64,000 nucleotides of DNA, taken from the NCBI GenBank assembly GCA_963668315.1, contig OY764216.1:1408001-1472000 (forward strand). Direction: 5' to 3'. The notes below the pieces were generated by a model that made no database searches, was not told the DNA's origin, and worked only from the letters and a program-made list of their open reading frames with translations. The stretch comes from Spirochaetia bacterium (GTDB lineage: Bacteria; Spirochaetota; Spirochaetia; DSM-2461). This document shows positions 1-64,000 of the stretch, piece after piece (position 1 is the stretch's first letter; the number at the start of each line of letters is the position of its first letter). Position numbers and translations under genes: made by a program.

Positions 1-108
1 ACATCCCAGCTGAGCGGACTTTCCGTCTCCGGGGTGAGGAAGCGGTTGAGGAAGCTGAGAGAAGCGGGATTGGAAATGGAAGGATATACGGCGGAGAGAA
101 GCAAATGA
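1..108 (+). CDS. 3' end of probable ECF sigma factor (region 4.2 HTH), partial
   Basis: Frame 1 reads TSQLSGLSVSGVRKRLRKLREAGLEMEGYTAERSK*, similar to ECF sigma4 'xGxSxxxVrxRLxr'. The stop overlaps the next ATG (ATGA at 105-108). Confidence 0.65.
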   Translation, partial: TSQLSGLSVSGVRKRLRKLREAGLEMEGYTAERSK

Positions 109-899
109 AAGATAATAAAAAAATAATGACAGAACTGTTCCGCCTGGGGGAGCTGCCCGAAGGCTGGGAAGATAAAGTTGACAGAGAAACCATTGACGGT
201 GATGTGAGCGAGCTTCTCTCTTCCGACCGTGATATTCTGGATAGGTACAGGCCTTCCCGGATGGCCGCCGAGATTGAGGAGAAGGCACGGAGCGCCCGGG
301 CCGGCAGGAAACGGAATCGTGTCAGGACGGCGGTTGCCTATACGGCGGCGGCCGCGGCCATGCTGGTCATGGGGCTGATTCTTCCCGGAATCATGACCGA
401 ATCTACCGAATTTGACCCTGCCGGAACGACCCGGATCAAAGGTCAGTCGGAAGCCGGACTTACCGTCTACCGCAATACGGGACTTTCCACGGAAGTTCTC
501 GATGAGAACAGTACGGCCCGGGAAGGGGATCTCATTCAGCTGGGCTATTCCGTCTTTACCGAAATGCCCTACGGTATCATCCTTTCCATAGACGGCCGGG
601 GAATTGTCACACGCCATCTGGCGCCGGAAGGCCAGATCTCCGAAAAACTTCTCCCCGGAGGAGAACATCTTCTGGATTTTGCCTACGAGCTTGATGATGC
701 CCCACGGTTCGAAACATTCTATCTGCTTGTCTCCGACAGGCCCTTTCCCGTGGATCCTGTGATCGATCTTCTTTCCAGGGAAGCCCGGGGAGAGGGAAAT
801 ATCATCGATATTCCGGAGATCATAGGAAAAAGCTCTCTCGATTCCCGCGGAATTGGAAAAATGGTTCAATTCGCGGTATCAATACCCAAAGAGGATTAG
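105..899 (+). CDS. Putative anti-sigma factor: cytoplasmic N-terminus, one TM helix, periplasmic DUF4384/ActD-like domain
   Basis: Basic stretch followed by hydrophobic AVAYTAAAAAMLVMGLILPGI, then TRIKG and 'AREGDLIQLGY...ILSIDGRG.VT.H...AYELDDAPRFETF'. Translationally coupled to the upstream sigma fragment. Confidence 0.7.
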   Translation: MKDNKKIMTELFRLGELPEGWEDKVDRETIDGDVSELLSSDRDILDRYRPSRMAAEIEEKARSARAGRKRNRVRTAVAYTAAAAAMLVMGLILPGIMTESTEFDPAGTTRIKGQSEAGLTVYRNTGLSTEVLDENSTAREGDLIQLGYSVFTEMPYGIILSIDGRGIVTRHLAPEGQISEKLLPGGEHLLDFAYELDDAPRFETFYLLVSDRPFPVDPVIDLLSREARGEGNIIDIPEIIGKSSLDSRGIGKMVQFAVSIPKED

Positions 900-903
900 T
901 ACA

Positions 904-2994
904 GTGAAGAAAAATACTCTCTTTATGATATTTTTTACCCTATCCGTTCTTTTCAGTGCCCGATGGGGGAGCGCTCTGAATGCAGAAGCCATGGAAGTCC
1001 GCCGTTTCGGCCTGTTTATCGGAGCCAACAACGGAGGGGATGAGCGCCAGACTCTGCTTTATGCCGATGATGACGCCCGGGATATGATGCTGACCATGGA
1101 GCAGATAGGGGGCATCGATCCTTCGGACAGCCTCCTGCTTCTGAACCCCACCGCCGGGAAAATCCGGGAGGCCCTGAAAATCATCTCCCTTCAAATCGAA
1201 GATGTTAACCCCCTGGTCAGACGGACGGAAATCATGTTCTACTACTCGGGACACTCCAACGGTCAGGGGCTTCTTCTGGCCGATGAAGATCTCTCCTACA
1301 AGGATATCAGAGACTCCCTGGACACGACCGGCGCGGATGTGGTCATCGCCGTTCTCGATTCCTGCTCATCCGGCGCCTTTACCAGGGCCAAGGGCGGCGA
1401 GAGACGCTCCCCCTTCCTGATCGACGAATCGTCCAGCATGGAGGGACATGCCTTTCTCACTTCCAGTTCCGAATCTGAACTGTCCCAGGAATCGGATCTT
1501 ATCGAGGGATCTTTCTTTACCCATTACCTTATCTCCGGTCTGCGGGGAGCGGCTGACAATACGGGAGACGGGCGTGTTTCGCTTAATGAGATTTATGAGC
1601 ATACCTTCCGGGAAACCCTTTCTTCCACGGAATCCACCATCGGCGGCCCTCAGCATGCTACCTATGAGATTCAGCTGACCGGTACGGGCGATTTGGTTTT
1701 GACCGATCTGACGATTCCCACCTCTGCGCTTCTGATCTCCGGGGAACTGGCAGGGCGCTTTTCCGTACGCTCCGGAGACAAACTGATAGCGGAGTTTTCC
1801 AAATACCGGGAGGATACCTTTAAAATGGCCCTTCCCGCCGGGGAATATACCATTAATATGGCCGATGGGGACGATGTCCGTTATGCCGATATCGAACTGA
1901 GTCGCAACGGACAGTTCTTTCTTACCGAGAAGGATTTTTCCAGCCGGCGGCTTGTCTGGACCCGCTTCCGAGGGGAGAGGAACTCCGATGAGGAGGTGGA
2001 AATCCCCTTTACCCTTTCACTCTTTCCCGGCATAAATTATCCCACTCTTCCCGATAACTCCGTTGTCATGCTGCAGGCGGGATTGAGTGCCTATGCCCCC
2101 CGGTTTGAAGGGGTGCAGGCCAGCTATCTGTTCAATATCACCCAGGATGACAGTGAGGGAGTTCAGGTTTCCCAGAATTTCAATATTGCCCGAAGTAATT
2201 TTCAAGGCATTCAGGGAGCGGGTATATTCAACATAGCCGGGGGAAACCTCCAGGGAGTACAGGGCGCCGGACTTTTCAATATCGCCGGAGATGAGCTGAG
2301 CGGACTTCAGGCGGCGGGACTTTTTAATATGGCCGGGCGCCCCTCTTCGGGAGTACAGCTCTCCGGCCTATTCAATATAGCCGGAGAGCTGGAGGGTTTT
2401 CAGGCGGCGGGTTTGTTCAATTCGACCGATTATCTGGACGGTATGCAGATCTCCCTGGTAAACAAGGCGGGAACGGTCGACGGGTTTCAGCTCGGGCTGG
2501 TCAATATCGCCCGTGAAATGGACGGCTTGGCCGTGGGGCTTATCAATATTTCCCGGAACGGAATCGTCGATCTGGGTGCCTGGTATGACAGCGGGGACGG
2601 TAAAATGTATACCTTCTTTCAGTCGGGAAGTCCCTATTTCTACACGCTCTATTTCATCGGCAATGAATTTCCCGACCATTCGGAAAGGGAGACTGTCTGG
2701 GGGGCCCATGCCGGATGCCGCCTGGGACTGGGCCCCCTGGAGATCGATCTGGACGGAGGATTCAGAAGCGCCTGGCAGGATGTCATGGATTCGGGAGCCG
2801 ATACTCCCTATCTTCTTCCCTCCGGCCGGGCTGTGATCGCGTTCAAAGGTCTGGGACTCTTCTGCGGATTCAGTGCGGTCATGTCTTTCCCGGGAAGTTA
2901 TGAATCCACCCTCTACGACGGGGACAGCTTCGCTCTCTTCGGGAATGAGGATTACCATATCTATCCGGACTTTATCATCGGCTTAAGGATCTGA
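904..2994 (+). CDS. Exported caspase-like (peptidase C14) protein with G-x-Q-x-x-G-x-x-N repeats and a probable C-terminal beta-barrel
   Basis: GTG at 904 after GAGGA; signal peptide; 'FIGANNG', YYSGH (His 1252-1254) and VLDSC (Cys 1363-1365). About 10 repeats at 2104-2560. Ends in an amphipathic strand, FIIGLRI. Confidence 0.85.
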   Translation: MKKNTLFMIFFTLSVLFSARWGSALNAEAMEVRRFGLFIGANNGGDERQTLLYADDDARDMMLTMEQIGGIDPSDSLLLLNPTAGKIREALKIISLQIEDVNPLVRRTEIMFYYSGHSNGQGLLLADEDLSYKDIRDSLDTTGADVVIAVLDSCSSGAFTRAKGGERRSPFLIDESSSMEGHAFLTSSSESELSQESDLIEGSFFTHYLISGLRGAADNTGDGRVSLNEIYEHTFRETLSSTESTIGGPQHATYEIQLTGTGDLVLTDLTIPTSALLISGELAGRFSVRSGDKLIAEFSKYREDTFKMALPAGEYTINMADGDDVRYADIELSRNGQFFLTEKDFSSRRLVWTRFRGERNSDEEVEIPFTLSLFPGINYPTLPDNSVVMLQAGLSAYAPRFEGVQASYLFNITQDDSEGVQVSQNFNIARSNFQGIQGAGIFNIAGGNLQGVQGAGLFNIAGDELSGLQAAGLFNMAGRPSSGVQLSGLFNIAGELEGFQAAGLFNSTDYLDGMQISLVNKAGTVDGFQLGLVNIAREMDGLAVGLINISRNGIVDLGAWYDSGDGKMYTFFQSGSPYFYTLYFIGNEFPDHSERETVWGAHAGCRLGLGPLEIDLDGGFRSAWQDVMDSGADTPYLLPSGRAVIAFKGLGLFCGFSAVMSFPGSYESTLYDGDSFALFGNEDYHIYPDFIIGLRI
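2104..2560 (+). repeat. About 10 tandem 14-16 aa repeats (GxQxxGxFNxA; LA_2272-like surface repeat)
   Basis: GVQASYLFN, GVQVSQNFN, GIQGAGIFN, GVQGAGLFN, GLQAAGLFN, GVQLSGLFN, GFQAAGLFN, GMQISLVN, GFQLGLVN, GLAVGLIN. Confidence 0.85.
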
Positions 2995-3072
2995 TAAGGG
3001 TGATCTTCTCTTGGCGAAAGAGAGGAAAAAGGGTAAAATATCAGGAAAAGATTGCATGCAAAGGAGCTATCT

Positions 3073-3471
3073 ATGGGAAATTATCCCGATTTTACCTATG
3101 CCCATACGGGACTTAACGTCGATGACAGGGAAGCCTGCGAAAAATGGTATGTAGAGAATCTTAATCTGAAGATTGTCCGTTCCGTTCCCGGCAATATGAG
3201 TTTTCTTGCCGATCCTACGGGCCGGGTTGTCCTGGAGATCTACTCCAATAAAGCGGCTCCGGTTCTGGACTTTCCCGGTATTCATTTCCTGTCTCTTCAT
3301 CTTGCCTTTCTTGTGGATGACCCGGAAAAAAGAGCGTCGGAATTGATTAAGGCGGGGGCGACAATCGCCGAAGACTATAAAATCACCGATGTGGGGGACA
3401 GAATGATTATGCTTCAAGATCCCTTCGGTGTGGCTATTCAATTAATCAAGAGACAGGAACCCATGTTCTGA
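3073..3471 (+). CDS. VOC/glyoxalase family protein
   Basis: AAGGAG RBS; 'HTGLNVDD...WY...LG', 'LEIY', 'HLAFLVDD', 'QDPFGVAIQL'. Confidence 0.85.
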   Translation: MGNYPDFTYAHTGLNVDDREACEKWYVENLNLKIVRSVPGNMSFLADPTGRVVLEIYSNKAAPVLDFPGIHFLSLHLAFLVDDPEKRASELIKAGATIAEDYKITDVGDRMIMLQDPFGVAIQLIKRQEPMF

Positions 3472-3527
3472 TGAGTTCTTAAAGAGGCAGATGAACTTGC
3501 TTCAGGAGAATATTGCGGAATATTCTC

Positions 3528-3821
3528 CTAATCCTTATTTTTCTTTTTGTTCCGTGACAGGGAGAGGCTTCCGAATCCTCCGAGAATACCCATATAAAAA
3601 CCAAGATCGTACCAGAAGCCCGTATTATGGACCTCGTAGATATTGAGATGCTCGCGGAATATACTGAATATCAGAGATATCGGGGCCACCCATCCGTGCC
3701 AGATTCCCCAGAGCATGTTGGCCGGAGCCTCTCCTGTTGCTTTTCCATCGCCGGGAAGGCAGGATGCCAGAAGAAACATCATGGATAGCATCAGGATGAT
3801 GTATTTTGTTTTCACTTTCAT
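3528..3821 (-). CDS. Small membrane lipoprotein, conserved hypothetical
   Basis: Lipobox LASC; 'WGIWHGWVAPIS...IYEVHNTGFWYDLGF'; AAGGGAG RBS. Confidence 0.7.
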   Translation of the reverse strand: MKVKTKYIILMLSMMFLLASCLPGDGKATGEAPANMLWGIWHGWVAPISLIFSIFREHLNIYEVHNTGFWYDLGFYMGILGGFGSLSLSRNKKKNKD

Positions 3822-4000
3822 ATCGATCTCCCTTTTTAACAGTATACTCCTTTAGAACAGTTCGGCAAGGAAAAACTGTCACAGTTCCCAGGAAGAACTT
3901 CTGCAACCGGGAGATTCCCCATAGCCTCCCTTTATCCGGACGTGCTTCGCTATGGAAAAAGTACGGGAAATATATAAAATTAAGGTATGAGGAGATGATC

Positions 4001-4285
4001 ATGAAAAAATATATAAAAAAGCCCCTGATATTTGCCGCCTTCCTGATGCTCTATTCCTGTGCGACAGTTACGGTTCCCGTAGCGGCCACATCCAACGATC
4101 TGGGACGGCTTGTGGGGCGATCGTCCGGTACGGTCTGGTTGGGTATTTTCGGAGAGGCCGATGCCAGTATTATGGAAGCGTGCCGCGACGGGGGAATCCG
4201 GGAGATCTCCACGGTGGACTTCAAAACGGAGCTTCTTTTTCTGGGCCTGGGAAAGCGCTATACCTGCATCGTGACGGGAGAGTAA
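4001..4285 (+). CDS. TRL-like family lipoprotein
   Basis: GAGGAG RBS; lipobox LYSC; 'GDASI..A...GGI..I..VD...C.IVTGE'-type pattern. Confidence 0.7.
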   Translation: MKKYIKKPLIFAAFLMLYSCATVTVPVAATSNDLGRLVGRSSGTVWLGIFGEADASIMEACRDGGIREISTVDFKTELLFLGLGKRYTCIVTGE

Positions 4286-4311
4286 AAAAAAGGGACGAAT
4301 ACTCGTCCCTA
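4285..4311 (-). terminator. Intrinsic terminator downstream of the fab operon
   Basis: AGGGACGA-N4-TCGTCCCT stem with an A-run on the + strand (U tail on the - strand). Confidence 0.7.
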
Positions 4312-4408
4312 AACAGTGCAATTCTTACAGAAGTTGTTAATTTTTTCCGGCAACGCCGAAAGGTGGTATATATTACTTTACCCTCCCGAGGGGAGGGGTA
4401 AGGCCCGG

Positions 4409-5581
4409 TTAAAGGGTATTCACGTCGGCGGAGTAATCCACCCCTTCCACTTCAAAACCGTGGAGTTCCATGTAATCCTTCTTGAAACCTTCCAGATCTC
4501 CCTTTTCTGCCAGGAGATCTTCATCCACCCTGTCCCAGAGGGAAGCGACGGCTTTCTGCACGTCGTCGGCCATTTCCCAGTCGTCCATGCGGACGAATCC
4601 CTGGCCGTCTTTTATGGTCCCTTCCGATCCGTAGATCTTATCGGACAGCATACGCTGCATCTGTTCGCGGCAGCCCTCGTGGGTTCCCTTTTCCTTCATG
4701 ATTTTGAAGAGCAGGGCTATGTAAACCGAGACACCGGGAATAACGGCGCTTGATCGTGTTACCAGAGCTTTGTTGACCGAGATAAAGGCTTCACCGGAGA
4801 GATCGTTCAGCTCTTTCTGAAGTTCGCTGGCCGTAGCTTCCAGGTGTAGCTTGGCCTGTCCGATTGTTCCTTCCCGGTAAATAGGGTAGGTCATGGGGGA
4901 ACCGATATAGGTATAGGCCACGGTCTTGACGCCATCGGCCAGAACGCCGGCTTCCTTCATCGTTTTGATCCAGAGAGCCCAGTCCTCGCCGCCCATCACC
5001 TTGACGGTGGCGTTGATTTCCTCTTCCGATGCCGGGTCCAGGGTCAGACTTTTCAGTTTTCCGCTCAGGTCCATGGCAAAAGAGGTATAGGGTTCTTTGA
5101 TGGTCTTAAGGACAGACCGGTACATCTCTCCCGTATCGGGATCGGTCCTGACAGGAGAGGCAAGGCTGTATACAACCATATCCACCTGTCCGTCCTCGAA
5201 GAACGTTTTGATCCTGTCGATGACGGTTTTTCTCGTATCATGGGAAAAGGCATCGGCGTTGATGCTTTCGGCTTTCAGACCATCAGCCTGAGCCGCCGCA
5301 TCAAAGGTTCTGTTATTGTAGAAACCGGGTGTTCCCGGTCTTTTGGCGCTGCCCTCTTTTTCAAAGGAAACGCCCAGAGTATCGGCTCCGCCGGAGAAAG
5401 CGGCGGAAATTCTGGTGGCCAGGCCGAATCCGGTGGAACAGCCCAGAACCAATACTCTTTTAGGCATGGAGACCTTAGGCTGAGCCTTGGCCCACTCGAT
5501 GTCTCTTTTTACGATGGCCTCGCATCCCACAGGGTGGGAGGTAAGGCAGACGTTGTTCATGATTTTAGGTTCAATTATCAT
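4409..5581 (-). CDS. fabV: Enoyl-ACP reductase FabV / trans-2-enoyl-CoA reductase
   Basis: 'HPVGC', GCSTGFG, YSLASP, 'VKVMGGEDW', Y-x8-K (YREGTIGQAK). Confidence 0.95.
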   Translation of the reverse strand: MIIEPKIMNNVCLTSHPVGCEAIVKRDIEWAKAQPKVSMPKRVLVLGCSTGFGLATRISAAFSGGADTLGVSFEKEGSAKRPGTPGFYNNRTFDAAAQADGLKAESINADAFSHDTRKTVIDRIKTFFEDGQVDMVVYSLASPVRTDPDTGEMYRSVLKTIKEPYTSFAMDLSGKLKSLTLDPASEEEINATVKVMGGEDWALWIKTMKEAGVLADGVKTVAYTYIGSPMTYPIYREGTIGQAKLHLEATASELQKELNDLSGEAFISVNKALVTRSSAVIPGVSVYIALLFKIMKEKGTHEGCREQMQRMLSDKIYGSEGTIKDGQGFVRMDDWEMADDVQKAVASLWDRVDEDLLAEKGDLEGFKKDYMELHGFEVEGVDYSADVNTL

Positions 5582-6003
5582 TACGCTTCTCCTGCTAAGC
5601 ACATCCAGCTGGCCTGACAGGCCAGTTCGTCACCCACAAAGGCTTTGCCTTTCTGTTTGATCATCCGGCCGGAAACCATTTCGTTCTCGATTTCAAAACG
5701 GACTTCGTCGCCGGGAACAACCTGACGGCGGAACTTCGCCTTTTCAACGGTTGCCAGGAAGAAGAGGGCGCTCGCCGCAGCGGCTCCGCTCTTCTTCAGG
5801 CCGGCGCCGCCGACCTGTGCCATCGCTTCAATCAGCAGTACGCCCGGCACGACGGGATGACCGGGGAAATGTCCTTTGAAAAAGAAATCCGATTCGGTGT
5901 ACTTTCTATATCCAATTATGTTCTTTTCGTCACATTTTTCAATACGATCGACAAAAAGAAAGGGATCTCTGTGAGGGAGAAGCTGTTCAATTTCGTTACT
6001 CAT
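5581..6003 (-). CDS. fabZ: 3-hydroxyacyl-ACP dehydratase
   Basis: LPHRDPFLFVD, FFKGHFPGHPVVPGVLLIEAMAQ. Confidence 0.97.
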   Translation of the reverse strand: MSNEIEQLLPHRDPFLFVDRIEKCDEKNIIGYRKYTESDFFFKGHFPGHPVVPGVLLIEAMAQVGGAGLKKSGAAAASALFFLATVEKAKFRRQVVPGDEVRFEIENEMVSGRMIKQKGKAFVGDELACQASWMCLAGEA

Positions 6004-6010
6004 AGTGTTC

Positions 6011-7252
6011 TTACCCCTTATACTTCTTAATTACGATGGAACCGTTGTGTCCGCCGAATCCCAGGTTGTCCGAAAGGGTCGCATTGACCTCCATTTCTAT
6101 TCCTTTGTTGGGAACATAATCCAGATCACATTTTTCGTCGGCTTCGAAGAGGTTCATTGTTCCGGGAACAAAACTGTCCTGGATGGCCTTGATACAGACA
6201 ATGGCCTCAACACCGCCGGTGGCACCCAGCATATGGCCGTGCATGGCTTTGGTGGAGCTTACCTTGACCTTTTTGGCATGATCGCCGAAGGCTTCCTTGA
6301 TGGCCAGGGTCTCGCAGGGGTCATTAATGGGGGTGGAGGTACCATGGGCGTTGATATAATCGATATCTTCCGGCTTGAGCCCGGCGTCTTCCACGGCAAT
6401 TTTCATACTGGCAGCGCCCCCCTTACCTTCGGGGTCGGGCGCGGTGAGATGACCGGCATCGCAGGTCATTCCGAAACCGGCGATTTCGGCGTAAATCGTG
6501 GCTCCCCTTTTCTTGGCATGTTCCAGTTCTTCAAGAACCAGAATGCCCGCGCCCTCGCCCATGACAAAACCGTCCCGGTCCTTGTCAAAGGGGCGGCTGG
6601 CTGTTTTGGGGTCGTCATTCCGGGTACTGAGGGCCAGGAGTTTGTTGAACGAACCCACCGCAAAGGGGGTAATCGTCGCTTCCGTTCCGCCGGAGACGAT
6701 GATGTCGGCCATGCCGGAGCGGATGGTGTTCATCGCGTAGCCGATGGCATCCGTGCCGGAGGCACAGGCCGTGGCCAGGGCAAAACAGGGGCCGTGCAGG
6801 CCGTATTTGATGGAAACGTTTGCCGGACCTTCGTTGCTGATCAGCTTCGGTATGGCCATGGGGGCGATACCTGCCTGGGGGCCTTTGGCTGCCAGGCCGC
6901 GGATATTTTCCTCGGTTACTTCGAATCCGCCGATTCCGCATCCCAGGATACAGCCGGCTCTGTTGTGATCGAAGTTATCCTCCGTAAGGCCGGCATCATT
7001 CATGGCTTCCGCAGTGGCGGCCACGGCAAACTGGGTGAATCGGGCCATCTTCCGGGCTTCTTTTCTGTCCATAAAATCGGAAGCGTTAAAGTCTTTGACT
7101 TCTGCGGCAATTTTGGTGGCGAATTCGGTCGTATCGAACTGAGTGATCAGATCGATACCGATCGTACCGGCTTTTATGTTTTTCCAGAATTCTTCTACGC
7201 TGTGTCCTATGGGATTGATGGTTCCCATTCCGGTTACTACTACTCTTCTCAT
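6011..7252 (-). CDS. fabF: Beta-ketoacyl-ACP synthase II
   Basis: RRVVVTGMG, TACASG, NAHGTST, GHMLGATG, GFGGHN. Confidence 0.97.
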   Translation of the reverse strand: MRRVVVTGMGTINPIGHSVEEFWKNIKAGTIGIDLITQFDTTEFATKIAAEVKDFNASDFMDRKEARKMARFTQFAVAATAEAMNDAGLTEDNFDHNRAGCILGCGIGGFEVTEENIRGLAAKGPQAGIAPMAIPKLISNEGPANVSIKYGLHGPCFALATACASGTDAIGYAMNTIRSGMADIIVSGGTEATITPFAVGSFNKLLALSTRNDDPKTASRPFDKDRDGFVMGEGAGILVLEELEHAKKRGATIYAEIAGFGMTCDAGHLTAPDPEGKGGAASMKIAVEDAGLKPEDIDYINAHGTSTPINDPCETLAIKEAFGDHAKKVKVSSTKAMHGHMLGATGGVEAIVCIKAIQDSFVPGTMNLFEADEKCDLDYVPNKGIEMEVNATLSDNLGFGGHNGSIVIKKYKG

Positions 7253-7266
7253 TTTATCTTCTCCTC

Positions 7267-8004
7267 CTACATTACCATTCCGCCGTCAACGGTCAGAACC
7301 TGACCGGTAACGTAGCGAGCCATATCCGATGCCAGGAAAAGCACTGCATTGGCTATATCTTGCGGTTCACCCAGCTGATTCATGGGAATCTGTGCCTGAA
7401 TGGATTCTTTAATATCATCTTTAAGTTTTTCTGTCATATCGGTCTTGATAAAACCGGGGGCAATGGCGTTAACCCGAACGCCCCTTTTGGCCGTTTCCTT
7501 GGCCAGAGCCTTGGTAAAACCGATTAAGCCGGCTTTGCTGGCGGCGTAGTTCGTCTGTCCTGCGTTACCCATGAGGCCGATAACGGAAGCCATATTGATG
7601 ATGACGCCCGATCTCTGACGGATCATGAAACGGGAAGCTTCCCTGGCCACGATAAAGGCTCCGGTCAGGTTCACATCAAGAACCTGCTGCCACTGTTCGG
7701 TACTCATGCGGAAGACAAGTCCGTCTTTTTCAATGCCCGCGTTGTTGATGACTACATCCAGTCCGTCCTTGGTGACTTCTTCCAGAATCTTCACAACGCC
7801 CGCTTCATCGGTCACATTTCCCTGGTACCATTTAAGGGAGGTGCCTGCCGCTTTGGCTTTTTCCTCCATCTCGCTGTGGAAGGGGCTTTCCTTCGTGCTC
7901 AGATAGGAAACATGGGCACCCTGTTCGAGACAGGCCATGACAATTGCTTTCCCGATACCCCGGGAACCACCGGTTACAAATACTTTCTTATCCTTTAACA
8001 GCAT
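7267..8004 (-). CDS. fabG: 3-oxoacyl-ACP reductase
   Basis: TGGSRGIG, NNAG, YAASK, APGFIKTDMT. Confidence 0.96.
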   Translation of the reverse strand: MLLKDKKVFVTGGSRGIGKAIVMACLEQGAHVSYLSTKESPFHSEMEEKAKAAGTSLKWYQGNVTDEAGVVKILEEVTKDGLDVVINNAGIEKDGLVFRMSTEQWQQVLDVNLTGAFIVAREASRFMIRQRSGVIINMASVIGLMGNAGQTNYAASKAGLIGFTKALAKETAKRGVRVNAIAPGFIKTDMTEKLKDDIKESIQAQIPMNQLGEPQDIANAVLFLASDMARYVTGQVLTVDGGMVM

Positions 8005-8022
8005 GATTACCTCGCTTATATA

Positions 8023-9006
8023 TTACCAAATTAAATAGTTCCCGCCGTAGGTCAATCCGGCGCCGAACCCAACGGTCAGTATTTTCTGACCTTTCTTGAG
8101 AAGACCCCTTCTGTCCATATCGGAAAGGGCCAGGGGAATGGACGCTCCGGAAGTATTGGCGAATTCGTCCATATTCAGGTAGAACTTGTCAAGAGGGATC
8201 TTATCCCGCTTGGCCGCCGCCTCTATGATGCGTCTGTTAGCCTGATGGGGGACGATCCAGTCGATGTCATCTACGGACAAATTATTCCTTTCCATTAAAT
8301 CTTTCAATATGACCGTGTTGGCCCGAACGGCGAATTCATAAACCCGCCGGCCGTCCATCTGCAGAAAATGGTCTTTGCCCACGATTTCTCCCTCTATGAA
8401 GGGATTGGAGGTTCCCCCCCGGTTATGGCTCAGCGCATCGGAGCCCGAGCCTTCGGCCCTTAAGAGAGAGTTGATTACCCCCCGGGGTTCTCCTTCGCCG
8501 GCTTCGAGAACAACCGCTCCCGCTCCGTCTCCGAAGAGGATGCAGTTGTTTCTGTTGGTCCAGTCCAGGACACGGGAGAGCCTTTCCGTGCCGATAACCA
8601 GGATCTTATGGCAGGTCCCGTTATTTATAAGGCCCTTGCCCAGCTCCAGTCCGTAGACGAAGCCGGAGCAGGCGGCTTTGATATCCATGGCGCCGCAGCT
8701 GTTGTTTCCCAAAAGATCCTGTATCAGGCAGGCGGTGGAGGGCATTTCATGATAATCCGCCGTTATGGTGGAGACAAGGATCATATCAATGTCCTGCGCC
8801 GTAATGCCCCGCTTCTCCAGGGCTTCCTGGGCAGCCTTATATCCCATGTATGAGGTCGTTTCTGTGTCTGAGGAGATATGCCGATTTCCTATTCCCGTGT
8901 GGGAACGGATCCATTCATCACTGGTATCAAGGGTTTTCGCCAATTCATCATTAGAGACCCTTTTTTCCGGAACGTAATGTCCCAATGAACTGATATAAGC
9001 ATTCAT
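8023..9006 (-). CDS. fabH: Beta-ketoacyl-ACP synthase III
   Basis: AACSGF, FGDGAGA, PHQAN, ANTSGAS, GFGAGLT. Confidence 0.96.
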   Translation of the reverse strand: MNAYISSLGHYVPEKRVSNDELAKTLDTSDEWIRSHTGIGNRHISSDTETTSYMGYKAAQEALEKRGITAQDIDMILVSTITADYHEMPSTACLIQDLLGNNSCGAMDIKAACSGFVYGLELGKGLINNGTCHKILVIGTERLSRVLDWTNRNNCILFGDGAGAVVLEAGEGEPRGVINSLLRAEGSGSDALSHNRGGTSNPFIEGEIVGKDHFLQMDGRRVYEFAVRANTVILKDLMERNNLSVDDIDWIVPHQANRRIIEAAAKRDKIPLDKFYLNMDEFANTSGASIPLALSDMDRRGLLKKGQKILTVGFGAGLTYGGNYLIW

Positions 9007-9013
9007 GAATCTC

Positions 9014-9073
9014 ATTATTTACATTTTCTGCCATTTTGTCAATATTGACAGATTCCACTATTGGGGATATATT
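9014..9073. promoter_or_regulatory. Divergent sigma70 promoters for the fab and acc operons with back-to-back -35 boxes
   Basis: Perfect palindrome TGTCAATATTGACA at 9037-9050. + strand: TTGACA-N17-TATATT. - strand: TTGACA-N17-AATAAT. Confidence 0.75.
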
Positions 9074-9113
9074 AGAAAAAGCGATTGAATTTTGAAATAA
9101 AGGAGTATCTCCC

Positions 9114-9584
9114 GTGTCGAATGGTTTTGTAAAGGATAAGGAAGACCTGTTTGAATTAATGGAGAAATTCGAAAAATCTGATATGAGCGAACTGACTCTC
9201 AAATTTGACGATCAGCTCATTAAAATGAAAAAGGGGGGCGATCAGAATATTATGGCACCCCTGGCTCCCATGGCCCAGCAGTACGCCGCTGCACCTGCGG
9301 TATCCGCAAGTGCTCCGGCTTCCGATGCTCCGGCCGCCGTCGAGGGTGAAATTATCTCCGCCCCTCTGGTGGGAACCTTTTACCGTCAGCCCGCACCGGA
9401 TGCCCCTCCCTTCGTAGAAGCGGGGACCAAAGTTAAAGCCGGTGACACTCTTTGTATTCTGGAAGCCATGAAGATCATGAATGAGCTGGAAGCGGAGTTT
9501 GACTGTGAAATACTGGAAGTTCTGATTGATTCGGGGGCTCTCGCCGAATTCGGAACACCTCTTTACCGGGTAAAACGCTTATGA
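9114..9584 (+). CDS. accB: Acetyl-CoA carboxylase biotin carboxyl carrier protein
   Basis: GTG after AAGGAG; APLVGTFY, EAMK biotinylation motif. Confidence 0.96.
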   Translation: MSNGFVKDKEDLFELMEKFEKSDMSELTLKFDDQLIKMKKGGDQNIMAPLAPMAQQYAAAPAVSASAPASDAPAAVEGEIISAPLVGTFYRQPAPDAPPFVEAGTKVKAGDTLCILEAMKIMNELEAEFDCEILEVLIDSGALAEFGTPLYRVKRL

Positions 9585-10897
9585 TCAAGCGCCTTCTGAT
9601 AGCAAACAGAGGGGAGATCGCCGTTCGAATTATCAGAACTTGCCGCGAATTGGACATTGAAACGGTTGTGGTTTATTCCCAGGCGGACGAAGACTCCCTG
9701 CCCGTAAAAATGGCTGATCAGGCCGTTTGCATTGGACCTCCGTCCTCCACGGAGAGTTATCTTAAGAAAGAAAGCCTCATCAGTACGGCCCTGGCCACGA
9801 GATGTGAGGCTATACATCCCGGGGTCGGTTTTCTTTCGGAGAACGCCGATTTTGCCGAAATGTCCAGGGAGGCAGGTCTGATCTTTATCGGTCCCGACCC
9901 CCGGGTCACCCGGATGCTGGGAGACAAGGTTCAGGCCAAGAGAACCGCCGATGAAGCGGGTCTTCCCCTGATCCCCGGCAGCGACGGCGCTGTGGAGTCG
10001 GTGGAAAAGGCTCTGGAACTGTCCAGGAGTATGGGATTCCCCCTTATCGTGAAAGCAGCTTCCGGCGGCGGCGGAAAGGGTATGCGCATCGTTAATTCCG
10101 AAGCGGAATTGAAATCGGCATTTCCCATAGCCAGCCAGGAGGCGGCCAATAATTTCGGCGACCCGACTCTGTATATGGAAAAATACATGACCAGGCCCCG
10201 TCACGTGGAAGTTCAGCTTCTGGCCGACGGTAAGGATAACGTCATCTATCTGGGGGAGAGGGATTGTTCTGTACAGAAAAATCACCAGAAACTCCTGGAA
10301 GAGTCTCCCTCCACCATCCTTACCGATGATATGCGGGACAGGATTGAAAAAGCTTCGGTGACCCTTTTCAGAAATATCGGGTACTGCGGAGCGGGAACGA
10401 TCGAATTCCTCGTGGAAGGGGGAGAGTTCTTTTTCATGGAGGTCAACGCCCGGGTGCAGGTGGAACATACCGTTACCGAACTCATGACGGGAGTGGATAT
10501 AATCCGCCAGCAGATTCTGGCCTGTACCACCGGTCGGATGGAAATAACCCAGGACGATGTGAATGTTAAGGGTTATGCCCTTGAGGCCCGTATCAATGCC
10601 AGAGGTGCCGGTCGGATTACAAACTTTTTTCCTCCCCTGGGACCCTACGTCAGGGTTGATACTCATATCTTCCCCGGCTATCTGGTTCCTCCCTATTACG
10701 ATTCCATGATAGCGAAGGTTCTTGTTCAGGCACCCAACAGAACACAGGGAATCAAGCGGATGATCCGTGTTCTCAAGGAAATGGAGCTGGAAGGGGTAGA
10801 GACCAACCGGGATGAGCAGATCGTTCTGCTGAAATGCCGTCCCTTCCAGTCGGGTAATTTCGATACGGCCCTCTACGGCCAGATCATTAAAGACTGA
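9581..10897 (+). CDS. accC: Biotin carboxylase
   Basis: IANRGEIA, GGGGKGMR, ERDCSVQ, FMEVNARVQVEH, YYDSMIAK. Confidence 0.96.
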   Translation: MIKRLLIANRGEIAVRIIRTCRELDIETVVVYSQADEDSLPVKMADQAVCIGPPSSTESYLKKESLISTALATRCEAIHPGVGFLSENADFAEMSREAGLIFIGPDPRVTRMLGDKVQAKRTADEAGLPLIPGSDGAVESVEKALELSRSMGFPLIVKAASGGGGKGMRIVNSEAELKSAFPIASQEAANNFGDPTLYMEKYMTRPRHVEVQLLADGKDNVIYLGERDCSVQKNHQKLLEESPSTILTDDMRDRIEKASVTLFRNIGYCGAGTIEFLVEGGEFFFMEVNARVQVEHTVTELMTGVDIIRQQILACTTGRMEITQDDVNVKGYALEARINARGAGRITNFFPPLGPYVRVDTHIFPGYLVPPYYDSMIAKVLVQAPNRTQGIKRMIRVLKEMELEGVETNRDEQIVLLKCRPFQSGNFDTALYGQIIKD

Positions 10898-10907
10898 GGA
10901 TAACCCT

Positions 10908-11708
10908 ATGGTAGATATGAATAATCCCTATGCCCAGGTCCAGGAGGCAGAGTGCCCCCGGTGCATGACCGTCATGACCGCCGAGGCTATGAAAAATCAC
11001 TATCAGGTATGCACAGGCTGCGGCTATCACTTCCGCATGCCCGCCGCCGCCCGAATCCATCATATTGTTGACGAAGGTTCTTTTCAGGAAATGGATCATG
11101 ACCTGGTCAGTAAAAACCCCATTGCCATCAAGGGGTACGAGGAGAAAATCTCCGAGGCCCAGAAAAAGTCCGATCTGTCCGATGCCGTGGTAACCGGTAC
11201 CGCCAGAATCGACGGGCAGAACTGTGTCCTGGGGGTTATGTCCTTCCAGTTCATGGGAGGCAGCATGGGATCCGTCGTAGGTGAGAAGATCACCCGGGCC
11301 ATGCTTCATGGAGCCGATACGAATCAGCCTGTGATTCTCTTTACCGCTTCCGGCGGCGCCCGTATGCAGGAGGGAATCTTTTCCCTGATGCAGATGGCAA
11401 AAACGGCCAATGCCGCCGCCCTGCTTGATGATCTGGGTATCCCCCTGTTTATCGTTCTTACCCATCCTACTACCGGTGGTGTAACGGCTTCCTTCGCCAT
11501 GCTGGGCGATGTCACTCTGGCCGAACCGGGCGCCCTGATCGGGTTTGCCGGTCCCCGGGTTATCGAGGGAACGATCAATAAGAAACTTCCCGCCGGTTTC
11601 CAGAGTGCCGAATTCCAGCAGGAAAAGGGGTTCGTTGATAAAATCGTCCCCCGGAAGGAACTCAAAAAGACCCTGTCCTTTCTGATCAGGACCCATACAG
11701 GAGCGTAA
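10908..11708 (+). CDS. accD: Carboxyltransferase beta subunit
   Basis: C4 zinc finger, FMGGSMG, SGGARMQEG, PTTGGV, GFAGPRV. Confidence 0.96.
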   Translation: MVDMNNPYAQVQEAECPRCMTVMTAEAMKNHYQVCTGCGYHFRMPAAARIHHIVDEGSFQEMDHDLVSKNPIAIKGYEEKISEAQKKSDLSDAVVTGTARIDGQNCVLGVMSFQFMGGSMGSVVGEKITRAMLHGADTNQPVILFTASGGARMQEGIFSLMQMAKTANAAALLDDLGIPLFIVLTHPTTGGVTASFAMLGDVTLAEPGALIGFAGPRVIEGTINKKLPAGFQSAEFQQEKGFVDKIVPRKELKKTLSFLIRTHTGA

Positions 11709-11711
11709 GCT

Positions 11712-12671
11712 GTGGACGAACTGAAAAACAAGCTGGAAGAGCTGAAGGCTCTGGCCGGCAAGGAAAATCTGGATATAAACAAAAATCTGGCAGAGATCGA
11801 GGCTATGCTCAATGTGGGCAAGGATTCTCCCACCTGGGAAAAGGTCCAGCTGGCCCGCCGCCTGGACAGACCGGGGGCTCTTGAATACATCAGCCTGATC
11901 TGCGACGAGTTCATGGAGCTGCACGGCGACCGTTATTTCAAGGATGATCCGGCCCTTATCGGAGGCATCGGCACAATCAACGGTCAGGCCATCACTTTTA
12001 TCGGAAATCAGAAGGGTTCCAACCTCAAGGAGAACCTCTACCGCAACCACGGTATGGGAAGCCCCGAAGGCTACCGGAAGGCCCTGCGCCTGGTTAAACA
12101 GGCCGAGAAGTTCCACCGTCCTGTCGTCTCCTTCATAGATACATCGGGTGCCTATCCCGGACCCGAAGCGGAAGCGCGGGGAATCGGAGAGGCTATTGCC
12201 CGGAATCTCAAGGAATTTTCCCTGGTGAAGGTTCCCATTATCTGTTTCGTCATTGGCGAAGGCGGATCGGGCGGTGCCCTGGGAATCGGCGTGGGCGATA
12301 AGCTTTACATGCTGGAAAATTCCATCTACTCCGTCATATCCCCGGAAGGTTTCGCTTCGATTCTTCTGCGTGACAGCAATAAGGCCAAGGAAGCGGCGGA
12401 TATCATGAAGATGACAGCCAAGGATCTCTTCGAGTTCGGCATTATACACGGCATCATTCCCGAAGCTCCCGGCGGAGCCCAGAATGATCCGTCCTACACC
12501 GCGAATATGATCAAGGAGCTCATCCTTTCCAATATCGAAGTGCTTAGTAAAAAGAAACCGGACAGCCTCATACGCTACCGGTCCCGTAAAATCCGGGAAA
12601 TCGGTCAGTTTACCGAAAACGCCGGGAAAGAGCAGGACCTTTTCAGTCTGTTTTCCCGTCTCTTCTCATAA
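11712..12671 (+). CDS. accA: Carboxyltransferase alpha subunit
   Basis: ELHGDR, PEGYRKALR, GEGGSGGAL, YSVISPEG. Confidence 0.96.
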   Translation: MDELKNKLEELKALAGKENLDINKNLAEIEAMLNVGKDSPTWEKVQLARRLDRPGALEYISLICDEFMELHGDRYFKDDPALIGGIGTINGQAITFIGNQKGSNLKENLYRNHGMGSPEGYRKALRLVKQAEKFHRPVVSFIDTSGAYPGPEAEARGIGEAIARNLKEFSLVKVPIICFVIGEGGSGGALGIGVGDKLYMLENSIYSVISPEGFASILLRDSNKAKEAADIMKMTAKDLFEFGIIHGIIPEAPGGAQNDPSYTANMIKELILSNIEVLSKKKPDSLIRYRSRKIREIGQFTENAGKEQDLFSLFSRLFS

Positions 12672-13587
12672 ACTCATGCGGGGTTCGGTTCTTCCGGATC
12701 CCGCTGTTATTTTCCCTGCCCGCTGGATGAATTTCGTCATAAACGACAAGGCACCTCTCCCGCAGAGACCGTAGAACCGGAGAGTCTTTCACGGGGTTAC
12801 CAAGAAGGTTCACATATTCCAGGTCAGGCAGATTCATCAGAGGGCTTAGATCTTCCACTTCGTTAAACGAAAGATCCACCGTCTTGAGGCTTTTTAAGAA
12901 TTCCAGAGGGGATATATCCTCTATTTCGTTTCTGCCCAGATAGAGTGCGGAAAGACAGGGAATCTCATCGATCCCCCATAATCTTGCTATTCTATTTCCC
13001 TCCAGATTCAGGCTGGTTATATTCCGGCAGTATTCAATCCCCTTAAGATCTTCTATTTCACTCCATGAGAGATCCAGGGCACCTTCCAGATAGTAAAGAT
13101 CCTTGGGGAGAAAATCGGAAAAAAGATTCCCGTACATCATGGCATGGACCGCTTCGAGGAAGCCCCAATTCTCCGAAATCTCTTCTCTTACAGAGAGCCC
13201 GTCCAGGTAATCCGTCCAAAGACCGTCGCCCCTATGAACCATCTCGCCATCGGTTGTGTAGGTCTCATGAACGGTCGGGATGGTCTGAACGGGGACTTCC
13301 GAGGCTATCTTGATATTCTGTCTCATCCTCATCAGAGCTCTGTTGTTGCCTTCGGCTGTATAATGGCGGATCATATTGTGAAAATGACTTTTTCTGTCCG
13401 GATGGAACATCACCATAAGTCTTTTAAAGAGCCGGCCGCCCTTTGCCGGGAAATCCTCCGGATTCAGCCCCGCACTCCGGGCCAGGGCATCAAGTGTTTC
13501 CCTGTCTCTTCTCCCATAGGCATTAATGATCCTGGAGGTGATTTTCCCCAGATTTTCTTCACTGTAAAGTCTTAATAAATCTTTCAC
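12643..13587 (-). CDS. Leucine-rich-repeat protein with an N-terminal HPD (J-domain-like) motif
   Basis: Internalin-type LRRs (LNLEGNRI, LYLGRNEIEDISPL, VDLSFNEVEDLSPL, VNLLGNPV); 'FKRLMVMFHPDRK'. Confidence 0.8.
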   Translation of the reverse strand: MKDLLRLYSEENLGKITSRIINAYGRRDRETLDALARSAGLNPEDFPAKGGRLFKRLMVMFHPDRKSHFHNMIRHYTAEGNNRALMRMRQNIKIASEVPVQTIPTVHETYTTDGEMVHRGDGLWTDYLDGLSVREEISENWGFLEAVHAMMYGNLFSDFLPKDLYYLEGALDLSWSEIEDLKGIEYCRNITSLNLEGNRIARLWGIDEIPCLSALYLGRNEIEDISPLEFLKSLKTVDLSFNEVEDLSPLMNLPDLEYVNLLGNPVKDSPVLRSLRERCLVVYDEIHPAGRENNSGIRKNRTPHEFMRRDGKTD

Positions 13588-13793
13588 GATTCCCCCTGTT
13601 TGACGGAAGCATTCTTGACAAAAAAAGAAAAGAATACTAGAATTTAGTTAACGAATTATAAATATATATCCGGTAAAGAAATAATTAATTAATCGCCTTG
13701 TGGTAATATAGCTCTTACCTTTTATGGAATCAAGAATAAGCTTCAATTTTCTCTTTTTTGAATCCGGGGAAACATGGTATAGTTTTATTTATT

Positions 13794-14600
13794 ATGGCAT
13801 TTCAACGTATAGGGGAGCTTTCCGGACTGACGGGAATCCCCGCATCAACACTCAGATTTTATGAGACCCATGGAATTACCCAACCTCTTAAAGAAGCTCA
13901 AAATCAGTATCGCTTATACACTCCGCAGGATTCCTGCCGTGTTTTAATCACGAAAATGTTGAGAAGTTTCGGGTGTAATCTGGATGAGGCTTTTCAGGTC
14001 GTGACCAGAAATGATTTGCCTTCCACACTGGATTTTCTGGAAGAGAGAGAAAGACAGCTCGATAGGGAGATCGGCATGCTGGAAGATCGGAAACGGGGGC
14101 TACAGGAGCATAGGAAACGAATCGGGGATACCATGGCGTTACAGGGGCGTGTTAAAATCTCAGAACGAAATGCTTTCTATCGTTTCGCTTCAATCTCGGG
14201 GGGGCAGATTCTGAAAAACCATCAGCTTAAGGAACTTTCCTCTCAATGGATGGAACAGCTGCCTTTTCTCCATTATTCCATGGAGATTCCGGTCGGAAAA
14301 GAGGGCGTTTATCCCGAGGATGTGTCCTGGGGATTCTCTATGGATGAGAAGGAGCTTGACAAACTGAATCTGGAAATCCCCCGTGAGGCGGAATATTTCC
14401 CCTCATCCAGAGTTGTGGAGACCTGTCTTCTTCGAGAATCGGCCGGTTTTCTGGATGAGAGAGACCGGGATATCGTCAGGCAGTTCCGGGAAATCTCTCC
14501 CTGTGAAATCACCGGTCCTGTGGTCGGAGAGTTTTTAATGATATGCCATGAGGACGGCCAGGAGTACTATCTCTATCATCTCAGCTGTTCAGTTAAATAA
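13794..14600 (+). CDS. MerR family transcriptional regulator
   Basis: RIGELSGLTGIPASTLRFYE...NQYRLY HTH, coiled coil, C-terminal effector domain. Confidence 0.9.
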   Translation: MAFQRIGELSGLTGIPASTLRFYETHGITQPLKEAQNQYRLYTPQDSCRVLITKMLRSFGCNLDEAFQVVTRNDLPSTLDFLEERERQLDREIGMLEDRKRGLQEHRKRIGDTMALQGRVKISERNAFYRFASISGGQILKNHQLKELSSQWMEQLPFLHYSMEIPVGKEGVYPEDVSWGFSMDEKELDKLNLEIPREAEYFPSSRVVETCLLRESAGFLDERDRDIVRQFREISPCEITGPVVGEFLMICHEDGQEYYLYHLSCSVK

Positions 14601-14625
14601 ATAACGATAAAATTATATCTTTTCC

Positions 14626-14656
14626 TTGACCTTCAAGCGGCTTTAAACTTTATGCT
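14626..14656 (+). promoter_or_regulatory. MerR-type promoter (19-bp spacer with dyad)
   Basis: TTGACC-N19-TATGCT; the spacer contains TTCAAGC-G-GCTTTAA. Confidence 0.8.
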
Positions 14657-14701
14657 TACCCCTGTTATCCCCTCTATTCAAGGTGAGGGGCAGGAGGAAT
14701 T

Positions 14702-16558
14702 ATGAGTTTACTTAGAAAATCAGGTATGATCTTCCTTTTTTTCGCAGCCTTTTTTTGTCTGTTGATCGGCTGTTCCGGAGGAAAGGGTGATTTGACATTC
14801 AACGCGGGAACTTACCAGGCCGAGGGGCAAGGGCATAACGGGCCTGTTCAGGTAGAAGTAAAGTTCAGCGGCAGCAAAATTGAAACTGTGCGGGTCACTG
14901 AGCATAACGAATCGGATGGAATCGCCGACAAAGCTCTTGAGACGATTCCCATGGAGATTGTCAAGGAACAGAGCCTCTCCGTGGATACTGTCTCCGGCGC
15001 CACCTATGTCAGTCGGGCGATTATTGATGCGGTAGCCGATGCGGTAAAGCAGGCGGGAGAAGATCCCGCTAAGCTGATTGGCGAGGTTGCAGGGAAGAGT
15101 GAGAAAGGGGAAGTGAAGGACATTGAAACTCAGGTCGTCATAGCGGGTGCCGGTGGAGCCGGACTGGCTGCGGCAACAGCCTCCATCCAGGCCGGCTACG
15201 AGACGATTCTTCTGGAGAAACAGTCCTATGCGGGCGGCGGCTTCAATTACGTGGAAGGTGTCTTCGGACTGGACAGCCCTATCCAGAAAGCGGCCGGTGT
15301 TGATCTGGATCTGGAGGAGATGTTCAAGGAATCCATGGATTTTCATCACTGGCTTGCCAATTCCGCTTTGGTTAAGGCTTTCTATGAGAATGCCGGCGAT
15401 TCCATTCAATGGCTTATGGACAGGGGTGTGAAATTCCGCGGGGTTATTACGGCCAATCCGCCGAACGGCAATGTGGCCTGGCACCTTTTCGAGGGAGGTC
15501 AGGCGGGACGTCTGGCTGTTCAGTCTCTGAAAAAAATTATTGAAGAGAGTCCTAACGGGCAGCTGCTGTTTGAAACACCCGCCCGGGAGCTGATTATTGA
15601 AAATGGAAAAGTGGCCGGCATCAAAGCGGTTCAGGCGGACGGAACCGTGCTGAACATCCATGCCGATGCCGTCATTCTGGCAACGGGCGGTTTTTCCAGT
15701 AATGAGGAGCTGAAGGAGAAGTATCTCCGCTTTTCCGGATATCAGAATATCGGAGCCGGCGGACGGGAGGGTGACGGTATCCGAATGCTGGAGCAGGTTG
15801 ATGCCCAGTTCACCGGGATGAGCGCCGTACTGGAAGCCGGACTGGTTATGCCCATTCCGATCAGCCAGCAGATGGGACCGGAAACCCGTTATCCCGGAAT
15901 TCTGGGGACGATCTATAATGAGGGACTTCTGACTGTCAGCCAGCAGGGAGACCGGTACATGAACGAGAGACTGCCCATCGAATTCCGGTCCAATGCCACG
16001 GAAAAAGTGGGAGGGAAGGCCTACGTCGTCTTTGATCAGAAAACCGTCAGGGAATTTATGACGACCGGGCAGAGATTCGGCTTCGGAGCCCCCTCTGTCC
16101 TGCCCCAGCTGCAGGAAGGACTGGATCTGGCTCTTTCCGAGAATGCCGAATGGATAGCCAAGGCCGACAGTCTGGAGGAACTGGCCGAAAAGACCGGTAT
16201 GGATCCTCAAAGACTCGGGGTGAGCGTTTCAAAGATTAATCAGTATACCGCCGACGGTTATGACCCCGATTATTATCTGGAGAAAAAAGCCCTTTTCTCC
16301 ATAGACGAAGGACCTTTCTATGCCGTGGAAGTTGTTCTGGGAATGTATGCCACGGTGGGCGGTTCCCAGGTGACCAAAGATCTTCAGGTCGTTAATACTA
16401 AGGGTGAGATTGTGCCCGGACTGTATGCAATCGGCCTAGATGCGGGCGGACTTTACGGAGATACCTACGATATGCGCATAGCCAATGGCGCAGCCAGCGG
16501 ATTCTCCATCACCAGTGCCCGGCTGGCGGTAAGGCATATAGAGAGCTGGCTGAAATAG
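14702..16558 (+). CDS. Lipoprotein with an FMN-binding domain and an FAD-dependent (flavocytochrome/fumarate reductase superfamily) reductase domain
   Basis: Lipobox LIGC; 'GHNGPVQVEV...DTVSGAT'; GAGGAG dinucleotide motif; VILATGGF; 'PGLYAIG'. Confidence 0.9.
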   Translation: MSLLRKSGMIFLFFAAFFCLLIGCSGGKGDLTFNAGTYQAEGQGHNGPVQVEVKFSGSKIETVRVTEHNESDGIADKALETIPMEIVKEQSLSVDTVSGATYVSRAIIDAVADAVKQAGEDPAKLIGEVAGKSEKGEVKDIETQVVIAGAGGAGLAAATASIQAGYETILLEKQSYAGGGFNYVEGVFGLDSPIQKAAGVDLDLEEMFKESMDFHHWLANSALVKAFYENAGDSIQWLMDRGVKFRGVITANPPNGNVAWHLFEGGQAGRLAVQSLKKIIEESPNGQLLFETPARELIIENGKVAGIKAVQADGTVLNIHADAVILATGGFSSNEELKEKYLRFSGYQNIGAGGREGDGIRMLEQVDAQFTGMSAVLEAGLVMPIPISQQMGPETRYPGILGTIYNEGLLTVSQQGDRYMNERLPIEFRSNATEKVGGKAYVVFDQKTVREFMTTGQRFGFGAPSVLPQLQEGLDLALSENAEWIAKADSLEELAEKTGMDPQRLGVSVSKINQYTADGYDPDYYLEKKALFSIDEGPFYAVEVVLGMYATVGGSQVTKDLQVVNTKGEIVPGLYAIGLDAGGLYGDTYDMRIANGAASGFSITSARLAVRHIESWLK

Positions 16559-16582
16559 TCAGGAAAATGTAATCATATCCGC

Positions 16583-16624
16583 AAAAAAAAGCCCGTCACG
16601 GAGAAGATCCGGCGGGCTTTTCTA
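16583..16624. terminator. Bidirectional intrinsic terminator
   Basis: A8-GCCCG...CGGGC-TTTT between convergent genes. Confidence 0.7.
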
Positions 16625-16671
16625 TTATAGGAATCCCGTAAAGGGGATTCATTGAATTCGGGAGAACCGGT

Positions 16672-16983
16672 TTATTTCTTTTCTTCCAGAGTTACCCGTT
16701 CCTCATCCAGCAGCTTTTCGTATTCCACCAGAACAGATTCGGCTTCCTTGAGAGATTCAAGGGCTTCCGCCGCGGTATTTTTGGCCTCCAACGAAGAGTT
16801 GAGCAGGCTTATGAGTGCTTCTCCCTGTTCCAGAAGAGCCATGTTCTGCCTTTCAAGAGCCTCTATCCTCTCTTCCTGATTGTTCAGTACTTCCAGAAAA
16901 GGGTTGGAAGAAGTGTATTCGCTCTCATCGGTCAGCACCAGAAGCGTATCTAATTGACCATTAATAACAACTTTCTTAATCAT
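16672..16983 (-). CDS. Hypothetical coiled-coil protein
   Basis: 103-aa ORF filling the gap between genes; heptad E/L-rich. Confidence 0.6.
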   Translation of the reverse strand: MIKKVVINGQLDTLLVLTDESEYTSSNPFLEVLNNQEERIEALERQNMALLEQGEALISLLNSSLEAKNTAAEALESLKEAESVLVEYEKLLDEERVTLEEKK

Positions 16984-17026
16984 TCTTCTCTAATCGTAAC
17001 AGTTCGTCTCCGGTAAAACAAGTCTT

Positions 17027-18508
17027 TTATCCCTCTTTTTGGAGAAGAGGTTCGGGAAGATGGGCTTTGTTCAGCAAATCGGGCAGGCTTTTTACGGGAT
17101 TAAAGCATTTCGCAGGGATTTCCACAAATGTCGTATTCCAGAAAGCCATCGATCCATTCCAGAGACCGGGGTGCTCCAAGGCTTTCAAGGGGCGACCGTT
17201 AAGGGATTTTTCCACGGTAAAAACGGCATTTCTGTCCACAAATTCCTCAAGATCGATTTTCTCGCCTGAGCAGTTTTTCGGGGAACAGGCAATAAAGACG
17301 GGATTGAAGTGGGTTATCCCTTTCAGTTTTTCTTCGGTCCCTTCCTGCTTCCGGTCTATCTGAGCCGTTTCCACTATCTGGAGCGAGCAGTTGCCCCGGC
17401 CGTCGATAATCCAGAAGGGACCGCCACCCGTATCTCCGTCGTTTCTCACCATGCCGCAGATCCTTACGGGGCGGTTCAGACGCTTCAGAAGGGTCCGGGT
17501 ATCCTCTCTGCCGCAGGAATCAATCCCGCTCCAGCGCTTGAGGGCCTTGCAGGCCGCCTCATGGCTGGCATCGTCCGGGTTCCGGCGCAGATTCTCTTCG
17601 GCCTGGGCCAGTTCTTCCCGGGCTGAAATCAGCAGGGCTCCGAAAATACGGAACCACCGGGCCGAGAGCTCTCTGTATGAACCGGATCCCACATTGTCGA
17701 TGTTCTTGAGAAATATGATATCCTTCTCCAGGGTGTTCAGGTTTCTTATAAGAGAGCCGTGCCCGCCGGGACGCATGAGGAGTGAGCCGTCCTCCCTTCT
17801 GAACAGTTCGCCCTTACCGTCCAGGGCAGGCGTATCGGTTCCCGGCTCCTGAAAGGAGTAACTGATGTTGTATTTTACTCCGAACCTTTCCTCCAGGAAG
17901 GGTACGATCTCTTTCTGCTTTGCTTCAAACAGTCTTTTATGGTCGGGGGAAATGGTGAAATGGATATTCACGGTGCCTTCCCCCTGACAGAGAGCTCCCT
18001 CGCGCAGATGATCTTCAAAGGGTGTTATGCTCCGGCCCTCTTCGCGATGAAAGGGAAGCATGCCCTTGGGGAGAGCGCCCCAGTTCCAGCCTTCCTCTCC
18101 GAGAAGAAAGCTCAGGAGAGCCCATTTCTCTTCATCCCTTTCCGGTTCGCCCTTTATGCCCAGATCGGGATAAAAGGAGAAATCCTTCAGGTTTTCAAAG
18201 AATCTGACGGTGTCCGATGTATCGGTCCCTTTATCCAGATAGGAGAAGAAGTCCTTGAACATCCGGGTGGCTGCCCCCGAGGCGGGTACGAATTTTTCCG
18301 AAGAGAAATTATTCTTGCGGGAAAGCCATATCTTTTCGAGGGCGGCTGTCTCTTCTTCGTTCAATTTCAGAATTCCGTCGCCCACAACGGCGGGACGGAC
18401 AAGGTCGGCAGGTGCGGCGCCCTTTCTGAGAGTTTCCACCAGAAGAAAGAATTCTTCCTCTCCCATACCTCTGTCTTTCAGCATTTTCCTGTCTTCTTCG
18501 GTAAGCAT
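17027..18508 (-). CDS. DUF4301 family protein
   Basis: KFVPASGAATRMFK, RPGGHGSL, KNIDN, CGMVRN.G..GGGPF, THFNPV, LEHPGLWNGSMA. Confidence 0.9.
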   Translation of the reverse strand: MLTEEDRKMLKDRGMGEEEFFLLVETLRKGAAPADLVRPAVVGDGILKLNEEETAALEKIWLSRKNNFSSEKFVPASGAATRMFKDFFSYLDKGTDTSDTVRFFENLKDFSFYPDLGIKGEPERDEEKWALLSFLLGEEGWNWGALPKGMLPFHREEGRSITPFEDHLREGALCQGEGTVNIHFTISPDHKRLFEAKQKEIVPFLEERFGVKYNISYSFQEPGTDTPALDGKGELFRREDGSLLMRPGGHGSLIRNLNTLEKDIIFLKNIDNVGSGSYRELSARWFRIFGALLISAREELAQAEENLRRNPDDASHEAACKALKRWSGIDSCGREDTRTLLKRLNRPVRICGMVRNDGDTGGGPFWIIDGRGNCSLQIVETAQIDRKQEGTEEKLKGITHFNPVFIACSPKNCSGEKIDLEEFVDRNAVFTVEKSLNGRPLKALEHPGLWNGSMAFWNTTFVEIPAKCFNPVKSLPDLLNKAHLPEPLLQKEG

Positions 18509-18690
18509 TCTTTATCCTTTTTAATATCTGGAATAGTTTCAATATATCATAGGATCGGGGATTAATCCTGTCAGCTTTTTATGAGAACGGCCATTTTCGG
18601 GAAAGATGTTTTTACCTTGGGTAAAAAAACTTGACCTTTTGCATCTGCCTTAGTATTTTAGGTGAAAACAAAAGGCATCATGAGGTTAAT

Positions 18691-19341
18691 ATGACGAAAA
18701 AAGCCCCTGAGCAGGAAGAAATTAAAGATTCCTCTCCGGAAGGTGTGGAAGAAGATGTGTCTCTTGAAGAAACACAGAACGAAGAGGCGGATCGGGAAGA
18801 AAATCCCGATGAAGAAGAGGATGATCTGATGAAAGAACTTGAAGCCCTTAAGGAAGAAAACGGAACTCTCAAGGATCAGCTTTTAAGGAAGTCCGCCGAT
18901 TTTGAGAATTACAGAAAACGGATGCTGCGGGAAAAGCAGGATACCGTAAAATTCGGTAACCAGGAAATCCTGAAGGATTTGATAGAGGTTATCGATAACT
19001 TTGAAAGAGCGCTTAATTCTTCGGGGGAATCAAAGGATTTCGATTCTTTTTATGACGGAATTTCCATGATTGAGCAGCAGTTTACCAATATGCTGGCTTC
19101 GAAGTACAACCTTGTTAAGATGACAGACAGCGGAGAAGAGTACGATCCCAATTGTCACGAAGCGCTTATGATGGAGGAAACCGAAGAAGTAAAGGTCCCC
19201 ACGGTTATGGAAATTTTCCAGACCGGCTATTTACTTCACGACCGGGTACTGAGACCGGCAAAAGTGAAAGTGGGCAAACCTGCGATACCCGCTGAGCCGA
19301 ATGATGAAATTGACGCCGACGATGAAACGGCGGAAGCATAG
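18691..19341 (+). CDS. grpE: Nucleotide exchange factor GrpE
   Basis: ADFENYRKR, DNFERAL, YDPNCHEA, GY..HDRVLRPAKVKV; promoter TTGACC-N17-TATTTT at 18631-18659. Confidence 0.97.
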   Translation: MTKKAPEQEEIKDSSPEGVEEDVSLEETQNEEADREENPDEEEDDLMKELEALKEENGTLKDQLLRKSADFENYRKRMLREKQDTVKFGNQEILKDLIEVIDNFERALNSSGESKDFDSFYDGISMIEQQFTNMLASKYNLVKMTDSGEEYDPNCHEALMMEETEEVKVPTVMEIFQTGYLLHDRVLRPAKVKVGKPAIPAEPNDEIDADDETAEA

Positions 19342-19378
19342 AATATAAAATAGAGAGTTAGGACGTAAGGAGACTGAA

Positions 19379-21319
19379 ATGGGTAAGATTATTGGTATTG
19401 ACTTGGGTACGACAAACTCCTGTGTCGCCGTTATGGAAGGCGGCGAACCCCAGGTTATTCAGAACGAAGAGGGACAGAGAACGACTCCCTCCATTGTAGC
19501 TTATACAGAAAAGGGCGAACGCCTTGTGGGACAGCCGGCCAAGAACCAGATGGTTACCAACCCGGAGAATACGATCTTTTCCATTAAGCGTTTCATGGGA
19601 CGTCATTATAATGAAGTCAGTGAAGAGCTGGGAATGATCCCCTATAAAGTGGAGAAAGGTGCTTCCGGAGATATCCGGGTGGACTCCCGCGGCAAGCAGT
19701 ATTCCCCTCCCGAAATTTCCGCCGCCATTCTTCAGAAGATGAAGAAGACCGCAGAAGATTATCTCGGTGAGTCGGTAACCGAAGCGGTTATTACCGTTCC
19801 CGCCTATTTTAACGATGCCCAGAGACAGGCTACCAAAGATGCGGGACGCATCGCCGGTCTCGAAGTAAAGAGAATTGTTAACGAGCCTACCGCCGCCGCC
19901 CTTTCCTACGGTTTCGGCAAGGAACAGAACGATCATAAAATCGCCGTTTACGACCTGGGAGGCGGTACTTTCGATATCTCTATCCTGGAACTGGGTGACG
20001 GTGTTTTCGAAGTTAAGTCAACCAACGGTGATACCCACCTCGGAGGTGATAACTTCGACCAGGTGATCATTGACTGGCTTGTTTCCAGCTTCAAGAACGA
20101 TCAGGGAATCGATCTGTCCCAGGACAGAATGGCCCTTCAGAGACTCAAGGAAGCGGCGGAGAAGGCAAAGAAAGAGCTTTCCACGACCCAGTCTTCGGAC
20201 ATCAACCTGCCCTTTATCACGGCAGACGCCTCCGGTCCCAAGCACCTTCAGTATAACCTGAGCCGTGCCAAGTTCGAGCAGATGGCAGGCAGCCTGGTGG
20301 AAAGAACCAGAATCCCCTGTGAAAAAGCCCTTAAAGATGCCGGTTACACTCCTGCCGATATTGACGAAGTTATCCTCGTCGGAGGTTCCTCCCGAATCCC
20401 CGCCGTACAGGAAATGGTAAAGGCCATTTTTAAGAAAGAGCCCCACAGAGGTGTGAACCCCGATGAAGTAGTTGCCATGGGTGCTGCCATCCAGGGCGGT
20501 GTACTCGGCGGTGATGTTAACGATATTCTTCTTCTGGATGTTACGCCCCTTTCCCTCGGTATCGAGACTCTGGGCGGTGTAACCACAAGACTTATCGAAA
20601 GAAACACTACGATCCCCACCAAGAAAAGCCAGATCTTTTCCACCGCTGCGGATAACCAGAATGCCGTTTCCATCAAAGTCCTTCAGGGTGAGCGTGAAAT
20701 GGCCAAGGATAACCGTGTCCTGGGCAACTTTGACCTGGTCGGTATTCCCCCCGCACCCCGCGGCGTTCCCCAGATCGAGGTAACCTTCGATATTGACGCC
20801 AACGGTATTGTGCACGTTTCCGCCAAGGATATGGGTACGGGCAAGGAACAGAAGATCAGAATCGAATCTTCCTCCGGTCTTTCCGAGAGCGAAATCGAGA
20901 AGATGGTTCATGACGCAGAGGCGAATGCCGCTTCAGATAAGGCTGTACGCGAAAAAGCGGAAGTTACCAATGAAGCTGACAGCATGATCTACCAGACCGA
21001 GAAATCCCTCGGAGAACTGGGAGATAAGATCAGCGCCGATGAAAAGAGCAAGATTGAGGCGGCGATTTCCGATCTCAAGAAAGCTCTTGAAGGGGGAGAT
21101 CTGGAGAATATCAAGGCTAAAAACGAAGCTTTGAAACAGGCCTCCTATAAACTGGCGGAAGAGGTGTATAAGCAGCAGGCCGGTCAGCAGGCCGGCGGAG
21201 CAGGTCCCGACATGGGGGCAGGCGCCGGACCCGGACCGGATATGGGCGGAGCAGGAGAACAGTCTTCTTCCGACGACAATTCGGCTGAAGATGCTGACTA
21301 CGAAGTTGTGGACGAGTAA
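19379..21319 (+). CDS. dnaK: Chaperone DnaK
   Basis: [32 protein letters not shown]. Confidence 0.99.
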
Positions 21320-21324
21320 AATCG

Positions 21325-22452
21325 GTGGCCAAGAAAGATTACTACGAAGTTCTGGGGGTCGAGAAATCGGCCCAGCCGGACGAGATAAAAAAAGCTTACA
21401 GAAAACTTGCAATCAAGTATCATCCGGACCGTAACCAGGGAGATGATGAAGCGGAGAAGAAATTCAAGGAAGCCACCGAGGCTTATGAAGTTCTTTCCGA
21501 TGAGAAGAAACGTCAGGCCTATGACCAATACGGCTTTGCCGGTGTTGACGGCATGGGCGGACCTTCATTCAACTCTCAGGCTTTCTCGGGCTTCGAGGAT
21601 ATCTTCGGTGACTTCTCCTCTATTTTCGACTCCTTTTTCGGAGGAGGAATGGGGGGGCACGCCCGGGGAGGCCGCAGAGCCAACCGCGGGCAGGATCTCC
21701 GTTATGATTTGAGGATCGACTTCTCCGAAGCGGTCTACGGAGTCAAAAAAGAGATCGAGTACCACCGTCAGGCGGCCTGTCCCTCCTGCCACGGCAGCGG
21801 TGCCGAATCGGGCAGCGGAACGAAAACCTGTCCTTCCTGCGGAGGAACGGGTCAGGTAAGGAGAAGTTCCGGCTTCTTCAGTATAGCCTCTCCCTGTTCG
21901 GCATGTAACGGGGAAGGGACGATCATCGAGAATCCCTGCCATGACTGCCGCGGCTCCGGTGTGGTGAGAAAAAGCCAGAAGGTCAAAGTTACCATTCCTG
22001 CCGGAATCGACGGCGGGAAGAGAATACGGCTGGACGGTCAGGGCAACGCTCCCCAGAAGGGGGGTGTCCCGGGTGATCTTTACGTCTATATAGATGTAAA
22101 ACCCCATCCCCATTTCGAGAGGGATGAGTATGATCTCTACTGTGTTGTACCTATCTCCTTTTCCCAGGCCGCATTGGGCACGGATATTCTCGTTCGTACT
22201 CTTGACGATAAGAAAATCAAGCTCAAGATTGCCTCGGGAACTCAAAACGGGAAAATTCTCCGGATCAAAGGAGAAGGAGTCCCTGTCCTTCACGGCGGAG
22301 GCCGGAAGGGCGATATGTATGTGAAGATCTTTGTGGAGGTCCCCACGAAACTTTCCGCCAAGGAGAAGTCCATTCTTAAGGATTTCGCCCAGGTTCATGG
22401 AGAGACAAGTGAACCGATACCTTATACGCTGGACCAACTGAGAAAAATATAA
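21325..22452 (+). CDS. dnaJ: Chaperone DnaJ
   Basis: J domain with HPD, G/F region, four CxxCxGxG repeats. Confidence 0.99.
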
Positions 22453-22476
22453 TCTGCAGCGGCAGTAAAACATGGA

Positions 22477-22507
22477 AAGCCGGTCCGGAAAGGATCGGCT
22501 TTTTTTA
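22477..22507 (+). terminator. Intrinsic terminator of grpE-dnaK-dnaJ
   Basis: AGCCGGTCC-ggaaa-GGATCGGCT followed by a T-run. Confidence 0.85.
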
Positions 22508-22547
22508 TTTGTACAATAAATAATGTTGATCTATATTGTAGGAAGAT

Positions 22548-24251
22548 ATGGTAAGTAAAACGTCAATCCTTTACCTGTTCGTCCTGCTCGCCCTTTCCTG
22601 TCATCTATATTCCGAGTCCCTGCAGGTGTCGGAAGGAGTTCTGGATCTGCGTTTCAAGGAACTCTCCGGTGTTTTACCGCTGGTGGGGGAGTGGGACTTT
22701 CAGAATGACAAGGGGGAAAGGTCACGGATTAAGGTCCCCGGAGGATGGGAAAGCAACACCGGGTACAACATTGGCCGGGGCGTTTATTCCCTGACCATTC
22801 TTAACGATCACAGGCCGGGCGGTGACGCGGGCCTTCTTCTGACAAAGCTCAATCAGAATCTGCGGGTTTATATAAACGGGAGCCTTGTCTTTGATTCCAT
22901 AAGCACAGGAAATACTTTTCTCAATTATACCCGTTCTGTCATTCCTGTTCCCAAAGAGGATATCGTAAAAATCGTCATTGTTATGGATAATTCTTTCTTC
23001 CGCAGGGGAGGAATGCACCATGCTATTCTTATTGGACCCTACAGCCGTATCCTTAAGTATAAATACGGAAATATGATAAGGGAGTCGGCTATCTCCGGGA
23101 TTCTCTTCTTTCTGTTTCTTTACAATTTATTTCTTTTCATAAACCACTATTCCCTGAGATCCAGTCTCTACCTGAGTCTTGTCTCCCTCTTCTTTGCTTT
23201 AAGAGGTCTGCTGTCCGGAGAGCTTCTCGTGGAGATGTTACTTCCCGATATCATGTTCTATTACCAGTTCCGCTGGGACTTTATCCTTCTTTATCTGGGT
23301 GTCGTCTGTATTATTCTTTTTGTATGGACGTTTTTTGATTTTGAAGGCAGAAGCCTGAGGCTGATGACCCGGCTGTTCGTTGTGACAGGTCTTATCCTTG
23401 CTCTTATCACACTACTCATTCCAAGGGCTGCGGTCAGCAGCAGCATCTTTATCCTGCAGGGGTATGGGCTTCTAGGTTTCTTCTACGGAATTTACCTCCT
23501 GCTTATCCAGATAAGGAGAGGAGAGCTTGAGGCTCTGTTCATATTTCTTGGTTCCCTGGTCTTTTTCTGCTTCACCTGCCTTGATATCTATACCATACAC
23601 AGGGGAAAACTCCTCTATGAGCTGACTCAGCAGGGACTTCTTTTCTTTCTGCTTTCCGATTTCCTGGTTCTGACAAGGAAGTTCGGCAAGGCATATCTCA
23701 AGGCCGAAAAATTATCCCGGGAACTTGAGAAGGAAGTGGCCCGACAGACCGGAGAACTCAAAGAACTGTCCCGTACCGACCCCCTGACGGGAATAAACAA
23801 CCGACGCCGGTTCTTTGAGCTGGGGCACAGGGAGATAGGGATTCATAAACGGCAGGGAAGGCCGCTCTCTCTTTTGATGTTCGATCTGGATCATTTCAAG
23901 AAGATAAATGACAGGTACGGCCATAGTATCGGAGACAAAGCTTTGATTTTTACGACGGAACTATGCCGGGAAGAAGTCAGGGCTTCCGATATCTTCGGCA
24001 GACTGGGAGGAGAGGAATTCGCCTTGATTCTCCTGGAAACGGAACTTGAGAAAGCCAGGGACACCGCCGAGAGAATACGAAGCAGGCTGGAAATCTCTTC
24101 AACGGGGAGAAGTGACGGAATTCCCCCCATGACAATGAGTATAGGAATTATTTCCTTCAAACCGGAGGAATCCCTGGAAGAAGGTCTGGAAAGGGCTGAT
24201 AATTTGATGTATAAGGCCAAAGAGGGCGGAAGAAACCGGATTATTGGATAA
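22548..24251 (+). CDS. 7TM-DISM-type membrane diguanylate cyclase (paralog 1)
   Basis: Signal peptide, 'GVLDLR...LVGEWDF' periplasmic domain, 7 TM helices, DPLTG, RASD I-site, GGEEF. Confidence 0.9.
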   Translation: MVSKTSILYLFVLLALSCHLYSESLQVSEGVLDLRFKELSGVLPLVGEWDFQNDKGERSRIKVPGGWESNTGYNIGRGVYSLTILNDHRPGGDAGLLLTKLNQNLRVYINGSLVFDSISTGNTFLNYTRSVIPVPKEDIVKIVIVMDNSFFRRGGMHHAILIGPYSRILKYKYGNMIRESAISGILFFLFLYNLFLFINHYSLRSSLYLSLVSLFFALRGLLSGELLVEMLLPDIMFYYQFRWDFILLYLGVVCIILFVWTFFDFEGRSLRLMTRLFVVTGLILALITLLIPRAAVSSSIFILQGYGLLGFFYGIYLLLIQIRRGELEALFIFLGSLVFFCFTCLDIYTIHRGKLLYELTQQGLLFFLLSDFLVLTRKFGKAYLKAEKLSRELEKEVARQTGELKELSRTDPLTGINNRRRFFELGHREIGIHKRQGRPLSLLMFDLDHFKKINDRYGHSIGDKALIFTTELCREEVRASDIFGRLGGEEFALILLETELEKARDTAERIRSRLEISSTGRSDGIPPMTMSIGIISFKPEESLEEGLERADNLMYKAKEGGRNRIIG

Positions 24252-24303
24252 AGTCCTATCCCCCGTGTTTGATCGGCAAATATAATTTGGTTATACTTAC
24301 TGC

Positions 24304-26010
24304 ATGGTTCGCTTTCCTCTGCTGTTCGCAGTATTAACTTCTTTATGCTCCACTCTTTTTCCCCTTTCGGCATCGAAGGGGACGATTGACCTGCGGGGTG
24401 AGGATTTTACCCGTGTATACCGTCTGACCGGAGAGTGGATTTTTACCGATACCAGCGGAAATAAATCGCTAAGATCTGCACCGGACAGCTGGAATGATAT
24501 TTACGGAACACCCCTGGGGAAGGGGTCGTATTCAATCCGGATTCTTCTTCCCGAAACACTCGATAAGGATCTGGCTCTATTTCTCCCCAAGTATAACCAG
24601 ATCGTTACTGTCCGTTCCGGAGACAGGACTCTTTACGGGGCGGAACACCCGGGGAAGGATAGTCCCGGCTTTATCAAGGATCTGATAGTCTGGCGTGAAT
24701 CGGGAGATTTTATCCTCAGCATTGATCTGGAGAACTTTTTTTACAGAAAAGGAGGACTTCATCATGCTCCCTATCTGGGCAGTTATGACTCCATCATCCG
24801 GTACAGGAACAGATTACTTCTTTCCCAGGCTTCTGTCGTGGCCATACTCTTCTTTTTATTTCTCTTCAGCTTTTTCCTCTATCTGAACAAGTACTTCTCC
24901 CTGTCCTCCCTGGCTCTGGGATTGGCGGCACTGACATTTTCCTTGCGGGGGCTGATGACGGGCGAGATACTTTGTGAGATATATTTTCCGTCCATTCCCT
25001 GGCAGATCCCTTACCGGGCAGACTATGTCCTTCTGTATCTGGGAGGGATGTTTATCATCCACCATCTCTTCTTCTATTTTGAGGCGCGAGATTCTCATCA
25101 CGGTATGACCGCACGGCTTCTGGAAATCCTCGGTATGGCCGGGGCTCTCCTCTCCCTGATACTCCCTCTTCGCCTGGTCAGTCTGAGCATCTATGTCGTC
25201 CAGTTTTATGGTATGGCCATTTTCGTAAACTGCCTGATTTTATTGTCCCATATGGTCAAAAAGAAAAATCCCGAAGCGAGGATCATCTTTGCCGGGGCAT
25301 TTCTCTTTTTTATTCTTGCGGCTGTGGATATCATTAATACCCACGGCAGACACATCATTCCCAATGCGACGCAGAAGGGGATGCTGCTCTTTATTCTGTC
25401 CCAGTTTATCGTGCTGACGAGAAGATTGGTAAAGGCCCATCGAAAATCGGAAATGCTCTCAAAGGAACTGGAGCAGGAAGTCTCCCGGCAGACATGGGAA
25501 CTGAAAAAGCTTTCCCGGACCGACCCTCTCACCGGGATTGGAAACCGGCGGCAGTTTTACGAGCTGGGAGAAAGGGAAACGGCCATCCATAACAGATACG
25601 GCCACCCCCTTGCTCTTATGATGCTTGATCTTGACCACTTTAAGAAGATCAACGACCAGTACGGGCATAGCGCCGGGGATAATGCGCTTATCCATATGAC
25701 CCGCATAATCCATCAGTTTATAAGGGAAACGGATATATTCGGACGACTGGGAGGGGAGGAGTTTGCCCTGCTCCTATTGGAAACGCCCCTCTCCCGTGGG
25801 AAGGAAGCGGCCCAGCGCATCAGGCGGGAATTGGAGAAATCCACAGAAAACGGGGAAAGCGGGATTCCCCCCATGACGGTAAGCATCGGCCTTGTCTCCC
25901 TTCGGGAAGGAGAAACCCTGGCCGATGCCATGGAGCGGGCCGATGCCCTTATGTACGAGGCCAAGAAGAACGGCCGCAACAGAGTCGTGACAGAGGAAAT
26001 CAGCGGATAA
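24304..26010 (+). CDS. 7TM-DISM-type membrane diguanylate cyclase (paralog 2)
   Basis: Same architecture; 'GTIDLR...LTGEWIF', RETD, GGEEF. Confidence 0.9.
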   Translation: MVRFPLLFAVLTSLCSTLFPLSASKGTIDLRGEDFTRVYRLTGEWIFTDTSGNKSLRSAPDSWNDIYGTPLGKGSYSIRILLPETLDKDLALFLPKYNQIVTVRSGDRTLYGAEHPGKDSPGFIKDLIVWRESGDFILSIDLENFFYRKGGLHHAPYLGSYDSIIRYRNRLLLSQASVVAILFFLFLFSFFLYLNKYFSLSSLALGLAALTFSLRGLMTGEILCEIYFPSIPWQIPYRADYVLLYLGGMFIIHHLFFYFEARDSHHGMTARLLEILGMAGALLSLILPLRLVSLSIYVVQFYGMAIFVNCLILLSHMVKKKNPEARIIFAGAFLFFILAAVDIINTHGRHIIPNATQKGMLLFILSQFIVLTRRLVKAHRKSEMLSKELEQEVSRQTWELKKLSRTDPLTGIGNRRQFYELGERETAIHNRYGHPLALMMLDLDHFKKINDQYGHSAGDNALIHMTRIIHQFIRETDIFGRLGGEEFALLLLETPLSRGKEAAQRIRRELEKSTENGESGIPPMTVSIGLVSLREGETLADAMERADALMYEAKKNGRNRVVTEEISG

Positions 26011-27346
26011 GTTCTGAAAACGCCCGGTTTATCTTCTCTTCCATGGCCGTCCGCTCAGCCTCCAGGGCTTTGAGCGCTTCCTTCGACGGGTCCAGGTTCA
26101 GGCATCCCGTTGTTCCCGGATAGGTCCGGGATTTCAGAGAATCCTCCGGATCTCGCGACTGCAGCGATGTGAGATTCAGACCCACTTCCCGATAGGCATC
26201 ACGGAAGCTGGCGCCATCGGCCACCAGCTCCAGAGCATAATCGGTGGCATAGATGTCCGGAGTAAAGCCTTTAATCAGATTGTCCCTGTTCACTGTCATC
26301 TTCTCTACTGTCAGATCCATAATACGAAGAGAGATCAGGGCCAGGTGACAGCCTTTGAGAAAGGGTTCCTTGGTTTCCTGGAAATCCCGGTTGTATCCGG
26401 AGGGAAGGGAGCGGACAATGTTTTTCACCTGCATGGCATAGGCCGAGAGGGTGCCCGATTTGGCGCGGAGCAGTTCCAGGCCGTCGGGGTTCTTCTTCTG
26501 GGGCATGATGCTGGAGCCGGAACAGAGATCCATGGGAAGGGAAAAGTAACCGAATTCCGGGAGGGAGAAGAGAATCAGGTCCTGGGCCATCTTGCTCAGA
26601 GTCAGTCCCGTCTGGTCCAGCAGGTCCAGGATAAGCGACTCTATTCTGCCGCGGGAGTTATTCACGTAAAGCACGTTGTTCTGAACCCGGGAGAATCCCA
26701 TCAGGTCGGCGGTCATCTGCCTGTCCAGGGGAAGGGGAACGCCGTAACTGGCTGCCGACCCCAGGGGGTTCTGATCTACCACATCGAAAAGTCCCCGGGC
26801 CAGTCGGAACTGATCGGTCAACTCCTCCGCCCAGGCGGCCATCCAGAGACCGACCGAGGAGGGCATGGCGATCTGCATATGGGTACGTCCCGGCATGGGA
26901 GTGCCTGCATGCTCATCGGCCAGGGTATAGAGACGGTCCGCCAGGGAACCGAGGGTCTTCATATAGGTAAGGAGAAAGGAGCGGGCGTAGAGACGCAGGG
27001 CCGTGATGACCTGGTCATTGCGGCTTCGGCCGGTATGAATCTTCTTGCCGGCGTCCCCTATATGTTCGGTGAGGTAATTCTCTATGGCCGTATGGCCGTC
27101 TTCATCGCTCCGCAGAATTGGGAAAGCCCCTTTTCCGTGAAGATCGAGAATCTCCCTGATGCCTTTTTTGAGGCCATTCAGTTCCTCTTCGGAGAGAATC
27201 CCGATTTTCGTCAGCATAGCCGCATGGGCCGTGCTGGCCAGGCAGTCCGATTCCACCAGGTCCTGATCCAGCAGATAATCGCTGCCCACCGTAAATTCTT
27301 CTATCAATTCGTTTAATTCGTAATTCTTTGCCCAGATCTTGCTCAT
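26000..27346 (-). CDS. argH: Argininosuccinate lyase
   Basis: HTGRSRNDQ, PGRTHMQ, GSSIMPQKKNPD, YNRDFQ. Confidence 0.97.
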   Translation of the reverse strand: MSKIWAKNYELNELIEEFTVGSDYLLDQDLVESDCLASTAHAAMLTKIGILSEEELNGLKKGIREILDLHGKGAFPILRSDEDGHTAIENYLTEHIGDAGKKIHTGRSRNDQVITALRLYARSFLLTYMKTLGSLADRLYTLADEHAGTPMPGRTHMQIAMPSSVGLWMAAWAEELTDQFRLARGLFDVVDQNPLGSAASYGVPLPLDRQMTADLMGFSRVQNNVLYVNNSRGRIESLILDLLDQTGLTLSKMAQDLILFSLPEFGYFSLPMDLCSGSSIMPQKKNPDGLELLRAKSGTLSAYAMQVKNIVRSLPSGYNRDFQETKEPFLKGCHLALISLRIMDLTVEKMTVNRDNLIKGFTPDIYATDYALELVADGASFRDAYREVGLNLTSLQSRDPEDSLKSRTYPGTTGCLNLDPSKEALKALEAERTAMEEKINRAFSELIR

Positions 27347-27450
27347 GGGCTGTATTATAGCCAACCGGGACTGACGTGACAAACCCTATTCACCCAAAAG
27401 ACACAGGATTTCCTTTGAGAAATCCCCTTCGTTAAGCTATATTTAGGGGT

Positions 27451-28059
27451 ATGAAGTTAAAAATTGCCTCTCTGGTCTTTCTTCTGGTTCTTATTCCTGT
27501 TTATAGTCTGGATATTGATATAAGCGTCGGGCCGGCCTACGCCTTTTACGGGTTTCATGCAGCAGAGGGTACCACGGTGGAATTGGAGTCACAGTATCAT
27601 ACCATCGGAGCGGATCTGGGCGGCACCTGTATCCTGACTCCGGAGTGGGAAATCCGGTCGAATCTGTTTCTCGGATTTCCCGTAAGCGGTGCTGTTTATC
27701 TGGACAATGAATTGTATAATAAGCCGGATCTCTCGGAATACGATCTGTATTCCTTCTATTTTAATCTAACCACGGGGCCGGCATACAGAATCGGGAAAAA
27801 TGCATTCTCCCTGTCTCTGGGGCCGATCCTTGTTCTGAATGACTTTGTACTGGCCGCCTCCGATGACGATCCGGAATACGTTATTTCCTATACCCTGGGA
27901 ATCGGAGGAGCGGGACATATCGAATACTCTCTGGACAACTGGATTCTTTATGCCGATATTAAGGGCGCTTTTAATTTCCGTGAGATGCTGGTGAAGCATG
28001 ACGATTTTTCCTATGCCTACGGCGGGGAAGTCTCTTTGGGAGGCGTATGGAGACTCTGA
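27451..28059 (+). CDS. Probable small outer-membrane beta-barrel protein
   Basis: Signal peptide, alternating aromatic/Gly strands, C-terminus SLGGVWRL. Confidence 0.6.
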   Translation: MKLKIASLVFLLVLIPVYSLDIDISVGPAYAFYGFHAAEGTTVELESQYHTIGADLGGTCILTPEWEIRSNLFLGFPVSGAVYLDNELYNKPDLSEYDLYSFYFNLTTGPAYRIGKNAFSLSLGPILVLNDFVLAASDDDPEYVISYTLGIGGAGHIEYSLDNWILYADIKGAFNFREMLVKHDDFSYAYGGEVSLGGVWRL

Positions 28060-29612
28060 TGAATTTCAAATATGCGATATTGGGAGCCATTCTGCTTTTA
28101 GAATTGGTATCCTGTCCTTTACCCGATGGGGAAACAAACACTTATGCCGAAAGTCTGACAAGCTATATTGATTATCGGAATAAATCGACGGACTGGACCG
28201 TGATGTATTATGTGGATGGTGATAACAATCTGGAGACTTATCTGCTTGATGATATCAGTGAGCTTTCCGAGGGGCTGGAATCTACTGACCTGATCAATGT
28301 TATCGCCCTGGTCGACCGGGTTGATGGCTATTCCTCCGACTCTTCCGTTTTGGGCAGTGATTTTACCGATACCCGTCTTTTCAGGATTGGAAGCGGTGAA
28401 ATCTATGATATACCGGGGAAGGAGTATTTTCCCGATATCGGGGAGAATCTTTCCGGCGAATATAACATGGGAGACGGGGAGACCTTAAAGAGTTTTATTG
28501 AATATTGCAAAGCCTATTATCCGGCGGAGAATTATGCATTGATATTTTCCAATCATGGAGGGGGAGTCAGAGGGAGCGTCAGTGATCGCTCTACATCCGA
28601 AAGTAGCACCGCCGCTTTGCCAAGTAAAGCGGTTTGTTATGACGATTCTTCCAATGGAGACTGTCTATATACGGCGGAAATTACCGATATTCTGGATAGT
28701 TCACATTCGGTGGATCTCATGGTATATGATGCCTGTGATCTGGGCCTGGTGGAGATAGCCTATCAATACCGACCAAACAGCGGGGACTTTTCTGCTGATT
28801 ATATGGCGGCTTCCTCTACTACCGTCTGGGGATATGGATTACCCTATGATGCCATTTTCGAGCGGATCTCCCGGAGCCGTTCAGGGACGACGGGTTATAG
28901 AAGCAATGTGAAGGATGGAATAGACTATGATACGGTTTATTATTCTCCTTCTTCTTTGACGCCGAAAGAGTTCGGGCTGATTATAGTGGAGGAGCAGGAA
29001 AGGTCTACCCAGAATTCAAGTGATGGGACCGGGGAGGCTTTTTCCCTCTATGATCTCTCTGCGGTTGAAGCCGTCGTGGGAGAGCTGAATAACAAGGCCG
29101 CATCTCTAGGATTGGGAACAGGCGATCTGGATACGGCACAGTCCGCCTGTATTGCTTATGAAGACTCTGTTTATACTTCATCGGCAAATTATAACTCAAC
29201 CTATTACCCCCACTATGATTTATATGATTTCGGTTATTATATTGATAGTACTGATTCACCCCTCGAGAATGGCATAAAAGAGTATGTTGATGATATGGTC
29301 GTAGCTTCCTTCGGGGGATCTACATTTTCATCTGACTTTAAAGAAGGGGAAGAAGGCTTGGGATTTTTCTTCCCCGATGGTGACGACGCATATCTGGATG
29401 CTACACGCTGGGCTTATGAGTGGTGGTATACGGGAGAGGATACGGGGGCTTTATGGGATGATTCCTATCTATATGGGAAACTGGATTTCTGTACTGCCGA
29501 TGACGACGGCATCGTAGACGGGTGGTTCGAACTGCTCCAGTCGCTGTACAATCCCTATGATCCCCAGAGCCAATCGTCAGCTTATGACGCTTATCACCCC
29601 GGAAGATATTAA
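28059..29612 (+). CDS. Clostripain-family (C11) cysteine peptidase lipoprotein
   Basis: Lipobox-like LVSC; WTVMYYVDGDNNLE, YPAENYALIFSNHGGG (His), YDACDLG (Cys). Start may be 28047. Confidence 0.9.
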   Translation: MNFKYAILGAILLLELVSCPLPDGETNTYAESLTSYIDYRNKSTDWTVMYYVDGDNNLETYLLDDISELSEGLESTDLINVIALVDRVDGYSSDSSVLGSDFTDTRLFRIGSGEIYDIPGKEYFPDIGENLSGEYNMGDGETLKSFIEYCKAYYPAENYALIFSNHGGGVRGSVSDRSTSESSTAALPSKAVCYDDSSNGDCLYTAEITDILDSSHSVDLMVYDACDLGLVEIAYQYRPNSGDFSADYMAASSTTVWGYGLPYDAIFERISRSRSGTTGYRSNVKDGIDYDTVYYSPSSLTPKEFGLIIVEEQERSTQNSSDGTGEAFSLYDLSAVEAVVGELNNKAASLGLGTGDLDTAQSACIAYEDSVYTSSANYNSTYYPHYDLYDFGYYIDSTDSPLENGIKEYVDDMVVASFGGSTFSSDFKEGEEGLGFFFPDGDDAYLDATRWAYEWWYTGEDTGALWDDSYLYGKLDFCTADDDGIVDGWFELLQSLYNPYDPQSQSSAYDAYHPGRY

Positions 29613-29623
29613 AAGAGGCTACT

Positions 29624-30154
29624 ATGAAGAAATATTTTTTGATTTGTACAGCGGTATTTTCTCTCTCCTTTCTTGCCGCAGGAGGGAAGGGCGAGTCGGT
29701 CAGTGATCCTGGCACAGCCTCGGGGGAAGGGCGTTCCATCAAGATTTCCTACCAGATACAGAAAAATGATGAAGGAAGTCGCTCCGAGGGCAGTATCCAT
29801 ATCCTCACGATTAATGGTTATACCCTGCCCTATGTCTTTTCCTATGTTTATGCGGCGGATGTCCCCTATGTCTTTGAGGATAAGACTCAGCGCTGGGATG
29901 ACGGCGGGTATATCAGAAATCTGGATGATAAGGGGACACCGCGCTTTGAAAAGTCTGCCCGGGAAATATCGGAGGATGACTGGACTCTCGGCTGGTATGA
30001 AGGTTCTACGCAGAAGAAAGGTACGCCCCGCTCTTGGGTCTATGTGGAGCGGGAGAATCTCAAGGCATTTGTAAATCCCGATGAATTAAGACGGTTTATC
30101 GAATATGAAAAGCCGGAATCTATCGCTAAGAACGAGCTCTTAGCTGTTCCGTAA
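29624..30154 (+). CDS. Exported hypothetical protein
   Basis: GAGG RBS; signal peptide followed by AGGKGE. Confidence 0.65.
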   Translation: MKKYFLICTAVFSLSFLAAGGKGESVSDPGTASGEGRSIKISYQIQKNDEGSRSEGSIHILTINGYTLPYVFSYVYAADVPYVFEDKTQRWDDGGYIRNLDDKGTPRFEKSAREISEDDWTLGWYEGSTQKKGTPRSWVYVERENLKAFVNPDELRRFIEYEKPESIAKNELLAVP

Positions 30155-30211
30155 ACCCGTTTCCCCGGGGATTATTTCACGATACCTATTTACGGATGAT
30201 AGGGGAAGCCA

Positions 30212-30967
30212 TTATTCTGCATCAATTGTCGCAGTAATCGTATAAATCATATCGTCATAACTTCCGCCCGTATCCGCTAAATACTGCGGTTCCGGGACCC
30301 AGACATAGGCGGCATCCGCCTCCGTTGAAAAATAGGAAAAGGATGGGGGGAATTGAGTTAGATCGGGGGACTGATCATAACCCGCGGTGGTGTTAACCGT
30401 TCCATTGCACATCCATCCGGTAAGAGAGAGGGGATATTCCGACTGCAGGTTGTCCAGGTCAATGAGAGGTGATTTATAGAGCATCGCGGGCCTGTCTTTC
30501 GGAAAATAGGTATTATTGTTAAAAGATCTGTCTACCTCAAAGAGAATATAAAATTTACTATTCGATGAAGTGTCAAAATAAGGGGATCTCGAGACGGTAA
30601 AATCACCGTCTTCGGTTGGCGCGGTTACGGCATCGATCTCGCCTTTGTCCATACCGCCCGTTGAATAATCGAGATCATTTATCGCGCCGCCGTCAGTTCT
30701 GTTCCAGATGGGCAATGCGCAGCCCGATACCCCGAAATGAAATGATGAAAGACGGAGAGGCTGAAGGGTAAGTCCATTTTCATCTTCTATCCAGCAGGCG
30801 TAGGCTATGGAACGGTTGTCCGGGGCGCCCCAGTCATGACTGCTGACGCTGACATTGATTGATGTTACAGCGGAATCTGATGAAACCGGCGAAGAAACGG
30901 GACACCCCATTGATAAAAAAAACACTGTACAAAATATGCCTATTTTGAAAACATAACCTATTTTCAT
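30212..30967 (-). CDS. Lipoprotein, DUF2271-like
   Basis: Lipobox SMGC; 'YACWIEDENG...LPIW...IDAVTAPT...EVDRSF'. Confidence 0.6.
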   Translation of the reverse strand: MKIGYVFKIGIFCTVFFLSMGCPVSSPVSSDSAVTSINVSVSSHDWGAPDNRSIAYACWIEDENGLTLQPLRLSSFHFGVSGCALPIWNRTDGGAINDLDYSTGGMDKGEIDAVTAPTEDGDFTVSRSPYFDTSSNSKFYILFEVDRSFNNNTYFPKDRPAMLYKSPLIDLDNLQSEYPLSLTGWMCNGTVNTTAGYDQSPDLTQFPPSFSYFSTEADAAYVWVPEPQYLADTGGSYDDMIYTITATIDAE

Positions 30968-31065
30968 TTCATTCTCTCCTGAGTTCTGAATAAATAACGT
31001 CTGTATAATTTACCGCAGCCCTGGAAAAATTACCCGCCATAACCTAAATCTTCCTGTTATTGAAC

Positions 31066-31137
31066 GTTTCTATTGACAAGAACGTTTCGCGGGTGTATGT
31101 TTCTTTGTATAGTATCGTATCTTTGAATAGAAACATA
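31066..31137 (+). promoter_or_regulatory. trpE promoter/operator
   Basis: TTGACA-N17-TATGTT; near-identical block upstream of trpA; inverted repeat TATGTTTCT/AGAAACATA. Confidence 0.75.
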
Positions 31138-31163
31138 GGCTGTCCGGTCTGAAAGGAAGGAAT

Positions 31164-32564
31164 ATGGAATACAGGATCAAGGAAATAAGGGGTGAGGGAT
31201 TCACTCCCTTCGCTCTCGCGAAGAAATTAAATGCCCCGGTAATATTGGAGTCGACATCTCTGGATCAGGGTAAGGCCCGCTATTCCCTTCTTTTAGTGGA
31301 AGAGGCTTTCCGGGTGGTTCAGGAAGGTCCTGGAGACTTCCTCATCCAATCGGGCCGCAGCTGGGAAAGACGAAAGGAAGAGGGGAAGGATCTGCTGCAT
31401 ATTCTGGAAGAGTACAGCGCTCCCTTTAAGGATGTGGAAACGGATTTTCCCTTTCCCGCCGGGGGAATCGGCTATCTATCCTATGAGTTTTCCCGTTTCT
31501 GCGATAAAATCCGCTTCCCCGAAGCGGCTGTTAACCAGGGACCGGCAGGAGTATTCCTTTTTGGTCATATTTTTCTTATCTATGACCATTTTACCGATAT
31601 GATCCATCTTGTGGGGCTCAATTATCAGGATAAGTGTATTGACCTGGAAGTAGCGCTGGACAGAGTGGAAAAGCGGATTTTCGACATGGATTTCAATTAT
31701 CTGAATGGAGAGAACCGGGAGTATACCGCCAAGGTTGTCTCACCTTCCAATGAGAAAGAGAGATATATGGAGAAGGTGGAGAAACTGAAGGAGGAGATTA
31801 TCAAGGGTAATCTTCTGCAGGCCGTACCTTCCCGCCGTCTGGAGATCGAGACGGATCAGCCCGCTATTGAAGCCTACCGGAATCTTCGGTCATCCAACCC
31901 GTCGCCCTATCTGTTTTATTTCAATTTCGGCGATTACCAGCTCTTCGGCTCCTCCCCTGAAGTTCATGTCAAATCGGACGGAAGGGATGTTATCATTAAA
32001 CCGATTGCCGGTACGCGCCGGAGGGGAAAAACAAGGGAGGAGGAGGAAGCCCTTATCGCGGACCTCCTTAACGATCCCAAGGAGCGGGCCGAGCATCTCA
32101 TGCTGGTGGATCTGGCCCGGAACGATATAGGCCGATTCTGCGAGCACGGATCGGTAAAGCCCGTTTCCCTTTTCGACATAGAGAGGTTCAGCGCGGTGGT
32201 CCATATGGTATCGACGGTGACGGGGCGCATCAAGAAGGGGACGACTCCCGGCGACATTATCCGGGCGACTTTTCCGGCCGGTACCGTATCGGGAGCCCCG
32301 AAAATCAGGGCCATAGAAACGGTCGCCGCCCTGGAGAACCGGGCCCGGGGATTTTACGCCGGCCTGGTGGGGTACTTTGAGCCGGACGGCAGTTTTGATA
32401 CGTGCATCACCATACGAAGCGCCCTCAAGCGTGGCAACAAACTGACACTGCAGGCAGGCGGCGGGATCGTCTTCGATTCCAAGGCGGAACGGGAATGGGA
32501 AGAAACGGGTGAGAAAATCATGGCCCTGGCCCGGGCGGCCGGTCTGGAGGAGGCGCACAAATGA
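31164..32564 (+). CDS. trpE: Anthranilate synthase component I
   Basis: [45 protein letters not shown]. Confidence 0.95.
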
Positions 32565-34159
32565 TAGTTCTGATTGATAATTACGATTCCTTTACCTATA
32601 ACGTATTTCAGGTGATAAGCGACCTGACCGATGAAGAGGTCCGGGTTATCCGCAATGACGAGATTGACCTGGCCGGACTTAAGGAGCTGAATCCGGACAG
32701 GCTGATTATCTCACCCGGTCCGGGACGCCCCGAGGAGGCGGGAGTCTCCCTGGAGGCTATCAGGGCTTTCGCCGGGAAGGTCCCCGTATTGGGGGTTTGT
32801 CTGGGCCATCAGTCCATGGCGCAGGCCTTTGGAGGAAAGATCGTTCAGGCCCGGAGAATTGTCCACGGCAAGACCGAACCGGTGACCCATGATGCCCGGG
32901 GTATCTTCCGGGGATTGACCCAGAATACCGCTTTTACCCGCTACCACTCTCTGGCGGTGGAAGAGGCTTCCCTGCCGGACTGCTTTGAAATCACCGCCCG
33001 GACGGAGGACGGGGAGATCATGGGGATTCGCCATAGGGAGTACGTGATGGAGGGGGTGCAGTTCCATCCCGAATCCATCGGCGCCCCGGAAGGCCGTCGG
33101 CTTCTGGCGAACTTCCTGCGCTATAAACGGGGGCCGATTCCCGGCAAGGAACTCCTGACAAAGCTGCTGGAGGGTAAGGATTTGACCACGGAAGAGGCGG
33201 CCGACTTTATGGATGAGCTTACCGAGGGGACTCTGAACGAAGCCTATACCGCTGCCGTTTTGACTGCCCTGAACGCCAAGGGCATCGCCCCGGAGGAAGT
33301 GGCCGGTTGCGCCGGGATTCTCAAGGCGAAAAAGAAGAAGGTCCATGTCGCCTGCGAGCCTATCGATATCGTGGGCACCGGCGGAGATGAGGTGGGAACC
33401 TTTAACATTTCCAGTTTTTCCGCCCTGATCGCCGCGGCCTGCGGGGTTCCCGTGGCCAAGCATGGTAACCGGGCTGTCTCCTCTAAAAGCGGGGCGGCGG
33501 ACTTTTACAAGGAGCTGGGAATCAACCTGAGTCTGAGTCCGGAACGAGCGGCGGAGCTGGTGGAGAAGGAGAACTTTGCTTTCCTCTTTGCCCCCCAGTT
33601 TCACGCGGCCATGAGATTCGCCGCGCCTGTAAGAAAGGCCATGGGCATCAAGACGATTATGAATCTGCTGGGACCGCTGGTGAATCCGGCGGAAACGCCC
33701 TTTCAGCTGGTCGGGGTGTACGATCCCAAGCTCTGTCCCATCATGGCCCGGGCGGCCCATATGCTGGGTGTGAAAAGGGTTATGACCGTAAACTCAAGCG
33801 AAGGGCTGGATGAGATGACCCTATCCGGTCCGAACCGGATTTTCTTTATCGACGAAGAGGGAAATGAGGAGGATTATTTCTTTGATCCCTGTGCCGAGGG
33901 GCTTCCAAAGGTGGAACTGGAGGAGATCCTGGGCGGAACGCCGGCGGAGAATGCCGAAAGGGCGAAGAGTCTGCTGGCGGGGAAGGGGGAGAACGGCATT
34001 AAAGCCACCTGCGCTCTGAACGCCGGAGCCGCTCTGTATGTGGCGGGCCATGCCGATTCCATTAAGGATGGTTATGACAAGGCCATGGCGGCTCTGAAGA
34101 GCGGTAAGGTTACGAAACAGCTGGATAAAATTGTAGCCATGTCCCAGGTGACCGCCTGA
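32561..34159 (+). CDS. trpGD: TrpG-TrpD fusion (glutamine amidotransferase + anthranilate phosphoribosyltransferase)
   Basis: [43 protein letters not shown]. Confidence 0.95.
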
Positions 34160-35646
34160 TGGCCGAAGAGAAAGGAACAGCCGGCAAGAACCGACTGTCG
34201 GGAGAAACTATCCTGGACGAGATAGTCCGGGTGCGGCGGGAGCGGGTGAAGAGGCTGGGGGCCTGCGAAGGGGCGACGGTGCCGAAGGAGAGAATCGCGG
34301 CGGCACCTCTGCCCTTCGGGGCGGACCCCTTTCTGATCTGCGAAATCAAGCGGCGGTCTCCCTCCAAGGGAAATATCAACAACAGCCTGGATCCTTTGGA
34401 GCAGGCGAAGATTTACACGGAGCGGGGCGCCTCCCATATCAGCATTCTGACCGAGCCGGAATACTTCGGCGGTTCTTTGGATGACTTGATGGCCGTGAGG
34501 AAGGCCTTCCCCCGGGCTCGGATTTTGCGGAAGGATTTTCTTCTGACCTTGGAGGATGTGGAGGTTTCTTATCGGGCCGGGGCGGATGCGTTTCTGCTGA
34601 TTGCTTCGGTTCTGGACGGGGAAACGATTAGGGAGATGTACGAGTACGGTGTCTCCCTGGGGATGACCCCCCTGGTGGAGCTGCACTCCCCGGAGGAAGC
34701 GGCTAAAGTACGGCCCTTCGCCCCGACACTGACCGGTGTGAACTGCCGGGACCTGAAGACCTTTACCATTGATCCCCTGGGGCCGGTGAAACTGAAGAAC
34801 CATATTGACTGGGATTGCCAGGTTGTCTACGAGTCGGGGATCAAGTCGGTGAAGGACGCCCGGTTCGCCCTGGGCTGCGGACTGGATGGGCTGCTGGTAG
34901 GGGAGGGCGTCGTCAGGGATAAGGAACTGGCCGCCGGTCTGATCGGGGAGTTCCGGGATCGGGACCAGCATGCCGGAACTTTTGCTTTCTGGCGGAAACT
35001 GTACGGCCGGTACGATTACGGCCGGCCCCTGGTGAAGATCTGCGGGATTACCCGGACTGAGGATGCCCGGGAGGCGGTGAGGCTGGGGGCCGATGCGCTG
35101 GGATTTATCCTGGCCGAGTCGCCCCGGAAGATCGATCCGGCGAAACTGGAGAAGTTCCGGGAGTTCGATGTGCCCCGCATCGGGGTGGTTATTTTGTCGG
35201 AGGAGCCGGCTGAAAAGGCACGGCAGGAAGGCGAATTAAGAGAACTGCTGGCGAAAGGCCTGTTGGACGGCGTACAATTTCATGGGAAGGAACCGGCGGA
35301 GACGGTGGAGGCTTTTCCCGGATACAAGGCTTTGAATGTGAAATCCGCCGAGGATCTGGTATTGAGAGAGGCCTACCGGCCGAGGCCCGTACTGACCGAT
35401 GCGTTTCATAGGGACAGGTCGGGAGTGGGTAACAAGGTGCTGGACCCGGAGCTGATCGAACAGGCAAAGAGACAGGGAAACCTGTGGCTGGCCGGCGGGC
35501 TGAGTCCGGATAATCTGGAAGGGATTCTGCGGACCTATCAGCCGGAGCTGATTGATATGGCCAGCGGGGTGGAAGAGTCCCCCGGAGTGAAGAGTTTCGA
35601 GAAGCTGGCCCGCGTGTTTGAGATAGTCAACGCGGTAGAGCGGTAG
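34159..35646 (+). CDS. trpCF: TrpC-TrpF fusion
   Basis: EIKRRSPSKG, LRKDF, ESGI; VKICGIT, LAGGLSPDN, DMASGVE. Confidence 0.95.
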   Translation: MAEEKGTAGKNRLSGETILDEIVRVRRERVKRLGACEGATVPKERIAAAPLPFGADPFLICEIKRRSPSKGNINNSLDPLEQAKIYTERGASHISILTEPEYFGGSLDDLMAVRKAFPRARILRKDFLLTLEDVEVSYRAGADAFLLIASVLDGETIREMYEYGVSLGMTPLVELHSPEEAAKVRPFAPTLTGVNCRDLKTFTIDPLGPVKLKNHIDWDCQVVYESGIKSVKDARFALGCGLDGLLVGEGVVRDKELAAGLIGEFRDRDQHAGTFAFWRKLYGRYDYGRPLVKICGITRTEDAREAVRLGADALGFILAESPRKIDPAKLEKFREFDVPRIGVVILSEEPAEKARQEGELRELLAKGLLDGVQFHGKEPAETVEAFPGYKALNVKSAEDLVLREAYRPRPVLTDAFHRDRSGVGNKVLDPELIEQAKRQGNLWLAGGLSPDNLEGILRTYQPELIDMASGVEESPGVKSFEKLARVFEIVNAVER

Positions 35647-35860
35647 GGATTCCGTTAGGCTTGGGCACTTGGCCCCAAAAGGAACAGCGAAGCTATAGCG
35701 TTTTGCCCCGGCATTTAGCCCTAAAAGCCTACCCGGAGCGAAGCGGTAGGGATAGAAGGGGAGCCCGAGGTGGGACACCGAGGAGCTGACCCCGCAGGAA
35801 TGAAATGACGAGGAGGCCGAAGCCCCGGATAGCCCGGGCCGGAGGCACCGCCCAGATAAT
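35639..35860. repeat. Structured intergenic element (REP/MITE-like) between trpCF and trpB
   Basis: 12-bp direct repeat AGCGGTAGGGAT at 35639 and 35742; nested inverted repeats TAGGCTT/AAGCCTA and CCTACC/GGTAGG. Confidence 0.5.
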
Positions 35861-35872
35861 GAGGAGATTGAT

Positions 35873-37099
35873 GTGGACAGAGCAGGATTTTTTGGAGAAT
35901 TCGGGGGGCGGTATGTGGCGGAAGTGCTGCGGAGGCCCCTTGAGGAGCTGGAAGAGGGTTTTGCCGAGGCGATGGGTGATGAGGCGTTTCGGGCGGAACT
36001 GGCCGAGCTTCAGAGGGATTATATCGGGAGGCCCACTCCGCTTTTGCATGCGAAGAATGCATCGGCCGAGCTGGGGGGCGCCGAGATTTATGTGAAGCTG
36101 GAGGGGCTGGCCAATACGGGGGCCCATAAGATTAATAATGCCATGGGGCAGGCGCTGCTGGCGAAGAGGCTGGGAAAGACCCGGATTATCGCCGAGACGG
36201 GAGCCGGTCAGCATGGGGTGGCCACGGCGGCGGTGTGCGCCCGGCTGGGGCTGGAGTGCGTGGTTTATATGGGCGAGGAGGATATCGCCCGGCAGCGGCC
36301 CAATGTGTACTGGATGGAGCTGTACGGGGCGAAGGTCGTGCCCGTGTGTTCCGGGAGCCGGACGCTGAAGGACGCGGTGAATGAGGCTTTGCGCGACTGG
36401 GCGTCGACTTTTCCGAACACCCACTACTTGCTGGGGTCCGCTCTGGGACCGGCGCCTTTTCCCGATATGGTGCGGGAGTTTCAGTCGGTGATCGGCCGGG
36501 AGGTGGACAGCGCTCTGAGCGAGCGGGATGTCAGGGCGGACGCTCTGGTGGCCTGCGTGGGGGGCGGTTCCAACGCGATCGGTTTTTTTGCCCCCTTTCT
36601 AGAGCGGGAGACGCCCCGGCTGATCGGGGTGGAAGCGGGAGGCCGCGGGCCCGGCGAGGGGAATAACGCGGTGCGCATGACCGACGTGGGCAAGACGGGG
36701 ATCGCCCAGGGGTACAAGAGCCGGTTCCTCTTGGACGGGGACGGGCAGCTTTTGCATACCCATTCGGTCTCCGCCGGGCTGGATTACCCGGGGATCGGGC
36801 CGCAGCTGGCCCATCTGGGCATGTCCGGGCGGCTGGAGTTCCGGTCGGCTCTGGATGAGGAGGCTTTGCAGGCTCTGAAGTTTTTCGCCCGGACCGAGGG
36901 GGTGATTTTCGCCCTGGAATCGGCCCATGCGGGGGCCGAGGCGATGAAACTGGCCAAGGAGCTGGGGCCGGGGAAGGTCCTGGTGGTGAATATGTCCGGC
37001 CGGGGGGATAAGGATATCTTTATTTCGGCCCCCCATCTGGGCGGGGAGAGCTGGGTGAGCTTTCTCGCCGAGGAGACGGCGCGCCTGGCGAAGGGGTGA
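35873..37099 (+). CDS. trpB: Tryptophan synthase beta chain
   Basis: FGGRYV, TGAHKINN, AETGAGQHG, CVGGGSNAIG, SAGLDYPG, SGRGDKD. Confidence 0.97.
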   Translation: MDRAGFFGEFGGRYVAEVLRRPLEELEEGFAEAMGDEAFRAELAELQRDYIGRPTPLLHAKNASAELGGAEIYVKLEGLANTGAHKINNAMGQALLAKRLGKTRIIAETGAGQHGVATAAVCARLGLECVVYMGEEDIARQRPNVYWMELYGAKVVPVCSGSRTLKDAVNEALRDWASTFPNTHYLLGSALGPAPFPDMVREFQSVIGREVDSALSERDVRADALVACVGGGSNAIGFFAPFLERETPRLIGVEAGGRGPGEGNNAVRMTDVGKTGIAQGYKSRFLLDGDGQLLHTHSVSAGLDYPGIGPQLAHLGMSGRLEFRSALDEEALQALKFFARTEGVIFALESAHAGAEAMKLAKELGPGKVLVVNMSGRGDKDIFISAPHLGGESWVSFLAEETARLAKG

Positions 37100-37102
37100 T
37101 CC

Positions 37103-37501
37103 CTAGCTGCCGGTTGTGAAGGTGATCGTTGTATTCTCCGGGATGAGTTCTCCTGCCTGGCTTCCCATGGTCTGGGGTGTCCCGGTGGGGTTCATAGTAT
37201 AGGAGTACTCGGTGTTATTACTCAGCGCCCCTCCCAGGGTTATGGTCAGCGTTTTATAGTCGCTTGACCAGCTTTCCCCATCATCAAAGTCGTCAAGAGC
37301 AGTGTTGTATTCGATATTGATGTTTCCATTCATGGTTTCAGAGAATGTTATGGTCAGGACGCCGTTAGCTGAGGCATTGGTTTCCCCGTTTGCAGGGGAA
37401 GAGATCCAGGACAAACCGCTGTCTGCGGTATCGGATCCGTTATTGCAGCCGATGAAAAATAAAAAAAAGAAAAGGCCAGACGTGTAAAGAAGCTTTCTCA
37501 T
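37103..37501 (-). CDS. Lipoprotein with an Ig-like (Big_5/SbsA-type) domain
   Basis: Lipobox FIGC; 'SPANGETN...ITFSETM...KTLTIT...L..NTEY...TITFTTG'. Confidence 0.75.
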   Translation of the reverse strand: MRKLLYTSGLFFFLFFIGCNNGSDTADSGLSWISSPANGETNASANGVLTITFSETMNGNINIEYNTALDDFDDGESWSSDYKTLTITLGGALSNNTEYSYTMNPTGTPQTMGSQAGELIPENTTITFTTGS

Positions 37502-37640
37502 AAAAAAATATCCTCCCACGGAGTACTGAATGTATTACTGGTAATATATCTCTGGAAATAAGAATACGCATGTTTTTTATTTGTTTATTTTGTGTTTAAT
37601 TATGGGGGATGGTTTCCTCAAAGGGGGCAAGTCTTCCCTT

Positions 37641-37696
37641 GTTTCTATTGACAAGAACAACGGGGAGAGTGTATGTTTCTCTGTATAGAATCGTTT
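37641..37696 (+). promoter_or_regulatory. trpA promoter, a copy of the trpE promoter block
   Basis: GTTTCTATTGACAAGAAC-N10-GTGTATGTTTCTCTGTATAGAATCGT. Confidence 0.75.
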
Positions 37697-37714
37697 ATTC
37701 CGAAGGAGTGTTCC

Positions 37715-38455
37715 ATGGCCGATACATTAATGACCCATTTCATCGCGGGCTATCCCACGGTGGAGGAATCACTGAAGGTGGGGAAGGCCCTGATGGCCGG
37801 GGGGGCGTCCTACCTGGAGATGCAGATTCCCTACTCCGACCCCACGGCGGACGGTCCGGTTATCGCCGCCGCCTGCGACAAGGCCCTGGCTAACGGGTTC
37901 CGGGTGGACCGGGCCTTTGAGCTGTGCCGGGAGCTGACTTCCGTCGAAGGGGCGGTTCCCCTGTTTCTGATGAGCTACGGAGGCATTGTCTACAACGCCG
38001 GAGTGGAGGCTTTTGCCGCCCGGGCGAGGGAGGCGGGAGCGTCGGGGCTGATTATTCCCGACCTGGCTCCGGGGAGCGATGAGGGGCTGGCCGAAGCCTG
38101 CCGGAAGGAGGGGCTTTTCTGCGTGCCCGTGCTGATCCCCGGCGTGGAAGAGAGCCGGATAGAGGAAGTGATGGCCGACAGGCCCGAGTGGGTTTACCTG
38201 GCATTGCGCCGGGGAATTACGGGGACTATGACGGAGCTGGGCGAGGAGAACCTGGCCACCCTGGACAAGCTGAAGAAGCGGGGCGTGATGATTATGGCCG
38301 GATTCGGCATACAGGCGCGGAGCCAGGTGGAAGCGGTGGCGCCCCACGCGGATGCGGTGATTGTGGGGAGCCAGGTGGTGCGCACGATCAATGAGTGCCC
38401 CCCGGGGGACTACGGGGCGGTCTCCGATTTTGTCAGGGAGCTTATGGGGCGATAG
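37715..38455 (+). CDS. trpA: Tryptophan synthase alpha chain
   Basis: AGYP, LEMQIPYSDPTADGPVI, IIPDL, GITG, AGFGI, VIVGS. Confidence 0.95.
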   Translation: MADTLMTHFIAGYPTVEESLKVGKALMAGGASYLEMQIPYSDPTADGPVIAAACDKALANGFRVDRAFELCRELTSVEGAVPLFLMSYGGIVYNAGVEAFAARAREAGASGLIIPDLAPGSDEGLAEACRKEGLFCVPVLIPGVEESRIEEVMADRPEWVYLALRRGITGTMTELGEENLATLDKLKKRGVMIMAGFGIQARSQVEAVAPHADAVIVGSQVVRTINECPPGDYGAVSDFVRELMGR

Positions 38456-39245
38456 GCATCTGCAGTTCGGTTAGGTATTTTCGGGGATTCCCCGGGAAGA
38501 TCATCCCCGGGCCTTTCAGGTAAATCTCCCGGTAGGGGCCGGCCTGGGAAAGGCCCATCTCTTCCCGCCGGTCCATAAGCAGGCGGTAGGAATCGCCGAT
38601 CCTTTCGTAGGGGCCCCTATGGATTACGGAGAGTACCCTCGCTGCGGGCAGTTCACGGTACTCCGTATCGGGGGAGGTGATTTTTCTTCTTACCGGCAGA
38701 CATACGGTGACTTCCGGATCGTCCAGGTCCAAATCTTCCTTGTATAAATTGAACACTTTGCCCGAGGCGCTTCCCCGGGCCGTTTTGAAGAGGCGGCCCA
38801 TGTATTTTCCGCACTCCTCAAAAGCTCCTTTATAAGTAACGCAGATGATTTTCATCGCTTCTATCTCTTTCATGGTTATATCCCGGTTTTTTTCCATTTT
38901 CTGTGATTCCTCTTCGTTTTTCAAAAGAAGGGTGAGATCCTTTTCTATATGGGACAGTTTCTCCATTTTAGACCTGATCTCCTCCCGCTTGCGGGCGATA
39001 ATCGGTATCAACTCCCGGTCCTCTTCGTATTCGTCCAGTATTTCCTTTATCTCCTTAAGGGAGAAGTCCCAGGCTCTGAGCCGCCCGATGATCCGCGTTC
39101 TCTCTATGAGGGACTCGTCGTAATAGCGGTAGCCCGTGAAGGGATCGATCCTGCTGGGTTCCAGAAGTCCCGCTTCTTGGTAATTCCTGAGTACTTTGAC
39201 GGAAAATCGTGTAATGAGGGCGAAGTCGCCGATTCGGTATTCCAT
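38442..39245 (-). CDS. MerR family regulator with a GyrI-like ligand domain (BmrR-like)
   Basis: YRIGDFA...LRNY...GLLEP.RID..TGYRYY; HRGPYE...REIYL.GP...TELQMPI. Confidence 0.92.
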   Translation of the reverse strand: MEYRIGDFALITRFSVKVLRNYQEAGLLEPSRIDPFTGYRYYDESLIERTRIIGRLRAWDFSLKEIKEILDEYEEDRELIPIIARKREEIRSKMEKLSHIEKDLTLLLKNEEESQKMEKNRDITMKEIEAMKIICVTYKGAFEECGKYMGRLFKTARGSASGKVFNLYKEDLDLDDPEVTVCLPVRRKITSPDTEYRELPAARVLSVIHRGPYERIGDSYRLLMDRREEMGLSQAGPYREIYLKGPGMIFPGNPRKYLTELQMPIAP

Positions 39246-39264
39246 TGAATTGCTCCTTTTCCGG

Positions 39265-40299
39265 TCAGGGCCGGAGAAAATTCTCTACCAGCTTTCTGAA
39301 GGCATTTGGTTCTTCCATATAGGGGAAGTGAGTGGAATCTCCCAGTTCATTATACACCCCCCGGGGAAATAGTTCGGCGTATTCCCGGGACGTTTCCGGT
39401 CCGTAGAGATCTTTTGCCCCGTGAATGACAAGCACGGGGCAGGTTACCTTTTTTAGCTCTTCCCGGTAATCGTATTTTCTCCCCAGGCTGAAGAAGGGGG
39501 CATGTCCGGCGAAACCGCCCGGAACAGCCGCCCCGTCTGTTTCCGGATCAATAACGCTGCCGGGGTAACGGTTTTCCAGGGCGGCGAAATAAAAATCACC
39601 GTACTTTCCGTTAAGAGCGGAAAGCTCCTCCTCGGTCCGCTTAAAGAATTTTCCGTAGTTGAAGTAGTCGCCGATGAAGGCTTTATACTCCTTTTTTTGA
39701 GTGGGGGACAGCCAATTCGCTATTTGATTCATTCCGCCGTGGCTGTTGGGCAGGGCGAGCATGTCCGCCGGTTCCACCAGTATCATCTTTTCCACCCGGC
39801 CGGGAAATTCCAGGGCATACAGGGCGGCCAGAAAACCGCCGAATGAGTGGCCGATGATAATGATTTTCTCCTCTCCCAGCAGGCATCGGATCCTCTCGAT
39901 ATCTTCGAGCTGCCGCGAAAGTCCCAGCTTCTCCTCGAGGAGGGCCGCGTTTTCCGGCCAGGGGGAAGAGGGAAATTCCCGGAAGGGAATAGTGGATTTT
40001 CCGCATCCCCTCTGGTGGTAGTAATGAAACCGAAATCCTGCTATATCTTCCAGGCCGGGCCATGGCGACTCAAAGGGCACGGCCGGGCCGCCGTGTATCA
40101 CGAGAACATTACGGCCCTCTCCCCGGGAGAAATGATAAAGTTCCGTTTCATCGTCCATTTTCCAGTAATCCCGGGCCGCTCCGCTCTGGTCGGGTATCCC
40201 GGGGACGAGTGATCCTGCTAAGACGCCCGGTTTGTATGCTGCTTTTCTGCCGCAGGAAAGCAGCAAGAGAAGAGGGATAAGAATAAGACATTTTTTCAT
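39265..40299 (-). CDS. Alpha/beta hydrolase lipoprotein (proline iminopeptidase-like)
   Basis: Lipobox LLSC; HGGP, QRGCG, GHSFGG, HGAKD, STHFP. Confidence 0.88.
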   Translation of the reverse strand: MKKCLILIPLLLLLSCGRKAAYKPGVLAGSLVPGIPDQSGAARDYWKMDDETELYHFSRGEGRNVLVIHGGPAVPFESPWPGLEDIAGFRFHYYHQRGCGKSTIPFREFPSSPWPENAALLEEKLGLSRQLEDIERIRCLLGEEKIIIIGHSFGGFLAALYALEFPGRVEKMILVEPADMLALPNSHGGMNQIANWLSPTQKKEYKAFIGDYFNYGKFFKRTEEELSALNGKYGDFYFAALENRYPGSVIDPETDGAAVPGGFAGHAPFFSLGRKYDYREELKKVTCPVLVIHGAKDLYGPETSREYAELFPRGVYNELGDSTHFPYMEEPNAFRKLVENFLRP

Positions 40300-40331
40300 G
40301 GAAATCCTCCGTTTCGTCTGGTCTATAACGA

Positions 40332-40362
40332 AGGATCAACCCTCCCCTCGGGGGAGAGTCAA
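40332..40362 (-). promoter_or_regulatory. BmrR-type promoter/operator
   Basis: TTGACT-CTCCCCCGAGGGGAGGGTT (19 bp)-GATCCT with the dyad CTCCCC-CGA-GGGGAG. Confidence 0.8.
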
Positions 40363-42692
40363 GACCATTCTGTCGGTTTGCCTATGTGGTAGCCCTGGCC
40401 GAAATCGATTCCTATTTCCCGGGCAAAATTCTGCAGCTCTTCCGTTTCTATGTATTCGGCAATAGTCTTGATTTTGGCTTTCTGGGCGAACTGGATAATG
40501 GATTTAACCAGGGAGAGACTGTTGGGATCTTCCAGTATGTTCTTTGTCAGGCTGCCGTCGATTTTTATGAAATCCGCATTCAGTTTGAGCAGATAGGTGA
40601 AATTGGAAAACCCCGACCCGAAATCGTCTATGGCGATGCGTATCCCTTCCTCTTTGAGCCGGTTGATGATTTTAAGGATACCCCCGAAGTCCCGGAGCTC
40701 CTCCGTTTCGACAATCTCGAGAATCAGCCTGTTCTGAACCTGGCAGAGATGGGCCTGCTCTATGAGAAGATCGATGGTCTCCCGGTCGGTGAAGTCCTCA
40801 ACTGTCAGATTGATAGAAAACTCCTCCGGCCTGTTCTGGAATACGTAGAAGGCTTTCTTGATAACATAATGGGTTATTTTTTTGTATAGCCGCCCTTCCT
40901 TGGCCAGCTCAATGAAATCCTCGGGGCTGATTGTATTGCCCTGGTCGTCTTTCATCCTGATAAGGCATTCGTATTTATTGATTTCTCCCGTAGAGAGATC
41001 CATGATCGGCTGATAGGTAAGGAACATGCTGGAATTGGACATAGCGAGTTTAATCGTATTCAGCTTATTGACCTTTTCCATTTTGACCCGGGAGTCGCCC
41101 AGTTCTTTGTCTCCGTATATAAGAAAACCGTCGGAGCTCTCCTTCGTCGCAGCCAGAGCGGAGTCGGCGATAATCAGAGCATCCCTACTGCTGACCGAAA
41201 CGCCGCACCGGACCGAGATAGGGATATGGGCGTTGTCAAAATCGAAGGAGAAATTGTTGAGTACGAACATCCGCGTCCGGCACTGCTCTATGAATTTTTC
41301 TTTCTTGTCATCCCTTGATATGATGACAAAGGTATCTGCCTGGGATCTGTATAGCGATTCCCCCCCCCTGAGAAGGGATTTGAGAGTGTTCCCTATCTGG
41401 GTGAGGACTTCGTCGCCCCTCTCTATTCCGTAGAAATGGTTGATGCTGCTGAAATGGTCCACATTGTACTGGGCTATGAGCGGTTTCTTCAGCTGGTCAT
41501 AATCGGCGAGAAGCTTGGCCCTGTTGCCGCAGCCCGTGAGAGAGTCGATATAAATTGAGTTCTGCAGATGGGTTTTCGTCTGCTGCAGTTCCGTGATATC
41601 CAGGGCCACGGCGATGAAGCCTTCTCCTTTCCCCGAGGTATCATCCAGCTTTTTTATCTGGGCCTGAAGCCAGAATAGACCGCCCGATGTATTCTGGCAC
41701 ATGAGGACCCCGTTCCATGTTTTACCCTCTTTGAGGACAGTCAGAACTCCCCCCCGCTGGCTTTTCCTGTTCATGGGATAAAAATCCGTGGCAAAGTCCT
41801 CGTCTATCAGATCCGCCCGGTTATGTCCGGCGAGACGGCAGTACAGATCGTTAATATAGTTGATTTTCCCCTTTTCATCGGTGACCATAACGCACAGGTT
41901 GTCTTCCAGGGCATTCCTGTAGAGACGCAGATTGTACTGCACTCTTTTCTGTACGGCATGGGAGTTTCTCAGAATGATCGATACGGTTAAGATGAAAAGG
42001 AATAGAAAGCTGGAGAATAACAGCAGCCTGATTATAACCGTATGGCGGATTTTTTCGCCGAATTCTTCCCAGAGTCCTTTCTGCGCCTGAAGCATCTCAT
42101 CGGCTTCGTCCGAATAAAAGCCCGCTCCGATTATCCATTCCCAGGGGGCGAAATAGGTTATATAAGCGGTTTTCTGCCTGGCGGAGCTGAATATCTTATA
42201 GCGGATGAACCGCTCTTCTCCCCCCTTTGTCAGCTCCTCGAAAAGGGGGGCGAAATCTATATCCGCTTCATTTTTGATATCGCTCACGGAGTATCCTATC
42301 AGATCGATGAAGTCATGGCTGTAGAGGCATATTCCGTCTTTGTCGAAGATGAAGATACCGTCACCGCTCTTGCGGTTTGTCGATTCCTGTCTGAGCATGG
42401 AGAGTATATCGGATTTTGCCTTTTCTGTGGTACGTGAGGAGTCCTTGTTAATATACTGGAGGGTGCCCTGCAATTGAGCCACCGCTTCCCGGGCATTTTC
42501 ACGCTCATTACGGTCGTATTGGGCATAGGTCGTTTTTTGAGCGCTGATTTTTCCCATTTCGATGGAACGGTTCAATGTCTGGATTACGAAGAAAAAGAGA
42601 AGAGTTATAATGGTCAGGGAGAAGAGAATAAAATAGACAGGAGATATCTGCTGAGGAGTGAAGCGCCTCTTTTCCGTATTCAATTTTGACAT
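40359..42692 (-). CDS. Cache-PAS-degenerate GGDEF-EAL c-di-GMP phosphodiesterase
   Basis: Two TM helices flanking a Cache domain (PWEWIIGAGFY); PAS; GGDEF site replaced by SQADTF; ECL, SINL, DDFGSGFS, KIDG, QGY. Confidence 0.9.
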   Translation of the reverse strand: MSKLNTEKRRFTPQQISPVYFILFSLTIITLLFFFVIQTLNRSIEMGKISAQKTTYAQYDRNERENAREAVAQLQGTLQYINKDSSRTTEKAKSDILSMLRQESTNRKSGDGIFIFDKDGICLYSHDFIDLIGYSVSDIKNEADIDFAPLFEELTKGGEERFIRYKIFSSARQKTAYITYFAPWEWIIGAGFYSDEADEMLQAQKGLWEEFGEKIRHTVIIRLLLFSSFLFLFILTVSIILRNSHAVQKRVQYNLRLYRNALEDNLCVMVTDEKGKINYINDLYCRLAGHNRADLIDEDFATDFYPMNRKSQRGGVLTVLKEGKTWNGVLMCQNTSGGLFWLQAQIKKLDDTSGKGEGFIAVALDITELQQTKTHLQNSIYIDSLTGCGNRAKLLADYDQLKKPLIAQYNVDHFSSINHFYGIERGDEVLTQIGNTLKSLLRGGESLYRSQADTFVIISRDDKKEKFIEQCRTRMFVLNNFSFDFDNAHIPISVRCGVSVSSRDALIIADSALAATKESSDGFLIYGDKELGDSRVKMEKVNKLNTIKLAMSNSSMFLTYQPIMDLSTGEINKYECLIRMKDDQGNTISPEDFIELAKEGRLYKKITHYVIKKAFYVFQNRPEEFSINLTVEDFTDRETIDLLIEQAHLCQVQNRLILEIVETEELRDFGGILKIINRLKEEGIRIAIDDFGSGFSNFTYLLKLNADFIKIDGSLTKNILEDPNSLSLVKSIIQFAQKAKIKTIAEYIETEELQNFAREIGIDFGQGYHIGKPTEWS

Positions 42693-42823
42693 GATCCTTA
42701 ATTAGTAATATATATTATAACCACCAATCATACTATTACAAATTTTTTTAACAATTCGCTAAATATTCTTCCATTGCCAAAATAATCTTTGACTGGCAGG
42801 CGGGAAAATCCTATAGTGTATAT

Positions 42824-43486
42824 ATGAGAATTGCTATGATCGTCCCGGTCTTATTTTTTTCCCTTTTTCTCTTTGCTTCCTGCGCCACAGCTCCGGAACC
42901 GGAAACGGCCGGAGCGGAATCCGCCGCGATAGGCGATCCTTTCAGGCCGGTCAAGGATAAACTGGTCGAAGCGGCAGGATGGATGGAAGGACGGAAGAAA
43001 CTGGATGTCAACGGCCGCTCTTTTAATCTGGACTGTACGGGAATCGTCATGGCGGCTTACTGGTATGCCGGTATTGATCTGGGAAAGGATTTCGGGAATT
43101 ATACGGGAAACGGCGTGAGAAGGCTGTTTTATTACCTGGATGATCAGGGGCTCCTCTATGATACAGATCTGCCGTCGCCGGGAGATATCATTTTCTGGGA
43201 CAATACCTGGGATGCCAACGAGAACGGGGAGGCCGACGATACCCATACCCATGTGGGAATGATGGTCAGCCTGGACAGGAACACGGGCTCCGGAACCTAT
43301 CTTCATTACAATTATGCCAAGGGAATTATCGTCGAGAACATCAATCTTCTGGATAAGGATAATCCTTCGGCCAACTCTCCCATGCGTATGAGATCCCTGC
43401 CGAAGGTTGACGGATACCACTATCTTTCGTCACAGCTGGTGAATGAACTGGGGAAGGGGTATGAACTGGAGAGGAGCAACGGGTAG
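42824..43486 (+). CDS. NlpC/P60-CHAP-like lipoprotein (cell-wall peptidase)
   Basis: Lipobox FASC; LDCTG, PGDIIFWDNT, THVG, YLH. Confidence 0.8.
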   Translation: MRIAMIVPVLFFSLFLFASCATAPEPETAGAESAAIGDPFRPVKDKLVEAAGWMEGRKKLDVNGRSFNLDCTGIVMAAYWYAGIDLGKDFGNYTGNGVRRLFYYLDDQGLLYDTDLPSPGDIIFWDNTWDANENGEADDTHTHVGMMVSLDRNTGSGTYLHYNYAKGIIVENINLLDKDNPSANSPMRMRSLPKVDGYHYLSSQLVNELGKGYELERSNG

Positions 43487-43524
43487 GACACCTTCCTCTC
43501 TGACCGGCGGTGATCCGCGGGCAT

Positions 43525-43586
43525 AAAAAAAGGTCCGTAAGCTCTGGACGTCGATATAACTTACGGACCAATTTTTTCATTTACAT
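43525..43586 (-). ncRNA. Candidate sigma28-dependent small RNA (about 60 nt)
   Basis: TAAA-N15-GCCGAACA at 43618-43592, followed by a 10-bp stem (GGTCCGTAAG/CTTACGGACC) and U7. Confidence 0.45.
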
Positions 43587-43748
43587 TATTATGTTCGGCT
43601 TAAGCCGGGGAACCTTTAGAAAAAATGAGAACTTTTTTTTCGGACCGGGGATTCACCCCTGCGAATGTCCCCGGTATTCCGGGGGGACCGTAACAATTCC
43701 CGTTAAAAAAACATTGACATATTCAAAAAGTCGTAGGACAATTGAGTT

Positions 43749-43808
43749 GGTTTTGGGAAGTATTAAATAATTTTGGGAAGGGAAGGGGATATTTCGGTAT
43801 CCCTTTTC
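43749..43808 (+). ncRNA. Candidate sigma70-dependent small RNA (about 60 nt) with repeated UUUUGGGAAG
   Basis: TTGACA-N17-GACAAT at 43714-43742; repeats at 43751 and 43771; UUCG-capped hairpin plus U-run. Confidence 0.5.
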
Positions 43809-43871
43809 ACCCCATTTCTTTCCCCTAACTTCTTCTGTGTGGTAAAATTCCCTTTTTGCCCTTTAGTCCCC

Positions 43872-43900
43872 TTGATGAAATATTTCTCTATCTATATAAT
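43872..43900 (+). promoter_or_regulatory. fusA promoter
   Basis: TTGATG-N17-TATAAT. Confidence 0.7.
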
Positions 43901-44004
43901 CTTCTTGCTGTTCCCTCACTGTCTCTGAAAGACCGGCGGGAATGAGAAATTTGATCACACAAGGGTTATCACCCTGTTCATATTGAGAGAGGTTTAGAAA
44001 GCAT

Positions 44005-46107
44005 ATGGTTGACGACATTACCAAAATGCGCAATATCGGTATCAGTGCGCATATCGATTCGGGTAAGACCACCCTTACTGAGCGTATTCTTTTCTATTGT
44101 CAGAAAATTCACGCAATCCACGAGGTTCGCGGTAAGGACGGAGTTGGAGCTACCATGGACTCCATGGAACTTGAGCGGGAAAGAGGTATCACCATCGCTT
44201 CCGCTGCGACCAACGTTACCTGGAAGGGAACCGATATCAACATTATCGATACCCCAGGACACGTTGACTTTACCATTGAGGTAGAAAGAGCCCTCCGTGT
44301 TCTGGACGGAGCCATTCTGGTTCTCTGTTCCGTTTCCGGTGTTCAGTCTCAGTCTATCACGGTAGACCGTCAGCTCAAGAGATACAACGTTCCCCGTATC
44401 GCTTTCGTAAACAAGAGCGACAGATCCGGCGCCAATCCCTACAAAGTATGCGATCAGCTCCGTGAAAAACTCAATCTTAACTCCTGCATGATGCAGGTTC
44501 CCATCGGTCTGGAAGAGAAGCTGGAAGGTATGGTTGACCTTATTACCATGAAAGCTATGTATTTCGACGGTGACGACGGAGAGACTATCCGCATTGAAGA
44601 TATCCCCGCTGACCTTCAGGCAGAAGCCGAGGAAAGAAGAGAGATAATGCTGGATACGGTTTCCATGTTCTCCGACGAACTGATGGAAAAGATGATGGAA
44701 GGCGACGATATCCCCGAAGAGATGATTCATGAAGCCGTCAGAAAGGGAACTCTCTCTCTGGAACTCTGTCCCGTCTATCTCGGTTCCGCCTACAAAAACA
44801 AGGGTATTCAGCCCCTTCTCGATGCGGTTCTCAAATATCTCCCCTGTCCTACCGACGTGGAGAACAAGGCCCTTGACCTGGATAATGACGAGCAGGAAAT
44901 TGTACTTCCCTCCGATCCTTCCAAGCCCACCGTCGCCCTGGCGTTCAAGCTGGAAGACGGTCAGTATGGTCAGCTTACCTACATCAGAATCTACCAGGGT
45001 GTCCTCAAGAAGGGTACCGATCTTTACAACGTCCGTATGAAGAGAAAATTCAAGGTCGGCCGTCTGGTAAGAATGCATGCCAACTCCATGGAAGATATCA
45101 ACGAGGGACGCTGTGGTGACATCGTGGCTCTTTTTGGTGTGGACTGTGCTTCCGGTGACACTTTCTGTGACCCCAGCCTGAACCTCTCCATGACCAGTAT
45201 GTACGTTCCCAACGCGGTTATCTCCCTCTCCATCACTCCTATCGACAAGAGTGCTTCGGACAAGATGGCCAAGGCCCTCAACCGTTTTACCAAGGAAGAC
45301 CCCACTTTCCGTACCCACGTTGATCCCGAATCCAACGAGACCATCATTTCCGGTATGGGTGAGCTTCACCTGGAAGTATACATTGAGAGAATGAAGCGTG
45401 AGTATAAGGCCGAGGTTATCACCGGCGCACCCCGCGTTGCTTACCGCGAGGCGATTTCCCAGGCTGCCGACTTCAACTATACCCATAAGAAGCAGACCGG
45501 TGGTTCCGGTCAGTACGGTCGTGTCGCCGGTACCATGGAGCCCCTCGAAGTCGGTGAAGACGGACAGGAATACGAGTTTGTCAACCAGATCAAGGGTGGT
45601 TCTATTCCCAACGAATATATCCCCTCCTGTGACAAGGGTTTCCAGGAAGCCATGAAGAAGGGTTCACTTATCGGAGCTCCCGTTGTCGGTGTCAGAATGA
45701 TGATCAACGACGGTCAGTACCATACGGTTGACTCCTCCGACCAGGCATTCCAGACCGCTGCTCTCGGTGCTTTCCGTGAAGCTTACGGTAAGGCCAAGCC
45801 GATTATTCTCGAGCCTATTATGAAAGTAGCCGTTGAAGGTCCTGCTGAATTTCAGGGAAATATTTTTGGTACGATTAACCAAAGACGTGGTATGATTATA
45901 GGGTCTACCGAAGAAGGTAACAACTGCGTTGTTGAAGCGGAAGTTCCTCTTAGCGAAATGTTTGGTTATTCCACCGTTTTGAGATCTTCCACTCAGGGTA
46001 AGGCAGAGTTCACCATGGAGTTTGCCAAGTACGGCAAAGTTCCCCAGGGCGTTTCTGAAGAGCTGATCAAAGCTTATCAGGAAGAGAGAAAGGCCGCGGC
46101 CAAATAA
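44005..46107 (+). CDS. fusA: Elongation factor G (spirochaete/mitochondrial EF-G1 type)
   Basis: [48 protein letters not shown]. Confidence 0.97.
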
Positions 46108-46119
46108 GGAGAGGAAGTT

Positions 46120-46824
46120 ATGGTAAAAAAGGAAATCACCGAGAAAAGTCCGCTGCGTAAGCTGGAAAGTGCTGTCCAGGGCGGTTTGGGTGCCGGTAAC
46201 ATTGGCGTTATCGCTTCCAAGAAAGGTATCGGCAAGACCGCTGCACTGGTTCACATCGCTACCGACAAGCTTATGCAGGACAAGCACGTAATTCATGTTT
46301 CCTACTCCAACCGGGTTGATCACATCATTTCCTGGTATGAAGATATTTTTTCCGAGATTTCTAAAAAGAGGGATCTGGAAAATGCCATGGACGTCCACGA
46401 CGAACTGATCCGGAACAGGGTCATTATGAATTTCAACCAGGCCGGTGTAACGGTGGATCATGTTCTGGCAGCTGTCAAAGCTATGATGGATGCCGGACAG
46501 AAAGGAACCAATGCAGTCATTATCGACGGTTTTGATTTCACCAAAGCTTCCGCCGGGGATATTTCTTCTTTCAAGAAGTTTGCCGGCGACAACAATGTGG
46601 AGATCTGGTTCAGCGATTCCTATGAGAAGGAAGAAGGATATCAGGATGAGCAGGGACTCCCTGTGAATCTGAAGCCTTTCATCGATGATATTTCCGTTAT
46701 TCTGACTATGCAGAATGAAGGCGGGTTCATGATGATGACTCTGATTAAAGACCACCAGAATGTTCGTTCCGAAAAGCTTTCTCTCAAGCTGGAAATAAAG
46801 ACCCTTCTTATAGCGGAAGCATAG
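46120..46824 (+). CDS. RecA/KaiC/DnaB-fold ATPase-like protein of unknown function
   Basis: GGLGAGNIGVIASKKGIGKT (Walker A variant), AVIIDG (Walker B). Confidence 0.75.
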   Translation: MVKKEITEKSPLRKLESAVQGGLGAGNIGVIASKKGIGKTAALVHIATDKLMQDKHVIHVSYSNRVDHIISWYEDIFSEISKKRDLENAMDVHDELIRNRVIMNFNQAGVTVDHVLAAVKAMMDAGQKGTNAVIIDGFDFTKASAGDISSFKKFAGDNNVEIWFSDSYEKEEGYQDEQGLPVNLKPFIDDISVILTMQNEGGFMMMTLIKDHQNVRSEKLSLKLEIKTLLIAEA

Positions 46825-46848
46825 GGAGCCGTGTCTAAATAGTGATGT

Positions 46849-46883
46849 AGAGGGAAGCGGCTGTGGCTGTCTTCCCTCTATTT
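46849..46883 (+). terminator. Hairpin ending the fusA transcription unit
   Basis: AGAGGGAAG...CTTCCCTCT followed by ATTT. Confidence 0.6.
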
Positions 46884-46899
46884 GTCTTTTCGGAGGAGT

Positions 46900-47424
46900 A
46901 TGACCGCGACCCGGGAACTAGTGACAAACGATATTCTCGTAACGTGGGACGAAGGGAGTGATACGCCCTCTTCGCTCCTCTCCTCGCTTAATGTGTGCCT
47001 TGAGTTTATGACCGGCTACGACCGTTTTCTGGCCCACTCAGCCGGTTGGGACTGCGAATTGAACCTGGTCCTTCAGGGTATGGAAGAGCGGGGATTTCTC
47101 TTTAAAGTCACATGTCTCCTCATTCCTTCTTCCCAGCTCTATCTGGGGCAGGGGGATGCTTACGGGGATATTCTGGGCTGGCTGAAGCAGATGCATGTTG
47201 AGCTTCTGGAGCAGATTTTGACTTTCAATGAGCCGAAAGAACTGGAAGAACTGCTCTCCAGAGCCCGGAACAGGGCCGCCGAGGCAAGACTGGAAAGGGA
47301 ACTTCTTTTCTCTCTTGAGCAGCCCAGCAGAAAGCTGGCATTTCTGGAAAAAAGGTTCGGCGAACTGCTGGACGCCCACCGCGAACTTGATGGAAAAGTC
47401 ACCTTAAAAATCTTGAAAAAATAG
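46900..47424 (+). CDS. Hypothetical protein
   Basis: GGAGGAG RBS, ORF of 174 aa. Confidence 0.65.
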   Translation: MTATRELVTNDILVTWDEGSDTPSSLLSSLNVCLEFMTGYDRFLAHSAGWDCELNLVLQGMEERGFLFKVTCLLIPSSQLYLGQGDAYGDILGWLKQMHVELLEQILTFNEPKELEELLSRARNRAAEARLERELLFSLEQPSRKLAFLEKRFGELLDAHRELDGKVTLKILKK

Positions 47425-47494
47425 CATCCATCTTATGGAAATCGGTCTCACCGCGTACTATTATATAAGTGGATTTAATAAGAGGAGGATTGTC

Positions 47495-47680
47495 ATGTCC
47501 GATGAATTAGAAGAAGACACTCTTTCCCTTGAGGATATCGAAGACGATTACGATGAGCTCGATGATGTCAAAGAAGAGAGCTGGTCTGATAGTTTTGATG
47601 ATCTTGATGCGGAAGACTGGGATGAATTATACGGCGATGAAGAAGAAGAGCTTGACGGAGATCCCTGGGATTTGAACTGA
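47495..47680 (+). CDS. Hyper-acidic 61-aa protein
   Basis: GAGGAGG RBS; 32 of 61 residues are D/E. Confidence 0.75.
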   Translation: MSDELEEDTLSLEDIEDDYDELDDVKEESWSDSFDDLDAEDWDELYGDEEEELDGDPWDLN

Positions 47681-47683
47681 CAG

Positions 47684-48469
47684 ATGCTTTCACGGGAGAG
47701 ACTTGATTTTTACGATAGACTCAAATATACCATTCTCGATTCGGAGAAGGAAGAACTTGACGAGATTTTAAGGACTCTGATTCGAAAGCAGAATGCCGAT
47801 CAGTTCTACAGAGAGCTATTTGACGGCTGTTACATCGATTCGGCCGGTGAGATTGTACGTGTCGGCTTCTTCGGAGGAAAGGAAAATCCCGGCCCCCTGG
47901 AATACGCCATGTATACTCTCCTGGCCTATGCTCCCGATGATTTTCCCCTGAAAAAAAATATAACCAGCATACGGTTTATCGCCGATGAGAGCGGTCCCCG
48001 GCAGAATCTTCGTTTTCCCCGCCGGCTGGATTTTTTCCCCCATCTCGAACAGCTGGGCCTCGTGGGCTGGAAGACGGCTGCTGTGCCCAGGGAACTGGCC
48101 CGGTGCCGGCGGCTCAGGTACCTTTCCTTAAGAAATAACCGTTATGCAGAACTGCCCGAACCTGTTATGGGCATACCCAATCTGACCCACCTGGATATAA
48201 GCTACAATTTACTGGAATCCCTGCCGGAGGATCTGGACCGCATGAAAAGTCTGGAGACTCTTACGCTTAAGGGGAACCGGATCTCCCGGCTGCCCCTGTC
48301 GGTCAAGCGGATGGAAGCGCTGGAATATCTGGATGTGAGCTGTAACAAGCTGGTTGAGTACCCCCATTTCATCAATGACATGGCACAATTAAGATTTTTC
48401 AATGCCGCCTATAATGAACTGTCCGTCGAAGAGGAGGCGCGGCTTCACGTTGCCGCATCCCTGCCCTGA
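47684..48469 (+). CDS. Leucine-rich-repeat protein
   Basis: LSLRNNRYAELP, LDISYNLLESLP, LTLKGNRISRLP, LDVSCNKL. Confidence 0.85.
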   Translation: MLSRERLDFYDRLKYTILDSEKEELDEILRTLIRKQNADQFYRELFDGCYIDSAGEIVRVGFFGGKENPGPLEYAMYTLLAYAPDDFPLKKNITSIRFIADESGPRQNLRFPRRLDFFPHLEQLGLVGWKTAAVPRELARCRRLRYLSLRNNRYAELPEPVMGIPNLTHLDISYNLLESLPEDLDRMKSLETLTLKGNRISRLPLSVKRMEALEYLDVSCNKLVEYPHFINDMAQLRFFNAAYNELSVEEEARLHVAASLP

Positions 48470-48512
48470 GTCTTCTCTTGCGTATCCGCGAAGGAGATTA
48501 TATAATAGGGCA

Positions 48513-49337
48513 ATGAGTACAAAAGCCCTGATAACCCAGGACGAGCGGATATATAAGAATGACACTTATGAAACCCCGTCCGATACCAAGCGCCATTTGC
48601 GGGATATCCTTACATTCGGTTCCCGCTGGAGTTTCTATTTAAGCTATTTCTCCGTTGTATACAGACTGTGGATACGGGCCCGTAAAGGCAAAATGGGGTA
48701 TGACTACTATTCGCGGCTCAGCAATGAAATACTGGAAGCCGTGGAGAGTCACCGCGGCCGTCTTAAGATAGAAGGCCTGGATAAAATCCTGGACAGCGAT
48801 CAGAATTTCGTCATTATCGGCAATCATATAAGTTCCCTGGAAGCCCAGACCCTAGCGGGTATCATCAACTCAAGGAAAGTGGCTTTCGTCATGAAGGAGA
48901 GCCTGCTTACAACCCCCTTTTTCGGGCCTATTATGAAAAGCGCCAATCCCATTCCCGTTACAAGAAAGAATCCCATAGAGGATCTCAACAGCGTCATGGA
49001 GAAGGGGTGCGAATATCTGGCTAAGGGGTATTCGGTCATTATTTTTCCCCAGGGTACGCGTTCCCTTGTATTCGAACCGGCCAAATTCAACAAGCTGGGT
49101 GTCAGGCTGGCCCAGAGAGCGGGAGTTCCCTGCCTGCCTCTGGCGTTGAAGACCGACTATTGGGGCAATGGTAAAATCCTCAAGACTTTCGGGCCGACCC
49201 ATCCGGAGAAAACCGTGCATTTCGCTTTCGGTGATCCTGTCATCCCGACGGGAAAGGGAAGGAATGCCCATGAAGCGGTCATCTCCTTTATCTCCTCCAA
49301 GCTGAAAGAGTGGGGTTTTCCCGTGGTGGAGGAGTAA
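48513..49337 (+). CDS. Lysophospholipid acyltransferase (PlsC family)
   Basis: GNHISSLE (HX4E variant), FVMKESL, IFPQGTR. Confidence 0.88.
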   Translation: MSTKALITQDERIYKNDTYETPSDTKRHLRDILTFGSRWSFYLSYFSVVYRLWIRARKGKMGYDYYSRLSNEILEAVESHRGRLKIEGLDKILDSDQNFVIIGNHISSLEAQTLAGIINSRKVAFVMKESLLTTPFFGPIMKSANPIPVTRKNPIEDLNSVMEKGCEYLAKGYSVIIFPQGTRSLVFEPAKFNKLGVRLAQRAGVPCLPLALKTDYWGNGKILKTFGPTHPEKTVHFAFGDPVIPTGKGRNAHEAVISFISSKLKEWGFPVVEE

Positions 49338-50023
49338 TGGCCCGGCTTTACATGGTGGCGACACCCATCGGCAATTTGGAGGATATGACCTACCGGGCTG
49401 TCCGCATCCTGGGAGAGGTGGATTATATCGCCTGTGAGGATACGCGGCAGACACTTAAACTCCTGAATCATTACGGCATAAAGAAGCCCCTTATGAGCTG
49501 CCGGGCCGCCAATGAGAAACAGAGCGCTCCCGGACTGGTGAAAAAGATGGAAGAGGGCTTTGATATGGCTTACGTCTCCGATGCGGGAACGCCCGGTCTG
49601 AGCGATCCCGGAAAGATCCTTGTCAGGGAGGCAAGGGACAGGGGAATGGAAGTCATTCCCGTACCGGGTGCTTCGGCTTTCGCGGCTCTGGTGAGCATAT
49701 GCGGCTTTCCCGGGAAGGCGGTGACATTCGAGGGATTCCTTTCTCCTAAAAAAGGGAAAAGAAAAAAGCGCCTGGAAGAACTTCTTGAGAGGGGAGATGC
49801 CTTTGTTTTATATGAGTCGCCCTTTCGTATCGTTAAGCTTCTCGAGGACCTTTCTGACCTCTCTCCTGATGCTAATGTCCTTCTGGGTAGGGAAATAACA
49901 AAGAAATTCGAGGAAATATGCGAAGATTCCGCCTCTGCCCTATTTGCAGACTGGGAAAAACGAAGTACAATAAAAGGAGAGATCGCCCTTCTTGTTTCTC
50001 CGGGAACAGGAAAAAATGATTAA
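49337..50023 (+). CDS. rsmI: 16S rRNA C1402 2'-O-methyltransferase
   Basis: VATPIGNLED, CEDTR, SDAGTPGLSDPG, YESPFR, REITKKFEE. Confidence 0.95.
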   Translation: MARLYMVATPIGNLEDMTYRAVRILGEVDYIACEDTRQTLKLLNHYGIKKPLMSCRAANEKQSAPGLVKKMEEGFDMAYVSDAGTPGLSDPGKILVREARDRGMEVIPVPGASAFAALVSICGFPGKAVTFEGFLSPKKGKRKKRLEELLERGDAFVLYESPFRIVKLLEDLSDLSPDANVLLGREITKKFEEICEDSASALFADWEKRSTIKGEIALLVSPGTGKND

Positions 50024-50046
50024 TGTTATGGTGTTTCTGTCGATAC
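50020..50046 (+). promoter_or_regulatory. sigma28 promoter of flgM
   Basis: TTAA-N15-GTCGATAC. Confidence 0.6.
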
Positions 50047-50081
50047 TGTAACTACTGGAGAATGAAAGGAGTTCAGTGGCT

Positions 50082-50366
50082 ATGAAAATAAATGGAATAG
50101 GACCGGTTGATCCGGTAGCCAACTATAACAAAACATCTCGCACCGGTAAAACGGCAGCCAAAAACACATCCGACTCCATCAACGTCTCCGATGAGGCGAT
50201 TAAAACAGCCGATCTCTTTGCCGCCGCAGAGCAGGTAAAATCCGCTCCCGACGTTAGATTGGACAGAATTGCTGAAGTGAAAGCCAAATTGGAAGACCCC
50301 AATTATATTAATGATCGGGTTATCGAATCGGTTGCCGATTCAATTATGGATGTTTTCGGGATCTGA
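50082..50366 (+). CDS. flgM: Anti-sigma28 factor FlgM
   Basis: DSINVS.EA...PDVRLDRIAEVKAKL...Y......VADSI. Start may be GTG at 50076. Confidence 0.88.
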   Translation: MKINGIGPVDPVANYNKTSRTGKTAAKNTSDSINVSDEAIKTADLFAAAEQVKSAPDVRLDRIAEVKAKLEDPNYINDRVIESVADSIMDVFGI

Positions 50367-50390
50367 TATCCCCCTGTATAACGAGCAGAG

Positions 50391-50419
50391 AAGACAGAGG
50401 ATGCCTCTGTCTTTTTTTT
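50391..50419 (+). terminator. flgM terminator
   Basis: AAGACAGAGG-atg-CCTCTGTCTT followed by a T-run. Confidence 0.85.
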
Positions 50420-50439
50420 GCTTTACCGAGGTATGAGCT

Positions 50440-51564
50440 ATGGCTGATTTGAAGATGAATATTCCTCCGGAAGTAATAATCGGTTCGGTTAACCGGCTGG
50501 GGGACGAGGCGGTATTCCTGGGAAACCGCATACTGCTGATTGCCGATTCGGCCCTGGAAGAGGAGATCGGCACGGTTCGGAACATACTGGAGAGCCGGGG
50601 ATTAAGTGTCCTTCTGTTCTCCGATGCCGTTCCCGAAGCGACGACATTTACCCTGGGGGACTCTCTTTCCATGGCAAGGGGCAGCCATGCCAATATCATC
50701 ATAGGTATGGGAGGAGTGAAAACCCTGCAGCTGGCCCGGGCCACGGCTTCTCTGGCGGTGGAAAAGATTTATATCGACGACTATCTGAGGGGAGCCGTAA
50801 GACCGGGCCGGGGACTGCCCTATATCGAAGTTCCCACTTCGGGCAGAAATCCCTATATGTTCCGCTCCGAATGCTTTCTTACCGAAGCTTCGGAAAGATA
50901 TTCCCGCATCTGCCCCATGCCCGAAGAGAGTCTTAAACTAATTTTCATGGATCCCCTTTTTCTTAATTCCTTTTCCGAACGGTATCTCTATATGGCCATG
51001 ATGGATATTATGCTCCACAGCGTGGAAGGCTATCTTTCTCCCAGGGGCTCTTTTTTCTCCAATGTGCAGACCTCCCAGGCCATCTCTCTGGTCTCGTCAC
51101 TGCTGGGGGTCAAGAAGGATGTATCCGGCGGTATTGAACGGTTTTCCACCATATACGAAAGCTCGCTTTTTTCTGCCTACGGCACGGCTCTGAACGGTGT
51201 GGGAGCCGGAACGGTACTCTCCTATGTGCTCAGCGGATACACGGCTAAGCCCAAGGCGGCAATTTCTTCCATATTGCTTCCCCTTATGCTGGAATCCTCC
51301 TTCTATCCCCGGGATGAGAAGAAATCGTCCCTGGCTCAGATCTGTCACCATGATCCTATGCCGGAGGACTTCAAGAAATTAAAGCCGGAAGATGTTATGA
51401 GACGCTTTCAGGGGCTCCACGAACTGCCCTCTGCTTTTTCCGAACTGGGGATAACGCCCCAGCAGTTAAGCGAGGCGGCCTCTCTGACCTATTCGATTCT
51501 GGAAGCCCATATGCCTTCCTTGACTCAGGAAGCCCTTTTTTCTATCCTTCAGGCCGGAATCTGA
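50440..51564 (+). CDS. Iron-containing alcohol dehydrogenase-fold protein, degenerate
   Basis: IIIGMGG, IEVPTS, MDP, DIMLHSVEGY; later His ligands are absent. Confidence 0.75.
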   Translation: MADLKMNIPPEVIIGSVNRLGDEAVFLGNRILLIADSALEEEIGTVRNILESRGLSVLLFSDAVPEATTFTLGDSLSMARGSHANIIIGMGGVKTLQLARATASLAVEKIYIDDYLRGAVRPGRGLPYIEVPTSGRNPYMFRSECFLTEASERYSRICPMPEESLKLIFMDPLFLNSFSERYLYMAMMDIMLHSVEGYLSPRGSFFSNVQTSQAISLVSSLLGVKKDVSGGIERFSTIYESSLFSAYGTALNGVGAGTVLSYVLSGYTAKPKAAISSILLPLMLESSFYPRDEKKSSLAQICHHDPMPEDFKKLKPEDVMRRFQGLHELPSAFSELGITPQQLSEAASLTYSILEAHMPSLTQEALFSILQAGI

Positions 51565-52367
51565 TGATCACCCTGAGGAAACTGGCCTCTCTCAAGGAAG
51601 GAACCCGGCAGAGGAAATATGTCCGTCTCCTCCGGTCCTTTGAGGAGGAGCTGCGTTCACAGGGGGATAAGTTTCTTGACCGGGTCTATCTGAAAGGTCT
51701 TATGCAGCTTATAAGGGAGGATGAATTACTATCGGCGGATATGAGAAACAGAACCGCCCTCTCTATGGAAACTCTGTGGTCAGGAGCAGAACCCGGTGAG
51801 AAAGCCCTTCTGAGGGCCTGCAATAATCTGCGCCACGGTCTGATGGGGGAGCTTCGCATGGAGCCGGGCGACTGGGATCTCATGCCTCCCCATACCGCCT
51901 CTTCGGAGGGTCAGAGACAGTCCCTGCCTGTGTATCTCTATCTGGAGGACATTCGCTCGCCCTTTAATGTGGGAGCTATCTTCCGCACCGCCGAAGCTTT
52001 GGGAGTCCGGGAGATATTTCTCTCTCCCGGTACTGTTTCCCCGTCCCATCCCCGTTCGCTGAGGAGTGCCATGGGAGCTGTCGAGATGATTCCCTGGAAG
52101 CGGCTCTCCCTGGACGAGCTGACAATGCCCTGCTTCGCTCTGGAACTGGGAGGGACCCTGGCTGAAAACTTTGATTTTCCCCGGGACGGAAATCCCTGCT
52201 GCGCCCTGATCGGTTCGGAGGAACTGGGAGTCAGCCCGGAAGGACTTGCACGGGCGGAAGCGTCCCTGGGCCGGGTTTCCCTGGCCATGCGGGGATTCAA
52301 GGGCTCCCTCAATGTTTCGGTGGCCACGGGGATACTCCTTTACCACTGGACCTCCCGAATCCTCTGA
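51564..52367 (+). CDS. TrmH/SpoU family RNA methyltransferase
   Basis: EDIRSPFNVGAIFRTAE, IGSEELGV, GSLNVSVA. Confidence 0.9.
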   Translation: MITLRKLASLKEGTRQRKYVRLLRSFEEELRSQGDKFLDRVYLKGLMQLIREDELLSADMRNRTALSMETLWSGAEPGEKALLRACNNLRHGLMGELRMEPGDWDLMPPHTASSEGQRQSLPVYLYLEDIRSPFNVGAIFRTAEALGVREIFLSPGTVSPSHPRSLRSAMGAVEMIPWKRLSLDELTMPCFALELGGTLAENFDFPRDGNPCCALIGSEELGVSPEGLARAEASLGRVSLAMRGFKGSLNVSVATGILLYHWTSRIL

Positions 52368-52380
52368 AGGGGAACCTGCC

Positions 52381-53157
52381 CTAGAGGCGTGTTCCCATCC
52401 TGTTGCCCGAGGCGTATCTTTTCAGACCTGTACGAAACAGAGTCAGGGAGGAGAGAATAAGAACCCCGTTTCCCGCCATGAGAAAAAAAGCCCTTTTCAG
52501 GGAAAAGTCCATAATCAGCTCCATGGGAATCCAGATAATCAATCCGGCCGGCAGCAGGGTATGCATTATCCAGGTGGAAGTACCCCTGAATATGCTTCCC
52601 GGGTAGGTCCCGAAGGTCAGGATCATGTTGTAGGCCGAAACCGCCAGGCTTTCCCCGTTACCCAGGAAGAAGGTCAGGCTGTGGTAGAAAACATTGGCCG
52701 AGGAGAAGAGTACCGCCGCCAGAAGTGAGAAGAAAAGGAAGAGAACAATGGTTCTGACCGTTAGTTCCTGGGTCAGGAAAAAGAGGATTAACCCGTATGC
52801 CAGATCTCCCCAGCCGGATGTGTTCATGCGGGAACAGAGGATGTTGGGAAGAAGGGGAACAGGCTGAAGAAGATAAACGTCCAGCTCTCCCTGATAGATG
52901 ATCCGGGAGATAAAGCGGCCGTTGCCCATGAATACCTCATTCAGACCGAATCCCGCCGTTGCGAGCGACCAGAGAAGCATGACTTCCCTGAATCCATAGC
53001 CGTTGATGTCACCCACCTTTTCGAACAGAATGAGCCAGAAGAAGATAAAAGCCGTGTTATTAAGGATCATGCCGCCCGCCTGAATGAGGAAGGAGAAGCG
53101 GTATTCCATGGCCGAAGCCAGGTTGAATCTAATGTATTTTCCTATCAGTCTGAACAT
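52381..53157 (-). CDS. ABC-2 family permease (DUF990-type)
   Basis: MEYRFSFL, 'GELDVYLLQP', 'YP..IF', GLKRYASG. Confidence 0.88.
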   Translation of the reverse strand: MFRLIGKYIRFNLASAMEYRFSFLIQAGGMILNNTAFIFFWLILFEKVGDINGYGFREVMLLWSLATAGFGLNEVFMGNGRFISRIIYQGELDVYLLQPVPLLPNILCSRMNTSGWGDLAYGLILFFLTQELTVRTIVLFLFFSLLAAVLFSSANVFYHSLTFFLGNGESLAVSAYNMILTFGTYPGSIFRGTSTWIMHTLLPAGLIIWIPMELIMDFSLKRAFFLMAGNGVLILSSLTLFRTGLKRYASGNRMGTRL

Positions 53158-53158
53158 T

Positions 53159-53950
53159 TCAGCCTCCCTGTACATGAACTTTTCTTACCGCTGAAGCAAA
53201 AAGCAGCCGGGCGGCAAGACTTAACAGAAGGATATATACAATCTGGCCGGCCAGTCCCGTGATGAAGACTTCGGGAGAGAAATCGACCATAGTCAGAGCG
53301 GGCCAGTAGGCGGAGTAGGCGAAGGGAAGCCGTTTGGCCGTGCCCTGGAGCCAGTCGGGGAAGAAATCGATGGGGAAGAACATACCGCCCGCGATGAAGA
53401 TCAGCTTCTGGAAAATCCAGTAGAAAGGGGTCACGTCTTCCGTCCAGAATGCCAGGAGGCCGATGGTGAGCATCCACAGGGTATTGAGAAGCAGTCCGCC
53501 GACAATCAGGATAAGGCCGAAGGGAAGGGCCCGCGTATATCCGGGAAGGGGACCGACGAAAAAAAATGCCGAAATGAAGCCAAGTAAAAGAATGGGGACG
53601 ACTTTCACAAGGCTCTCGCCCATGGCCCGGGCCGTTTTGAACCCGTTGTAGGAGTAGGGCCTGTTGAGAGCATAGGCGATGGAGCCGTCTTTTACTTCCT
53701 CCTGTATGGTCTGATAGATGCGGGATTTGGAGAGTTCCACCGTTTCGGTAAATGTCAGGTACCAGAGGGTCTGGGTTATGGTCAATCCGGCTATGAGCGT
53801 CATATCCCCGTAGATGACCCGCCACAATGAGAAAAAAACGAATATTATAACCAGGAAAAAGATGTTCCCTGTAACAAAAGCGGGGAGGTAGGCCAGTTGA
53901 TCCCGGAGTGTGCACTGGAAGATTTTCAGGTATTTTCTTATGTGCTTCAT
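53159..53950 (-). CDS. ABC-2 family permease (DUF990-type)
   Basis: Starts MKHIRKY (ATGA overlap with the ATPase stop); 'DGSIAYALNRP', 'GG.FFPIDFFP.W', ends VQGG. Confidence 0.88.
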   Translation of the reverse strand: MKHIRKYLKIFQCTLRDQLAYLPAFVTGNIFFLVIIFVFFSLWRVIYGDMTLIAGLTITQTLWYLTFTETVELSKSRIYQTIQEEVKDGSIAYALNRPYSYNGFKTARAMGESLVKVVPILLLGFISAFFFVGPLPGYTRALPFGLILIVGGLLLNTLWMLTIGLLAFWTEDVTPFYWIFQKLIFIAGGMFFPIDFFPDWLQGTAKRLPFAYSAYWPALTMVDFSPEVFITGLAGQIVYILLLSLAARLLFASAVRKVHVQGG

Positions 53951-54939
53951 GCCAGTTCCCCCTGGTAAATCAATGAAATCACCTCCTCCATGGGAATGGG
54001 GGAGATATTGATGTCCTGGACGGAGTTTTCCCTTATGAGCGCCTCCAGTACATCCTTCATATCTATCTGTGTCAGATCCACTTCCAGCTTTGCCGAATAG
54101 GGGCGGCTCTTCAGAAGGGATACCCCCTCCATGGAGAGTCTCAGCTCCTCTTCCAGCTTCACATCGACGATTCGCCTGTTCAGAAGAGTATACTTCATAT
54201 CTTTGACCGTTCCGTCCCACACGGCGGTGCCCTCATTGATGACGATAACCCGGCGGCAGAGTTTTTCTATATCCCCCGCATCGTGGGAAGTGAGAAAGAC
54301 TGTTATTCCGCTCTCCTCATTCATTCTTTTGATAAGATCGCGAATGCGGGCCTTTACTACCACGTCCAGTCCGATGCTCGGCTCGTCCAGAAAGAGAATC
54401 TCCGGGCTGTGGATGAGGGAGGCGGCGATCTCGCAGCGTATTCTCTGCCCCAGTGAGAGCTTTCTTACGGGCCGGTCGATAAAGTCGCCGATTTCGAATA
54501 TCTCCCTCAGATAGTCCACCCGGCGGGCTGTCTCCCGGCTCGTCATATTGTAGATACTGCCCAGGAGGTTAAAGGAATCCGAAGCGGGTAGGTGGTACCA
54601 GAGCTGGCTTTTCTGGCCAAAGACGGTTCCGATTTTCAAAGACAGGGCTTTCCTTTGCTTATGAGGATTCATCCCCAGGACAGAAATCGATCCTGAATCG
54701 GGATAGAGGATTCCGGTAATCAGCTTGATCGTGGTGGATTTTCCCGCGCCGTTGGGACCGATGAAAGCCAGCATTTCGCCCCGGGAAACGGAAAAGCTGA
54801 TATCCTTGACCGCTTCGACCCTTCCATACTGCGGTTTGAACAGTCTGCCCAACCGTTGAACCGGACCGTTTTTGTCTGCCCGATTTCCCGCGAGAACCGT
54901 TTTGAATCCTTTGTTCAAATTTTCAATTTCCAATACCAT
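53947..54939 (-). CDS. ABC exporter ATP-binding subunit
   Basis: GPNGAGKST, VFGQKSQLW, LSLGQR, FLDEP, TSHD. Confidence 0.95.
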   Translation of the reverse strand: MVLEIENLNKGFKTVLAGNRADKNGPVQRLGRLFKPQYGRVEAVKDISFSVSRGEMLAFIGPNGAGKSTTIKLITGILYPDSGSISVLGMNPHKQRKALSLKIGTVFGQKSQLWYHLPASDSFNLLGSIYNMTSRETARRVDYLREIFEIGDFIDRPVRKLSLGQRIRCEIAASLIHSPEILFLDEPSIGLDVVVKARIRDLIKRMNEESGITVFLTSHDAGDIEKLCRRVIVINEGTAVWDGTVKDMKYTLLNRRIVDVKLEEELRLSMEGVSLLKSRPYSAKLEVDLTQIDMKDVLEALIRENSVQDINISPIPMEEVISLIYQGELA

Positions 54940-54956
54940 AGTCAACCTCCCCGAAT

Positions 54957-55111
54957 AAAAAAAAGGCCCTCCGGAAAATCGTTCCGAAGGGCCTTGTCTC
55001 AGCGTAACTTATATACTACGGCTTAAGCAGGACCTCCCCCCGGAAATAACCTTTATAAAGGACTACGGGTGAGACGTGCATAATATAAGTCATAGGATAA
55101 TTTTTATTCAT
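54957..55111 (-). promoter_or_regulatory. Leader with a 31-codon uORF, antiterminator and intrinsic terminator (attenuator)
   Basis: uORF 55111-55016; terminator AAGGCCCTTCGGAA/TTCCGGAGGGCCTT plus U8 immediately before the GGAGG RBS. Confidence 0.75.
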
Positions 55112-55151
55112 TTGTTTACTATTACACCGGAATCCAAGTTTTAGTCAAGGG

Positions 55152-55706
55152 TTATTCCGGGATGTCCCAGGTGGCGAACTGGCTGGGATATTTAGCTTCC
55201 AGGAGTCTCAGCAGTTCCTCTCCTCTCTTTGATCCCTTGTCTTTATAGGAGGTTAAGTCCATTTTCACGGGCAGCTTTAACCCGCCTCCCTTGGAGGTGG
55301 TCGTGGAGAAAACAACAGGGCAGAGGGTTAATGCTCCCTCCTCCAGCGAAAAGGAGGCAAAATCATCATCGTAGAATTTACGTTCGCTGTCGGGTATATC
55401 CCCGGAGCCGTTGTACTGGAAATAGGTCTGGGAGATATAATAGTCCCCCGGGGGGAGCCTTTTTTCCAGATTATATTCATCGGAAGGATTAAGGCGGACA
55501 TCTTCTACCGACTCTGTCGAATCGATAGGGGATATGACGGCATAGTAACTGCCGAAAGGGGTGGCCCCCTCATCTTTCTCATTTGCCAGGGGAATAAGCA
55601 GAAGGGTGGATTCCGGCTTCATGGCAGACAGGGTGGTCGTCCGGCATCCGGACAGAATAACGAGGGCGGCAAATATTCCCAGAATAGCTGTTTTCTTCAT
55701 AGGCAT
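55152..55706 (-). CDS. Hypothetical lipoprotein
   Basis: AAGGAG RBS; lipobox LSGC. Confidence 0.7.
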   Translation of the reverse strand: MPMKKTAILGIFAALVILSGCRTTTLSAMKPESTLLLIPLANEKDEGATPFGSYYAVISPIDSTESVEDVRLNPSDEYNLEKRLPPGDYYISQTYFQYNGSGDIPDSERKFYDDDFASFSLEEGALTLCPVVFSTTTSKGGGLKLPVKMDLTSYKDKGSKRGEELLRLLEAKYPSQFATWDIPE

Positions 55707-55863
55707 GACTCCTTACGCCGTATTATAGGGCAGTTTCGAATAAAAATCCATGCGGGTTTTTTCAGGAAAACCAAGTCCTTCCCACTGGCGCGATACGGGA
55801 TTTATGTAAATAAATACAAGAAGAATCATTGATTCTCCTTTTCATCAGGCTTATAGTTGTTTT

Positions 55864-56427
55864 ATGGATAAAATTTGCGTTTTCTGCGGTTCCAGTTCAG
55901 GTAAGGATCCTCTGTACGGGAAAGCCGCCGGGCAGCTGGGACGCTTTCTCTCGGAGAAGCATATAGCTCTTATTTACGGAGGCGGGGATTCGGGGCTCAT
56001 GGGAGCCGTTTCCCGTGCCCATTTTGAATCGGGGGGAAAAACGGTGGGTATCATTCCCAAAGCCCTTAAAGAGATGGTTCCCCACAGGGATAAGGTGGAG
56101 CTCCATGTGGTGGAGGATATGCACCAGAGAAAGGCTATGATGTATGATATGAGCGACGGTTTCATCGCCCTTCCCGGCGGGATCGGTACGCTGGAGGAGC
56201 TGTTCGAGGCGTTCACCTGGAATCAGCTCGGATATATGGATAAGCCTCTGGGACTCCTGAACGCCGGCGGTTATTATGACGGCCTTATTGATTTTATCGA
56301 TAGTATGACGGAGCGGGGTTTTTTAAAACCGGTTCACCGGCAGAGGCTTGTTCTCTCGGACGATCCGGAGGAACTGCTGAGTCTCATGGAAACGGCTCCC
56401 GGCGGTTTTGTCGGGAAATGGGGGTAG
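55864..56427 (+). CDS. LOG family protein (TIGR00730)
   Basis: ICVFCGS, YGGG..GLMG, MHQRK, PGGIGTLEE. Confidence 0.93.
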   Translation: MDKICVFCGSSSGKDPLYGKAAGQLGRFLSEKHIALIYGGGDSGLMGAVSRAHFESGGKTVGIIPKALKEMVPHRDKVELHVVEDMHQRKAMMYDMSDGFIALPGGIGTLEELFEAFTWNQLGYMDKPLGLLNAGGYYDGLIDFIDSMTERGFLKPVHRQRLVLSDDPEELLSLMETAPGGFVGKWG

Positions 56428-56429
56428 AC

Positions 56430-56969
56430 ATGTTCAAGGGAATTATTAAACTGGTTTTAATCCTTAACTCTAACCAGAAACCCTGGCAGATCGCCGGTGC
56501 GGCGGCGATGGGCCTTTTAATGGCCCTTGTTCCGGCGGGGAATCTCCTGTGGATTTTTCTGCTTCTTCTCCTTTTCCTGTTAAGGATCAATCGTGCCATA
56601 GGTCTCTTGTTTCTTCTCATTTTCAGGTTATTTGCCCCCCTGTATGATCCTCTTCTGGATAATCTGGGGTATAGTCTGCTGACAATGGCTTCTTTGAAAA
56701 CCTTCTGGGAATCCTTGTATAATCTTCCTGTCGTACCCTTTACCATGTTTAATGACAGCCTTGTCATGGGGGGGCTTGCGGCCGGGCTGGTCCTGTTTGT
56801 TCCGGTTACTCTGCTGTTCCGCCTGCTGGTGACCCTTTATCGGAACAAAATCGTCCCCCTGTGGTGTCATAGTAAAATCTATAATAAGCTTAAGAACATA
56901 CCCTGGATCAAAAAGCTGGCCGGAGCTTTTTCTGCCGGTGCCAGAGCTGTAAAAGTGGGGAGGAGCTGA
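56430..56969 (+). CDS. TIGR03546-like membrane protein
   Basis: LNSNQKPWQIA...DPLLDNLG..LL...LYNLP.VPFT.FNDSLVMG. Confidence 0.8.
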   Translation: MFKGIIKLVLILNSNQKPWQIAGAAAMGLLMALVPAGNLLWIFLLLLLFLLRINRAIGLLFLLIFRLFAPLYDPLLDNLGYSLLTMASLKTFWESLYNLPVVPFTMFNDSLVMGGLAAGLVLFVPVTLLFRLLVTLYRNKIVPLWCHSKIYNKLKNIPWIKKLAGAFSAGARAVKVGRS

Positions 56970-56971
56970 TC

Positions 56972-59077
56972 ATGGGATGGCCGAAATATCTAAGGAAAAC
57001 CTATACGAAGGAAGAGCTGGAGAAAAAAGTTCTTAAGAAGCTGCAGATGCCCCATGACCGGGAATTCCTGAAAGCCCTTTTCATCTCGGAAAAACGGGGT
57101 GAATGGCATCTGAAAGCACAGCTGGACAAGGAAGAGAAAAAGCGTCTGAAAAAAATCGTCAAGGAGATTAAAAAAGGACGGGGCGGTGTGAAGGTTCTAC
57201 CCCTGGTCATTTTGCTGATTCTCATTGCCGGAGCCGTCGTTTTTTCCCTTTTCTTTAAAAATCCCCTGGCAGAACGGCTTCTCGTCTCCTCGCTGGAGTC
57301 TCTCTTCGGCGCGACCGTCGATGTGGAAGGCGTGTCCCTTACCTTAGTCCCGCCGGAATTCCGCTGGGACAGGATTGCCGTTACCGATGCCGATGACCTG
57401 GATACGAATCTGTTTGAAGTGGGGGAGACAATTATCGGATTGAACGGACGGGCTCTTCTGGAAAGAAAAGTCGTGATAGACAACCTGGTCAGCCTTGACG
57501 CCCGATGGGGGACTCCCCGGGAAAGGGCGGGTAAACTGGTCGTTTCCGAGCCCCGGGAAGGGGGGGACGGGAATAACGCTTCCGGTACAGCAGGAGAAGA
57601 GGAAGAGAGAAGCAGCTTGTTTTCCCCTGAGAATTTCGAGACGGAACAGACGGATCTGATTGTCCAGGCCGCCTCCGATCCCCGGGCGTTCGTCGACGAG
57701 CAGTGGGATTCCCTGAAAACGCCCGCCCTGGCGGAAGAACTCTCCGATAAGTATAAATCAGAGCTGGATACGAGGAAAACATCGCAGAACACTCTGCGGG
57801 GCGAATCCAAAACGGTCGTTTCGGGCGGGCAGGACTTCCTGGCCAGGGATTTTTCCCGGTATAAAAGTCATCCCGACGAGATACCCGCTCTGGTGAACGA
57901 GGCGAATGATTATTACGGGGAAGTGAATGATCTCAAGGATGATCTGGATAATGAACTGAAAGCCATAAACCGTCTGCGCCGGTCCATTCTGGAGGATAAG
58001 GATGCCTTGAATGCGGCCAGAAAAGAGGATATGGATCGGGTTAAGTCTTTGATTGTCATGCCCGAAGGTGGTATCCGGGGAATGGTGGACGGTATGGTTC
58101 GTTCCTACCTCTACTCTCTTCTGGGGGATAAATTCCTCAAGGCCGAGAAGATAGCCCGCTTCATCAAGCGTTACAGAGAGGAAGGGGAAGATAAGAATGG
58201 TGAAGGGAACAGACCGGGGCGGCATGGCCGCGTTGTCTCCTTTGCCGCGGTCAGCTGGCCTGATTTCCTTCTACGCAACGCCGCCGTTTCTGCATCGGGA
58301 GGGGGGTTAACCTGGGACGCCTCCCTGAATGACCTGGCCGGAGATCCCGAGCAGTGGGATGAACCGGTGGCGACCCATCTGATTATAGACAGGGGCGACG
58401 GCTCCCTGGAGGGGGACGGTACCTGGGAAAGAAGAGAGAATGTCGAAAATCCGAGTCAGGGCGATTTCGTCTTTACCGGGCTGCCTATGGAAACGGAGGC
58501 TTTGGGAAGACTGGGTATTTGCCATGCGGAAGGGCAGACCGACGGAACGGCTGAACTGACCGTGATACGGGACGGCTCCTGGGAATTCGCCGCGGACGTG
58601 ACGGTAAAGGAGCCCGCTCTGGAGAAAAGCGGAGACGATATGGTAGCCAATGTGGTCTACCGGGTTTTGGCCGGGGAGGATTGGGATATAAGCCTGACCG
58701 CTTCAGGAGAGGGAAGCGATATGGATATGAAACTGGACTGGCCTCTGCTTGACCGGGTGGATGATGAGATCGGGGCCCAGCTTAAGGAACAGGCCGATGC
58801 TTACCTGGCGGATGTACAGGAAGAACTTCTGGGCCGTTATGGTGAGGAAGCGGCCTTTCTTGATGATTACCTGGGCGATCTGGATGACTGGGAGTCTCTC
58901 CTTAAGGGGGATTTATCATCCCTTGATAAGACCAAGAACGATATGGATGCAAAAGTGGAAGAAACAAAGAAAGAGGTCGCCGATCAAGCTCAGGAAGAGG
59001 TTGGTAAAGTACTGGAAGAGACAGGGCTGGGAGACAAGCTCGATGATGTGCAGAACTCCCTGCCCTTTAAATTTTAA
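56972..59077 (+). CDS. TIGR03545-like membrane-anchored protein
   Basis: One TM helix, 'GATVDV...NLFE...LL..KVVID', long coiled coil, 'GRVV.F....PDFLLR', C-terminal helical tail; paired with the TIGR03546-like gene. Confidence 0.75.
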   Translation: MGWPKYLRKTYTKEELEKKVLKKLQMPHDREFLKALFISEKRGEWHLKAQLDKEEKKRLKKIVKEIKKGRGGVKVLPLVILLILIAGAVVFSLFFKNPLAERLLVSSLESLFGATVDVEGVSLTLVPPEFRWDRIAVTDADDLDTNLFEVGETIIGLNGRALLERKVVIDNLVSLDARWGTPRERAGKLVVSEPREGGDGNNASGTAGEEEERSSLFSPENFETEQTDLIVQAASDPRAFVDEQWDSLKTPALAEELSDKYKSELDTRKTSQNTLRGESKTVVSGGQDFLARDFSRYKSHPDEIPALVNEANDYYGEVNDLKDDLDNELKAINRLRRSILEDKDALNAARKEDMDRVKSLIVMPEGGIRGMVDGMVRSYLYSLLGDKFLKAEKIARFIKRYREEGEDKNGEGNRPGRHGRVVSFAAVSWPDFLLRNAAVSASGGGLTWDASLNDLAGDPEQWDEPVATHLIIDRGDGSLEGDGTWERRENVENPSQGDFVFTGLPMETEALGRLGICHAEGQTDGTAELTVIRDGSWEFAADVTVKEPALEKSGDDMVANVVYRVLAGEDWDISLTASGEGSDMDMKLDWPLLDRVDDEIGAQLKEQADAYLADVQEELLGRYGEEAAFLDDYLGDLDDWESLLKGDLSSLDKTKNDMDAKVEETKKEVADQAQEEVGKVLEETGLGDKLDDVQNSLPFKF

Positions 59078-59106
59078 CGATTCCGGCTTAATCGCCGGAG
59101 CCGGTT

Positions 59107-60435
59107 TTATTTGAATGTTTTGAACTGGGGCAGGTAATTCCTGTTCTGTTCAAACATCCGGTCGGTCATGTCTTTGATTTCCTGCATACTCAGCACGGCG
59201 GAGGTCAGGGGATCCATGAGAATGGCATGAAATACTTTTCGGGGATCCCCTTCAATGGCCCCCTGTACGGCCAGTTCCTCGCAGCGGGCCGAAGTATTGT
59301 TGATGATGGCGAGATGATCGGGCAGGGCTCCCACATGGATGGGGCTCAGACCGCTTTTCTCCGCCAGCACGGGAACTTCCACGCAGCATCCCTCTGGGAG
59401 ATTATCAATTAAGCCGAAGTTGCGCACATTGCCGTTGAAGCGGTAAAGGGTGTTGTCGCCGAACACGGCGTTGAATATATAGGCGGCATATTCCAGTCCT
59501 CTTTTCAGTTCGATCTCGCTGTCGTCCTGGGCCAGCCATTCGTCGATCTCCTTTTTCCAGGAAGTCGCTTTTTCTGTATACTCATTAAGAATATAAGCAT
59601 ACTCTCCGGGATTCCAGCCTGTTCCGTGGAGACAGTATTTTTCAATGAGATCGGGTCTCTTGCGGAACCAGGCGTTATACTCCGAGTTATGGCCGCTCGA
59701 TTCGGTTACGTAGTAATCCAGATGGAGGTACATCTCGTTACGAACCTGTTCCTCGTTGTAGATTTCCGGTTTGTTCATCGCTTCCCGTATCAGGGGATAG
59801 GCGTCTTTGCCGTTCCAGCGGTAATCCAGATACCAGGCTTGGTGGTTGATGCCCGCGCAGAGATAGGTGATCTCGTCATCGGGGGCTCCGATCCATTTTG
59901 CCAGCATTTCCGAAGTTCCCTGTACGGAGTGGCAGAGACCGGTAAAATTCAAATCCGTTTCTCCCTGAACGCCCCGGCACAGCATGGCCATGGGATTGGT
60001 GTAGTTCAGAACGACCGCCTGGGGACAGATCGCCTTGATATCCCGGGCGATGTCCAGCATGACCGGCATGGTCCTGAGGGCCCGGAAAATACCGGCAGGT
60101 CCCCGGGTATCGCCTACATTAATATCCACGCCGAACTCCTTGGGAATCTCCACATCGTAGCGCCAGACATCCACCCCGCCGGCCAGAATGGTGATAACGA
60201 CGCCGTCCGCGTTTTCCAGGGCTTTTTTCCTGTCCATGGTCGTTGTCACCTTGGCGGCGTAGTTACCGGCCCGGACGATTTTCCGGCAGGCCGATTCGAT
60301 GGCGTCCAGTCTGTCCTTATTAATATCCATGAGGGCAATTTCCACATCCGCAAAGGCGGGAAATGTCAGAATATCCTTTACCAGGTTTCTTGTAAAAACA
60401 AAACTTCCCGCTCCTATGAACGCGATTTTTTTCAT
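59107..60435 (-). CDS. melA: NAD-dependent alpha-galactosidase (GH4)
   Basis: [47 protein letters not shown]. Confidence 0.9.
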
Positions 60436-60546
60436 GATTTACTCCTTATCCTATTATTATTATATCCCACTGGGTGATTCCTATTATTCCATGGCTTTTT
60501 GCATGTCGCTATGGTAGAATGTTGGAAGAGTATGGAGAAATGTTGA

Positions 60547-61407
60547 ATGAGCCAATTAGTGAAAGAGCTTTATGAGGAACGGCTGGCTGGGGGGGACTCG
60601 CCCCCCTCTGAACTGATTTTCTATAATCGGGGGTATCAGAATTGTCCTTCGGGGCACTACCACATCAGTGTGAGAAACTATTTTCTTGTCCATGTCGTAC
60701 TGGCGGGGAAGGGGTGGTTTCATCTGGGAAACACCCGGGTCGAACTGGGAGCAGGACAGGGGTTTACCATGTTCCCCTATATGGTGGGGGAGTATCAGGC
60801 CGATGAAAAGGAGCCCTGGACATACTGTTGGATCGGTTTTCAGGGGGCTCTGGCGGCCTATCATCTCCAGGATCTGGGTATTATGCCGAATCATCCCTGT
60901 TTTACTCTGCACGGTCCCGGAAGGTCTGAAGAGATTCGTGACCTTTTGACGGAACAGGCCGACGGGAGCCGGGGAGACGGTCAGAATTATGCGGTAAACC
61001 CTCTGGAAGGGAGGGGGATCATCTATCGTTTTCTGGGTGTCCTTTCCCGTGATTTATACGGGAGGGAGTCGTTAAACAATGTCCGTTATGTCCATGAGGC
61101 CATTGATTTTGTTAAGAAGAACTTCAGCCAGCCAATCCGGGTAACGGATATGGCCCGGGCGGCGGGGGTGGATCGGACCTATCTCTACTCTCTCTTCAAG
61201 GAGCATACGGGGAAAACCCCCAAGGAGTATCTGACCGATTTTCGTCTGAAGGCGGCCTGTGAGCTGCTGGAATCGCGCAATCTGTCTGTTAAAGCGGCCG
61301 CCCGATCCGTAGGGTATGAAGACGAGCTGAATTTTTCCCGGGTGTTTTCTCAGAAACTGGGTGTGAGTCCGTCGCGGTGGGGTGCGTCCAACAGATCTAA
61401 TTCATAA
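60547..61407 (+). CDS. AraC family regulator divergent from melA
   Basis: Cupin 'VHVVLAGKG...YQAD..EPW.Y.WIGF'; HTH 'A.SVGYED...FSRVF...GVSP'. Confidence 0.92.
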   Translation: MSQLVKELYEERLAGGDSPPSELIFYNRGYQNCPSGHYHISVRNYFLVHVVLAGKGWFHLGNTRVELGAGQGFTMFPYMVGEYQADEKEPWTYCWIGFQGALAAYHLQDLGIMPNHPCFTLHGPGRSEEIRDLLTEQADGSRGDGQNYAVNPLEGRGIIYRFLGVLSRDLYGRESLNNVRYVHEAIDFVKKNFSQPIRVTDMARAAGVDRTYLYSLFKEHTGKTPKEYLTDFRLKAACELLESRNLSVKAAARSVGYEDELNFSRVFSQKLGVSPSRWGASNRSNS

Positions 61408-61871
61408 AAGAGGGGGCCTTCCAGCGGATTTTCGCAGTAACCGTCAATCTGCTTAAATCCCAGGGACTCATAGAGATGGCGGGCGGCGGTAAGCCTTTCC
61501 AGGGTATCCAGCCTCATCTTGCGGTAGCCCAGCCGCCGGGCTTCCCCGATAAGTTCCTCGGCGATCATCCGTCCCAGCCCCAGGCCTCTTCCGGCGGGGT
61601 TGACGAAGAGCCTTTTCATTTCACAATATCCCTCGCCCGAACGGGGGAGAGCCCTTAAGCAGCCGCTGCCGATATTCTCCCCGTTCTCGTTCCTGCCGAT
61701 GAAGGCGGCGCCCCGGCCGCCCGGCCCGTACATTTCGGAAAGGCTGTTCATCTCTTTTTCCAGTCCCTGGTAGCAGATATCCTCTCCGAGCCATTTCTGA
61801 TACTCCTGAATGAGGGGAATCAGCTGAGAATACTCCTCTTTCCCAGTCAGCTTTCGGCAGATTACTTTCAT
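61350..61871 (-). CDS. GNAT family N-acetyltransferase
   Basis: CEMKRLFV.P.GRGLGLG, MRLDTL, LYESLGF. Confidence 0.9.
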   Translation of the reverse strand: MKVICRKLTGKEEYSQLIPLIQEYQKWLGEDICYQGLEKEMNSLSEMYGPGGRGAAFIGRNENGENIGSGCLRALPRSGEGYCEMKRLFVNPAGRGLGLGRMIAEELIGEARRLGYRKMRLDTLERLTAARHLYESLGFKQIDGYCENPLEGPLFYELDLLDAPHRDGLTPSF

Positions 61872-62581
61872 CATTTTCCGGCCAGATTCTGAAATATAAG
61901 CCAGAGCGGAGGGATAAGCAGGGCGGGCAGAAAGTTTCCCGTGCGGATTCTTTTTATCTCCAGGAGATTGAGCCCGATTCCGAATATGAGAATGCCTCCC
62001 ACGGTGGAAATCTCCCTGATGATTTCGTCGGTGGCATAGGGGCCGATAAAGGAGGCGAGGAGAGTCAGGCTTCCCTGATAGATCAGGACGGGAATGATGG
62101 AGAAGATAACGCCAATCCCCAGAGTCGACGCCAGAATAATTGAGCAGATTCCATCCAGGATGGATTTGGCATAAAGAATTTCATGGCTGTCGTGGAGTCC
62201 CGACTGTATGGAGCCCAGAATCGCCATGCTTCCCACGCAGTAGATAAGGGTCGCCGTGACGAAAGCTTCGGAAACCCGGCCGTGCCCCTCGCCCAGGCGG
62301 GCCTTAAGCTTGTCTCCCATTCTCTCCAGGTGGGTTTCGATTTTCACAAGTTCCCCGATCACGCCGCCAAGAACGAGACTGATGATAAAAAGGATCGGCC
62401 TGGATTCGGGATTGAGAAGGCCCGAGAGGGTTGTGCTGATTCCTATGAACAGGACCGAAAGTCCCAGCCCCTGATTGGTGATTTCCCGGATGTTTTCCTT
62501 GAATCCCTTTTTAAAAAAGAGGCCGACCAGAGTTCCTCCGGATACGGCCAGCGCGTTCACGATCGTTCCTGATAATACCAT
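61871..62581 (-). CDS. DUF554 family membrane protein
   Basis: GTIVN, YCVGSMAILGS, KSILDG, YQG, NFLPAL. Confidence 0.9.
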   Translation of the reverse strand: MVLSGTIVNALAVSGGTLVGLFFKKGFKENIREITNQGLGLSVLFIGISTTLSGLLNPESRPILFIISLVLGGVIGELVKIETHLERMGDKLKARLGEGHGRVSEAFVTATLIYCVGSMAILGSIQSGLHDSHEILYAKSILDGICSIILASTLGIGVIFSIIPVLIYQGSLTLLASFIGPYATDEIIREISTVGGILIFGIGLNLLEIKRIRTGNFLPALLIPPLWLIFQNLAGK

Positions 62582-62696
62582 GGTGTCACTATAGGCTCAG
62601 GGGGTGATTTGGTCTAGGGGGAGAAAATCTATTTATGGACTACCGGGATTCGGTGTTTTGTGATAAGACTTGGGAAAGGGAAAAGGAGAGTCGGTT

Positions 62697-63413
62697 ATGA
62701 AGCGTATCTATATCATAAAGCTGGGAGAGACGTTTCCCGTCATAAAAGCAGAATACGGCGGATTTGAGCAGTGGATAGCCGCTGCGCTGGGCATGGACAC
62801 GGAGAAAATTCAAATTGTCGACGGGACACAGGGTGAACCGCTTCCTGACGCGAACGAATGCGCCGGGGTGGTGATTACCGGCTCCCATGCCATGGTGACC
62901 GACCGGGAGCCGTGGAGCGTTGCTCTTGAAGACTGGATTCTTCCCATGATCGAAGCACAGGTCCCCCTCCTGGGAATCTGTTACGGCCATCAGCTCCTGG
63001 CTCAGGCGGCGGGAGGCAAAGTCGGGTATCATCCAAAAGGCCGGGAGGTCGGAACTGTGGATATAAGACTTTGCCCGGAGAGCCGGAAAGATCCCCTGTT
63101 CGCCGATCTGCCCGATGTATTCTCGGCCCATGCTGTCCATTCGCAGACCGTTCTGGAGCTTCCCGAAGGAGCTGTGCTTCTGGCTTCCAACGATCACGAA
63201 CCCCATCATGCCTACCGTCTGGGAAAATGCGCCTGGGGAGTCCAGTTTCATCCCGAGTTCTCCGGGAATATCATCAGTTCCTATATAAGGGAGCAGGAAT
63301 CTGAACTTACATCGGACGGCATGGATGTACAGGGATTACTGGCTGGGGTGGAAGACACTCCGGTCTCTTCCGGTCTTCTGGCACGGTTCCGGGACCTGGC
63401 AATGGGATTATAG
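62697..63413 (+). CDS. Class I glutamine amidotransferase-like protein
   Basis: ITGSHAMV, GICYGHQ, QFHPEF. Confidence 0.9.
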   Translation: MKRIYIIKLGETFPVIKAEYGGFEQWIAAALGMDTEKIQIVDGTQGEPLPDANECAGVVITGSHAMVTDREPWSVALEDWILPMIEAQVPLLGICYGHQLLAQAAGGKVGYHPKGREVGTVDIRLCPESRKDPLFADLPDVFSAHAVHSQTVLELPEGAVLLASNDHEPHHAYRLGKCAWGVQFHPEFSGNIISSYIREQESELTSDGMDVQGLLAGVEDTPVSSGLLARFRDLAMGL

Positions 63414-63422
63414 GGATACAGG

Positions 63423-63678
63423 ATGGATCACTTTGATGAATTATTGAATATTGTCAGGCGCAAACGGGTTTATGACGAGACAAATCCCTGGTCCGAAGGT
63501 TCTAAAACCTATCTGAAGGAAATAAGAAGGGATTAAACTGGAATCGGTTATGAAACGGGCCTGTTTTAAATACGATGAGAGAATCTCGGGACTTGAAGAG
63601 GGTGTTTCCTGGGCTGAGGTCAAGGAGAAGCAGAAAGCGAGACTGTCATCCGAGCAGGAAGCTCTCAGCGGAGTTTAG
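63423..63678 (+). pseudogene. MazG-like nucleotide pyrophosphohydrolase remnant with an internal deletion/frameshift
   Basis: MDHFDELLNIVRRKRVYDETNPWSEGSKTYLKEIRRD* then, in a shifted frame, IKLESVMKRACFKYDERISGLEEGVSWAEVKEKQKARL...*. The acidic catalytic helices are missing. Confidence 0.6.
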
Positions 63679-63681
63679 CTT

Positions 63682-64000
63682 TCAGGAAAGGATTTTCATC
63701 CGTTTCAGCTGCTCTTTCAGCATCGCTTCGGCCCATCCTCGATGGTTTATATCCTCAATGCCCCTGGACTGGCATTCGGTGACGAATATCAGGGTCAGGT
63801 AGAGATCGTATAACTCGCGCCGCAGGGGAAAGGTTTCCTCTTCCGGAAGGCTTTCTCCGTATCCTCTGTAGAAGTCCTGATTCGAGGGGAAGAGGGTGGA
63901 GTGGTAGAATTCTATCGCCGGATCACCCCACATGGCCCTGTCGCAGTCGATTATCCCCGATATGCTGTTGTCCTCTCTTACAAGGATATTCCCGTCATGC
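63682..64000 (-). CDS. Aminoglycoside phosphotransferase/kinase-like protein, C-terminal part
   Basis: HDGNILV...ISGIIDCDRAMWGDP. Confidence 0.8.
   Translation of the reverse strand, partial: HDGNILVREDNSISGIIDCDRAMWGDPAIEFYHSTLFPSNQDFYRGYGESLPEEETFPLRRELYDLYLTLIFVTECQSRGIEDINHRGWAEAMLKEQLKRMKILS

Follow-up and report, generated by a model that had tools for sequence, protein, structure and literature searches.

In cell-surface signaling systems such as FecA/FecR/FecI and FoxA/FoxR/FoxI, an ECF sigma factor and an inner-membrane anti-sigma factor are co-encoded with an outer-membrane protein whose N-terminal domain lies in the periplasm, and signaling is under proteolytic control. In the RpoE/RseA/DegS/RseP pathway, a single-pass anti-sigma factor is cleaved in two steps, with the site-1 cut located near the membrane. 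There is also precedent for sigma-metacaspase operons (PMC3501461) and for a caspase-family protease being proposed in the site-1 role (PMC11506125). Sigma-70/metacaspase operons have been described in Myxococcus xanthus DK1622, which has four, and in Anaeromyxobacter, Haliangium, Sorangium, Ralstonia, and Fibrobacter (Asplund-Samuelsson et al. 2012, PMC3501461); the accessible parts of that paper discuss programmed cell death and name no anti-sigma factor, barrel anchor, cut motif, promoter, or mechanism. These operons probably belong to the family described below or to its paralogs. The DdvS/DdvA system of M. xanthus consists of an ECF sigma factor and a single-pass anti-sigma factor, and a periplasmic caspase-family His-Cys domain of DdvA has been proposed as the site-1 activity under a self-cleavage hypothesis, while RseP cleavage of a truncated anti-sigma factor of this system has been shown (PMC11506125). 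The same source describes Craspase (Csx29/Csx30/CASP-sigma), where a caspase-family protease targets a putative anti-sigma factor, as we propose here, but does so as a cytoplasmic, RNA-guided, and CRISPR-linked CHAT enzyme. ECF25 sigma factors have a single-pass anti-sigma factor at position +1, often with DUF4384, and occur in taxa including Spirochaetes, Fibrobacteres, Deltaproteobacteria, and Acidobacteria (Casas-Pastor 2021, PMC7826278). The accessible ECF25 description mentions no caspase neighbor, and an ECF group description with such a neighbor may have been missed, the Casas-Pastor supplement having been searched in part. In a literature search that covered few subscription papers, no description of the three-gene mechanism considered here was found.

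The locus studied lies at the 5' end of the window, i.e., the whole stretch of 64,000 nucleotides of spirochaete DNA that was analyzed, where genes for a sigma factor, a predicted anti-sigma factor, and a caspase-family protease are tightly packed on the + strand. Its features are as follows:

1..108, + strand: 3' end of an ECF sigma gene (leftward extension, TIGR02937, Sigma70_r2)
105..899, + strand: gene 2, predicted single-pass anti-sigma factor, 264 aa (position +1, architecture)
327..386, + strand: predicted membrane helix of gene 2, residues ~75-94 (hydropathy)
429..443, + strand: T109-R-I-K112-G113, candidate site-1 cut after Lys112 (conservation)
904..2994, + strand: gene 3, predicted exported C14 caspase-family protease, 696 aa, GTG start at 904 (profiles and features read by eye)
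1003..1623, + strand: Peptidase_C14 domain with His117 (nt 1252-1254), Cys154 (nt 1363-1365), and pocket residues Asp57 and Asp152
1381..1398, + strand: site A, T160-R-A-K163-G-G, candidate self-processing site (nine residues past the catalytic Cys)
1960..1974, + strand: site B, T353-R-F-R356-G357, candidate release site (conservation)
2101..2559, + strand: 10 LA_2272-type repeats of 14-16 aa each, predicted beta-solenoid stalk (NF047436)
2560..2991, + strand: predicted small (~8-stranded) outer-membrane beta-barrel (alternating pattern, homology)

As in the FecA/FecR/FecI and FoxA/FoxR/FoxI systems, an outer-membrane protein (here a predicted one), an anti-sigma factor, and an ECF sigma factor are encoded together. 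The module would work like FecA/FecR/FecI cell-surface signaling, but it is not a member of that class. Unlike FecA, the outer-membrane partner is a predicted small barrel with a protease rather than a TonB-dependent STN transducer, and profile searches for TonB, STN, and FecR gave no match on the anti-sigma factor or the caspase. Two-step cleavage of a single-pass anti-sigma factor is predicted here as in the RpoE/RseA/DegS/RseP pathway, and an RseP gene is present in the genome (TIGR00054, 236.8 bits, cut-off 147.55), which is weak evidence for site-1/site-2 proteolysis because the RseP family is near-universal. In place of DegS, an inner-membrane serine protease, the module offers as its site-1 candidate a cysteine protease that is encoded alongside and predicted to be tied to the outer membrane. 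The module also differs from the DdvA type, in which the anti-sigma factor itself harbors the protease as a TPR-CHAT domain (PMC11506125), whereas the enzyme here is a separate C14 protein, predicted to be anchored in the outer membrane. The 264-aa anti-sigma factor had no CHAT, TPR, or FecR match in profile searches. The anti-sigma type and the taxa of ECF25 fit the module, but the promoter given for ECF25 is GGAAC/GTC (s1, s2), against GTRACA/TGTT here (PMC7826278).

An earlier note on this DNA had described three coupled genes, encoding an ECF-like sigma tail, a single-TM protein with a DUF4384-like domain, and an exported protein with an intact His/Cys C14 dyad and about 10 beta-solenoid-type repeats, and this description holds. 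The TGA of the sigma gene overlaps the ATG of gene 2, and gene 3 starts 4 nt downstream. Extended to the left of the window, the sigma gene is complete (~G000:C1:1407617-1408108, ~163 aa; CTG is the probable start codon) and scored 59.4 bits against TIGR02937 (cut-off 42.9), with region 2 (Sigma70_r2) above its cut-off and the weak r4_2 just below. Upstream, outside the window, a fourth gene encodes an exported, barrel-like protein of 210 aa; a defence island was not found in the flanks of the module. Judging from its position at +1 and its architecture, gene 2 likely encodes an anti-sigma factor that would hold the sigma factor inactive, with a cytoplasmic N-terminal domain without zinc ligands, one hydrophobic segment forming the membrane helix, a linker, and a DUF4384-like C-terminal domain. 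Although gene 2 itself had no DUF4384 match in the profile search, 16 of 39 aligned homologs matched PF14326 at E<=0.01, and the label is therefore fair. Distant paralogs have zf-HC2-like N-termini, nothing credible among solved structures matched the anti-sigma factor, and the family comprised 1,842 clusters at 50% identity (E<=1e-30).

The product of gene 3 is composed of a signal peptide (read by eye), the caspase domain, a beta-rich middle domain, the repeats, and the predicted barrel. It scored 30.3 bits against Peptidase_C14 (cut-off 21.4); only distant metacaspases matched among solved structures (best E 2.6e-5), and no relative of the caspase module was found in viral contigs. Among sequencing runs, no RNA holder was listed, a result that has no bearing on expression. 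His117, Cys154, Asp57, and Asp152 were invariant (73/73 caspases), which argues for selection on catalysis. In C14B enzymes, two Asp residues make up the Arg/Lys pocket (PMC6426788), and an acidic S1 pocket of this type, formed by Asp57 and Asp152, is present in the alignment to metacaspases, in which Asp57 aligned with the metacaspase pocket Asp. In a separate search for caspase/anti-sigma fusions (Rosetta-stone search, five longer matches), P0393 and P0394 were set aside as likely frameshift artefacts because the caspase was reached only via out-of-frame text, and so was P0040, which came from another search.

The repeats of gene 3 scored 42.2 bits against NF047436 (LA_2272 repeat, cut-off 25) and are dispensable, being found in 38 of 61 complete caspases of the family. 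An alternating pattern of about eight segments can be read by eye in the last ~145 aa, which are homologous (E ~4e-24) to stand-alone exported genes in loci L029 and L046; the C-terminal region had no Pfam match, so the barrel is a prediction. A loose beta-signal regex fitted 50 of 61 C-terminal ends, and the small OMP barrel family PF13505 was matched by 5 of 12 repeat-less tails, all below cut-off. The tails vary by lineage, and the repeat-barrel tail falls in unnamed clusters of the ESM Atlas. The outer-membrane sensor that the earlier note had proposed for gene 3 is unsupported, because the repeats are dispensable, the tails vary, and the barrel also occurs as a stand-alone protein; with repeats placed N-terminal of a stand-alone-type barrel, a surface sensor fits less well than a putative stalk and anchor in the periplasm.

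Sigma, anti-sigma, and caspase genes recur in this order in GTDB loci of several phyla, with the sigma gene in 78 and the caspase gene in 74 of 80 loci, a set that favors close relatives because it holds the best 80 of 527 confirmed loci. An adjacent caspase was missing at 6/80 anti-sigma loci and was otherwise fixed at +2. Among 61 related genomes, which as kin are not independent, 26 had both anti-sigma factor and caspase, 1 had the anti-sigma factor only, none the caspase only, and 34 neither. Pairwise distances are correlated among the three proteins (r ~0.69, 55 loci), as expected for any co-inherited genes. Cultured myxobacteria have several paralogs. One 'ActD-like' label hinted at a connection with the Myxococcus act operon, but this was dropped, no supporting paper having been found.

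The best local profile match between the anti-sigma factor and the caspase was an R-x-K-G motif (E 0.04, weak). In the anti-sigma factors, Lys was conserved in 81/81, Gly in 80/81, and Arg in 72/81 sequences, and among representatives in 149, 148, and 137 of 150, respectively. The motif lies 7-35 residues past the membrane helix in 80/81, within a linker that is gapped, variable, and mostly <35% conserved, and no K/R-G pair other than K112-G113 reaches >=90% conservation among 66 non-redundant anti-sigma factors; a K/R-G pair is also retained in six distant myxobacterial paralogs. A similar motif occurs in two linkers of the caspase: (i) site A, with Lys in 73/73 and both Arg and Gly in 72/73 caspases, and (ii) site B, where the conserved caspase module gives way to the variable membrane tail, with Arg in 71/73 and Gly in 70/73, which is absent from three related caspase-less paralogs that carry the middle domain and barrel. 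Self-processing is required for activity in the orthocaspase MaOC1 (PMC5756287). A third conserved R-G of the caspase, at R214, lies inside the fold, so K/R-G pairs need not be cut sites, and the conserved K-G just ahead of the first strand could be a structural or docking site.

A promoter-like motif, GTRACA-N16-(G)TGTT, was found upstream of the operon and of mostly envelope genes. It lies <=150 nt from the sigma gene in 65 of 79 loci and farther upstream in 10 of the remaining 14 (75/79 in total), against a background of 23/4917 windows, the motif having been derived from the same loci in which it was counted; the spacer was 16 nt in 64 of the 65. The operon's own copy is to the left of the window (G000:C1:1406909), ahead of the 210-aa barrel-like gene. 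Genome-wide enrichment was absent (20 matches vs ~43 expected), and a genome-wide regulon drawn from the motif alone was rejected; only sites common to orthologs were kept, including the one in the window:

3528..3821, - strand: 97-aa predicted membrane lipoprotein (motif ahead of orthologs)
3856..3882, - strand: second motif copy, GTRACA-N16-NTGTT, 61 nt ahead of the 97-aa gene

This lipoprotein likely belongs to the sigma regulon, as suggested by the motif ahead of its orthologs in G000, G002, and G003; the motif was not found ahead of its homologs in L003 and L041. A TonB-receptor-like gene lies downstream of the motif in G001-G003 and has no ortholog in G000. The caspase-less middle-domain and barrel genes sit under the same motif.

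Relieved of its sensor part, the earlier reading is borne out in part by the complete upstream ECF sigma gene, the conserved gene order, and the candidate cut site, and we consider it probable, if far from secure, that the caspase has a dedicated site-1 role, cutting the anti-sigma factor behind Lys112 to release the sigma factor. Counted against this are the Ala that stands in place of the second pocket Cys of metacaspases, the genome G047 (94% complete), where an anti-sigma factor is present and no caspase match was found, and the anti-sigma factor of G064, a possibly incomplete genome, which keeps the motif, as does that of L011, a 2.0 Mb and maybe incomplete draft in which no caspase of the family was found. 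Co-occurrence and motif conservation would be accounted for equally well if the caspase module bound and stabilized the anti-sigma factor, with R-x-K-G as a docking or pseudo-substrate loop, until a signal separated them and a general periplasmic protease made the first cut. The FoxA signaling domain, which shields FoxR from proteolysis until the signal (PMC11637429), is a precedent for such stabilization, and the caspase-less genes under the same promoter suggest a binding role for the middle domain; we nevertheless regard it as rather unlikely, given that the invariant dyad and pocket place catalysis under selection and that the Lys-then-Gly end of the motif matches the caspase's own candidate processing sites.

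The caspase might instead be one of the outputs of the sigma factor and serve to process or clear envelope proteins, with a general site-1 protease cutting the anti-sigma factor and the K-G pair being structural. Its place in an operon behind a sigma-type promoter, like other barrel genes, and the six loci without an adjacent caspase would agree with this, but other promoter-led genes differ by lineage whereas the caspase is fixed at +2, the barrel-only loci L029 and L046 belong to genomes with 7 and 6 other family caspases, the anti-sigma motif sits in a variable linker, and regulon barrels inspected by eye had no matching motif, all of which makes an output role unlikely. Autotransporters have a signal peptide, an enzyme, a beta-solenoid, and a C-terminal barrel, a layout that gene 3 resembles, and the NCBIfam name for LA_2272 is 'surface repeat'. 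It is very improbable, however, that repeats and caspase are displayed outside to act on external substrates, with the anti-sigma factor out of reach. Autotransporter translocators are 12-stranded, for which a barrel of only ~145-200 aa is too small, the PF13505 matches of the repeat-less tails, below cut-off as they are, point to small OMP barrels, in which the N-terminus is periplasmic, and the shared motif would be left unexplained.

If the caspase is the site-1 protease, it would be exported, its caspase domain lying in the periplasm, the small barrel serving as anchor, and the repeats, where present, forming a stalk. It would cut after Arg/Lys and self-process at site A, and an envelope cue, perhaps damage to the envelope or a disturbance in the assembly of outer-membrane proteins, would either move it to the inner membrane or free it through a cut at site B. 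Cleavage of the anti-sigma factor at R-x-K|G would leave a stub of ~17 residues, RseP would then cut within the membrane, and the sigma factor would use GTRACA-N16-(G)TGTT to transcribe a few envelope genes along with its own operon. More tentatively, and with more doubt than confidence as to the whole, the module may be a trans-envelope transducer, in which a caspase held at the outer membrane on an interchangeable small barrel self-activates, frees itself at R|G, crosses the periplasm, and cuts the anti-sigma factor at R-x-K|G, thereby reporting outer-membrane integrity or barrel assembly and switching on outer-membrane genes.

To our knowledge, natural substrates or roles are known for few bacterial caspases. 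The module offers a co-encoded candidate substrate with a candidate cut site at residue level (Lys112|Gly113), as well as two candidate self-processing sites and one candidate target promoter. If the transducer reading is true, caspases in >1,800 protein clusters would gain a signaling substrate and a consensus, unrelated to cell death.

Three genes on one strand occupy the start of the window. Leftward extension in the organism's own genome completed the first of these as an ECF sigma factor gene (~163 aa; TIGR02937, 59.4 bits against a cut-off of 42.9), bearing out the earlier note, which had seen only its tail. The stop codon of the sigma gene overlaps the start of gene 2. Among named homologues, Spirochaetales proteins come nearest (63-67% identity), which makes a spirochaete the likely host. 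The features are as follows:

Left of the window, L001:8970-9602 (L001 being the own locus with its left flank), just upstream of sigma: fourth gene, exported barrel-like protein of 210 aa
Ending inside the window start and extending left, + strand: ECF sigma factor
Window 105-899, + strand: gene 2, predicted anti-sigma factor with one hydrophobic helix
Window 904-2994, + strand: gene 3, caspase-family protease with C14 domain, repeats and barrel-like end
Window 3073-3471, + strand: glyoxalase/VOC-like gene (label by eye)
Window 3961-4285, + strand: small lipoprotein gene (label by eye)
Window 4409-12671: fatty-acid synthesis cluster with FabV-, FabZ-, FabF-, FabG-, FabH-like and acetyl-CoA carboxylase genes (names by eye)

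The fatty-acid cluster, separated from the module by the glyoxalase/VOC-like and small lipoprotein genes, is ordinary and unrelated to it. Elsewhere in the genome (G000:C1:5429773-5485378), some eight caspase-like ORFs of more distant kinship form a cluster, which likewise has no relation to the module; one of them measures 1642 aa and holds two matches. The upstream barrel-like protein closes with an unusual Cys/Trp/Asp-rich tail, conserved in loci L002 and L004. The sigma gene apparently starts at a CTG with a good ribosome-binding site (L001:9617-9619, left of the window; also L002, L003, and L005), with GTG or TTG used in many other loci; the non-ATG start may damp sigma translation.

The three-gene module is real and widespread. 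A scan of GTDB genomes confirmed at least 527 relatives of the anti-sigma, and the best 80 of these loci, from phyla including Spirochaetota, Acidobacteriota, Myxococcota, Latescibacterota, Fibrobacterota, and Eisenbacteria, were analysed. Among these 80, the gene order that the earlier note had described is conserved: sigma lies upstream in 78, the other two being contigs that start at or within the anti-sigma, and a caspase lies downstream in 74. In the remaining six, (i) the contig ends within 150 nt (L077 and L079); (ii) 1.2 kb of downstream sequence lacks a caspase match, and a second full pair lies elsewhere in the genome (L080); (iii) a barrel-only gene occupies the caspase position, with 7 and 6 other family caspases in the respective genomes (L029 and L046); or (iv) no caspase was found nearby, nor any of the family in the 2.0 Mb draft genome (L011). 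Split genes at L049, L069, and L077 are probably frameshifts. Across the own genome and 60 relatives, anti-sigma and caspase occurred together in 26, anti-sigma only in 1, caspase only in none, and neither in 34. At an E-value threshold of 1e-30, a profile search with the anti-sigma returned 1,842 clusters, a number that rose to 4,858 at 0.001; a search for viral relatives found none.

The earlier description of gene 2 as DUF4384-like is reasonable: a Pfam search of gene 2 gave no DUF4384 match, but 16 of 39 aligned homologues did, and among its Atlas neighbours 24-33% of members carry DUF4384 and 11-23% zf-HC2. Gene 3 begins with a signal-peptide-like stretch (judged by eye), followed by a C14 domain, a beta-rich middle domain, and 10 LA_2272-type repeats, matching the number estimated earlier. 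Its His/Cys dyad is intact, as had been noted, and His117, Cys154, Asp57, and Asp152 are invariant in 73/73 caspase sequences, a set from which L069 (split) and L048 (truncated) were omitted. Asp57 lines up with the pocket Asp of metacaspases of solved structure, and Ala stands in place of their second pocket Cys. Because two pocket Asp residues accommodate basic P1 residues, as stated in the sections of PMC6426788 consulted, Arg/Lys specificity is predicted.

Both partners have a motif in common. In the anti-sigma, R110-x-K112-G113 lies in a gapped, variable linker, 7-35 residues past the membrane helix in 80/81 sequences, with Lys in 81/81, Gly in 80/81, and Arg in 72/81. In the best 150 independent representatives the counts were 149, 148, and 137, respectively, with a search profile that contained the motif; the pattern for the GTDB DNA scan did not contain R-x-K-G. 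K112-G113 is the sole K/R-G pair conserved at ≥90% in 66 non-redundant anti-sigmas. The caspase has three conserved pairs: K163-G164 after the catalytic Cys (site A, T-R-x-K-G-G), R214-G215 within the fold, and R356-G357 (site B) where the variable tail begins. K/R-G persists in the anti-sigmas of six distant myxobacterial paralogues, and site A in their caspases; site B is absent from three related caspase-less genes having the middle domain and barrel. Activity of the orthocaspase MaOC1 requires self-cleavage, according to the portion of PMC5756287 consulted. The simplest reading of these alignments would be that the caspase recognises one motif in both itself and the neighbouring anti-sigma. 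In L029 and L046 (Myxococcus and Corallococcus loci), where the second gene downstream of sigma encodes a signal peptide and barrel without caspase, the anti-sigma retains the motif, and possibly is activated in trans via a paralogous caspase. Caspase-less paralogues with signal peptide, middle domain, barrel, and their own promoter motif, and lacking site B, also lie directly 3′ of the caspase gene (L008:8546-9571, L032:8502-9470, and L045 from 8528), possibly as decoys or feedback regulators.

We consider it probable that the caspase is a dedicated site-1 protease: tethered to the outer membrane, it would make the first cut in the anti-sigma, RseP (whose gene is present in the own genome) would act next, and the released sigma would raise transcription of its own operon in a positive feedback loop. 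Conservation by itself is compatible with either a cut site or a docking site at the anti-sigma K-G, and the caspase might instead be a protective or docking partner, modelled on FoxA/FoxR (PMC11637429, consulted in part), which we judge unlikely. That it is simply an output protease regulated by sigma, a role that its position in the operon would also allow, seems quite unlikely, and a surface-exposed enzyme very unlikely; a complete small barrel is predicted to follow the repeats, and even-stranded barrels have periplasmic termini, which would place the repeats and caspase domain on the periplasmic side. The caspase is conserved to about residue 357 and variable beyond. Repeats precede the barrel-like end in 38/61 complete caspases; in the others a tail of about 170-290 aa follows directly (two end early), and 5/12 repeat-less tails matched OMP_b-brl below cut-off. 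The repeat-type barrel also stands alone after a signal peptide (L029 and L046; E about 4e-24). Since repeats are dispensable and tails exchangeable, the sensor role earlier given to the outer-membrane part is unsupported.

A literature search found no description of a sigma/anti-sigma/caspase mechanism. In the parts of the sources consulted, sigma-70/metacaspase operons are reported for M. xanthus as well as for five further genera, with neither an anti-sigma nor a mechanism (Asplund-Samuelsson 2012, PMC3501461); a periplasmic TPR-CHAT domain of DdvA is proposed, as a proposal only, as a site-1 activity (PMC11506125); ECF54 has CHAT neighbours (PMC8999054); and ECF25 has DUF4384 anti-sigmas, with no caspase mention found in the main text and supplement as consulted (PMC7826278). 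The portion of PMC7935541 consulted contained nothing further on cut sites. Craspase (PMC10028731) is reported to act in the cytoplasm, where its target is a putative anti-sigma.

Word-pair enumeration on DNA upstream of sigma genes yielded a promoter-like motif, GTRACA-N16-(G)TGTT, as the top pair in 34/65 non-redundant sequences (shuffles ≤11). It lies within 150 nt of sigma in 65/79 loci, against a background of 23/4917 windows; of the other 14, ten have it farther upstream, mostly preceding an inserted gene, and four lack it. We infer that it is read by the sigma of its own operon. The own genome has it in front of the 210-aa barrel-like gene, and therefore the operon there likely comprises four genes. 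Further copies often precede exported barrel-like or repeat-plus-barrel proteins, TonB-dependent receptors (L021 and L051; L063 by homology), and caspase-less middle-domain-plus-barrel proteins or a DUF4097-like protein. The near-palindromic form of the motif (GTAACA...TGTTAC) accounts for some reverse-strand matches, since one site can match both strands; such sites were noted at L004, L041, L044, L047, L066, and three contigs of the relative G003 (C75, C77, and C227). At L041 and L047 the reverse reading points at a barrel-like gene, and one site may therefore serve transcription in both directions. Among genomes of the genus, the motif precedes a 97-aa membrane lipoprotein (window 3528-3821) in 3/4 genomes, a TonB-receptor-like gene in three (the gene is absent from the own genome), and a lipoprotein gene in two. 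Genome-wide enrichment of the motif was not found, and the regulon therefore looks small and centred on the cell envelope.

What the first reader, a model, noticed from the sequence alone, without database searches (positions are those of the whole stretch)
429..1974. Same T-R-x-[K/R]-G motif three times: a predicted cleavage code
Seen: TRIKG (429-443) lies just after the anti-sigma TM helix. TRAKG (1381-1395) lies six codons after the catalytic Cys, in the loop where caspase-family enzymes often self-process. TRFRG (1960-1974) lies in the linker before the repeat/barrel region. Inference: one specificity (cut after K/R, before G) handles auto-activation, release of the protease from its membrane anchor and anti-sigma cleavage. 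This gives exact testable sites.
Basis: partly seen in the sequence, partly recalled or inferred. Interest (0 to 1): 0.85.

Follow-up and report, generated by a model that had tools for sequence, protein, structure and literature searches.

The report
Lys/Arg-Gly cut sites, caspase–anti-sigma cassette
A membrane inhibitor of a stress sigma factor and the exported caspase-like protease encoded next to it carry three Lys/Arg-Gly sites that are almost invariant across about 200 related operons and lie in segments predicted to be flexible, so they are likely the places where the protease cuts itself and the inhibitor to switch the sigma factor on, though no cutting has been shown.

Summary
The operon is ECF sigma, single-pass anti-sigma, exported C14 protease with a C-terminal beta-barrel. 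The conserved code is shorter than T-R-x-[KR]-G. [KR]-G is kept at the anti-sigma, post-cysteine loop and linker columns in 228/235, 215/218 and 206/213 homologues, but the full five-residue motif at all three sites in only 7/204. All three sites lie in model segments with pLDDT under 50. The enzyme keeps three invariant acids placed like the MALT1 pocket for basic P1 residues. Unrelated DUF4384 proteins show no such K-G (1/48). New here: a 15-member clade lost the P3 arginine in both anti-sigma and loop together with an otherwise conserved aspartate (Asp198), a candidate S3 subsite; this is one event and not significant after correcting for kinship. Best reading (0.55): a periplasmic caspase-family site-1 protease that cuts after Lys/Arg, before Gly. 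No complex model could be run. This scan noted the cassette and motif before on other genomes. I found no test in print.

The parts
1..108 (+). 3' end of an ECF-type sigma factor gene that starts about 380 bases before the window; its stop overlaps the anti-sigma start codon
105..899 (+). Predicted anti-sigma factor, 264 aa: helical N-terminal domain, one hydrophobic segment, flexible linker, Ig-like DUF4384-type domain (about 114-264)
   Evidence: Model, fold search; homologues hit zf-HC2 and DUF4384; HxxxCxxC in 113 of 233 homologues; weak NCBIfam anti-sigma hits below cut-off; a source names one homologue 'ActD-like'
327..389 (+). Predicted transmembrane helix (about residues 75-95), preceded by a basic cluster
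   Evidence: Hydropathy
429..443 (+). Site 1, TRIK|G; predicted scissile bond Lys112-Gly113 (bases 440/441), just before the folded periplasmic domain
   Evidence: [KR]-G in 228 of 235; K and G the only invariant columns among 54 divergent homologues; pLDDT under 50 for 93-113
904..2994 (+). Exported C14 (caspase-family) protease, 696 aa
   Evidence: Peptidase_C14 E 4e-7; model and fold searches
904..984 (+). Predicted signal peptide (residues 1-27)
   Evidence: Hydrophobic stretch before the domain in 186 of 193 homologues; no signal-peptide program was run
1072..1074 (+). Asp57, predicted S1 pocket
   Evidence: D or E in 219 of 220; aligns with the metacaspase Asp on the first helix
1252..1254 (+). 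Catalytic His117
   Evidence: 218 of 220
1357..1365 (+). Asp152 (predicted S1 pocket) and catalytic Cys154
   Evidence: 217 of 220 each; the misses are truncated or frameshifted frames
1381..1395 (+). Site 2, TRAK|G; predicted scissile bond Lys163-Gly164 in the loop after the catalytic Cys, between the p20-like and p10-like halves
   Evidence: [KR]-G in 215 of 218; pLDDT under 50 for 158-163
1489..1497 (+). Glu196 (predicted S1 pocket, placed like MALT1 Glu500) and Asp198 (candidate S3 subsite for the P3 Arg)
   Evidence: Glu196 in 217 of 220; position 198 acidic in 188 of 220 and lost in all 15 members of the clade that lacks P3 Arg; placement inferred from secondary structure
1555..1590 (+). 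EF-hand-like loop (Asp218, Asp222, Glu229), candidate calcium site
   Evidence: 214, 203 and 210 of 215; weak match to calcium-binding proteins, E 0.09
1714..1947 (+). All-beta domain after the catalytic domain (about 271-348)
   Evidence: Model
1960..1974 (+). Site 3, TRFR|G; predicted scissile bond Arg356-Gly357 between the enzyme and its anchor
   Evidence: [KR]-G in 206 of 213; pLDDT under 50 for 352-361
1993..2559 (+). Beta-helix of LA_2272-type repeats (about 364-552); absent in many myxobacterial homologues
   Evidence: NF047436 E 5e-11; Z 16.6 to a beta-helix; tail lengths
2560..2991 (+). Eight-stranded beta-barrel, predicted outer-membrane anchor
   Evidence: Z 14.4, rmsd 2.3, 111 aligned to the OprF barrel; also NspA, OprH, OmpW

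Best explanation
The three conserved Lys/Arg-Gly sites are likely substrates of the cassette's own caspase-family protease, which is predicted to sit in the periplasm on an outer-membrane barrel and would cut after Lys112 of the anti-sigma factor, after its own Lys163 and after its own Arg356. [quoted passage not shown] Predicted from models: each site lies in a flexible segment at a domain border, and the anchor is an eight-stranded barrel. Inferred: (1) on an unknown envelope signal, possibly clustering or calcium, the enzyme cuts the loop after its catalytic Cys, as caspases cut their inter-subunit linker; (2) a cut at Arg356 frees a 36 kDa enzyme from the barrel so it can reach the inner membrane; (3) a cut at Lys112 sheds the whole 17 kDa periplasmic domain of the anti-sigma, leaving a stub of about 19 residues outside the membrane; (4) an RseP-type protease then cuts in the membrane and the sigma factor is freed; (5) the sigma factor transcribes its own operon, giving positive feedback. 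Specificity is predicted as P1 Lys/Arg, P1' Gly (rarely Ser), with a P3 Arg read by Asp198. My odds per site being cut by this enzyme: anti-sigma 0.7, linker 0.7, loop 0.6.
For: Conservation by strict column: 228/235, 215/218, 206/213, while other [KR]-G pairs in the anti-sigma reach 76/236, 2/196 and 1/17. In 80 loci found by patterns outside the motifs and with no use of the anti-sigma: Lys 73/73 and Gly 72/73 in the anti-sigma, Lys 80/80 in the loop, [RK]-G 79/79 in the linker. Among 54 anti-sigmas at 26% mean identity only this Lys and Gly are invariant. The linker switches between Arg and Lys by clade (112 K, 98 R) but stays basic; Gly is replaced only by Ser where the basic residue is kept. 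The loop site moves to Cys+8 or Cys+13 with indels and keeps K-G. All three sites have pLDDT under 50; the folded anti-sigma domain starts at about 114. Asp57, Asp152, Glu196 are near-invariant and lie on the elements that hold MALT1 Asp365, Asp462, Glu500 (PMC4357240). A bacterial caspase with conserved R|G substrate sites is reported (10.1101/2025.11.14.688446). Control: K-G before the domain in 1 of 48 unrelated DUF4384 proteins, [KR]-G in 9 of 48, about the chance rate. Joint loss of P3 Arg in anti-sigma and loop with loss of Asp198 in 15 of 15 members of one clade. A shared promoter-like motif upstream of 48 of 69 operons against 2 of 69 control stretches.
Against: No cut has been mapped. 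MALT1 has the same pocket and does not cut this loop, and residues after a catalytic Cys are conserved anyway. The P3/Asp198 link is not significant once kinship is removed (4 independent pairs, sign test median p 0.5 for the loop and 1 for the anti-sigma); a 4-member clade lacks the acid yet keeps a basic P3 at 7 of 8 sites. Of 10 anti-sigmas with no caspase in the fetched stretch, 9 keep K-G and only L296 has lost it. L289 has an intact-looking caspase but Met in place of the anti-sigma Lys, and L316 lacks K-G at that column. No catalytically dead lineage turned up to test motif decay. The myxobacterial loci were found with anti-sigma profiles that include the K-G columns. One other R-G, in a helix of the catalytic domain, is also conserved (167 of 217) and is probably structural.
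Confidence: 0.55

Rival explanations
1. Two-site version: the anti-sigma and linker sites are cut, but the loop motif is an uncut part of the active site that orders on activation, or only sits in the pocket as an auto-inhibitor.
For: MALT1 activates without cleavage of this loop, which is disordered only in the unliganded form (PMC4357240). The site is fixed at Cys+9 in 80 of 80 close and 61 of 64 distant homologues.
Against: The loop shares P3 Arg with the anti-sigma and loses it in the same clade; K-G survives shifts of position; AtMC4 both blocks its site with a linker Lys and cuts there.
Confidence: 0.2
2. The anti-sigma motif is an inhibitory bait: it binds the active site and holds the protease off (or the two hold each other off), and is cut slowly or not at all; the signal separates the pair.
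For: Substrate-like inhibitors fit the same conservation; PCi is both cut by and inhibits PCaspase (10.1101/2023.06.23.546230). The folded DUF4384-type domain is itself conserved.
Against: The site lies 9-26 residues from the inner membrane, the usual place for a site-1 cut (established for RseA; recalled), while the enzyme is predicted to hang from the outer membrane until released.
Confidence: 0.12
3. The sites are baits for another Lys/Arg-specific protease (own, phage or predator); the cassette senses foreign proteolysis and the caspase is at most an amplifier or acts on other targets.
For: PCaspase is activated by a separate upstream protease. Nine of ten anti-sigmas without an adjacent caspase keep the motif.
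Against: The cassette's own enzyme has an intact dyad and an acidic pocket; P3 changes go with a change inside this enzyme; most of those genomes hold another complete cassette that could act in trans.
Confidence: 0.1
4. The motifs are structural turns or coincidence.
For: Shared short patterns between neighbouring genes are common after the fact (139 of 753); [KR]-G occurs about 8 times per 960 residues.
Against: Invariance in otherwise variable, low-confidence segments of three unrelated contexts; unrelated DUF4384 domains lack it.
Confidence: 0.03

Closest known systems
DdvS/DdvA of Myxococcus xanthus (PMC11506125, passages read)
   Same: ECF sigma with a single-pass zinc-type anti-sigma; a periplasmic caspase-clan domain is proposed as the site-1 protease cutting a flexible linker near the membrane; RseP degrades the truncated form.
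   Different: There the protease is a CHAT domain inside the anti-sigma with an incomplete active site and no mapped site; here it is a separate C14 enzyme on a predicted outer-membrane barrel, with one motif repeated at three places.
RseA / DegS / RseP control of sigma-E (established knowledge, recalled)
   Same: Site-1 cut in the periplasmic part of an anti-sigma near the membrane, then intramembrane proteolysis (inferred here).
   Different: DegS is an inner-membrane serine protease; here a cysteine protease of the caspase family that would process itself at the same motif.
MALT1 paracaspase (PMC4357240, passages read)
   Same: Caspase fold followed by an all-beta domain (Z 18.4, rmsd 3.9, 207 aligned); three acids for a basic P1.
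   Different: MALT1 is cytosolic, Arg-specific and does not cut the post-Cys loop; this family has Lys at two sites.
LcCaspase with alpha/beta-hydrolase, Lysobacter (10.1101/2025.11.14.688446, passages read)
   Same: Bacterial caspase whose neighbouring substrate has conserved Arg-Gly sites.
   Different: A cell-death effector is activated; no sigma factor or envelope anchor is described in the passages read.
PCaspase, PCc-sigma and PCi of Haliangium; Craspase Csx29/Csx30/RpoE
   Same: Caspase-like protease linked to a sigma factor; some Csx30 proteins carry a DUF4384 domain.
   Different: CRISPR or CBASS triggered; PCaspase is broad and activated by another protease; Csx29 is a CHAT enzyme.
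Sigma-70 / metacaspase operons of M. xanthus, Anaeromyxobacter, Haliangium, Sorangium, Fibrobacter (PMC3501461, passages read)
   Same: Probably this gene order, noted in 2012.
   Different: The passages read give no anti-sigma, motif, location or mechanism.

Membership tests
Peptidase C14 (caspase family) | Caspase fold | tested here: met
   PF00656 above cut-off; Z 18-20 to caspases, metacaspase 4 and MALT1 over residues 30-270
Peptidase C14 (caspase family) | His-Cys dyad | tested here: met
   His117, Cys154; 218 and 217 of 220
C14B, basic-P1 enzymes (para-, meta-, orthocaspases) | Acidic S1 pocket | tested here: met
   Asp57, Asp152, Glu196 near-invariant; Asp57 and Asp152 by alignment to metacaspases, Glu196 placed by secondary structure only
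C14B, basic-P1 enzymes (para-, meta-, orthocaspases) | Measured cleavage after Lys/Arg | not testable with these tools
   Needs an enzyme assay
Metacaspases (types I-III) | Calcium site of four aspartates and the Cys of the specificity pocket | tested here: inconclusive
   The pocket Cys aligns with Ala here; a different, EF-hand-like loop is conserved; the four-Asp site was not mapped
Zinc-type anti-sigma factors | HxxxCxxC in the N-terminal domain | tested here: not met
   Absent in the window's protein; present in 113 of 233 homologues, zf-HC2 above cut-off in L156. The window's protein looks like a member that lost the ligands
Single-pass anti-sigma factors | Gene directly after an ECF sigma, one transmembrane helix | tested here: met
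   Overlapping stop and start; a sigma hit in 139 of 151 loci; hydropathy
Single-pass anti-sigma factors | Binds and inhibits the sigma factor | not tested
   No binding data or complex model
DUF4384 (PF14326) | Profile match above cut-off | tested here: inconclusive
   No hit in the window's protein; above cut-off in homologues L156 and L184
Regulated intramembrane proteolysis, site-1 protease | Protease and anti-sigma site in the same compartment | tested here: inconclusive
   Signal-like stretch and eight-stranded barrel predict a periplasmic enzyme; topology not measured
Regulated intramembrane proteolysis, site-1 protease | Signal-dependent cut followed by RseP-type cut | not testable with these tools
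   Experiment needed
ECF25 (Casas-Pastor classification) | Placement of the sigma in the ECF25 group | not tested
   The supplement lists DUF4384 and zinc-type anti-sigmas in Deltaproteobacteria, Spirochaetes and Fibrobacteres for ECF25; no group models were on hand

The most novel reading that the evidence does not exclude
A widespread trans-envelope switch in which a caspase-family protease hung inside the outer membrane matures itself, cuts itself free and then opens its anti-sigma factor using one Lys/Arg-Gly code, with the P3 residue tuned against one enzyme residue (Asp198) so that the many paralogous cassettes of a myxobacterium stay partly insulated from each other.
Probability: 0.3. 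Interest if true: 0.85.

Novelty: new variant of a known kind. Interest (0 to 1): 0.66.

Why it matters
Few bacterial caspase-family proteases have a known natural substrate, and I found none shown to act as the first protease on an anti-sigma factor in the envelope. The motif gives three exact bonds, predicted fragment sizes and a swap test for specificity in a family with more than 4,000 anti-sigma clusters at 50% identity (E up to 1e-10), including culturable myxobacteria that carry several copies. If right, it gives a non-death role for caspase relatives and explains the sigma/metacaspase operons noted in 2012.

Tried and rejected
Complex prediction of protease with anti-sigma: the tool's queue was full and nothing was folded, so whether a site docks in the pocket is open. 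Sequence search of solved structures with either single protein: no hit. The profile search reached metacaspases but its alignments stop before Glu196. Foldseek of the anti-sigma model: nothing at E 0.001; the wide search gave only middling Ig-like matches for 114-264, best Z 8.7, and no row spanning the N-terminal domain. Phylogeny-corrected co-variation: not significant in any of six pairings or in the first, smaller set. Full T-R-x-[KR]-G as the code: rejected. Search for dead-enzyme lineages: none among 220 pairs; the misses were truncated or frameshifted frames. Regulon scan: 18 matches of the promoter-like motif in the genome, no clear set of targets beyond the operon. Rows dropped before counts: L015, L018, L048, L237 (anti-sigma cut off before the site), L140, L141 (not homologous over the site), L171's caspase (other strand; it was still counted, removed from then on), L070 and L188 from the linker count; the L162 anti-sigma site was picked three residues off, adding one false non-basic P3. 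Literature: searches found no paper on this motif or a test of this cassette; the library lacks most subscription journals, the ECF supplement was cut when stored, and bioRxiv supplements were not available.
Full report
Observation. The three stretches translate in frame to TRIKG, TRAKG and TRFRG. The first is in a 264-residue protein (105-899), the other two in a 696-residue protein (904-2994). Close relatives are Spirochaetales; the cassette also occurs in records named as Myxococcota, Acidobacteriota and Latescibacterota. Named in advance the triple would be very unlikely (P about 5e-7), but a fair after-the-fact control gives 7 of 753 neighbouring pairs with an equally rare shared triple, so I relied on conservation.

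Anatomy. The large protein has a signal-like start, a caspase fold over 30-270 holding both p20-like and p10-like halves, an all-beta domain, a low-confidence linker, a beta-helix and an eight-stranded barrel like OprF. Such barrels have both termini in the periplasm (established knowledge, recalled), so the enzyme is predicted to face the periplasm. The small protein has a helical N-terminal domain, one hydrophobic segment, a low-confidence linker and an Ig-like domain from about residue 114. Half of its homologues carry the HxxxCxxC zinc motif (113 of 233), which supports the anti-sigma label although this copy lacks it.

Conservation. First homologue sets: Lys112 in 119/120, Gly113 in 115/120; Arg161, Lys163, Gly164 in 119/119; Arg356 in 118/119 and Gly357 in 119/119. 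I then read 80 genome loci found by peptide patterns outside the motifs (80 best of 571) and about 160 more, mostly from samples of 61 and 121 genomes of a myxobacterium's phylum and 151 of an acidobacterium's (stretches fetched; I fetched only part of the listed matches). Of 244 loci, 240 gave an anti-sigma hit and 221 an adjacent caspase. By strict column, [KR]-G is present in 228/235 anti-sigmas, 215/218 loops and 206/213 linkers. Of 204 cassettes in which all three sites could be read, 200 have [KR]-G at all three and 7 the full five-residue motif (this set leaves out cassettes where a site was not found). Gly113 and Lys112 rank first and third among all anti-sigma columns.

Why this looks like a protease site. 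Each motif lies in a segment the models cannot place (158-163, 352-361, 93-113) and at a domain border. Substitutions keep the chemistry: Lys and Arg exchange, Gly gives way to Ser. The dyad is intact, and Asp57, Asp152 and Glu196 are near-invariant; MALT1 uses acids on the same three elements for its P1 Arg (PMC4357240, passages). That review's family rule, basic P1 outside animal caspases, is also stated in PMC5756287 (passages). A Lysobacter caspase has conserved R|G sites in its substrate, assigned by model, conservation and fragment tests (10.1101/2025.11.14.688446, passages). A control argues against a structural role: among 48 unrelated DUF4384 domains, 9 have [KR]-G and 1 has K-G in the 30 residues where the anti-sigma site lies, near the 22% expected from the genome rate.

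Co-variation. In 213 cassettes a basic P3 in the loop goes with a basic P3 in the anti-sigma (167 both, 22 neither, 24 discordant), and both go with an acid at position 198 (loop 177/8/7/21; anti-sigma 167/18/7/21). Looking for enzyme columns that separate the first 8 Arg-less cassettes singled out Asp198, acidic in 99% of 134 others. After fetching more loci the clade grew to 15 from 13 genomes (support 86): none has a basic P3 at either site and none has the acid. Asp198 is two residues after Glu196 on the loop that pairs with the substrate, where caspase-3 has an S3 residue (recalled, not from a call). Against: it is one event, a 4-member clade lacks the acid and keeps basic P3 residues, and independent-pair tests cannot reach significance. 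I treat it as a lead with a clear mutational test.

Exceptions. L289 has Met for the anti-sigma Lys beside an intact-looking caspase; L316 lacks K-G at that column; of 10 anti-sigmas with no caspase in the stretch fetched, 9 keep K-G and L296 has lost it. MALT1 does not cut the loop that holds site 2, whereas Arabidopsis metacaspase 4 blocks its site with a linker Lys and cuts there with calcium (10.1101/2020.03.09.983940, passages), so site 2 is the least certain.

Mechanism. I commit to a site-1 protease model (0.55): self-cut at Lys163, release at Arg356, cut of the anti-sigma at Lys112, then RseP-type cleavage and sigma release. A motif GT[AG]ACA-N17-TGTT, read by eye from 8 loci, stands upstream of 48 of 69 operons against 2 of 69 control stretches, including 43 bases before this operon's first ORF, which fits autoregulation. 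The signal is unknown; a conserved EF-hand-like loop suggests calcium may be needed.

Known systems and novelty. DdvA proposes the same logic with a CHAT domain inside the anti-sigma (PMC11506125, passages). Craspase and PCaspase link caspase-like enzymes to sigma factors in defence systems (10.1101/2022.08.17.504292, passages; 10.1101/2023.06.23.546230, first two of five parts and passages). The gene order was noted in 2012 (PMC3501461, passages). Searches found no description of the motif or test of the cassette. Earlier notes of this scan describe the same cassette and motif on other genomes; a look-up for the subsite idea found none. Verdict: real, ordinary in overall logic, new in the enzyme used, untested; interest 0.66.

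Noticed in passing
L001:1952-2602 (just before the window, genome 1406952-1407602): First gene of the operon: 216 aa with a signal-like start, no Pfam hit, and a Cys/Trp/Asp-rich C-terminal tail shared with close relatives.
   Followed up: partly
L001, genome 1406909: Promoter-like GTAACA-N17-TGTT before the operon; in 48 of 69 related loci against 2 of 69 controls; 18 matches in the genome.
   Followed up: partly
window 1555-1590: EF-hand-like loop, nearly invariant in the catalytic domain.
   Followed up: partly
L085-L088, L341, L364 (genome 5.43-5.48 Mb): Cluster of four other caspase-family ORFs and three DUF4384 domains, distant from the cassette's enzyme; one DUF4384 protein has an R-G site 25 residues before its domain. 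Could be acquired DNA or an assembly join.
   Followed up: no
L319, L326, L329, L334, L341: Several stand-alone DUF4384 proteins, some in caspase-rich clusters, have R-G-(I/L) 25-39 residues before the domain; the site may be a wider habit of caspase-linked DUF4384 proteins.
   Followed up: no
L274, L290: Sigma and anti-sigma followed by a short secreted-looking protein that resembles, by eye, only the protease's C-terminal barrel; the anti-sigma keeps its motif.
   Followed up: partly
L014, L016, L046: In Nannocystaceae the sigma/anti-sigma pair lies on the opposite strand to the protease gene, motifs intact.
   Followed up: no
L084 (genome 1136557-1137132): A 300-aa protein with a signal-like start matching only the repeat and barrel part of the protease.
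   Followed up: no
G027, G064, G096: Some genomes hold 13 to 20 matches to the anti-sigma profile, which raises the question of cross-talk between cassettes.
   Followed up: no
window 4409-12671: Genes that read as a fatty-acid synthesis and acetyl-CoA carboxylase cluster (names recalled from the translations); a glyoxalase-family gene at 3073-3471. No sign that they belong to the cassette.
   Followed up: no
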